The position numbers and the translations under genes were made by a program. The notes under the pieces were generated by a model. The model saw nothing but the letters and a program-made list of their open reading frames with translations, was not told the DNA's origin and ran no database searches. This document shows, piece by piece, positions 1 through 64,000 of a stretch of 64,000 bases of DNA (position 1 is its first letter; each line of letters begins with the position of its first letter). The DNA comes from the human T2T-CHM13v2.0 reference genome, Homo sapiens. The DNA is taken from assembly GCF_009914755.1 (NCBI RefSeq), contig NC_060934.1, one strand, 5' to 3'.

Positions 1-101
1 TTTCACATAGATTTTATATAGGACATATGTGAATAGCAAAATATTTTAAAGGTTTAAAAGAAAATATAAGAAACTGTTAATGACTTTGAGATAAGGAAGA
101 A

Positions 102-208
102 CTTTTTTTTCTTTTTTTGAGACGGAGTCTCGCTCTGTCGCCCAGGCTGGAGTGTAGTGACGCGATCTCGGCTCACTGCAAGCTCCACCTCCTAGGTTCA
201 CGCCATTC
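102..208 (-). mobile_element. 5'-truncated AluY-like element
   Basis: Alu 3' end with gcaagctcc diagnostic; flanking near-duplication aaggaagaac/aaggaggaac. Confidence 0.85.
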
Positions 209-209
209 A

Positions 210-750
210 AGGAGGAACTTTTTAAGTGACCTTCAAACAACACTGACCCTAAAAGGTTGGTAAATTTGACTGTATTAAGTTTAAAAGCATCTGTTAATCC
301 AAAGGCCACTAAGAAGAAAGTAAAGAGACAAGTCATAAAGTGTGAGAAAATATTTGCAGCACATAAAGGGCAAATAATTTATATTCAGGATATACTAAAA
401 ACTACAAGAAAAAAATGAAAAACGCGGGGCGGGGGGCGCGTGTGAACAAGCGTTTCTCAAAATGGGAAACTCAATAAACATCAAAAAACGCTTAGCCTCA
501 TTAGTAATCAAGGAAATTCAAACTAGGTACCATAAGGTACCATTTTATACCTGCCAGAACTGACAAAAGTAAAAAACTTAGCAATGCAGGTGTTCGGATC
601 TGGATCCCATACATTGCTGTTGGTGTGAGTGCTTTTGAAATCCATTTGGCATTACTGGTAAAATGAGAAATTCCTCCGACATCTAGGTGTGGAGAGAAAC
701 CCTTGCTCAGCGGCTTCACGAGTCATACGAAGGAACACAACACTGATCAC
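210..750 (+). mobile_element. Old L1M ORF2/3' fragment
   Basis: Decayed L1 motifs (gagaaaatatttgca, cattgctgttggtg...tttggcattact). Confidence 0.65.
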
Positions 751-964
751 AATGTTTATATAATGACTATCTTCTCTTTCCACTCTTCACAGTTCTCCAG
801 CCTCCTTTTTGCCCCAGAAATCTAATCTTGATGGGCTACATGGACAGATTCCCTGTTCTCTGGCTTTCCCCTTTTAACCCAAGGGGAGTATCAGCCGGAT
901 GTTGGAGGGTGATTAGGAAGAGAGTGAAATTCAAACATCTATTTCCCAGCTCCCATCCTGATCA

Positions 965-1172
965 GTCTCAGGACAACCTTGGCACTATTGACGTTTTGGG
1001 AAGATAATTACTTGTTGGGGCTATTCTGTGCATTGTCGGATGTTTAGTGGCATCACTGATCTCTAATCACTAAATGCAAATAGTACAGCTGCCCCTTGTG
1101 ACAACCAAAAGTATCCCAGACATTGCCAAATGTCCCCTGGAGGACAAAATCGCCCTGGGTGAGAATCCCTGG
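965..1172. mobile_element. MER20 (hAT-Charlie)
   Basis: caaccttggcactattgacgttttgg...cagacattgccaaatgtcccctgg...gagaatccctgg. Confidence 0.75.
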
Positions 1173-1933
1173 GTTAGCTGTCCCCTTCACTAAAAGGTCA
1201 CCCCTCCTTACAGAGTGGCCTTCCTTCTTACACAACTTTGGAGGTAAAAGCAGTCAATGTAAAAACTAGCGATTTAAGGGAATAAAATAGGTAAGGTAAT
1301 CAAGAAAAATCAGAAATCTACAATATAAAAAAGTTTTGATAGAGAAGTAGCCACAAATACAAAGAAAAATGTTTAAAAATTTTAAAGACCGCTTTGCTCA
1401 ACTCCATACAAATAAATTTGGGAACTGAGATAACACCTAGGGTAATATTCTAGTAAAACACAAATGACTAAAACTAACCCAAGAAAAGAGAGCAAGTCTA
1501 AACAAACCAGATGCCAAAAAAGAAAGAAAGAATTCTGTCAAAGAGCTATCCCCAAACAATTCCCAGACCCAGGGAGTTTCATGGTAGAGTCTTACAAAAC
1601 ATTAAGGAATAGATAACTCCAATGTTATTTAAACTGTTCTAAGAGTGTAGACAGTTTCCAATTTTTTAATAAATACATATAGAATTAATATCAAGCTTCA
1701 ACAAGGTGAGAGAAAAAGGAGTGGACATTAATGCACAAAATGTTAATTGCAAGCAAAATCTAGCACAACATTAACAGAATAATACCAGTAGGAATATAGA
1801 TAAACTGCAAATGGATATGAGTGAGCTTTCGGGTGATGGAAATGTTAAAGCTGTTTTTTAAAACTAATACATAATGACCAGTTGGACTTTATACCAAAAA
1901 TGCAAGGCTGGTTCACCCCTAGAAAATAATATA

Positions 1934-4753
<2,820 letters not shown>

Positions 4754-6594
4754 AGAATCTCTGAGAAAATACACAGGAAACTGATAATCTGGTTGCTTCT
4801 ATGAAGGAAACGGCATGGCAGGGGATGGGATGGAAGGGAGGCTTGCTTTTCACTCTATTGCCTTTTGAATTCTGTACTGTGTGCATTTCACAATGTTGTG
4901 CTTAGAATTATAGAAAAACAAAAGCACAGCTCTGAACATGGGTGTCCCAATGGCACCTCAGCCTTAACCAACTTCTGCCTCTATTGCAAGCTCTTAATTG
5001 GCCTCACCTCTCACTTTCCTCATACAATTGACATTCCAGCATCCTTCAGGGGATAAAGAATTGCCTTTCACATGGACTCTGTCTTCTCACACTCAAGGCC
5101 AGCTGAGTCTGCCCCCAACCCTTGCTAAAATCCCCTGGTTGCTCATCACGTGTTTATCTTGTCTCCTCCAGTTACTCTCAAGCTTGGCTCAAACCAGTTC
5201 TCAGGGCCTCTAGTCCCCCCTGAAACCTAGTAGTGGATCTAAACAGGCTGCCATTCACTGCTTTAATCAATGAACTCCAAGGGCATTATTGGATTCATTT
5301 AATACAAATGTCCCTGGCATTAGGCTGAATGCTGGGAAGACAGTCATGAACAAGACTGACAACATGGTTCCTGTCTGCATGGGCCAGCAGCCTTAGAGAG
5401 AAGGCAACAAGGAGTCAAATACTGCGGCTCTCAACTCTGGCCGCATATTAGAAATTCTTGGGAATACTCTAAGTCCATGCTGGACTGATTGAATCAAAAT
5501 CTCTGGGAGTGAGGCCCAAGCAACAGTATTTTTTAAATTCTAATGGCTGGCTGTCATTAGAATCTTTAAGAGAATGGATTTACAGGCAACCTCCTATTTA
5601 ATGATACAATCTAAATGATTCCTGGGCAATAGTCCTTAATTGAATCATAAAAATTGAATTTATTTCCTATGAGTATAAGGCTAGGAACTAGGGTACTGAA
5701 AACCCATTTCATACCACAAACAACAAAGACAAAAATTTAACCTTGAAAGTAAAAGATGACAAACCCAAATACATACTTTAAGAAATATCCAGTGGCAGGA
5801 ATACATTCCTGCCAATATTAGAACATGGCATAGTCCATGAGACAGGATGAACTACCTTGATGGTAAGATTCCTAGAGAATAAGAAGGTATTTTCCAACCT
5901 ATTTCACACACTGGGTTTTGGATTTCTTGGCTTCACTCCATCCCTTAGAGGTTCTATGAAATTTCAACTACATATAGAACCTTCTACCACCCCAGTCATC
6001 CCTTGCCCCTATACTGGGGTGTTACTTCATTTAACAGGACCCAAGAGTATGTGGTGTGATGATGTGACTCAGTCAATGGGCCTCCCAGTACAGAGTGTCA
6101 CTCCTTCCACACTCTCTCTGGTTGTCACTGAAGATTTGAAAAGGCAGCTGCAAGAGATTTTTCTCTAAGCCTTATTTGTGAGTGGGGCAGTGTTAATGCT
6201 ATTAACATTATCTCCATTTGGGCCAAATCAAACCGAATGAGAAAAACAGATAGGAAACAGCGTCAGGACAATGAAATTCATAAAACTTGCAAATATTTAG
6301 CCCCCCATTTCCTCATCTGTAAAATGGGCATCATTATAGATTTATGTATATAAAACATAGGTTTGCTATGAAAATTAATGGTGATCCTTGGATAAATTGA
6401 TCTACAATACTACACGATAGACAATATTTAATATTATTTATTTATTTTAATATCTAAAAAGGAGGGCTGGGAAATGCTGCTTTATGATTTTATGATTTGT
6501 AGATTTACAAGTTGCCCCTACAGAGGAATTCAATTTACACTCCCACCAGTAGTATATAAGAGTACAATTTTTTAGCACCTCCAACAGAGTATCA

Positions 6595-9171
<2,577 letters not shown>

Positions 9172-10965
9172 TAAAGCAAAAATAACAAATCACCTGTCTA
9201 CATGCATAGAAAACAGATTATCAATAAATTAATACACCAAAATGTTAATGGCAAGCTATCTCTAAGTAATGGGATGATGGGTGATTTTTACTTTGCTGTA
9301 TTTTTCATCATTTTCCAAATTTTCTACAATAAATATGTGTTACCATTATAATCAGAACAATCAGTAATCATTATGACTTAAATGGATATTTTAAGGTCCA
9401 CTCCAGTCCTGGTTAGGGTGGTTGGATTGTCAATCTCACCCCAAAGACGAGACGGCTCTTTCTCTCCATGAGAGCAAGGATGGGCATCCAGCCCTGAAAA
9501 GGGATGCATTCACCACTTCAGTTCAGTTCTTTTGATTGGGAGACACTGCCATTAGATATTAAATGCCAAATAACATCATCTGGAATCACATGGTGACCCT
9601 TTGTGTTGCCAGCTGGGAGAGGGGTGTGTGGCATCACCTCCCACTTACCCTCTCCAAACCCCACCCAGAAGGGCTGGGAAGACACAGAGATAGTGTGGTA
9701 CTTCAGGGTGGTATGCTAATGCAGGCCTCTAATCCTATCAGGAACGCTTAGGGTGTTAATTTGACCATCTTTCACAGCTCATAAATCTACTGAAGCAAAG
9801 CCAAGCTGCCAGACACCATCAAGCAAAACTCCTTCTGAGGCTGGCAGTTGGAGTAAAGCAGCCGGGATCATGCCACAGTAAAGTCCAATAAAGAGCTTTG
9901 TATGTGGGGGACTGGAGAGCAGCTTCTCACATTTGGATACAATAGAACAAAACAGTGGGAAATGTGAATGTCTGATTAGTCAGACTGGTGGTCTCCCCCA
10001 TGCCCCCCCTGCCCACTGAGCCATAGATCCTCATTCATTCACAATTCTTTACACGCAGATGGATCTATCTTGCTCCCAAACAATCGCCGGCACAGACTCC
10101 CATCGGATTAGTTTGCTTAATCCCTGTGTGTAAATACAGACCAACTGTATTCACTTCCATTGGAATCTGCTAGCCTTTTTATATTAAAACCTATTTAACT
10201 TCAGTCAAATCACTCCTGCCTAGATCCATTCTCTCTTTATTCGGTGGTCAGAATGGAAACATTCTTCTCTTTCAGGAACAGAGCATTCCCCCAGAAGAGT
10301 TCCCACTGTTGACAAATAGGTGGGGTTTAAAACTGTCAACAGAAATCAGTGGCAACCTCCGGATTACAGCTTCATCCAGAGTCCATCTGTTCCTCAAATC
10401 AATCTGTTTAAAAATCGGCTGATTAGGGATTCTAAGTAAAAACATCCTTTGGAGCATCCATTTCAAGAGACATTGAGGCAGGCAGTTAGATTTTCATCAG
10501 CTTCCTCTTTGGTCCACACCTCTTGGAGGGCAAGTTGCAGCAGTTTTCTGCCTCTAGGGACAGAAATCTCCTCTGACCGAATCTGCAGGCTGGCAGGGGT
10601 GGGGAGGGAGTGGTGATTCCACATGGTCCAAGACTGGAAGTACCAGAAAAACTGAAGAAAGACCCACCCATTCTGCAGTTCTGTACAGGCAACCAATGAC
10701 ATTCCCACAGAGTGTGAGCAAAGACTCCTATTTCCTCAGGGCGGACTTACTGCATGCCAGGAGCCCAGCACATTTAGGAGTTTCCAAACACAGTGGAAAA
10801 AGGAATCAGAAAAGATCCTCCACTTACTGGCCTTGGGCCTTGGGCAAGTTTCTTTAACCCTTGAGCTCTAGTGTCCTCATCTGGAAAATGGATTTAATAA
10901 TATTTTCTATGTGGGATTATCTGGCTCATAGTACAGGGATGTGATACATGCCAATTACGATTTTT

Positions 10966-11117
10966 GATAGTGTAGTTTGAAAAATAACTGTTATTGATAC
11001 TATTATTAGTGGTGGTAAATTTCAAAAATAACTATGATTATTGATATTATTGTTGTTGCTGATAGTGCATTTGATAAATAACTATGTTGTGGTTATCATT
11101 ATTGCTGGTAGTGCACT
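10966..11117. repeat. Degenerate ~45-bp tandem repeat, about 3 copies
   Basis: Recurring units gatagtg..tttgaaaaataact..ttattgata.tattattg. Confidence 0.6.
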
Positions 11118-11189
11118 GTTAGCTATTGCTGTCTCCATATAATGATGAACAGACTTTAAAAGAACTGAGTAAAGACCATATAAGCCCAT

Positions 11190-11780
11190 TCACTCACCTG
11201 GCGGGTGTTTTATTGAACACCTTCTATTTGCCAGGCATTATTCTAGACACTGGGGCTACATCAGTGGAATCCATCCTTGTGAAGTTTACCTTTTAGTTGG
11301 GGGAAGACTGACAATAAAAACAAGTAAGTAAATTATATTGAATTTAGAATGTGATTAGTGATATAGGGGAAAATAGAGCAGGGTGGGGAGGATTGGGAGT
11401 GAGCTGTGAGAGAAGGGGCTGGTGCAGCGGAATTTAACATGAGGTGGTTTGGAAGGCCTCACTGAGAAGGTGGCATCTGAACAACTGTAAAGGAAGTGGA
11501 GGAGTAGGCCGTGGGGAGTGTTGGGGGAAAAGCATTCTACGCACAGAACAGCAACTGCAGAAGCCCTCAGGGGATCCTGCCTGTGTGCTTGGAGAAGGCT
11601 GGAGTGGGATAGAGTGGGAAATCGTGTCACAGATGCAAAGGTGGGTCACCCAGGATCAAGCTAGGCATTTTTAGCACTTTAGCTTTTTACTCTAAGTGAA
11701 ATGGGGAGCCACTGCAGGGTTGTGAGCAAAAGCAGTGGCATGGTTTGACTTAAGCTTCAACAGGATCACTCTGGATCCTC
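11190..11780 (-). mobile_element. L2 element fragment
   Basis: ttttattgaacaccttctatttgccaggcattattctagac... and ggaaggcctcactgagaaggtggcatctgaac are typical L2 motifs. Confidence 0.75.
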
Positions 11781-12044
11781 TTTCCCGCTTGCAGACAGCT
11801 GCCTTCTCACTATGCCCTAACATGTTGTGAGGGGGGTCCACCCCTCATGATTGAAAGAAAGAAAAATTAATTCCTCGTCTATGTCAAGGGGCACAGTGAG
11901 AAGCAGTTGTCTGCAAGCCAGGAAAAAGTCCTCACCAGACCTCGGTCATGCTGGCACCCTGATCTTAAACTTGTTGTCTTGTTTTCAAGGTCACTAATCC
12001 CATCATGAGGGCCCCACCCTTATGACTTTATCTAAATCTAATTA

Positions 12045-12248
<204 letters not shown>

Positions 12249-12460
12249 TTACACATGTATTTTTCCATAGTGGCTTTAGAATCAGTTTGTAAAATTTCAC
12301 ACTTCATCCCTCAAATAGGTTGACATGTTATTAGGTCATGAAAATTTTGTATATTAATTTAGGAAGAAATTAAGTTATATTATTGAATCTTTCTGTACAA
12401 GAATAGTATATAAGCAGACTGGGGAACACAGTGAGACCTGGTCTCTACAAAAAATTTTTA

Positions 12461-12664
<204 letters not shown>

Positions 12665-15600
12665 TCATTGTTACATTTATTCTTAGGTATATATTTTTTG
12701 TTATTATATAAATGGAATATTTTCTTCCATTACATCTTATAACTGCTTTTTATGTATAAATAGGAAAGCTATTAATTTTTATTTATTAATTTTATGTGCA
12801 CCCATCTTACTGAATTTTTTTATTGTTTGAGATGGTTTTTCAGTTGATTTTCTTGGGTTCAGATAATATCTGAATTGGAAGTAAAAATAATTTTACTTTA
12901 TCCTTTAAATTTTTTAAACTTTTTTTTTCTCTTGACTAATAACATCAGCTACTATTTGCAGAACAATGTTAAATAGTGATGGTGGGCAGTCTTATCTGGT
13001 TCTTGACTTTAAAGAAATGTTTCTAGTGTTCTTCCCTTAAGCATGAGGCTGGCTTTTGGCTTATATATAAAGTTGACTTATATATTTTAGTTACCAAAAG
13101 TGATTCTTACCAGAATCGGCTGGGGAATCTTCAGGTTAAAAATAGTCTTCTGCAGCCAGGGCAACTAGTGAAACTCCATCTGTACCACAAAATATATATA
13201 TATATATATTTTTTTAATAAGCCGGGGGCAGTGGCCTGCTCCTTTAGTCCCAGCTACTCGGGAGGCTAAGGCCGGAGTGTTGCTTTAGGCCAGGAGTTCA
13301 AGACTGCAGTGAGCTATGATCCTGCCACTGCATTCCTGCCCAAGTGGCAGAGTGAGACCCTATCTCTAAAAAAAAAAAGGTTCCTGAGTGTTGCCCAGAG
13401 GGTCAGTTTCAGAAGGTCAGAGTGGGGCCCAGAAATCTATATTTTTCCTGAACTTCCTTGGTGGTTCAGATACAAGTAACATTCAGCCCAGACTTGAAGA
13501 ATTCCAGTGGATAGAAAGCACTTTAGAGTCAGCTCTGGGCTCAAGAGGGCAGCTCTTTCCCCCCATGTCATTTACTCCCTCTGAGCCTCAGTTTCCCATG
13601 CTGCTAAAAGAGGGAGAATAATCACATATGCCCTGGCGACTGGAAGAGGGGCTAAGAGGCTCAGATGAGGTAATGTCTGTGAAAACATTTGGCAGACTAG
13701 AAACGGCATATAAATGTGAGGAGGCGTGACCTCACTGTGCCCAAGAGGAAAGATATTTGGAAAAGCCTGACTGATTTTCAGGGCTCGGCGACAGCTCCTA
13801 GCGAGACTTGGACAGCCTGCTTCAAAACCCACACTTACATTCCACGAAACACGCTCTGCTTCCTTGTCAACAGGCTTTGCGTCATGTTAGGTCAGCTTCC
13901 ACTGCTCAGGGCTTTGTGCTGATCATGCATTACGGGTTGGCTTCAGAGGCACAGACACCTTACCGCCTGTGTGTGATCCAGGACTAATGAAAAAAGTCCT
14001 CTCCGGCCACACCCCGTTCCCTGCCTGGTCCCCGTGGAGTCTCCGGCATTTGAGAGAGCTTTTGTGGCTTGAATCTAAGTCACAAAACTCCCCCTGCTAA
14101 TCCCATGGGGTCACAGTTGGACCTAGTGCTTCAGGGGAGGACCAATAAGACAGAATCCATTTTGCATTTCCCTTCCTGCTTTCCTACGGAGAGATGTAAA
14201 GGTCCCTAGAGGTGAATATAATAAGATAGAGCCAACGTGGGGATGTTGCTCCCTGGGGCGCTGCTTGAGTGGTGTGACATCATGTTCTTAGTCTGAGCTT
14301 CAATAGATCTCTTAGAATGTCAGAGACCCGTCTTCTCCTAGAAAAGGAGTTCCTACCCTGTGGTCTGTGAGCTAATGAAAATGCAGGCTGCCTCAGCCTG
14401 GATTAAAAGAGGTTTTCTTTCCCGTTTCCCATTTAAAGACCCTGTAGGCTTGAAATTACCATTTAAAGCAGGAGATAAATTGCCAGAGGCCATTTCATGC
14501 CAAGGTACATTACAGAGCAGAATGTCAAAGTGTGCTTAGCCAGGAGACAGTGATGGGCAAATCCTGCTCTCTGAGAGCAGCAGGCATAAAATGTGGCCCC
14601 CGGGTAGAGGGAGGGCCCTTGCTTCCAGCCCCCATACCTTGTCTCCCTTCACCAGCAGGAATATTCTTTCTTTTGTGGCCTCTTGTTTAGGCTGTTCTTG
14701 ACCTTTCATAATTAAAATACTCTGAATTTTGGCAGGCCTTGCGCTTTTTTTTAATAAAGAGGGGGAAGCCATTTGAAGATAGAAACAAAATTGCTTGGAT
14801 GGTTGCCTGTGAAGTTACAATTATAGCAATGACTGAAGATGGAGAACAGGAATTGAGAGAAGAGGGATTTTTTTCCCCTAGCTGCCAAAATGCTGGATTT
14901 TATGTCCTTCTGTGAGAGCCTGCCATTATACATTTTAGACCCTAACTCATCAACAGTGAGTGCTAAAAGACATTCTTGAGGAAGGACTGGTTTTTGGATA
15001 CATCTAAATTTTTATTAGCTTTTGTTCCAGTATCAGTAAACATTCCTGAGTGCTTACTAGAGGCAGGGCAGTGAGAAGCAGAAGGACGAATCAAAGAACA
15101 ATTATATCCTAGCACCTGCACCATGCCTGCTGGCCAAGTGTTTTCCTTGAGAAAACCTAAAAACCTTAGCTTCCCTCCCTTTGCCTTAGTAATTCCCCAA
15201 ACTTTGCTGTTCATTGGAATCACCTGGAATGTTTTTTGGAAAATTCTGATCCCAGACTCTCACGCTAGACATTATGATTTGATTGTGGGGAGTTTTTTAA
15301 AGCTCCCCAGGTGATTCCAACGTCCAGCAGTGTTGGAGACCCACTGGCCTAACTTCCGCTCTTTCTTCAGGTTTCAGTTTAGCATTTCTTCCTTCAGGAA
15401 ACCTGCCGGAATTCTCCTTCTTCCCCCGTCTTCACACAGCTGTGACCCCGAACCCGTGGAGTATCGCTCCTTGAGGGGCTCCTGCAGCACCTGGTACTTG
15501 GCCTTGGTGATATGGACCACTTGATTCAACACTCTTCCTCTGGTTGAATGGGACATCCCTGAAGGCAGGACCAATGGCCCGCTCATTCTCCAGAGCCTGG

Positions 15601-15732
15601 CTCATCATGAGCCCTTGAAGTACTAATTGAAGGAGTAAATTCACATTCTCCTTGGACATTTCCTTTCACTCTTTCTGTGCATGCTAATTTACTTTCTCTA
15701 GTAATAATAAATGTCATTTTGTTTTGCATGCT

Positions 15733-16138
15733 GCTATGGTTTGAATGTTTGTCCCCTCTGAAATTCATGTTAAAACTTAATCCCCAATATAACCATATTA
15801 AGAGGTGGATTAGGGTCAGAAGCGCTCTGCCCTCATGAATGGATTAATCCATTGATGGATGAATAGCTTAGTGGGTTATCACAGGAGTGGGTTAGTTATC
15901 ATGAGAGTAAGTCTGTTATGAAAGCCAGTTTGGGTCTCAGTGCACCCCCACCCCCCTTGCCCTATGATGCCTTATGCCATGTGATGTTGCCGCATGGGAC
16001 CCGCACTGGAAGCCAACCAGACGCAGTTGCCAGATCTTGGTCTTTTCAGCCTCCAGAACTGTAGGAAATAAATCTCTGTTCTTTATAAATTACCCAGTCT
16101 TGGGTTTTCTGTTATAGCAACATAAAATGGACTGACGC
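15733..16138 (+). mobile_element. MaLR MST-family solo LTR
   Basis: tgctatggtttgaatgtttgtcccc start; ccagaactgtaggaaataaa and ttatagcaacataaaatggact near the end. Confidence 0.85.
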
Positions 16139-16229
16139 CCACTTAATCACACTGTCTCTAATTTTTATGGTCATTGAGTCATGTAATAAAAGTGAAGCAT
16201 TTACACTCTTTTAATTTAATGTATTTATT

Positions 16230-16540
16230 CTTTTGAAACAGAGTCTTGCTCTGTTGCCCAGGCTGGAGTGCAGTGGGGCAATCTCAGCTTACTGCAACCT
16301 CCACCTCCTAGGCACAAACGATTCTCATTCCTCATCCTCCTCAGTAGCTAGAATTACAGGTGAGCGCCACCACACTGAGCTAATTTTTGTATTTTTAGTA
16401 GAGACAGGGTTTTCCCATATTGGCCAGGCTGGTCTAGACCTCCTGACCTCAAACCATCTATCCACCTGGCCTCCCAAAGTGCTGGGATTACAGGCGTCAG
16501 CCACTGCCCCTGGCCTCTTTTATGCTTTACTATATTTATT

Positions 16541-16571
<31 letters not shown>

Positions 16572-16862
16572 TTTTGAGATGGAGTTTCGCTCTGGTTACC
16601 AGGCTAGAGTGCAATGGCACCATCTCTACTCAGTGCAATCTCTGCCTCCCAGGTTCAAGCGATTCTCCTGCGTCAGCCTCCTGAGTAGCCGGGGTTACAG
16701 GGGCATGCCACCACACCCAGCTAATTTTTGTATTTTTAGTAGAGATGGGGTTTCATCACACTGGTCAGGCTGGTCTCGCCCACCTAATCCGCCCGCCTCA
16801 GTGATCCGCCCGCCTCGGCCTCCCAAAGTGCTGGGATGACAGGTGAGCCACCGCACCTGGCC
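16230..16862 (-). mobile_element. Two tandem minus-strand Alus with a (TTTA)n tail
   Basis: Alu consensus. Confidence 0.9.
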
Positions 16863-17299
16863 TCTTTTTTATTTTTTATATATTTTATAAGATTTTTTAA
16901 AAACAGTGCCAGCTGAAGCTGTCAAATAAAAAATCCCACAATGTGGTTAATCTCAAGAGAAGGTTAAATGATTAGACTTCGTTCTGGAGCATTATTTGTG
17001 AAAACATGTATTTTCATTTAGGTCTCCATAGACCTAAAACCTGATTTTCTCCCTATTATTAAAAAGGTTTATATTTTGTAAAATATGCTTCATAAATTAG
17101 ACAAAGGCAAATCAATGAAAGTGTCTCCTTTTTGTTTGGTTAATGCGGATTTAATGAAAGGGCACACACACATTTCTGAAGTTGTAGCTCACTTTATTGC
17201 CAAAATTAAGACAAAGAAACAAATCTGCAAACAGAGGGGCCCCTGTAACATCATCGCAGGGGTCAGATTACAAGGCTGGGAGACAGGGGCCTTCAGAGC

Positions 17300-17730
17300 C
17301 ACGGTAATTGTCCCCACGTTCCGGGCCCCTGCGATGCCCACAGACTTCTTAATGTCTCTCTTTGTAACACCCCAGGGCCGCGTGAATAGCGGGGAAGGTA
17401 ACGTGACTGCGGAGCTCAGGGCCGGCCCGGGAGGGGCGCGGGCCTGGCCAGTGGGAAGGTCGGACGCCGAGGGGCGAAATCACCCCACCGGCATCAGACC
17501 ACCGCCTCCATTCAGCGGAGGAATGTGGGCGGGCAGAGGACGCGCGGTCCCCTCGCCCGGCGTTAACCCTGTGCGCGCCGGGAGCTTCGCCCGGAGCATC
17601 GCAGCATCGCGCAGCGCCCGGAGCCCGGGGCCCTCACAGCTCCACCGGTGCCCGGAGCATCTATCTCCCCGCGGGCGGTGCTGCCACTCGCCACGTTCAC
17701 ATTCCTCCACGTGCACGCGTGACTCTTTTG
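17300..17730. promoter_or_regulatory. Orphan CpG island; probable promoter or enhancer
   Basis: ~430 bp of dense non-repeat CpG, GC boxes, and E-box CACGTG at 17708-17713. Confidence 0.75.
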
Positions 17731-18765
17731 GTGTTATTTTTAAAAATCTCACTATTTAATCGCCATGTTTACCTTCCCCAGAACCACATAGTCTCATCGC
17801 AATTCAAATAATTTAGAAAACATTTTAAGATAATCGTGGAGCCCACGAAGCCAGTGCAACGTAGGTGGCTTCCCTTGCTGGAAGTCACCGCACCGAGGCC
17901 AGAAGAAGGTAGCCAGCGCCCAGGCAAGCGCTTAAAACTGCAGCCTCCTCCACACCTTTGCACGTGGGGAAACCGAAGCAGAACCCTGTCTCTTTCACTT
18001 TTCTTCCCTTCGCTAAGACTTTTTTATATTTGTAAGTGGAGGCGCGATCCAGTTAGCTTTTCTCCAAACTTTTAATGTAGAAAATATGCAAATCTACAAA
18101 AAAGTTGAACGTGTAGTGCAGTAATACAATTAACACCTGTAGATTCTTCACCTAAATTCACTTCTTAGCATTTTGCCCTACTCGCTCTATCCTTTGTCTG
18201 TATAGAGAGATTCCTCTCTCCTGCATTATTTGAAAGGAAATTGCAGACCTCATGACAATTTGCCCCAAAATAATTCACATGCAGCAACTAGGAATAAGTA
18301 CATTTTCTTATGTACCAACAACACCATTTATCACACCTAAGAAAATCAACGCTAATTTAATATCTCCTAAAATATAGTCCTCATTTAAATTTTCTTATTT
18401 TTCCCAAAATGCCTTTTAACTAAAATTTTTTTTAAATCCAGAATATGTTAAAGATTCATGCATTGCATTTCGTTATGTTATTTGCTTTTTATGATAATTT
18501 TGTTTTAAATTTTAATTATTTTCAGCCTGTATAGCATATTTCTGGAATTTAAATTTGGGGGCTGTAGTTATTCTAGAACTGTGTCTAGTTAGCACATTTA
18601 AAAACCAGGCTTTTGAGGGAAATTATTTGTTGCTGAGCTTCTGGTACACACAAAAAAAGGGAGGTTTCCTAAGCAGACCACATTTGCTTCCCTGGTCGGG
18701 GGTCTGATGCAATAAAACCCCCTTTCCCAGGATTTCTCTTCCAGAGTCAAATGTCCCATAAATAA

Positions 18766-19527
<762 letters not shown>

Positions 19528-19850
19528 TTTAAATCTTCACAAGCCCTGTTGCTCTTCTTATCCCATATGTGGACCTCGGAATTCTTTCCCTCTAACCCCA
19601 TTGCCTTTTTCTCCACGCCTATCTATAACAAATGTCTATCAAGTGCTAGCTATACAGCAAACACTATATTAAGTGCTTTATACATATGTCATCCTCAGAA
19701 CAGTCTTATAAAGTTAGCATCATTAGTATTACTTCCATTTTAAAGATGAGAAAATTGAGACTTAGGATAAGTAATTTGTCTCCTAAGTGTGACATGGCAA
19801 GACATCACTGGGTCTTGAACGTTGGTTATCTGACTCCATAGTCTACATTC

Positions 19851-20142
19851 TCAGTGGTCCCCAACCTTATTGGCACCAGGGACCGGTTTTGTGGAAGACA
19901 ATGAAACTAACTGTCCCATCTCAGATCATCAAGCACTAGTTAATTTCTCATAAGGAGCACTCAGCCTAGATCCCTCGCATGCACAGTTCACAATAGTTCT
20001 CATTCCTATGAGAATCTAAGCCTCCGCTGCTCTGACAGGAGGTGGAGCTCAGGCGGTAATGCCCACTCGCTGGCCACTCACCTCCTGCTGTGCGGCCCAG
20101 TTCCTAACAGGCCAAGCTCAACCCGGAGGTTGGGGATCCCTG
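19851..20142. mobile_element. MER1B-like hAT-Charlie element
   Basis: Terminal inverted repeats cagtggtccccaacc ... ggttggggatccctg. Confidence 0.8.
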
Positions 20143-22330
20143 CTCAGTACGACATACTACCTTTGAGACTTTTAGCTTCTCCAGAGCCCTCCCTTTATTT
20201 AATACGTGAAGAGCCTGTAAAATTGGGAGGTATTTCCATACATCAGATTACTTTACTGTGCCACTATTTTCATAAGTCGTTTGGTAGAAAGTGGTGACAC
20301 TCATGTGCCTATATTAAGCACGAGGCCAATATTTTCACTAAATGTCATTTAGGAAACCCATATCAGCTACTACCTCACTGAGGCATAGAACACCACTGGT
20401 GACACTCTAGGGAGTCAGAAAATATTAAATCATCCCCCAAGCCAGTAGTTCTCAGATGTCTAGAATTCCAAGACTAATAAAACCTTCTAAGACATTTTGG
20501 GGAAAGACATAAGGTTGCCACTTTGATACTTTGCCAAGTGAAGACATTAAACTTTTCAAACTACCATCTATAATACTAGCATCATCATTTTATTAAAAAA
20601 AAAAAAGGATATTTTAAACCCACCTGCCTCCACCCCTGCAAAAAAAAAAAAAAAGGACATAATCACAGAATAAAGAATAATCCTTAATCTGATCAATTCA
20701 GTGCTACCAAAATTCACTATATTGTCCTTGTTTTTCTCATTTTGTGGTAGACAGGTCTAAGCATCATCATGAACTGACTTTGGGTCTGCCCATAGAGGCT
20801 GGCACCATCATCTTACAAAGAAGGTGATGATTCATCAGGCACATCTTTATGTTAGCCAGAGTTACCGTGATGGAGTCTGCAGGCAAAGATGGAAGGGATT
20901 AGGCCCCTCTGTCTAACAAAAGCATGGAAAGTGGCTCCTCCTCATTAAGGCAGAAGCTCTGATGCATGTGGAAGGCTATGAATTTGGGACTGGTAGAAAG
21001 GCATTCTGGCTGAGCAGAAACAACGGATTAACAGAGACTAAAGGACTGAAGTATTTGGTGGAGGATGTTCAAGGTCTATGGCCTGATGATGAGACAGCTA
21101 TGCTGTATTGGAAAGACCTTGGTTCAAGTTTCAGCTCTGTTTTGTGTCCTTGGAGAAGTCACTGAATGTCTCCGAACCTCTTTTCTCATTCACAAAATGC
21201 CATCAGATGAGGTAGATAAGAAGAGGATGTACAAAAAATGCTTTGTAAATTAAAAAAAATGATAAGAATTATTATTGTTGAGTTGTTTTGTTTTTTTGTT
21301 TTTTCAAGACAGCATCTGGCTCTGTCACCTAGGCTGATGTTCAGTGGCATGATCATAGTTCACTTCAGCCTTTAACTCTTAGGCTCAAGTGATCCTGCCA
21401 AGTAGCTATGACTACAGGCACATGTCACTACACTTGGCTAATTTTTAAAATTTTTTTTATTTCTTTAGAGACAGGATCTTCCTATGTTGCCCAAGCTGGT
21501 CTTGAACTCCTGGCCTCAAGTGATCCTCCACTCCTTGGCCTCCCAAAGTGCAGGGATTACAGGTGTGAGTCACCATGCCTGGCTGTTTCTTCCTTGTTTG
21601 TTTTGTTCTGTTTTGTTTGTTTTGTTCTGTTTTGTTTTGTTTTGCTTTTATGATAAAGACTTTAAAACAAGTATATGTGTTACAATTCTGGAGGCACAAG
21701 GATTTCATTTTGGAGCACTATTTAGATTTCATACAAGTTGGAAAACAAAGCAGTGGCCTTTGGAGATTTCATTCTTAGGCATGTGGGTAGAATACAGCTC
21801 CTCTCTGTTTTAAGTCAGTGCCAGTTCCAGGCTTCCTGGCCCTATCTAAGGGGTTGGTGCCTGGGAAAAGGCTGCAGTAAAGGTCAGAGGTGACCTTGCA
21901 CAAGGGTAATGAGTCAGTGTGTGTGCATCCTTCATGCTCATGACAGTAGCACAAGCTTTTAAGAGGAGCAGTACTACCCTTATGGCCAGATGAGAAGGGC
22001 CACTGCCTAAGCCTGCTCTGGAGAGGGTCCTGCATATCACAAACACATTTACAAAAAAAATATTAAAGAGCACAAAAGTTCGTCCATCATTTGGGAGGGC
22101 TTGGGTCTGCCAGTACAACACGACCTGGCCATACTGTTTAGTCCCCAGGGAAATTCTTCTCCATATTTCTTGTCCAATGTTCTCAAAACAAAAGGGACTG
22201 CAGGTGACTGCTCCCGATGTTGGCAACTGAATTACTCCAGAGCATGATGAACTTGGTCGGCAGAAATCCTTGGGAATGAGAAAGGGTAAACTTGTCATGT
22301 CCTTCCTCTCTGATACTAGGAATGCAGTAG

Positions 22331-23185
<855 letters not shown>

Positions 23186-23765
23186 GCAGAAAGTTTAATA
23201 TTTCATTTTCCATCAAAATTCCTTCAGATGGAGAAACTAGACATTTTTATATGCTAAGCACAAAGCCAAAGTTCTGCAGCTACTCTCATGTTTCACAACT
23301 ATCTTCATGATTAGCTTTGGCCAGTGAAGAGACTTGTGAAAGGACACATTTAGGTTCTCTATTAAAGGAAAATGACTATCACTTGTGCATAAAAGGATCA
23401 CATGAATCACTGGAACTGCAAAAAAAAAAAAAAAAAAAGCTGAATAAACAGCAATTGACAGTATTCCACAATAACAACTAAAAGCCAATATAAAAAACAT
23501 TGATATAATATTCCTAAAATAATAATAAATGTTCAATACTTAGCCAAACACAATGGCACTTTTCATGGTATTAACAGCACAATATTTACAGAAATAATGG
23601 GAAATTTCTAGATTTAGTAAAAATGGTTTCAAAAGCTAAAACTAGAACAGCCAAACATGGAAGATAGTTAAGAAATAATAAAAGATTACCATGTGGATGA
23701 AGAAGTCAAAATGAAACTATTAATTTAATGGACAATAAAGTAGGAGAAAAAAACATATAATTTTA

Positions 23766-25165
23766 TTTATTTTTGTTTAACTTTTATTTTAGGTTTGCCG
23801 GTACATGTGCAGGTTCGTTATATAGGTAAACTTGTGTCATAAGGGCTTGTTGTGTGGATTATTTAGTCACCCAGGTGCTAAGCCTAGTACCCAATAGTTC
23901 TGCTCCCCTTCCTCCTCCCACTCTCCACCCTCAAAAAGGCCTCAGTTTCTGTTGTTCCCCTATTTGTGTTCATGTGTTCTCATCGCTCAGCTCCCATTTA
24001 TAAGTGAGAACATGTAGTTTTGCTTTTCTGTTCCTTGTGGGCGAAAGATTACCTAGGTGCCGAGGCAAAAGACTGAAGGCACAAACTGTTTCAGTATAAT
24101 AAAGAAAATAGTTAGAATAAAAATAGTCATAATACAAATTAGATATAGAGATGATCATGGATAATTATCAATCATTATTATAAGCATTATTAATCATTAG
24201 TTCTTAATATTACTCTTTGTTGTATTACTAATATAACCTAGGAATAACCGGCGGGTGTAGGGTCAGGTGCTGAAGGGACATCGTGAGAAGTGACCTAGAA
24301 GGCAAGAGGTTAGCCCTCTGTCACACCCGCATAAGGGCCGCTTGAAGGCTCCTTGGTCAAGTGGTAATGCCAGTGTCTGGGAAGACACCCATTACTTAGG
24401 CGACCGCGAAAGGGAGTCTCGTTTCCTTGGAGGAGTCAGGGAACATTCTGCTCCACCCGCTTCTTGTGGAAGGCTGAATATTATCCAGGCCTGCCCGCAG
24501 TCATCCGGAGGCCTAAACCCCTCCCTGTGGTGCTGTGCTTCAATGCGCACGCTCCTGGTCCACTTTCATGTTCCTCCTGTACTCCCGGTTCCTCTTTGAA
24601 GTTCGTAGTAGATGGCGGTCGAAGAAATAGTGAAAGTCTTAAAGTCTTTGATCTTTCTTATAAGTGCATAGAAGAAAATGCTGACGTATGCTGCCTTCTC
24701 TCTCTCCTTCAGCTACATAAAAGGGAAAGCACCCCTGTCCTATGATCATGTGACTTGCTTCACCTTCTCAATCACTTATAAGATTAGTCCTCCTTACGCT
24801 GCCCCCTTTGTCTTATATACAATAAATATCAGCGCGCCCAGCCGTTCGGGGCCACTACCGGTCTCCACATCTTGGTGGTAGTGGTCCCCGGGGCCCAGCT
24901 GTTTTCTCTTTATCTCTTTGTCTTATGTCTTTATTTATTACAATCTCTCGTCTCTGCACACGGGGAGAACACCTGCTGAGCCCCATAGAGCTGGACGCTA
25001 CAGTTCCTGCGTTAGTTCACTAGAATAATGGCCTCCAGCTCCATCCATGTCCCTGAAAAAGACATGATCTCATTCTTTTTATGGCTGTATAGTATTCCAT
25101 GGTGTATATGTACCACATTTTCTTTGTTTAATCTGTCATTGATGGGCATTTAGGTTGAAAATCAT
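23766..25165 (-). mobile_element. 5'-truncated L1PA (old primate) 3' end, split by the LTR13
   Basis: L1 3'UTR hallmarks on both sides of the LTR; TSD ACATATAATTTTA at 23753-23765 and 25166-25178. Confidence 0.85.
24036..25002 (+). mobile_element. Solo ERVK LTR, LTR13 family (967 bp)
   Basis: TGTGGGCGAAAGATTACCTAGGTGCCGAGGC start and ...CTACA end, internal AATAAA, 6-bp TSD GTTCCT at 24030-24035 and 25003-25008. Confidence 0.85.
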
Positions 25166-25504
25166 ACATATAATTTTAGAAAGTGATAGTTCAACTAGTT
25201 TGTAACAAGAACAAAAGGCATGTTGAACAACTAACACTTATTCTTTGTATGTTGAACTGGCAGAAGAAAACAAGAAAATCAAAATTGGTGTTTCATTAGT
25301 TTCATGCCTATGGTAAAAAGTACAGGTTTTAACTCAAAACCTGTTGCCTAAAGAATTGAAAAAAGAAGCAAACCTTTTAGTTGTAGGCACTGATTTAGAA
25401 CATTGCTGAGGGCAGGCTTATAATGGTGCTAACACCTTTGGTAAAGAGAAAAATGTACATCCAGACTTTTGGCCAAAAATCCAGAAGCATTCTTTGTGCT
25501 CTAC

Positions 25505-26468
<964 letters not shown>

Positions 26469-26666
26469 TGCATAGTTTGAATTTATTTCAGGAGACATGG
26501 CCTCAGCTGTGTCAATAGCCATGCAATTCTTTGGAATAATTCAAAGGTTGCATGCAATATTTTCTGGATCTGGCTGGGGATGTCACATCTTGATGAAATA
26601 TGTATCAAAACTGACCTTACAGCCACTTTCATGCACACAACATTAGTGCCTTTTAAATGCTGCTAA

Positions 26667-26785
26667 AGCACCCCTTCCGCCTTGTGAAGTTACAATGAGA
26701 AGAGAGCCATCTATAAGGATGCAGGCCCTCACGAGACACTGAATCTGCCAGTGCCTTGATCTTGGACTTCCCAGCCACCAGAACT
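26667..26785 (+). mobile_element. MaLR LTR (MLT1A-like) segment ending at the LTR splice-donor position
   Basis: ...gccctcacgagacactgaatctgccagtgccttgatcttggacttcccagccaccagaact resembles the MLT1A/MST consensus, which normally continues GTGAGAAATAAA. Confidence 0.8.
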
Positions 26786-26981
26786 GTTGAACAAATCCTG
26801 GCAGAATTTAAGTTCAGAGCTGTGGAATGCCACCCCAACAAGCATCTGAAAATTCCAAAGCAATGGAGACTGTTCAGAAACCGCAGAAGGCAAAGGAGAT
26901 TCTGACCAATGAAGAGAGTTGTGCCCACTATCATCACCGGTGAAGGAGCCAGATATTGATGCCAGTCCTGCAGTGGGAAGC
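26786..26981 (+). pseudogene. Processed pseudogene fragment of DNAJC12 (exons 2-3, J-domain part), interrupted by a THE1 LTR
   Basis: Translates as VEQILAEFKFRAVECHPNKH(-1 frameshift)ENSKAMETVQKPQKAKEILTNEESCAHYHHR*RSQILMPVLQWEA, against recalled DNAJC12 VEQILAEFKVRALECHPDKHPENPKAVETFQKLQKAKEILTNEESRARYDHWRRSQMSMPFQQWEA. No intron at the exon 2/3 junction, HPD changed to HPN, stop at 26941. Confidence 0.88.
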
Positions 26982-27334
26982 TGATACGATTTGGCTCTGT
27001 GTTCTCATCCAAATCTCATCTTGAACTGTACTCCTCTAATTCCCACTTGTTGTGGGAGGGACCTGGTGAGAGATAATTTGAATCATGGAGGCAGTTTCCC
27101 CTATTGTTCTTGTGGTAGCGAATAAGTCTCACGAGATCTGATGGGTTTATCAGGGGTTTCCGCTTTTGGATCTTCCTCATTTTCTCTTGCTGCTGCCATG
27201 TAAGAAGTGCCTTTTGCCTCCCGCCATGATTCTGAGGCCTCGGCAGCCATATGGAACTGTAAGTCCAATTAAACCTCTTTTTCTTCCCAGTCTCTGGTAT
27301 GTCTTTATCAGCAGCATGAAAACAGACTAATACA
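26982..27334 (+). mobile_element. THE1 (THE1A/B-like) solo LTR
   Basis: TG...CA termini (tgatacgatttggct...gactaataca) and a 5-bp TSD GAAGC at 26977-26981 and 27335-27339. Confidence 0.92.
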
Positions 27335-27339
27335 GAAGC

Positions 27340-27430
27340 TTGCAGTGAGCAGAGATTGTGCCACTGCACTCCAGCCTGGGCGACAGAGCAAGATTCCATT
27401 TCAAAAAAAAAAAAAGAAAAGAAAAAAAAA
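27340..27430 (+). mobile_element. Alu 3'-end fragment with A-rich tail
   Basis: ttgcagtgagcagagattgtgccactgcactccagcctgggcgacagagcaag, then A-rich and (GGA)n tail. Confidence 0.9.
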
Positions 27431-28731
27431 GAAGAAGGAGGAGGAGGAGGAGGAGAAAGGAGAGTAAATAGCTGCCTCTAAATGCTGATAACTATTTTTA
27501 TCCTGTAAAATAGCCAAGGAATACCTACCCATCGTTAAGCATCAACTTTGACATCTCACCCTTGTGGGGATTCCACACTGGCAGTGTTTCTTTCATCTCT
27601 CTCTGCACATCTTAAAATCAAGGCACAAGGGCCTTATCCCTGTCTTGATTCGGAGGATAATCTTTCTCATTGTAATCATTGTGCACGGGAACAAAGAACA
27701 TACGGATCAAAGGTTTGGGGTCTTCAGCCCTACCACGATCACATGACCACCCAGCTCAAAGGCAGCAACTATCAACTGAAGTGTTGTTTCCAAGCTTCCG
27801 GTCTTTTACAGAGAGTCCCCGTGGCTACCTAGAAAGAGCCCCCCAAGGCCATTTACGTTGTTTTTCACTGTATTGTCAATGTTTCTTTGGGAGAGTCTGT
27901 ACTTAGCCATTTTATGTTGTACGCCTTAATGAAAGCATTCTTTTTTTCCTCTCTGTCTCTGAAACATACAACTTTGCATCCCTCCAGCCCCCCAATTTAC
28001 CTAGGTTTTCCATTGGAACGTTAGAGTCAGGTTGCCTAGTTCTCACACTCTCAAAATCCTATTGCTATTGTTTTATTGTAACCATATTTAATTGTATACA
28101 TTCATCCAGAGGGAATTGACACTTATTTAAACACTAAGGTTTCTTATCTAATAATCATAATAAATCCATGTTTTCATTTATTTGAATCTTTTTTTCTGCT
28201 CTCAGAAGTATTTCTGTGTTCTTCATATACCTCATGCATATTTCTTGTTGAGTGATTCAGTATATTTTACCTTGTGTGGCTATTATTAATGATATATTTC
28301 ATTATATTTTAAACTACTTGTCTGTATATGACAACCGCTCAGTAATTTTAATATGGCCAAAGTAGGCATCTTGCTTTAAAAGGGAGAGGAGGACTGTGGC
28401 CTGCTTTCATGGCTGCTTTTAAATTTTGTAATGGGGAAAAGTTTGAATGTGGTGAACCAGAGGTCACAAGAGGGACAAAACTCGGGGTAAGTTCACCAAA
28501 GCCCTGCAGCTGTAAGCATTACAGCTTCTTTAGCCAGGAACGAAAGAAAATTGTTCTTTGAAGTTATAAGAAAGCCATGGACCTGGGAGGTCAGCTGTGG
28601 TCCCCTCGCCTGCGAGACCACATATGAACTCCTGGACAGATGCAGTCTCATCTCCTTTCAAGTCCTACACATGGAAGGAGGTCTTACAAGCCCACATGCT
28701 TCCACATTAGGGATAGGAGTACTGTGTATAG

Positions 28732-28968
<237 letters not shown>

Positions 28969-29496
28969 TAGCCAGGATGGTCTTGATCTCCTGACCTCAT
29001 GATCTGCCCGCCTCGGTCTCCCAAAGTGCTGGGATTACAGGCTTGAGCCACCGCACCCAGCTGCTTCTTTCTTTTTATGCTGCCCCCAGCTGAGATGGAG
29101 AGTTGCTGATCACCATTTTGCATATGTGCTCTTTAAGACTGAAAATTACCTTTAGATGTCTTTATTGGTATACTAAAGGAAATTGGAGCCCTAACGATGT
29201 ATTTATTACATGCTTACAACATGCCAGACATTGAGCTTTACATGAGCATCTCTTTTAATCCTCTCAACAACTCTACGTTACAGATAAGAAAACTGAGGCT
29301 CAAAAAGATGAAATGAATTGTCCAAGGTCACAGAGCTGGGTAGTGGTAATACCAAGATTTGAACTCAGGCATGTTGGTCTCCATCACGCATACTCTTAGT
29401 AGAATTTGCCTATAATCATTTTTATGATAATGGGAGGAAAAAACACCCAAATAATGCCCCAGCCAAACCAAAGCTTTAGTCTGTTTTTAATAATTT

Positions 29497-29940
29497 GTGG
29501 TAGCTATGGGGAGTGCGCTGGGGAGTACACTGCTCAAATCTCCCTTTGAGCGAGTGCCTCTGTGAGGAGTGTAGCTAGCTGACCATGTCCGGCAGCAGCA
29601 ACTTCAGAATCCACCACAGTATTCTCACCAAGAGCATAGTCTCTTTGGGACACTCCCAGCCAATGACTGTGCTCATGGGAGATCTAGAACCAGGTCATTC
29701 CTGTCCAATGAGGCCTGTCCAATGTGAGCCTCCTCCAGTGAGCAGTCTCTGTTCTGGGTGTCCCCACTAGCACAGCTGAGATTTTCTGAGCTGCACAGAG
29801 CTAAGTTTCTTCCTACCCTATCCTCCTTCCTCCTACTTGCCCTGCACCTGACTCAGGTTCTCTCCCTCTTCCCTTTCCCCCCTACATTCATTTCCCCCTG
29901 TACCTCCTGCCAGCTGATTCCTAGAGGGCCCACTGCGATA
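29497..29940 (+). mobile_element. ERVL LTR16-like fragment
   Basis: tgtggtagct start and general resemblance to the recalled LTR16 consensus. Confidence 0.5.
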
Positions 29941-30354
29941 TACCTTTCCTCAAAGACATTACATCTTTGTGGCTTTCCTATGAATACTCTTCAGAGTTTC
30001 TATATTTCTCTTTGCCCTAGAATGGGACATAATGCTATAGTCTGACCAGAAATGAGCAGCAGTGATACTGGTCCAGTGTCATATTCATGCTATGGGCCAT
30101 GGGCACACCCTCTGGTCCAGTCCTCAACAGATCAGCCAAACCTGTACATACTCAGTTGTAAAGTATTCATTTGTCATCTGAGTTGCACTGTTAATATTCT
30201 TCACTTATTACTCCTGTTCCCTTCCCTGGACAGGACACAAAGAACAGGGTCTCATATGTCTATATTTCTGTCAATCCTGAATAACCAACATTACTTTTAT
30301 TAATGTATTTTATTGAGCCTGAGACTCTATCAGTTATAATACATGCCATTTTTA

Positions 30355-30712
<358 letters not shown>

Positions 30713-31174
30713 TTATAAGATGACATCAGATGTAAATGTGAGGGAGAAAACATGTGCCGAATAGTCTTTGTTCCTACAGATGCACTCTCCACCCTTCTCC
30801 ATCTACCCTGCTCTGGGCCCAGAAGGTTGACCACTAAGCACTGTAGCACCCAGATGCCCTTGTCTCTGGCTTCTAATCAGGTTCAGTCCATGGAAAGGGG
30901 AAACAGAAGGTCGGAGGGTAGCTGGAGAGAGAGCTTAAGGTATTTATTCTCTTGGGTCCCTCCCTATAGACCAAGGTTTTGACAATGGTTACATTTTAGG
31001 TACCTAAGACTATAGTTCCTGTTGAGAGACCCTTTCCCCCACAGTTCTGAGTTCGATCTCTCTCTCTTTCTCTGGGTTCTGGAAGCCACTCCTGCCCTTC
31101 CCGCTTTGGGTCCAGGGCTGATAATATCATCTCCCTATTACAGTCCGAGGTGTCCCACTGTGACTTATTAGCCC

Positions 31175-31610
31175 CTGAATTAGTTTCCTAGGGCTGCCTT
31201 AACAAAGTACCACAATCCACATGGCTTAAACCAAGGGAAATTTATCCTCTCACAGTTCTGGAGGTTAGAAGCCTGGAATCAAGCTGCCAGCAAGGCCATG
31301 CTCTCTCTGCATGAAGACTAGGGAAGACTCCTTCCTAAGACTATTCTGGTCCTGGTGGTTGCTGGCAATTTGTGGCATTAATCAGCTTGTAGATACATAA
31401 TTGCAGTATCTGCCTCCTTCTTCACGTGGCCTTCCCCCTCTGTGTCTTTTCTCTTCTTATAAGGACTCCAGTCAAAAATGGATTTGGGGCTTACCCTGCT
31501 TTAGTATGACCTGATCTTAATTAATTACAAAGACCCTATTTCAATATAAGGTCACATTTTGGGGTTCTGAGAAGGATGTGGATCTTTGGAGGCCTATTCA
31601 CCCCAGTACA
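31175..31610 (-). mobile_element. MLT1 (MLT1C-like) LTR within an older LTR33-like sequence
   Basis: ttagtttcctagggctgccttaacaaagtaccac...tcacagttctggagg. Confidence 0.7.
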
Positions 31611-31816
31611 GTCCCTTATTCTATACTCTTGTAAATAGTTTCTTCATTAAACTCCAGTTACCCCCTTCTGAGTGTGCAGTATGGGGACACTGATGATACA
31701 AAGTATACCTTAGAATCAATAAATACAGTATTTTTGACTAACAGGAACTGCACTAGAATCTTATATTAGTTAAGGTAAATGATAATCTCAGAATACAGGG
31801 GCTTAAATAAGAAATA

Positions 31817-32470
31817 CAGTTGAATCTCACTATTTGCAGTAGTGATGTTCTGTAAAGTCAGTGTGAACACTGACTTAGCAAATACAGAACCACTGCTCCT
31901 GGGGAATATACAAGATTAGGTTCCTATGAGCCTTTGGTCACAACATTTTTCATCAACCATTCAATCACAATTTGTTTTATGGGTTTTTCTGTTTAAGGAC
32001 ACCTTACTTAATATATACTGTTGACTCGTTAACGTTGAACACTGTGACTCATGCCTGTGACTCATGCCTGAAGGAAGTTTAGCAACACATGTATTTTCTC
32101 TTTAAAGCACATCACAGTTTCCTGTGCTTAGGAACACAAGATAACACTTTAGCACTGTGTTTGGGGGCCATTTTAAACTGAGAAATTACTAACAAAGAGC
32201 ACAAAAGTGCAAAAAATGTGGCTCTAAATAAACCATGATAAAGAGACTTATTTACAGTATTAGAACTGAAGCAAAAAGGCAGAGTGATGCCTTCTTTGAC
32301 CTCAGCTGGGAACAAGCATGTTGGATGACAAATTTTTCACCACTCTCTGCAGGTGTGTATCCACCAATAATTGCAAAGGCACAATGAGTATTGCTTTTGG
32401 AGTTACCAATAAATTTTAGCAAGTAGGGAAAATCACAAATACAGAATCCACAAATAATGAGTATTTATTG
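31817..32470. mobile_element. MER82-like Tigger DNA transposon
   Basis: Inverted termini cagttgaatctcactatttgcag / ccacaaataatgagtatttattg. Confidence 0.7.
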
Positions 32471-33005
32471 TACATTTTGTTTTTCTCTCATATAAAGGTC
32501 TAGCCTATGCAGAGTGGTGAGGCAGTTTTCCACCAGGTTGTTCAGGAACTCAGATTCCTTCCATCTTGTTACACTGTCATCCTCTAGGGTAATGTATTCC
32601 TCTGCATGGTTAAAGTTGAATTGCAAGAGCATCTAAGTCCCACCTCTTAGAGAGGAGAAAGGAAAGTTCAAGGCAAGCAATATCTTTTAAAGCACATTGA
32701 AATTGAAGTTGCATTTGGAAAAAATTTGGTCATTTTTATCACACCTCTCTGCAAGAAAGGCTAGAAAATGTATCTGGCTAGGTGGCATGCACTCAGGGAA
32801 AAAAAGGTGAGACTAGATTTGGGGTGAATAACTGGCAGTTTACCACCAAGAGCCGTGAAGAAACTCTCATCCTGAAACGCCTGCAATGCTGTATCGTAGA
32901 AAGCCTGGGGAGAGCTGGCTTCTGTTCTAGCTCTGCCACTACCTTCTCTAATATGTGCATTTAATGCTCTATATTTATCTCTAAGTAATGCTTTAGCTAC
33001 AATAG

Positions 33006-34590
<1,585 letters not shown>

Positions 34591-35369
34591 ATTCTATTTT
34601 CTTTTGTCCTTTTTTTTTTTTTTTTAATGCACTAAATGGATTTCATGACCTCATTGGCTGGGCATCTCATTGTGAAAACACTATAGTATTTCAAAGAAAA
34701 GTGGCATCTCATAGAAAACAATGAAATCCTACCTAAAAAAGAGAATCTTAAAACTTCTAGGCAGAAGAATAATTTTTCAGTGCAAAATATTTTCTGATTT
34801 CCCTTATGACTTCCTCTCTGACCCATGGGTTATCTAGAAGTATGTTGATTTCTAAATATTTGGAAAACTTCCAAATCTCTTTCTTTCATTGATTCCTAAC
34901 TTAAATCCTTTATGGTCAGAGAACATACTTTGTATTATTTAAATTATTTTAAATATGTTGCAATTCATTTTATGGTCCAGAATATGGCCCATATTGGTGA
35001 ATGTCCCGTGCATATTTGAAAATGTGTAGTCTGCTGTTCTGCTGTTATAGGATACAGTATTCCAGAAAGGTCAATTAGGTCAAGTTTGTTGATAGTATTG
35101 TTCAGGTCTTTTATATTCTTACCGATTTTCTATCTTCTTTTTCTATTTATTACTGAAAGAGAAACGTTGAAGTCTCCACATAAAATAGCGAATTTATCTA
35201 TTCCTCCTTTCGATTCTATTGGTTTTTGCTTCATGTATTTTGTTGCACTGTTAGGTACACTCACATTTAGGATTGTTGTCTTTTTTGTGAGTTGATCCTT
35301 CTCTCGTTATATAATGTCCCTCTTTATCCTTTTCCTTTGTTTTGGAGTTTACGTTGTTGGATGTAGCCA

Positions 35370-36121
<752 letters not shown>

Positions 36122-37026
36122 TCAGGTTGGCCTGACTCCCTGCTGCTTCTAGCTTGACCTCTTCTGGGACTCTTGTTTTGGCCTTGAACCTTGTCCTGTT
36201 GAATAGCAAGATTGGAACTTACCCAGGGTTTTCTTTCAATCAGCAGAATGTGGAAAACTAAGATACATCTTTCAGATGATAGTGTACCCACCATGCTTAC
36301 AAGCAATTCACAGGCCCTGCGCATAATCAAAGAAAGGGGAATACACAGAGGTGAGAATACCAGGAGGTAGGGATCATGTAAGTAACTATATTATATACTT
36401 ATAGTCTGCCACCATATGTAACTTGTAGAGTTGAGAATAATAAAGTAATGATTTACTCTTATTTGAAGAATTAGAATTTAACTGATTATGAACAAATTTT
36501 GTGTTGAGATCATAGGTGTTTAGGGTGCAAGGACTATGAAGTTGTTGTTTTAATATAGTATGCAATGGTATGCTTCAAATGGAGGACCAAAATATTCAGA
36601 ATAAAGCGATCTCACCTTGTTAAGGGAATGACCATGAGGATTTAACTTCAAGTTCCCAAATAAGTGGTTGCAACACACACACACATATATACATACACAC
36701 ACATTTATATATATAATGGAAAAACATATATATAGTTGCCCCTCCACATCCGTGGGCTCTGCATCCACAGATTCAACAATGGATGGGAGGAAGGTGGGGA
36801 GGAAGGGAAAAAGAAAGAGAACCAGGGTGCAAATCAAATAGAACAATGATAAGGCCAGGTGGCTGCCAGTTTGTGACTCTTGCTTTATGTCAACTTCTTA
36901 GTTTCTGTCTTTTCCCAGCAATTCAAGATGTGTTTAAGAACTTAATTCAAGGTGTACTTGGAAGTAGATCAAATGCAGGTAGAATTTCCATTGCCTTGCC
37001 ACTTCTTTAAATCTAACCATACAGTT

Positions 37027-37032
37027 TTTATT
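37027..37032 (-). terminator. Candidate FGFBP3 polyadenylation signal AATAAA
   Basis: TTTATT on the plus strand ~1.27 kb downstream of the stop. A more distal end is possible. Confidence 0.4.
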
Positions 37033-37310
37033 GAGCACCTAACATACACACACAGTCTCTCATTACATCACACTAAAAATGAAATATATTAATAATTAGT
37101 TACATGAAACAGAGAGATACAACTTCCATAATGGTCAAAATGACTCTGAGATACATACTTACATTTTAGCTGTTTAAAAAAAAAAATCAGATATAAAGAG
37201 AATCACTGTTTACTGGAGCACTCAACATCTATAATTCCTTCTAAATGCAGAAGGTTAATGGGAAAGTTCCAGAACATTAGTCACCATTTCGTTAAAAAGT
37301 AGCACTTCTA

Positions 37311-37651
37311 GTGGCACACCCCTGTAGTCCTGGCTACTCCGGAGGCTGAGGCAGAGGATCACTTGAGACTGGAAAGTCGAGGCCGCAGTGAGCCATAATT
37401 GCACCACTGCTCCAGTCTGGATGACACAAGACCCTGTCTCAAAAATAAAAATAAAGTAGCACTTCTAAGCCAAGTGCAGCTGTGCATGCTTGTAGTCCCA
37501 GCTACTCCTACTCCTAGCTATTCTGGAGGCTAAGATGTGAGGATCCCTTGAGGCCAGGAGTTGGAGACTGCAGTGCCTATTATTACACCTGTGACTAGCC
37601 ACCGCACTCCAGCCTGGGCAAGCCAGACCCTGTCAGGGAAAAAAAAAAAAA
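37311..37651 (+). mobile_element. Two tandem Alu monomer-length elements in the FGFBP3 3'UTR region, antisense to the mRNA
   Basis: Right-arm/FRAM-like sequences, each ending in an A tail. Confidence 0.8.
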
Positions 37652-38279
37652 AAGGTAGCTCTTCTAAAAGAATGGAAAGGAAATCATTCTGCAAAACTTT
37701 CCTTGGAGCCAGTTTTGACCTGTGAGGCTTCTGTCCCTATAGAGGTTATCTATGACACCCACCACGCCGCATCCAAGTTTATACCAATTCAGAAACGGAA
37801 AAAAAGTCTGCAGTCTTGTTAGCTGATTAAGTGAGAAGACATTGATTCAACCTGGCTCAGGTTGGCAATTGCTCATGGCTGCATTTAATAGAAATGTTAA
37901 ACAATAAACATTGCATCCCCCTCCCCACATGGGACTCACATCACTTTAGTCACTCTATCTCCCCCTTATTCTCAGCCTCTCTCTGCATCGATTTCTCTCC
38001 CCAGTCTCCAGTTTTTGCACATTTAAAGTACGCCTATTTCTGTTTCCATTATTTTTCCTGCTCTTAATCAGGACTGAGACTTTTCAAAATTTTTAACTTC
38101 TCTGCTATCCCAGAGATTCTCCATACCCCTTACACTCTCATCCCAAGCATCTCACCCTTACCCTTGCCCCCACCCCCATTCGAGAACCTGGACTTCTCCC
38201 CAATCTCTATCACAGTACCCCCCGGTCTAAGACGCCCTTAGCTTTCCCTTCCCCACGCCTCCCCCATCAACCCTCCCTA

Positions 38280-39260
38280 AGCCGGCAGGCAGTCTCAGCC
38301 GTTCCAGAAATTGACAAAGAAGTTGCAGAGGGAGTGCCACTTCTCAGCGCAGTAGGTCTCCGTGAGCTCCGCGTTCCCGTCCAGCCCGTCGGGGTCGGGC
38401 CCGGTCCCCATGGGTCGCTCCTCGTTGGGGACCAAGGCCGCCTTCCTCTTGCCCACGTTGGTCTTCCTCTCTGAGGGGTTTTCTTTGGGCGGTGCGCTTT
38501 GGGGAGGCGGGGTCCCAGCGGCTGGGCCGGACGCACGCTCCCGGGTCCGCCCCCGGTTCCGGGCCCGGGGCTTGGACTCCCCCGCGAATCCCGCGACGGT
38601 GGGGCGTGCGGGCGGGGACGCGCGGGGCACTAGCCGCAGCTCGGCGCCGTGGCCCTTCTTGCCCGCGCACAAGCGGGCCTGGAGCGGCGCGGGGTCGTGA
38701 CAGGGCCTCCGCTTCTTGCGCAGCCCTCCCAGCACCTGCTTCCAGAAGTGCGCGCGGCGAGCGGCGTAGGCTGCGCAGCGCTCCGGATGCCCGCGGTAGG
38801 CGCACTGGTGGCGCGCCCCGTCCGGGCTCTGGCAGCGCAGCGCCAGCTCGCTGCCCGCTGCGGCCTCCGGGGCGGGCAGCAGGAGCTGCCAGCTGCACGC
38901 GTGCTGCTCGGGGCTGAGGAAGCGACCCGAGGAGCCGCCAGTGGGCCCGGGGACCGGCTCCGCCACGTTGCTAGCCGCCCCTTTCTCCCTCCGAGCAGCC
39001 GCGAGGAGGCAACCACTCAGCAGCAGCAGCAGCGACGGCGACAGCGACGCTCGCAGCTTCGGAGGAGTCATGCTCCGCGGTTTCCGCGCTCCGCTGTTCT
39101 CAGACCACGTTTGTCGGGGCTGGACCAGGCAAAGAGCATTCCCCAGGACCTGCGGACAGAGGCAGAGACTGCCACCAACTGAGCCACACGCAGCGCTTCG
39201 CCCAGACACATGCACCTGCGAACTACTCTTCCGCAGACTTTCTAGAATCTGCAGCCTGCG
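38280..39260. promoter_or_regulatory. CpG island over the FGFBP3 coding exon
   Basis: Very high GC and CpG density against AT-rich flanks. Confidence 0.9.
38295..39071 (-). CDS. FGFBP3: Fibroblast growth factor-binding protein 3, 258 aa, single coding exon
   Basis: 777-nt ORF MTPPKLRASLSPSLLLLLSGCLLAAA...YCAEKWHSLCNFFVNFWNG, with a signal peptide, the FGFBP cysteine pattern and the C-terminal YCxExWxSLCxFF motif. Matches the recalled human protein. The longer ORF-track start (39215) lies in the intron. Confidence 0.97.
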   Translation of the reverse strand: MTPPKLRASLSPSLLLLLSGCLLAAARREKGAASNVAEPVPGPTGGSSGRFLSPEQHACSWQLLLPAPEAAAGSELALRCQSPDGARHQCAYRGHPERCAAYAARRAHFWKQVLGGLRKKRRPCHDPAPLQARLCAGKKGHGAELRLVPRASPPARPTVAGFAGESKPRARNRGRTRERASGPAAGTPPPQSAPPKENPSERKTNVGKRKAALVPNEERPMGTGPDPDGLDGNAELTETYCAEKWHSLCNFFVNFWNG

Positions 39261-39499
39261 AGGAGACCCTCTGAGGAGCTTTCCTGGGGAAACTGCTTAC
39301 TGTCTAAATAATCACTTTCGAACCATGTATGCATTGAGATTTTCTTCCCCTTGCAAATACGATAGCAAAACGATGCGTGATAATTGCCCCCTCTACCCCT
39401 TCCTTCATTTTCTCCCTTCTCCAACCTGCAATAAACTATCTACAAAATCATTTCAGATGATTCCTTGGAAACATGCACTTTACTACACTTTGAACTTAC
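39150..39499 (-). other. FGFBP3: FGFBP3 intron 1 (5'UTR intron, 350 bp)
   Basis: Minus-strand donor CG|GTAAGT at 39499 and acceptor ...gtctctgcctctgtccgcAG|GTCC at 39150. Confidence 0.75.
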
Positions 39500-39720
39500 C
39501 GAGTTCTGGGAGAGGCGCCAAAGCCTTATTAGGGTAGAGGGAACGACTGCACGGGGGAGTAGTCTGTTTTAGCCGGCTCCCTGTGAATGAACGTGGTATC
39601 AATGGAACAGAAGAGGCCTACCCTTCTTCGCCCCTCCCCGATTTCTCTCACACTGGGAGACTTATCACCGCCGCGCTTCTCTCTCTCTCTCCCTCTCTCT
39701 CTCTGTCTCTCCAGATGGAT
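39500..39720 (-). promoter_or_regulatory. FGFBP3: FGFBP3 non-coding exon 1 and proximal promoter; TSS approximately 39.6 kb
   Basis: Lies upstream of the strong donor; CpG-containing, with a (CT)n tract at ~39678-39710. The exact TSS cannot be determined from sequence. Confidence 0.55.
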
Positions 39721-40259
39721 GATGGAAGCGGTCCTGTAGTATGAAATACAAATCTTGTATTTTGCTTCCAATGTTTAAAATAATCAGGCAAAATTAACCA
39801 AGTTTTTCTTCTTTCATGTACTTAACCATCCAAAAAATAAAAATTAAACAAAAGATCTAAGTTTTAAAAGTTAAATAAAATGAAACAAAACAAACTTCAG
39901 TATTCTAAACTAGGCATTTTTTACACAATTATATCATTTACATTCTATTTCTCATATTCTGAGTTCTACATTTTTACCTATTATTTCCAATAGCCTTTCT
40001 TAAGACTCTCAATCTTAATAATTGTTACTACTAATAAAAATATAATATCCTAGTTTATTAACATACAATAGTGCCCAGCAGTTCACCCAGGAGTGGACAT
40101 TTGGGCTTTTTATTATTTTTAGGTATTAGAAATCAGTTATAAGGGTCCTCCAAAAATTAGAAGTTTAAAAAAATTATTTGTATTATAGTAGTTGAACGGT
40201 AAGATTACCAATTGAAATGGTATAATAGTTAAGAATGTGAGACCAGCCTGGCCTGGTGA

Positions 40260-40745
<486 letters not shown>

Positions 40746-42558
40746 TGAGCCACCTGCCTCAGCCTCTCAAAGTGCTGACCAAGCAAAGCTGTTTTTTCTT
40801 TCTTTTTTTTTTTTTTGCTCTTTTTAAAATTTTTATTTAGAAGCCTACTTGTAGAAGTTAGCATAATTTTACAGATTATTAGAAAAATTCAATTATTTTC
40901 TCTCTGCAAACAGTTATAATAGGTTAGGAATAATAGATTAGAAATGTACTACATTGCAAAAACAGTGGCCTATAACTATCTGTACATTTACTGTGCACCT
41001 TAAGGAAAAGAATTTGACAGTGTGCTATACTTACACTGCAGGTAACATATTTTTATTCTATCACACAAAACTGACCAGTGGTAGTGCTTGAATTTATAAA
41101 TGGCCATTAAACAGAATATTTAAACTGAGATGTATATTTAGCATGCTAAAAAGTGAAAAAAATTTCAACTGAAGTTCTGTGGCTCATCAGTTCAAATGTT
41201 TCATGGCATTTTTTTCTTTAAACGAAAAATTTTGATATTGTAAAACAAATAATTTTACATAATAAATGCAAAAGTATAAAATTTTCTAAATTTTTAGAAA
41301 GAATATTTCCATTCATTTTGTCATGGGTTTTGTGTGGCTCCTCTTAATATATTAATGATATTAATAAGACACTGGTCCTATACCACTTTCAGAGTCCATC
41401 TTCAATTAAAAACTGTAACAAAAATAAACAGTATGTAGAGTAACACAAAGTAAATTAAATATACTAAACTCACACAACAGGTAGAATAAAATGAAACCAA
41501 ATTACATAATGGCAGGTTATACATTTTAAAGACTCTCTTTCCACTTAGTCAAATAAGAAAGACATTGAAATGTTAACTTACTGATTTCTGTGGGGTTTTC
41601 CCCACTGGTTCAAATGCGAAAGTTTGATATAAATCTAATATTTTATTTCTGTACATTTAACATGATTCAGTATAATCTGCAGTCTCATGTATAGCTTGTC
41701 AATAATGCCATCATCACTGTATGTCAAACAAAAAACCTCACTGCTTACTAGAAATGCTAAACACTGGAAAAAATGGAATTTTATACATTTGTTTTCTTAA
41801 ATTTTGACAGATGTTCTTCAAAAAATTAAAACTGCCTTCCACAAAATTTTGTGTGTATATGGCACAAGTTGACAGCCAAAAAGTGTGAATTCCATCAAAA
41901 AGGCACTGTTAACAATACTCAGAATAATCTGACAAGGTCTACATCAATGTCTGAGTAAAGAATAGGTAAATAGACAAACCCTTATAAAAGACAGCATTAT
42001 TGTTTAAATATACTATAGCTATATAAAAAGAAATAAAGTGACACACAGAAATGACCCTTAGCAAAGCTGTTTTAAAACTTCAGAATATTCCATCATCTTT
42101 TAAAAATGTTCTCATTAATAAATGTGATTTTTTTTAATTGCAGAAGTTTATACCTCTGACTGTAATTTTTTTACACAAGTAAATATTTTACTTAAATACT
42201 TCCTCAAGATATCAGGAATTCTTATTATATTTCCTAATGTCCTCTTGCATATAGCATTTTCTATTACTGAACTCCTGTTAGTATTATATTTGAACAATTA
42301 TAGTTTGGTTACTACTATAAAAACCAAAATACTTTAGAATTAGAAGAATATGTTTAAATATATAGTAGTATATATTAAATATATAGCAATGTATATTGAC
42401 TTCAGAAAGGAAGTTTTTAACACTCTGGTAAAATCAGAGAAACTAGATAACTTGTCCAGGTTCACACATCATTTAGTGATAAAACCACTTACATCTTTCA
42501 GTGATCAGTGATCTTTATGTTTTGTCTTTGTATTTTACTATTAGTTATGTTTTAATTA

Positions 42559-42894
<336 letters not shown>

Positions 42895-43294
42895 TCAACT
42901 TATAATGAAAACCAATTTGTACCTATGAAGATTAGAAACATTAACAAGTTTCAAAAATAAGAGTAGCTAATTAATACATTTCACACTTGGAAGCCCTTTC
43001 TTTCCCAGAAAACTGTCTTTGTATATGTGAAGCATGGATGAGTAATCCCAGGCTTTTGTCTGTTGCCTTGGCATTACTTTTTGTTAACAACTACTGAACC
43101 GAATTGGTACCATTTTTAATGAAAGAATGACATCTTGTGGCATAATGCTCTAATTGCAATAAAAAAATTTATTATCTGAAAGCTGTAATTAAGAGATACT
43201 CCAGAGACCATGCTTCGCTGTCACAAACACTGTTCCCAGAGTAAAAAGTAAGGGCACATAGACATATTATGCAATATCAGAAAAGGGGAGTTAT

Positions 43295-50245
<6,951 letters not shown>

Positions 50246-50370
50246 TTTAGTTATTATAAATAATAATAACTAAAATAGTTAATCATAATAGTTAATATTT
50301 ATTTAATACTTAGTCTTTTCTTTTCATTGAAACAGGGTCTCCTTCTGTCACCCAGGCTAGAGTAGAGTAG

Positions 50371-50685
<315 letters not shown>

Positions 50686-52962
50686 TAGCCAGGATGGTCT
50701 CCATCTCCTGACCTCATGATCTGCCTGCCTTGGCCTCCCAAAGTGCTGGGATTACAGGCATGAGCCACCGCACCCAGCCTAATTAAAAAAAATTTTTTTT
50801 GTAGACATGAGGTCTCCCTATGTTGCCCAGGTTGGTCTCGAATTCCTGGGCTCAAGCGATCCTCCCACATCAGCCTCTCAACGTGCTGGGATGACAGGCA
50901 TGAACTATCACACCTGGCTAATACTTAGTATTTTCTAAGTGTGTCATGTATGAACTCATTTCTTCCTTATGACAATTCTATAAGTACAGGTTCATGATCT
51001 ATTATTTACAATTCTGAAATTGAAAATGGTCTGAAAACCACACTTTTAAAAACTCACCTATAGTCCCAGCTACTCATGAGGCTGAGATGGGAGGACTGCT
51101 TGAGCCCAGGAGTTCAAGACCAGCCTTGGAAACAGCAAAATGCCATCTCAAAATATATATATTTGGCAGCAAATCCTGGCCTGAACTGGCATATGCCTAT
51201 CTATAGTCTTTTACTTATTCCTCTTAGTATGGTTAGTCATACATTTTGCTGCAGCTCTATAAATATATTTGATTATAGAGTACTGCCCTACAAGCTGTTG
51301 GGATGCTGCATAATACAAGGTATATTCATTGGATTTCTTTTCAAAACCTAAATAATTCTTAACTCAGAAAACCATCTGGCAGGGGTGATGAACTGGTATA
51401 GATAACGGTGGTGAACTGGTACTATTATTATCCCCGTTTCACAGCTGAATAAATTGAGACTAGAAGTTGCCACTTACTCAAGTTTCCATTGTTAACAAAA
51501 ACAGTAAGCAATGTAGTTAATAATATTTTTGAGGGCTTCTCGTGGCAGTCACTTGGTTAAATGTTTTATGTGCATTAATTTAATCATCACCGCAACCCTA
51601 TGAGTACTATTATTATCCTCATTTCCCAGATGAAGCTTAGAGAGGTTCTAAAATTCCCCCTGGAGACACTGCGATTCAGTGTGGTGAGAAAGGATTTAAA
51701 AACAAGCCGGTCCAATATCAATATATTTGATTATTACACTATCCTTTACAAATCTACACCACCAGTCCTTTCCTCTCTTCTAATGCCATTTAGACTATAT
51801 ACCCAATTATCTGATAATAAAAAGATTTAAAAAATATAACTAAGATCATTTTACTCACTTGCTTAAAACTCTATGACTTTCTACTTCATATGGAGCAAAG
51901 TCCAAATTCCTTACGATGATCCCTTTCTACTTCTCCCATCTCATTTCCCAACAGAGCAGACTTCTCTTACGCCTTTGCACTACGTATACCCTCTTCCTGG
52001 AAGGCTCCCAGATTGTCACACATTTAGCTACCTCTTGTCATTTAGGGCTCAGCTTAAGCTAATCCTGTTTTTCCCTGATTTACCCAGTAAGAGTAGGTCT
52101 TTAATCATACCATTAATTCCATCATTCTCTTTACATAGCACATAAATATATTTTCAATGTTTATCTATTTTCTTTTTCCTTTCCTTTTAATGTAAATTCA
52201 ACCAGAGTAGGCACCTTGTCTGTTCTGGTTTCTTCAGAAGTTCCAGTCTCTCATATGGTAGGTGCTTAATTTTGGCTAAATGATTGCTGTACACGATCAG
52301 TAAAAAGTATCTGCTTGTTATTGAATGGTGGGAGATAAACTGATGAGGCAAGTAGGTGACTAAAGTGAAAATGTAAAGATATCTTGAACATCAACTTGAT
52401 TAGATTTTAATAGCATGAACACCGCCAAGCAGAGTTTCTGATACAGAGAGGTGACAAACATTTGTTGAATGACTGGACAATAAATATTATTACTAGCTTG
52501 AATCTTGAGGCAAATTACTTAACCTTTCTGAGCTTAGTTTCCTTGTCTACGAAGATTAAAACTAACTTTTCAAGGCTTCCCTACAAATTATATGGATAAT
52601 GCATGTCATGTGCCCAGCACACAGCAGGTACTTGTTAGTTTCTTTCTCTTTACATACATATATACTACTTTATGGTTTACAAAGTTCTTGTAAGCTCTTC
52701 TAGATTCATGACCTCATTTTATTCCCACAATCTTCTGCAGTACTTCTCATTAGCCTCATTTTACAGATGAAAAACAGACTCAAGGATTGAGACATAGCCT
52801 CTTCAGGTAATGAGAAGCCAATGGACATGCTTTATAAGCATAGGAGCGACATGATAAAAAGCAGTGAGGTTTTTTGAAGATTAATCTGTTGGCCTATAAA
52901 ATGGGCTGAACTGAAAATTGGAGAAATATTATTTTGACTACTAGCATAAAAATCAAGTTTAA

Positions 52963-53258
52963 GGGCCGGGCGCAGTGGCTCACACCTGTAATCCCAGCAC
53001 TTTGGGAGGCCGAGGCGGGCAGATCACTTGAGGCCAGGAGCAGGAGACAAGCCTGGCCTACATGGCGAAACCCCGTCTCTACTAAAAAATACAAAAAATT
53101 GGCCCGGCGTGGGGCTCGTGTGCCTCCCAGCTACTCGGGAGGTTGAGGCACATTTAGAATCGCTTGAACCCGGTAAGCGCAGGTTGGCAGTGAGCCGAGA
53201 TCGCGCCACTGCACCTCCAGCCTGGGCGACAGAGCGAAACTCGGTCAAAAAAAAAAAA
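52963..53258 (+). mobile_element. Alu upstream of the BTAF1 promoter
   Basis: Full-length Alu consensus. Confidence 0.9.
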
Positions 53259-53779
53259 TCAAGTGTAAGATGATAAGGGCCTGGCAGAAGTGTTTAAAAG
53301 CCTAATGAACTTAAAAATATTGAAAAGCCAGATAAGTCCCCCAAAGGAACAAAAATTTAAAAATGGTAGTTTTCAAATCTGGCTGGCTGAGAAAATGATG
53401 GTACAAACAACATAAACAATTGAGAAATCAAACTTGGCAAAATCGTTGGTCAGAAGACCTTCTCTCCAATACCTAGGCAGAACTTCTGGCAAATAATGAC
53501 AAACATCTGAGCCATTTCTTCAGTGTCATAGCGACTTTTTGCTTTCACTCCTCCCACTGGCTTCACCACCTGGACAAGAGCATGTTAAGGTCCTTCTGAT
53601 CTTGCTTCCTAGATGCAGTACGGTGGGAAGCAGAATCTGGGTAGTGTGGAATTAGAAACCAAGCTTTCGAAGTTCCAGGACTTGGACTAAATCGCCTTTT
53701 TCCTTCTCTGTCAAATAAGGGGACCCTTACTTCACCTCCTTCCCTAGTTTTAAGACTAGACACCCTCTCCACATCAGCA

Positions 53780-54400
53780 CAAAGCGCTTTTATTTAGGCG
53801 CGTGCCGCCAAACCAAAGGCGCTCGCGCCGAGCTAAGCTCCTGTCGGTGAGCTTACGTCACTTCCGGCGCGCTGACGCTCAGTTGTGCGTGCCGACGCCC
53901 GCGTCAGCAAAGAGCGGAGCTGAGGGTACCCGGTTTGAAGTCGTGCGGGTCGGAGGACTGCCGCCTCCGCTACCGTCTTGGACCCCTGCTTACCGGCCGC
54001 CGCGGGGACGAGCTCGGGTAGGCGGCAGGGCAGATGCCCGAGGGCCTGCGCTGGAACGCCCCACGCCGCACCGGCCGCTCCCCTGTGCTCCGCGGCCTGG
54101 GCCTGCGCCGCTCAGCTCTCTGGAAACTAGCGCCTCAGCTGCGCGGCGCGTAGGTCGCGGGGAGCTCCGAACCGCCGGCGCCCGGCCATGGCGGTCTCCA
54201 GGTGGGTCTTGCTCCTGACGAGCAAACTGGAAGGCGATTCAGGGAAGGCATGGTCTCCTCTTAGAGCCCCCACTCCTAGAGAAGAGCGGTTCTCATTGTC
54301 ACTGGGCTCTGGAGCTTTCTTCAGTAGACTTCGGAGTTCGCCCCGTGGTCGGCGGGGGTTTGGGCTCGGGTTACTCCTGGGTAAATCGGTTCAATAATGC
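53780..54400 (+). promoter_or_regulatory. BTAF1: BTAF1 CpG-island promoter and exon 1 region, with an ETS/CRE composite motif at 53853-53867
   Basis: CpG island; TTACGTCACTTCCGG overlaps CRE-like and ETS motifs; extra CRE half-sites at ~53873 and ~53902. Confidence 0.85.
54188..54201 (+). CDS. BTAF1: BTAF1 (TBP-associated factor 172 / Mot1 ATPase) exon 1 coding part: MAVS plus a split Arg codon; exon 2 not found in the window
   Basis: Strong Kozak gccATGG, then ATGGCGGTCTCCAG|GTGGGT donor. The recalled BTAF1 N-terminus is MAVSRLDRLF, and BTAF1 is known to lie divergent to FGFBP3. Confidence 0.88.
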
Positions 54401-55595
54401 CTTTTTCTTGTTAATAGACCCCTTGGCACGTTAGAGCTGTTTTTTCTCTTTCCTCACCATGTTTCTGTTCTCTGGTTTCTCTTCCCTCTTTCGATTCTAG
54501 GGGAGTCTCTTATCTTTCTCAGTATTCTAAGGCTGGTCCCTAACCTCCATTTCATGGGAAAACTTGGTAGTTACTGTCGATGGAGGGGAAACCTGAATTA
54601 CTATTATCTAAGAGACCGTCTAATTATGTTACCAGTTTTAATTTACGTTTTTAGGGGTATGTTCTTTCCTGAGATGTTTTTTAAAATTAAGTATAATTTC
54701 TCCTTTTGTTTGGCAGTAAACATTCCAACGTCAGCGTTGTAACCTTAAGCCAATTATCGTATTAGCATCATTTTCCGTAACTAAGGCGTGGAAGATAAAT
54801 CACAGATCTTATATTCTTTTGAAATATTGCCTGTCAACAGGAAAGCCCAGGAAAACTATAGAAAAACTAACGACATTTATTTGTATAGCTATAGGAGAAA
54901 CATTACTTTTTCCTCCGGTATGATAGAATGGTTGGAAAGCTTTTGTAAGCGGAATTTGGTGACCCTCTGTACATGTAATTAAGGGATAGTTCCTCTGTGA
55001 TAGTGATCGGATGGATTCACCAAGTTCCTTAGAGTTGATATGGTAACTTTTAATGAGAATTGGATTCTTTTACCATATAGACTGAAGGAATAAATGATGA
55101 AAACAAATAGTTTTCATTTTTTTATAATTAACTGAACACATTCTTTGAGCGTATTAAGTGCACAAGTTTTATCTGTTTTGCAAGGGAAAGGATAACCCAT
55201 TCCTTACAGACTCCCTAGATGACTGATGAAATAGTGTGTGGGAGAAGCCCATGGGAGTTGGGTGAAGGGGGTTGCTAGGTACCGTAGTATGGGGCATCTG
55301 ATTTTTATTTTATAATCTATTCAATGTGAGGAAATTTTTTTTTAAATAAAACTGCCTTGAGAGAATACAAGTGACATTTTACATTTTTGCAAATATAGAA
55401 AGGTGTATCTTCTAATTTGTTACCTCCCATATAAATGCATGAATATATACATTGTAAATGCATTGATATGTAAACTTAATATAACATTTATCAGGTAATA
55501 GTGTTTAAGGAGATGAGTACTTCTTTTCTTAGAGCAACCTGTGCATTTTCACAGGATTGGATGTAGCTTTATAAAGACAAAATGAAAGTGTTTAA

Positions 55596-55920
<325 letters not shown>

Positions 55921-57267
55921 AACACTAATCTCTTTACGGAATTTTAGGACAGTTAATATTTCTCAATGACTGAGTGGGTTTTGAAGGTACTGTCTTTTGT
56001 TCTGGATGTTGTGTTTCAAAGAGTAGCACTCTTTTTCTGTGGATTTTTTTCTCGTTCACTTTTTTAAAAGCCTGTCATGTTTTTATGGAAGAGCTATTTC
56101 TGTGCTTAGTTTCCTTGGGCTCAGTAGTAAGCCCAAGGAAAACATTTTGAGACACTTGTGTGTTTTGGGGATAGTGTCAATTCTTGACTTTTTCACCTGT
56201 GGATTTCTTTGAATGGCAAATTTTAGTTTCAAGCTGGCCTTCTCCATGCACGAAGCACAGTTCTGTGCTAACTAAACTTCCTTTCTCTCCTGTTGGTGCA
56301 GACTCATTTTAATACTATTTTACGTAAAATAGGTGGAAAATAGCCCAGGAGATAAAAATCATATGCTAAAATCAAATCTAAAATATTTTTTGCACTGTTT
56401 ATTTCATATGCATAACTGAAGAGAAACTGTAATATTTTTAGGACATTTCCACCAGAATTTCCAACAGATGGGAAATAGTAAGTTAGTACCATTATTCCCT
56501 CAATTGTCTGGTCAAGAAATTTGAGAATGTTCTTTGACTTCCCTTTTCCTCCCACACCCCATGTCCAGCCAGTTACCAAATCCAATCCTGTATATTCTGC
56601 CTTTCTAATCTTTCTCCAGCTGATCATTTTTCTTTCTATACCAGTTACCACAATCCTAGAACATGCCACCATCTCTAGTCCAAGACACCTTTAGAGAGAC
56701 GCTTCCCTTTTGTCACTGTAAAGCTACATCCAATCTTTTGAAAATACACACTCAACCCTAGGAAAGGAAGTACTCATCTCCTTGAACATTGTATCACCTG
56801 ATAAGTCTCATAGTAAGTTTATGTATCAATGTATTTGGTATTTGGACATGTTTAGTACAAGACAGGAGCCTCTCTCCTTTTCCTGCCTTCCATGGCATCT
56901 CATTTCAATCTGTTCTTCGCTTCAGTCATATTATTTACTGATTTGAAGATTTGAACATGAACATGGTAATCTTTCTAATTAATACCTTTAGTTGTTTCCT
57001 ATTGCCTTAGGATAAAGTCCACATTCTCAAACAAACATATCTTACCAAGTCCTTTGTGATCTGGTTCCTGTGTCATCTTTTTAGATTCATCTTGTGTCAA
57101 CTTCTCTGTACTTCCCCTTCACCTTCTTCTCTCTTCTATCCTCCACCCTCCCCAGAATTCATTTTGTTACCCCCTACTGTTTATCTTTGGAACACTTCTT
57201 AGCCCCATCTCAGGTATGGCTAGTTCTGACCTTAGTGTGTTTTTTTGTTTGATTTTTTTTTTTTTGA

Positions 57268-57426
<159 letters not shown>

Positions 57427-57795
57427 TAGTAGAGATGGGGTTTCTCCATGTTGGTCAGGCTGGCCTCGAACTCCTGACTTCAGGCGATCCACCTGCCTCA
57501 ATTTTTTGATCTAAGCTTATATATTACCTTGTTCAGGACATTTTCTCTGGTTTTACTTCATCTGAGCTATTTGCACCAATACATATTCCTATCAGTCATA
57601 ATATTTATATTTTGTAATTGGTTAATTGTTCTCTTACTTGCTGGATTAACATAAACTCTGAGAGAAGGAAATGTGTCTTTGATTTTTCCATGCTCAGAAT
57701 GCCTGGCTCCTAGTGGGTGTTCAGTACATTTAAAAAAAAAATGAATGAATGATTTTGCTTCTTGCTTTGGTACCTTTTGAGTTGCCATATGAGTT

Positions 57796-58758
57796 GCCTC
57801 ATAAAGCAAAATAATGGTATTCAAAGATATAACAATTATTATTTAAATTATTCACAAGAAACACTGAAAGCCTGTAACATATACTAATTTGTTTTTTGCT
57901 GAGGTTGACTTTGTGGAAGCAAGTCAAGTAACTAGTGAATGACTAGCTGACTTTCCAGCATCCGCATCTTAGGGACAACATTGTTCTCTACTCCTACATT
58001 TGTAGGAGTATGATTTTACCGTAATTTGTGCATAGTAGACTATTTCCAGTGTTTTTCAGTGAGTACTTTTGAGTTTAACTGCCTTTTTTCTTTTTTTTTT
58101 TTTTTTTGCAGTAAGGAAAACTTTCACTATAGCTTTTTAATATTGGCCATTTTCTAATTTTAACAATCATCGGAATATTTTTTTCTTTTTAAAGCTATCT
58201 CCTATAGGAAGGCAATTAGAATAATTTTTGAAGTTTATAATATAGTAAATTCTGTGATAGCATGGCCATTTATAATGCAAAATTGATATGATGTATTTTA
58301 TGTGGTCAAATTTTTTAGACCCTGCTTAATAGGCTTGGTTTTACTGTACTTTCAGTTGTAAGAATGTGGCAGATTATGAAATGCATGGCCAACTCTTGAT
58401 GTGTAGCTGAATTACATCTTGCAAAAATAACTTTGTTACTCTCTAAAATTGTAAATACAATCATAGCATTTGAAGTTCTCTGTCAAATCCAGTGAAATAT
58501 CACTGGAAAATGATATGACTCTTTTAAACCCTTAGTAAAAGACCCAAAATCCAAATGTAGGAGTAGAGAACAATGTTGTCCTTAAGATGCGGATGCCGGA
58601 AAGTCAGCTAGTCATTCACTAGCTACTTGACTTGCTTCCACAAAGTCAACCTCAGCAAAAAACAAATTAGTGTATGTTACAGGCTTTCAGTGTTTCTTGT
58701 GAATAATTTAAATAATAAGTGTTATATTTTTGAACACCATTATTTTGCTTTATGGGGC
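57796..58758. repeat. 207-bp inverted repeat (arms 57796-58002 and 58552-58758; 549-bp spacer)
   Basis: Manual alignment of the left arm with the reverse complement of the right arm: 8 mismatches, no indels. Confidence 0.95.
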
Positions 58759-61700
58759 TTTTTCTCATTATCATGTGTTACTTAGTTGGGATTTTGCCAC
58801 CAACGGTAAAAGCAACCTTTGCGATCGCAGCACTGCACTCCAGCCTGGGCAACAGAGCAAGAATCCATCCCCCCCCCCGCCCCCCAAAAAAAGCAACCTG
58901 AGATGGATTTCTTTGGCATTTTTGTTGTTTGTTTGTTTGTTTGTTTTTGGAGGCAGAGTCTCACTCTGTCCTCCAAGCTGGAAAGCTGGAGTGCAGTGGC
59001 ACAATCACGGCCTCAAGTGATCCTCCCACCTCAGCCTCCCCAGTTGCTAGGACCACAGATGCATACCACCATGCCTGGCTAATTTTTTTTGTATATTTTG
59101 TAGAAGTGGGGTTTCATCATGTTGCCCAGGCTGGTTGCAAACTCCTGGGCTCCAGTGATCCACGTGGCTTTGCCCCTAAAGTGCTGGGATTACTGGTGTG
59201 AGCCACTGCGCCTGGTTTAGGTTTATTCATTGGTGGGGAATCTGTAGCTGTGTTGGGAACCATGACTTAATACAATTTTTTAAACAGCTTGTTTTTGCTA
59301 CCTTTGCCTGTTTATGCCACAATTAATGGAACTGATCATTGTATATTGGCTAGTTAATAGGAACATAGTTTTTCCTTAATCAGCTAGAGAAAGTTTCAGA
59401 AATATATAGTTTTCCCTCAGCGATCTGTGCTGTAAAGGTCATGTCTAAAATGTCTAGACAGTACTTATAATATGACTGTTTTAAAAGCCATACCTTAGAT
59501 TTCTCACATATCTTTGCATTTGAAAATGTTACAGTGTTCAGAAAGGGTTCAGAAAAAACAAAAACACATCCTCTTGTGGAAGAAACAAATTGCTACATAT
59601 AGCAGACCTTTGCTCAATTTTGTTAATTTTCTCTTTGCACTGTTGATACTTCAGAGCAACATTGTTTCAACAGGCCTATTCTGTCAAATAAAAGGAAGTT
59701 TCTTGATGTAGGGGACGTTCAGTGGGTCCTGGACAGGAAAATGTTAATGTAGAAAAAACTACCTTAATTACCAATAAAGGACAACACAGGTTTTCCAGGC
59801 CTATTCCTCCCTGTTAATTTATTTTTAATAATTTTTTTTTAATAGAGATGAGGTCTCTCTGTGTTGGCCAGGGTGGTCTTAAACTCCTGCCTCAAGCATT
59901 CCTCCCGCATTGGCCTCCCAAATGCTGGGATTACAAGCATGAGCCACCTCACCTGGCCCTTATTGTTAATTTCAATCCATTATAAGATGACAGAAGGAAC
60001 TATTGTAAATTATAATTCATCAAATATCTCATACTTTAAAAATTTAGAGATAAACTAGAAAAAGTAGAAGAGGCATTAATCAAAGCTTTTCCATTTCAAT
60101 CCCAATGGTAAATTCCTCCTTATTTCTTTGGCGTATTTCTCAAGGTACTAGTTTGAATTATTATTTTAAAAATTTTTTAATTGTGACACACATAAAAATA
60201 GACTGTTCTAACCATTTAAAAATACACTTTAAAATGTATTATGAATTTTACATATTAATACATAATATGTATTAATAAGAAGTTTTAAAACCACCCATAC
60301 TGCTGCTAAAGAACCTAGATTAGTATGTACTATGTTTTGTCATTAAGATAAAGTCATGCAAGAGGCTATAGGTTGTTCGATCAGGGATGGAGGGTAGAAA
60401 AAAATGTCTTGAAGGAAATAGCATAGCTTGGTTGTACATTTTCACCATTCTTCATTTAACCAATATTTACTGAGTGCTTTCTATGTTATAGGTGCTAGAG
60501 GTATAGCAGAGAAAAAAACTGTACTCTCCATTCTCATGGAGTTTATGGTCCAGGGTAGAGTGGGGTAACTTATCTAGCAAGCACCTGCCCTTACACCTGG
60601 CTTTGGTATGGTTTCACACCTTCATATTGATTCTTAGTGTTCTGTGTGATATCTTTATGTTTAAAACAACATAACATTAACATAGTTTCAAATTACCCAC
60701 AACATGACCTAGAAAGTATATGTTTAAAAACACTAGAGAATTTGTTGGAAGTTGTTTCTTTTGACCTTAATGATAATATGTGCACTGTACTAAGTTCCAC
60801 GTATTAAGTACACACTGTACACTATACTAAGTAATGGTCATTATCTTTCCTTACTTCCTGAGTAACACAGAAAAGTAAACATTCAAATCATCTATATTTA
60901 AAATTTTACTGTACTTTTGCCACGTGTAAAAAATGTATAACTAAATGGCTACTCTTGACTGGTCATGCTTTTTTAGTTAAGGCCACAAAGCTGTCTTTTT
61001 GAGGTATTCTGTCAGTTGACCTTTCCTAATTTATCAGAGAGGTTAAATATATTTTGAAAATATCAGTGAGGCTTTTTGCCCCTCCCCTCCCGAGATGTTT
61101 TAGAGTGGAAATACAGTATGTATTTGTTTATTAACTATGACGTAGTAATCTAGGACATGTTTTATTGTTTAAAATGCATGACATTTCTTTCTGTTTATTT
61201 TTATGGCTTTACTGTTATGAATTAACATAATGCAAACATCTGGAGAGGAGAGGGGTTAGATTGCAACTGCTAGCATAACCTCTACTACTATGTACTCTTT
61301 CCTTTTTCTAGGCAGTCTTTAGAACAGTTGCCTGAAATCACAGGTTACATGAATCATATCTTGTTTAGCTAATTCTCGGAATTGACATCCAGATTGAAAA
61401 TGGGCCAGATTTCTTATTCTCAATAAATTTATAACCAGTGGATATTACAAAATATAATTTTCTTATGTTTTACTTATCTTCTATAGTCTTTGGTACCTTC
61501 CATGCAACTTGACATCTGTTACCTGTGTCTCCTCCATCTGTCTGTCTATCCTTCAGAGAATGAAGAATGTTACTTTTTCCTGCTAGCTGTGTGCAACAGA
61601 AGTTTTAGCCAAAAGTAGTATGGGAGTAAGTACTGTGTTCCCTCAGTCAGCCCTCCTTTTAACTTTCCCTTCTCTTCTGACCATCTAGCTTCCTTCAGAC

Positions 61701-64000
61701 CTCTCCCTCACCAAGGGCCCTGTCTACCCTCCAACATAATACTGACTCTGTCTCACGTTCTTTTCCTCTTCCCCACAAGTTCACTGTACCAGCCTTTTCC
61801 ACCATGGCCTGGCCCTGATGCTTACCCTGCTTGCCTCATAGCTGGCTATCCTGAGATAACAGGTCAGACTGCCCTCTTGTCAGATCTTTGTCTGCTCATC
61901 TCTTTGTTCTTCCTTTTATGTGGTGTCCAATCTGCTGTCCTGAAGAGAGGAATGGAGAACTACGAAAGTGGCTTTAAATCAAGAGAATCAAAGAAGCATT
62001 CTTGTGTCTCCATTCCTCTATTCAGGGAGGCAATTTTGGTTACCATCCAAAGTGGAAGAAGTAAGGATAAACAGGCTTGGAATGGATGAGAGAATGAGCT
62101 GATCTGCTACCCTCAGGGCATTTGGCTGGTGGGAGAGCAGAGGTGACCTGACATAGCATTGGGATAAAAGGATCTGCAAAAAGGAGAATCAAGAGGAACT
62201 GTGTGGCTGTGGGACAGTATCAGCAATTAGGTTAGAGAGGAGTCTAAGGTCTTTGGGCAGGAGTTCTAAGTGAAGCTGGGTAGCAGAGGACCAAAGGAAA
62301 AGTTTAAGAAGGATGGAAATTATTGAAGGAATACAGTGCCTATTGCATGGCATTTTTCAGCTTGCTATTTGGGACAAGCGTAACTGCCTCATTCAGAAGG
62401 CTGAAGTACTGCTGTGCTGATCTTTTCAGTTACTGAAACATTACATTACCAACTGATTTTTTATGTAAAACTGCTGTCACAGATTAAGGATGTTTCTCAA
62501 AGGAAGCAGGAAAAAAAAAGGTAATATAAAATATTTTTTCTTTCCTTAAAGTTGGTTCTTAAACTTGTCCCCAAGAAACTTGAACTTTTCCTTAAGTATA
62601 GTTTTAGTTACAGTAAATGTCAACTACATAACAAATATTTGAATACTGTGCAAAGTGTTGTGCGAGACAAAAAGAATGATTGAAGGAGATGAAGCCTAAT
62701 GAGGAAAATTAGACCTCATGTGACAAATTAATGTGAGAGATGCCACAAAAAAATATAATAAATACTTAAGTAGCTGTTCAAGATGAGAATTCATGTGGAT
62801 TTCAGAAAAGGAAGTAATCTCTGTTGCATAGTAGTTTGAAATGGTTTCAAGAAGGTGAAGAACTTCAGCTGAATCCTGTTGGATGGGAGCTAGCTGAACA
62901 GTTGAACAAAGAGAAAAATACTTTATTTGTTTGCTGTAGCACATTTTATTCTCTTGTTAGAGAAGCAAGCTCAGGCACACCCGAAGATCACCTCTAGTGG
63001 TGTATCTGGTTAAATTCCAGGTGATATACCCATATTCTCAGCTGTGCCTCCCACCAACAGTTCCCAGTCTCACACATGGGGCCATTATATCTGCACAGCT
63101 GCCTGCTGTTGCAGTGAGGCAGAGTACATACCCACTGCAACCCCAACCAGTGACCATTCTGGGGATCTGGCAGAAACTGGCCAGGAAACCACCCCCTTGA
63201 GGAGGGGTGAGCCACTGTAACCCTAGCTTGAAGGGGTGTGAGAGACATTCTGAGTGGAGGAAACAGTATAGGTAAAATTGTGGAAACCAAAAATACCCAC
63301 ATTTGGGAGATACTTTTTGTTTTGGATTACTTTCTGGTAGGTAAGTGTGAGCCATTGAAAGTTTTAAAGTAAGGTAGTGATTTATTCGGGGGCGTTTTAG
63401 GAAGTTAATCTGGCAACAGGATGACAAGGCAGTTGGGAGTGTGAAACTGGCACTCTCAGATGGCCTGGATTTGGGGAATATTTGTTCTGGATATAATTTA
63501 AACAAATAACAGTATACAGTTTCCTCAGGGAGAAACTGATGAGAGTTGAGTAGTCAAGGATTGAATATGAGTATTCTCCCGATATTCATATTAAGAGTAT
63601 TAAGAATAGGAGAACTAAGGAAAGAAGAGTTTGGAGAACAGGGTAATATAATGTGCAACTTAGGAAGGAAAGTATTGTAAGAATGGGGTGCTTGCTGGTC
63701 GCAGCTGTCAAAGAAGAGTCAAGAAAAATTGACCTTGTAAAAAACTATTGGATTTGGAGCCTAAGAGTTCATTGGTGACCTTCAGGTGTGGTATTTTGGT
63801 GTAGAAAGATGGAACCTTGATTTATATGGATTAAATTGTGTATGATGAGGAAATAATATTTTAAACACTTGTTCAAGATGCTTGGCAGTTAAAGTGTTCT
63901 AGAGAGTGGAGATCAAGCAGTTTATTTTCTCAGTAGAGAGAGAGCTCTGCATATTGGAAGAAGGGAATGGATTAGTAACACTGATTTGAGATATTGGAGA

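What the first reader, a model, noticed from the sequence alone, without database searches (positions are those of the whole stretch)
57796..58758. 207-bp, 96%-identical non-Alu inverted repeat in BTAF1 intron 1
Seen: two 207-bp arms with 8 substitutions and no indels, 549 bp apart, matching no repeat I recognise. In sense pre-mRNA the differences become 4 G.U wobbles, 3 A:C mismatches and 1 A:G mismatch, giving a nearly continuous ~200-bp duplex. Known: long intronic duplexes are ADAR substrates (A:C sites are favoured) and potential Dicer/PKR/MDA5 ligands, and inverted repeats mediate recurrent inversion and inter-arm gene conversion. Inference: a structured-RNA element and/or an inversion hotspot in a housekeeping gene.
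Basis: partly seen in the sequence, partly recalled or inferred. Interest (0 to 1): 0.72.

Follow-up and report, generated by a model that had tools for sequence, protein, structure and literature searches.

The report
Single-copy inverted duplication in BTAF1 intron
A 207-base stretch in the first intron of the human BTAF1 gene is present twice, head to head, 549 bases apart; it is a real, one-off local duplication rather than a jumping gene, could fold the unspliced RNA into a long double helix, and shows no sign so far of doing anything.

Summary
The arms are 57796-58002 and 58552-58758, 207 nt each, with 8 substitutions, no indels and a 549-nt spacer. In the sense RNA the differences give 4 G.U, 3 A:C and 1 A:G.

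The region is predicted to fold as one long stem, both as RNA (-451.8 kcal/mol, z = -31.5) and as DNA.

It is not a recognisable transposon. In the whole T2T genome the arm finds only itself and its partner, and the spacer only itself. Two 207-nt controls from masked repeats gave 5291 and 3553 candidates. There is no target-site duplication, no Rfam family and no ORF in either arm.

My best reading is a locus-specific inverted duplication made by a replication or repair error roughly 10-40 Myr ago, drifting neutrally since. Small junction scars at both ends of the left arm fit this.

The duplex is a plausible nuclear ADAR substrate. Editing, small RNAs, inversion and gene conversion could not be tested here.

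Recurrent NAHR inversion looks unlikely, because the longest perfect identity is only 48 bp. Interest is modest.

The parts
57796..58002 (.). Left arm of the inverted repeat (207 nt, 34% G+C). It carries the three A residues that face C in the sense RNA (57819, 57931, 57957). Possibly the derived copy.
58003..58551 (.). Single-copy spacer or loop (549 nt, 29% G+C). It has no convincing internal symmetry and no known RNA family. The only ORF of 40 aa or more wholly inside it is a 49-aa ATG ORF (58315-58464, minus strand).
58552..58758 (.). Right arm of the inverted repeat (207 nt), reverse complement of the left arm with 8 substitutions. No short palindrome or short direct repeat lies at either of its ends.
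57989..58010 (.). Perfect mini-palindrome (10-bp stems, 2-nt loop: TACTCCTACA TT TGTAGGAGTA) straddling the inner end of the left arm. Its last 8 nt (58003-58010) lie outside the arm homology. Read as a snap-back or hairpin-type junction scar, or as a pre-existing hairpin that seeded a template switch.
   Evidence: about 6 comparable non-low-complexity hairpins in 64 kb
57778..57798 (.). 9-nt direct repeat TGAGTTGCC (57778-57786 and 57790-57798, period 12) straddling the outer end of the left arm. The last 3 nt (GCC) are the first 3 nt of the arm. Read as a short templated duplication with 3-nt microhomology at a junction.
   Evidence: about 9 comparable non-low-complexity repeats in 64 kb
58084..58107 (+). 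T-rich run of 24 nt (one C) inside the spacer, followed by GCAG. It is the only part of the spacer with matches elsewhere in the genome, and those are low-complexity.

Best explanation
This is a locus-specific, non-transposon inverted duplication. One 207-bp piece of BTAF1 intron 1 was copied in reverse orientation 549 bp away in a single replication or repair accident. The likely routes are template switching or fold-back synthesis of the MMBIR/FoSTeS kind, or a small inversion with staggered breaks that duplicated one breakpoint. This probably happened in an ancestral catarrhine or hominoid, and the two copies have drifted apart neutrally since. When the intron is transcribed, the two arms can pair into a ~207-bp stem (helices of 23, 15, 95, 25 and 45 bp between the four true mismatches) closed by a 549-nt loop. 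Such a stem would be expected to bind nuclear dsRNA-binding proteins and be edited promiscuously by ADAR, then be removed and degraded with the intron, with no known consequence for BTAF1. Shown: the anatomy, the uniqueness in the genome, the absence of transposon hallmarks and the predicted fold. Inferred: the mechanism of origin, the age, which arm is derived (the left, weakly), the neutrality and the ADAR binding.
For: Exact 207-nt arms with 8 substitutions and no indels. The genome-wide search with the arm gave 2 first-look candidates, itself and its partner, even at E<=10. The spacer gave itself plus 7 short T-rich matches. Two size-matched controls from masked repeats in the same window gave 5291 and 3553 candidates at 75-89% identity, so the search does see interspersed repeats. 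There is no parent copy elsewhere, so the duplication is local. Boundaries are sharp. No direct repeat flanks the 963-bp unit. Rfam matches only the flanking Alus. No ORF of 40 aa or more lies within an arm; two flanking ORFs touch the arm ends by about 7 nt at most, and one 49-aa ORF lies in the spacer. Both ends of the left arm, but neither end of the right arm, coincide with rare short features typical of junctions: a 10-bp-stem palindrome and a 9-nt tandem direct repeat. Each has roughly a 1-2% chance of falling within about 12 nt of one of the four boundaries, given their density in the window (my estimate). Divergence is K = 0.040, which gives about 20 Myr at 1e-9 per site per year (95% range 8-38) or about 40 Myr at 0.5e-9 (the rates are recalled values). 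The substitution pattern is neutral-looking: 7 transitions to 1 transversion, 4 G.U against 3 A:C, and positions not clustered (KS p = 0.35). The predicted RNA stem has MFE -451.8 kcal/mol against -210.8 +/- 7.6 for 20 shuffles. As DNA it is -265.3 against -89.6.
Against: No outgroup genome was available, so the age, the polarity (which arm is the copy) and the orientation history of the spacer are all inferred. Inter-arm gene conversion would make the repeat older than the divergence suggests. Microhomology at the junctions is short (0-3 nt, or a 6-nt GATTTT match after a 9-nt gap), and 6-nt matches of that kind are common in shuffled flanks (1182 of 2000 shuffles). The junction-scar argument rests on two events with p of about 0.01-0.02 each, chosen after looking. 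RepeatMasker/Dfam could not be run, so a very old or very low-copy family below about 75% identity cannot be excluded. No expression, editing or duplex data were seen.
Confidence: 0.72

Rival explanations
1. The relic of a low-copy or single-copy class II (TIR or foldback-type) DNA transposon, whose 207-bp terminal inverted repeats are the arms and whose 549-bp interior is the spacer.
For: The overall shape (long terminal inverted repeats around a short AT-rich interior, 963 bp in all) is what a non-autonomous TIR element looks like. The MFE fold adds a 5-bp ATGAG/CTCAT pairing just outside the arms.
Against: There are no other copies in 3.1 Gb at a sensitivity that finds thousands of copies of the control repeats. 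There is no target-site duplication of 2, 4 or 8 bp at the arm ends or at the ATGAG/CTCAT ends (read). No transposase-like ORF is present. Arms 96% alike would make the element younger than the last known DNA-transposon activity in the primate lineage (about 37 Myr; recalled from Pace and Feschotte 2007, not read here), and families of that age have hundreds of detectable copies.
Confidence: 0.06
2. A functional structured RNA. The long intronic hairpin would be kept by selection or by inter-arm gene conversion, because its ADAR binding or editing, its Dicer processing (hpRNA or endo-siRNA), or its looping of 549 nt influences BTAF1 intron-1 processing or alternative exon use.
For: It is the most perfect long duplex in the 64-kb window. 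It sits 3.6 kb into intron 1 of a broadly expressed gene (hub annotation). Non-repetitive dsRNAs are sparse, about 2 per Mb, and highly paired ones are rare (PMC11838218, sections 9 and 10 read). No indel has accumulated in 207 bp.
Against: The substitutions do not favour pairing in the sense strand (4 G.U against 3 A:C among 7 transitions). There is no Rfam family. I found no literature on it (most 'BTAF1' hits in these searches, and every one I opened or could judge from its listing, were journal article numbers such as btaf136 or unrelated mentions). Eight changes in 207 bp is what neutral DNA of catarrhine age would show. The absence of indels in 207 bp over that time is not unusual.
Confidence: 0.07
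3. A recurrent inversion or gene-conversion hotspot. The arms would recombine (NAHR), flipping the 549-bp spacer in human populations and homogenising each other.
For: Inverted repeats do mediate inversions and conversion (PMC2583991, abstract and MEPS section passage read). A 207-bp homogeneous block with sharp edges is about the size of a conversion tract (recalled).
Against: The longest uninterrupted identity is 48 bp and the total is 207 bp, well under the reported minimal efficient processing segments (PMC2583991: a 20-fold drop from 232 to 134 bp in mouse cells; PMC3966225: 337-456 bp in humans). The 549-bp spacer is long for cruciform or hairpin-driven fragility (recalled from yeast Alu-IR work, not read). 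No flanking degenerate homology suggests an older, larger repeat. No report was found.
Confidence: 0.08
4. Assembly artefact: a chimeric palindromic read incorporated into the assembly.
For: Palindromic chimeras do occur in long-read libraries (recalled).
Against: Such artefacts give identical arms without a spacer. Here the arms differ at 8 sites in a mutation-like pattern and are separated by 549 bp of unique sequence. The assembly is a finished telomere-to-telomere one (hub note).
Confidence: 0.01

Closest known systems
Inverted duplications with a single-copy spacer, made by fold-back or template-switch replication errors (MMBIR/FoSTeS; short-range template-switch mutations in great apes, PMC7954356, seen in a search listing only)
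   Same: An inverted copy lies close by on the same chromosome, with a unique spacer between the arms, no transposon hallmarks, and short palindromic and templated features at the junctions.
   Different: Catalogued short-range template switches are tens of bases long, and disease-associated fold-back duplications are kilobases to megabases. This one is 207 bp with a 549-bp spacer. Its junction microhomology is weak, and the event itself cannot be reconstructed without an outgroup.
Inverted Alu pairs (IRAlus), the main source of human intronic dsRNA and A-to-I editing
   Same: Two inverted copies in one intron are predicted to pair into a stem of about 200-300 bp. The expected fate is the same: nuclear ADAR editing and removal with the intron.
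   Different: The arms are not Alu and not any detectable repeat. They are far more alike (96%) than the listed inverted pairs of this window (76-92%). They arose by one duplication, not by two insertions.
Non-repetitive predicted dsRNAs of the human dsRNAome (dsRNAscan, PMC11838218)
   Same: It falls in that catalogue's class of intragenic, intronic, non-repeat dsRNA. The paper reports that such structures are sparse and mostly unedited.
   Different: It is longer and better paired than the medians reported for non-repetitive dsRNAs (144 bp edited, 75 bp unedited; Table 1 passage). It is below the >300 bp used there for putative MDA5 ligands. I could not check whether this locus is in their tables.
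Non-autonomous TIR DNA transposons (MITE-like elements)
   Same: Terminal inverted repeats bracket a short non-coding interior.
   Different: There is no target-site duplication, no other genomic copy, no terminal family motif that I could test, and the arms are too alike for the age of human DNA transposons.

Membership tests
Class II TIR DNA transposon / MITE | Terminal inverted repeats | tested here: met
   207-nt arms, 96% complementary. This feature alone is not specific.
Class II TIR DNA transposon / MITE | Target-site duplication directly flanking the termini | tested here: not met
   The flanks read ...CATATGAGTT | arm and arm | TTTTTCTCATT.... There is no TA, TTAA or 8-bp direct repeat at the arm ends or at the ATGAG/CTCAT ends.
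Class II TIR DNA transposon / MITE | Multiple dispersed copies of the family in the genome | tested here: not met
   Only the 2 arms themselves were found in 3.1 Gb at E<=10. Controls gave 5291 and 3553 candidates. Copies below about 75% identity could be missed.
Class II TIR DNA transposon / MITE | Match to a curated consensus (Dfam/Repbase) | not testable with these tools
Inverted Alu pair (IRAlu) | Both arms are Alu elements | tested here: not met
   blastn of an Alu against the window hits 57240-57560, 58823-58860 and 59005-59169 but nothing in 57796-58758. Rfam SRP/Alu-type matches lie only in the flanks.
Template-switch / fold-back inverted duplication | Inverted copy in cis with a single-copy spacer and no parent copy elsewhere | tested here: met
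Template-switch / fold-back inverted duplication | Microhomology or templated insertions at the junctions | tested here: inconclusive
   A mini-palindrome (57989-58010) and a 9-nt direct repeat sharing GCC with the arm (57778-57798) lie at the two ends of the left arm. Other microhomologies are no better than in shuffles.
Template-switch / fold-back inverted duplication | One arm absent at the orthologous site of an outgroup | not testable with these tools
   No other eukaryotic genome is held; one search states that the assembly has no relatives here.
NAHR-competent inverted low-copy repeat | Uninterrupted identity at least as long as the minimal efficient processing segment | tested here: not met
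   The longest perfect run is 48 bp, against about 134-232 bp (mouse cells) and 337-456 bp (human meiosis) in PMC2583991 and PMC3966225 (passages read).
ADAR substrate / editing-enriched region | Long, mostly paired dsRNA within one transcript | tested here: met
   Predicted stem of 207 pairs with 4 mismatches, z = -31.5. It lies inside BTAF1 intron 1 on the sense strand (hub annotation). This is a prediction only.
ADAR substrate / editing-enriched region | Clustered A-to-G mismatches in RNA-seq | not testable with these tools
   No editing atlas is reachable. The site lists of PMC4365171 are too large to be read here, and its readable supplements hold no BTAF1 entry.
Known miRNA / small-RNA precursor family | Match to an Rfam covariance model | tested here: not met
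   No match at E<=1 within 57796-58758.

The most novel reading that the evidence does not exclude
The two arms are not simply drifting but are kept alike, by inter-arm gene conversion or by selection on the RNA stem. On this reading the hairpin is a primate-specific regulatory dsRNA in BTAF1 intron 1. It could be an ADAR-dependent or Dicer-dependent element affecting intron-1 processing, with the 549-bp loop possibly flipping orientation between haplotypes or species.
Probability: 0.07. Interest if true: 0.55.

Novelty: new member of a known kind. Interest (0 to 1): 0.25.

Why it matters
If the reading is right, the locus is a clean, datable example of how a single replication or repair slip creates a long, near-perfect intronic dsRNA from unique sequence, without any transposon. 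Such structures are uncommon next to the mass of Alu-derived duplexes. That makes it a convenient natural test substrate: a unique-sequence stem allows unambiguous read mapping for ADAR editing, dsRNA capture and small-RNA assays. It also gives a small case study for template-switch mutagenesis and for arm-to-arm conversion in primates. It does not at present bear on BTAF1 function or on innate immune sensing.

Tried and rejected

2. Extension of the repeat beyond 207 nt. A gapped alignment added only 4 score points over about 60 nt. A collinear 20-nt block (58043-58061 against 58490-58510) scored at p of about 0.014-0.03 in shuffles. The banded k-mer test showed no excess over other diagonals, and the right-hand block is itself a small palindrome, so I do not count it.

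3. Outer-flank homology: not better than chance (41 of 1000 shuffles at 60 nt, 105 of 1000 at 100 nt, and not collinear).

4. Retroposed origin of the spacer. The T-run lies 81 nt inside the spacer, not next to a direct repeat, so this was rejected on reading.

5. RNA-mediated copy of an edited transcript. The differences go both ways (A/G and G/A, T/C), so this was rejected.

6. Literature. Searches for BTAF1 with 'inverted repeat', 'A-to-I', and 'inversion' plus 'breakpoint' gave nothing on this locus. Most hits in these searches, and every one I opened or could judge from its listing, were article numbers such as btaf136 (checked) or unrelated mentions.

7. Supplements. The Barak et al. 2020 supplements hold no BTAF1 entry and concern mature mRNAs. 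The Porath et al. 2014 readable supplements hold none, and its two site lists are too large to open. The Potapova et al. 2022 microinversions are 17-33 nt and its supplement is a scanned PDF.

8. Soft-masking as a stand-in for RepeatMasker: the stored window carries no case information.

Full report
**1. Observation**

The repeat finder gives arms 57796-58002 and 58552-58758, 207 nt each, 96% complementary, with 549 nt between them. A script confirms 8 substitutions and no indels. There are 7 transitions and 1 transversion.

In the + strand, which is the BTAF1 sense strand according to the hub's table, the differences read as follows:
- 4 G.U: 57799/58755, 57826/58728, 57882/58672, 57972/58582
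- 3 A:C: A at 57819, 57931 and 57957
- 1 A:G: 57835/58719

The arm-to-arm blastn E-value is 1.6e-96.

A window-wide scan found 75 inverted pairs of at least 80 nt within 5 kb, of which the 25 longest were listed. In that list this pair is the most complementary. The other 24 are 76-92% complementary, and those I compared with the Alu map sit on Alu elements.

**2. Predicted structure**

Region 57780-58775 folds as RNA into one long stem closed by the spacer. The MFE is -451.8 kcal/mol, against -210.8 +/- 7.6 for 20 dinucleotide shuffles (z = -31.5). With DNA parameters the same stem appears, at -265.3 against -89.6 kcal/mol (z = -34).

Counting G.U as paired, the sense stem consists of helices of 23, 15, 95, 25 and 45 bp. 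An antisense transcript would have 5 mismatches and 3 wobbles.

**3. Is it a known repeat?**

The window's own assembly (3.1 Gb, 24 contigs) could be searched.
- The left arm finds only itself and the right arm. There were 2 first-look candidates, both scored, at E<=0.001 and again at E<=10.
- The spacer finds itself plus seven short matches in its two T-rich, low-complexity stretches (spacer positions 70-106, which hold the T-run at 58084-58107, and 174-235).

The tool warns that it skips very common words, so I ran two size-matched controls. These were 207-nt pieces of stretches that NCBI masks as repeats and that lie outside the Alu hits (43620-43826 and 4020-4226). They returned 5291 and 3553 first-look candidates, and the 40 scored in each case were 75-89% identical. 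The search therefore does see ordinary interspersed repeats, and the arms are not one, at least down to roughly 75% identity.

Other checks agree:
- An Alu query does not touch 57796-58758.
- Rfam at E<=1 matches only the flanking Alus.
- No ORF of 40 aa or more lies within an arm. Of the four ORFs overlapping 57700-58860, two end at or touch the arm edges by about 7 nt at most, one is outside, and one 49-aa ORF lies in the spacer.
- The bases flanking the 963-bp unit carry no 2-, 4- or 8-bp direct repeat that could be a target-site duplication (read).

**4. Boundaries and junctions**

The homology stops abruptly. A gapped local alignment can be pushed about 60 nt into the spacer, but it gains only 4 score points. 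A collinear 20-nt block there reaches p of about 0.014-0.03 against shuffles. A banded count of inverted k-mers near the main diagonal is no higher than on other diagonals (inner flank 7 hexamers against a mean of 1.9 and a maximum of 8; outer flank 0). I treat the repeat as a discrete 207-bp block.

Two small features coincide with the two ends of the left arm:
- At the inner end, a perfect mini-palindrome with 10-bp stems and a 2-nt loop spans 57989-58010. Its last 8 nt lie outside the arm homology.
- At the outer end, the 9-mer TGAGTTGCC occurs twice with period 12 (57778-57786 and 57790-57798). The last three bases of the second copy are the first three of the arm.

The window holds only about 6 comparable non-low-complexity hairpins and about 9 comparable short direct repeats. 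By my estimate, the chance that either kind falls within about 12 nt of one of the four boundaries is roughly 1-2% each. Neither end of the right arm has such a feature.

This is the pattern expected if the left arm is the inserted copy and its two ends are repair or replication junctions, one a snap-back or hairpin-type palindrome and the other a short templated duplication with 3-nt microhomology. A pre-existing hairpin that seeded a template switch in the other direction is also possible. These features were noticed after looking, so I give the polarity only about 60%.

**5. Age and mode of evolution**

Eight differences in 207 give a Jukes-Cantor distance of 0.040. With a recalled long-term primate rate of 1e-9 per site per year this is about 20 Myr (95% Poisson range 8-38). 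With 0.5e-9 it is about 40 Myr. Inter-arm conversion would make these minimum ages.

Three results suggest neutral drift:
- Each transition in a stem has an even chance of giving G.U or A:C in a given strand. The observed split is 4 to 3 (binomial p = 1.0).
- The 7:1 transition bias is not significant against a 2:1 expectation (p = 0.20).
- The differences are not clustered (KS p = 0.35).

With 8 sites the power of these tests is low.

**6. What it probably does**

The stem is long enough to be bound and promiscuously edited by ADAR in the nucleus. The three A:C mismatches are of the kind ADAR is known to favour (recalled knowledge, not checked here).

Other consequences look less likely:
- The element lies 3.6 kb into intron 1 (exon 1 ends at 54201; hub table), so it should leave with the intron. 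Cytoplasmic sensors would meet it only if the intron were retained or its lariat accumulated.
- At 207 bp it is below the >300 bp that favours MDA5 filament formation (PMC11838218, section 10, read).
- As a recombination substrate it is poor. The longest uninterrupted identity is 48 bp. Reducing uninterrupted homology from 232 to 134 bp already cut intrachromosomal recombination 20-fold in mouse cells (PMC2583991, passage read), and the human meiotic estimate is 337-456 bp (PMC3966225, passage read).
- A 549-bp spacer is also long for cruciform or hairpin-driven fragility (recalled, not read).

**7. Comparison with what is known**

The closest kinds are these:
- Inverted duplications with a unique spacer made by fold-back or template-switch errors.
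- Inverted Alu pairs, which it resembles in consequence but not in origin.
- The 'non-repetitive' class of predicted human dsRNAs. The dsRNAscan preprint describes these as sparse (about 2 per Mb), mostly unedited, and with median lengths of 75-144 bp (PMC11838218, sections 9 and 10 and Table 1 passage read).

I did not open that paper's supplementary tables, so I could not see whether this locus is listed.

I found no paper on this repeat. Searches for BTAF1 with 'inverted repeat', 'A-to-I', and 'inversion' plus 'breakpoint' returned 8, 5 and 22 papers. Most hits in these searches, and every one I opened or could judge from its listing, were journal article numbers such as btaf136 (checked) or unrelated mentions.

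**8. What stays open**

Editing, duplex capture, small RNAs, inversion polymorphism and concerted evolution could not be examined:
- No other eukaryotic genome or editing atlas is reachable.
- The large site lists of Porath et al. 2014 cannot be opened here.
- Its readable supplements and those of Barak et al. 2020 hold no BTAF1 entry.

**9. Verdict**

This is a real, unusually clean, single-copy inverted duplication in BTAF1 intron 1. It is most likely a neutral by-product of one replication or repair accident in an ancestral catarrhine or hominoid. It can form a ~207-bp intronic RNA duplex. It is a new member of a known kind, of modest interest. The primate alignment described under next steps would settle its origin, age and any concerted evolution.

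Noticed in passing
window 58808-58899: A 5'-truncated Alu 3' fragment (about 58823-58868, + orientation) whose tail is a C-rich run (CCCCCCCCCGCCCCCC) followed by only about 7 A. It is flanked by an 11-bp direct repeat AAAAGCAACCT (58808-58818 and 58889-58899) that looks like its target-site duplication. It lies 50 bp outside the right arm and is not part of the inverted repeat.
   Followed up: partly
window 57240-57560 and 58948-59216: Alu elements on either side of the inverted repeat (Rfam SRP-type and mir-1268/mir-1285 sub-threshold matches on the minus strand). With the truncated Alu fragment they give the 32-nt inverted pair I2.
   Followed up: partly
window 58084-58116: A 24-nt T-rich tract followed by GCAG in the spacer resembles a polypyrimidine tract plus 3' splice acceptor on the sense strand. 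No exon is annotated there and I did not score it.
   Followed up: no
window 58488-58507: An imperfect 20-nt palindrome (CAGTGAAATATCACTG core) in the spacer, 45 nt from the right arm. It explains why that stretch matches 58043-58061 in both orientations.
   Followed up: partly
window 22520-22732 and 13189-13212: TA/TG-rich microsatellite blocks that produce many perfect short palindromes. They were excluded as low complexity when estimating hairpin density.
   Followed up: no
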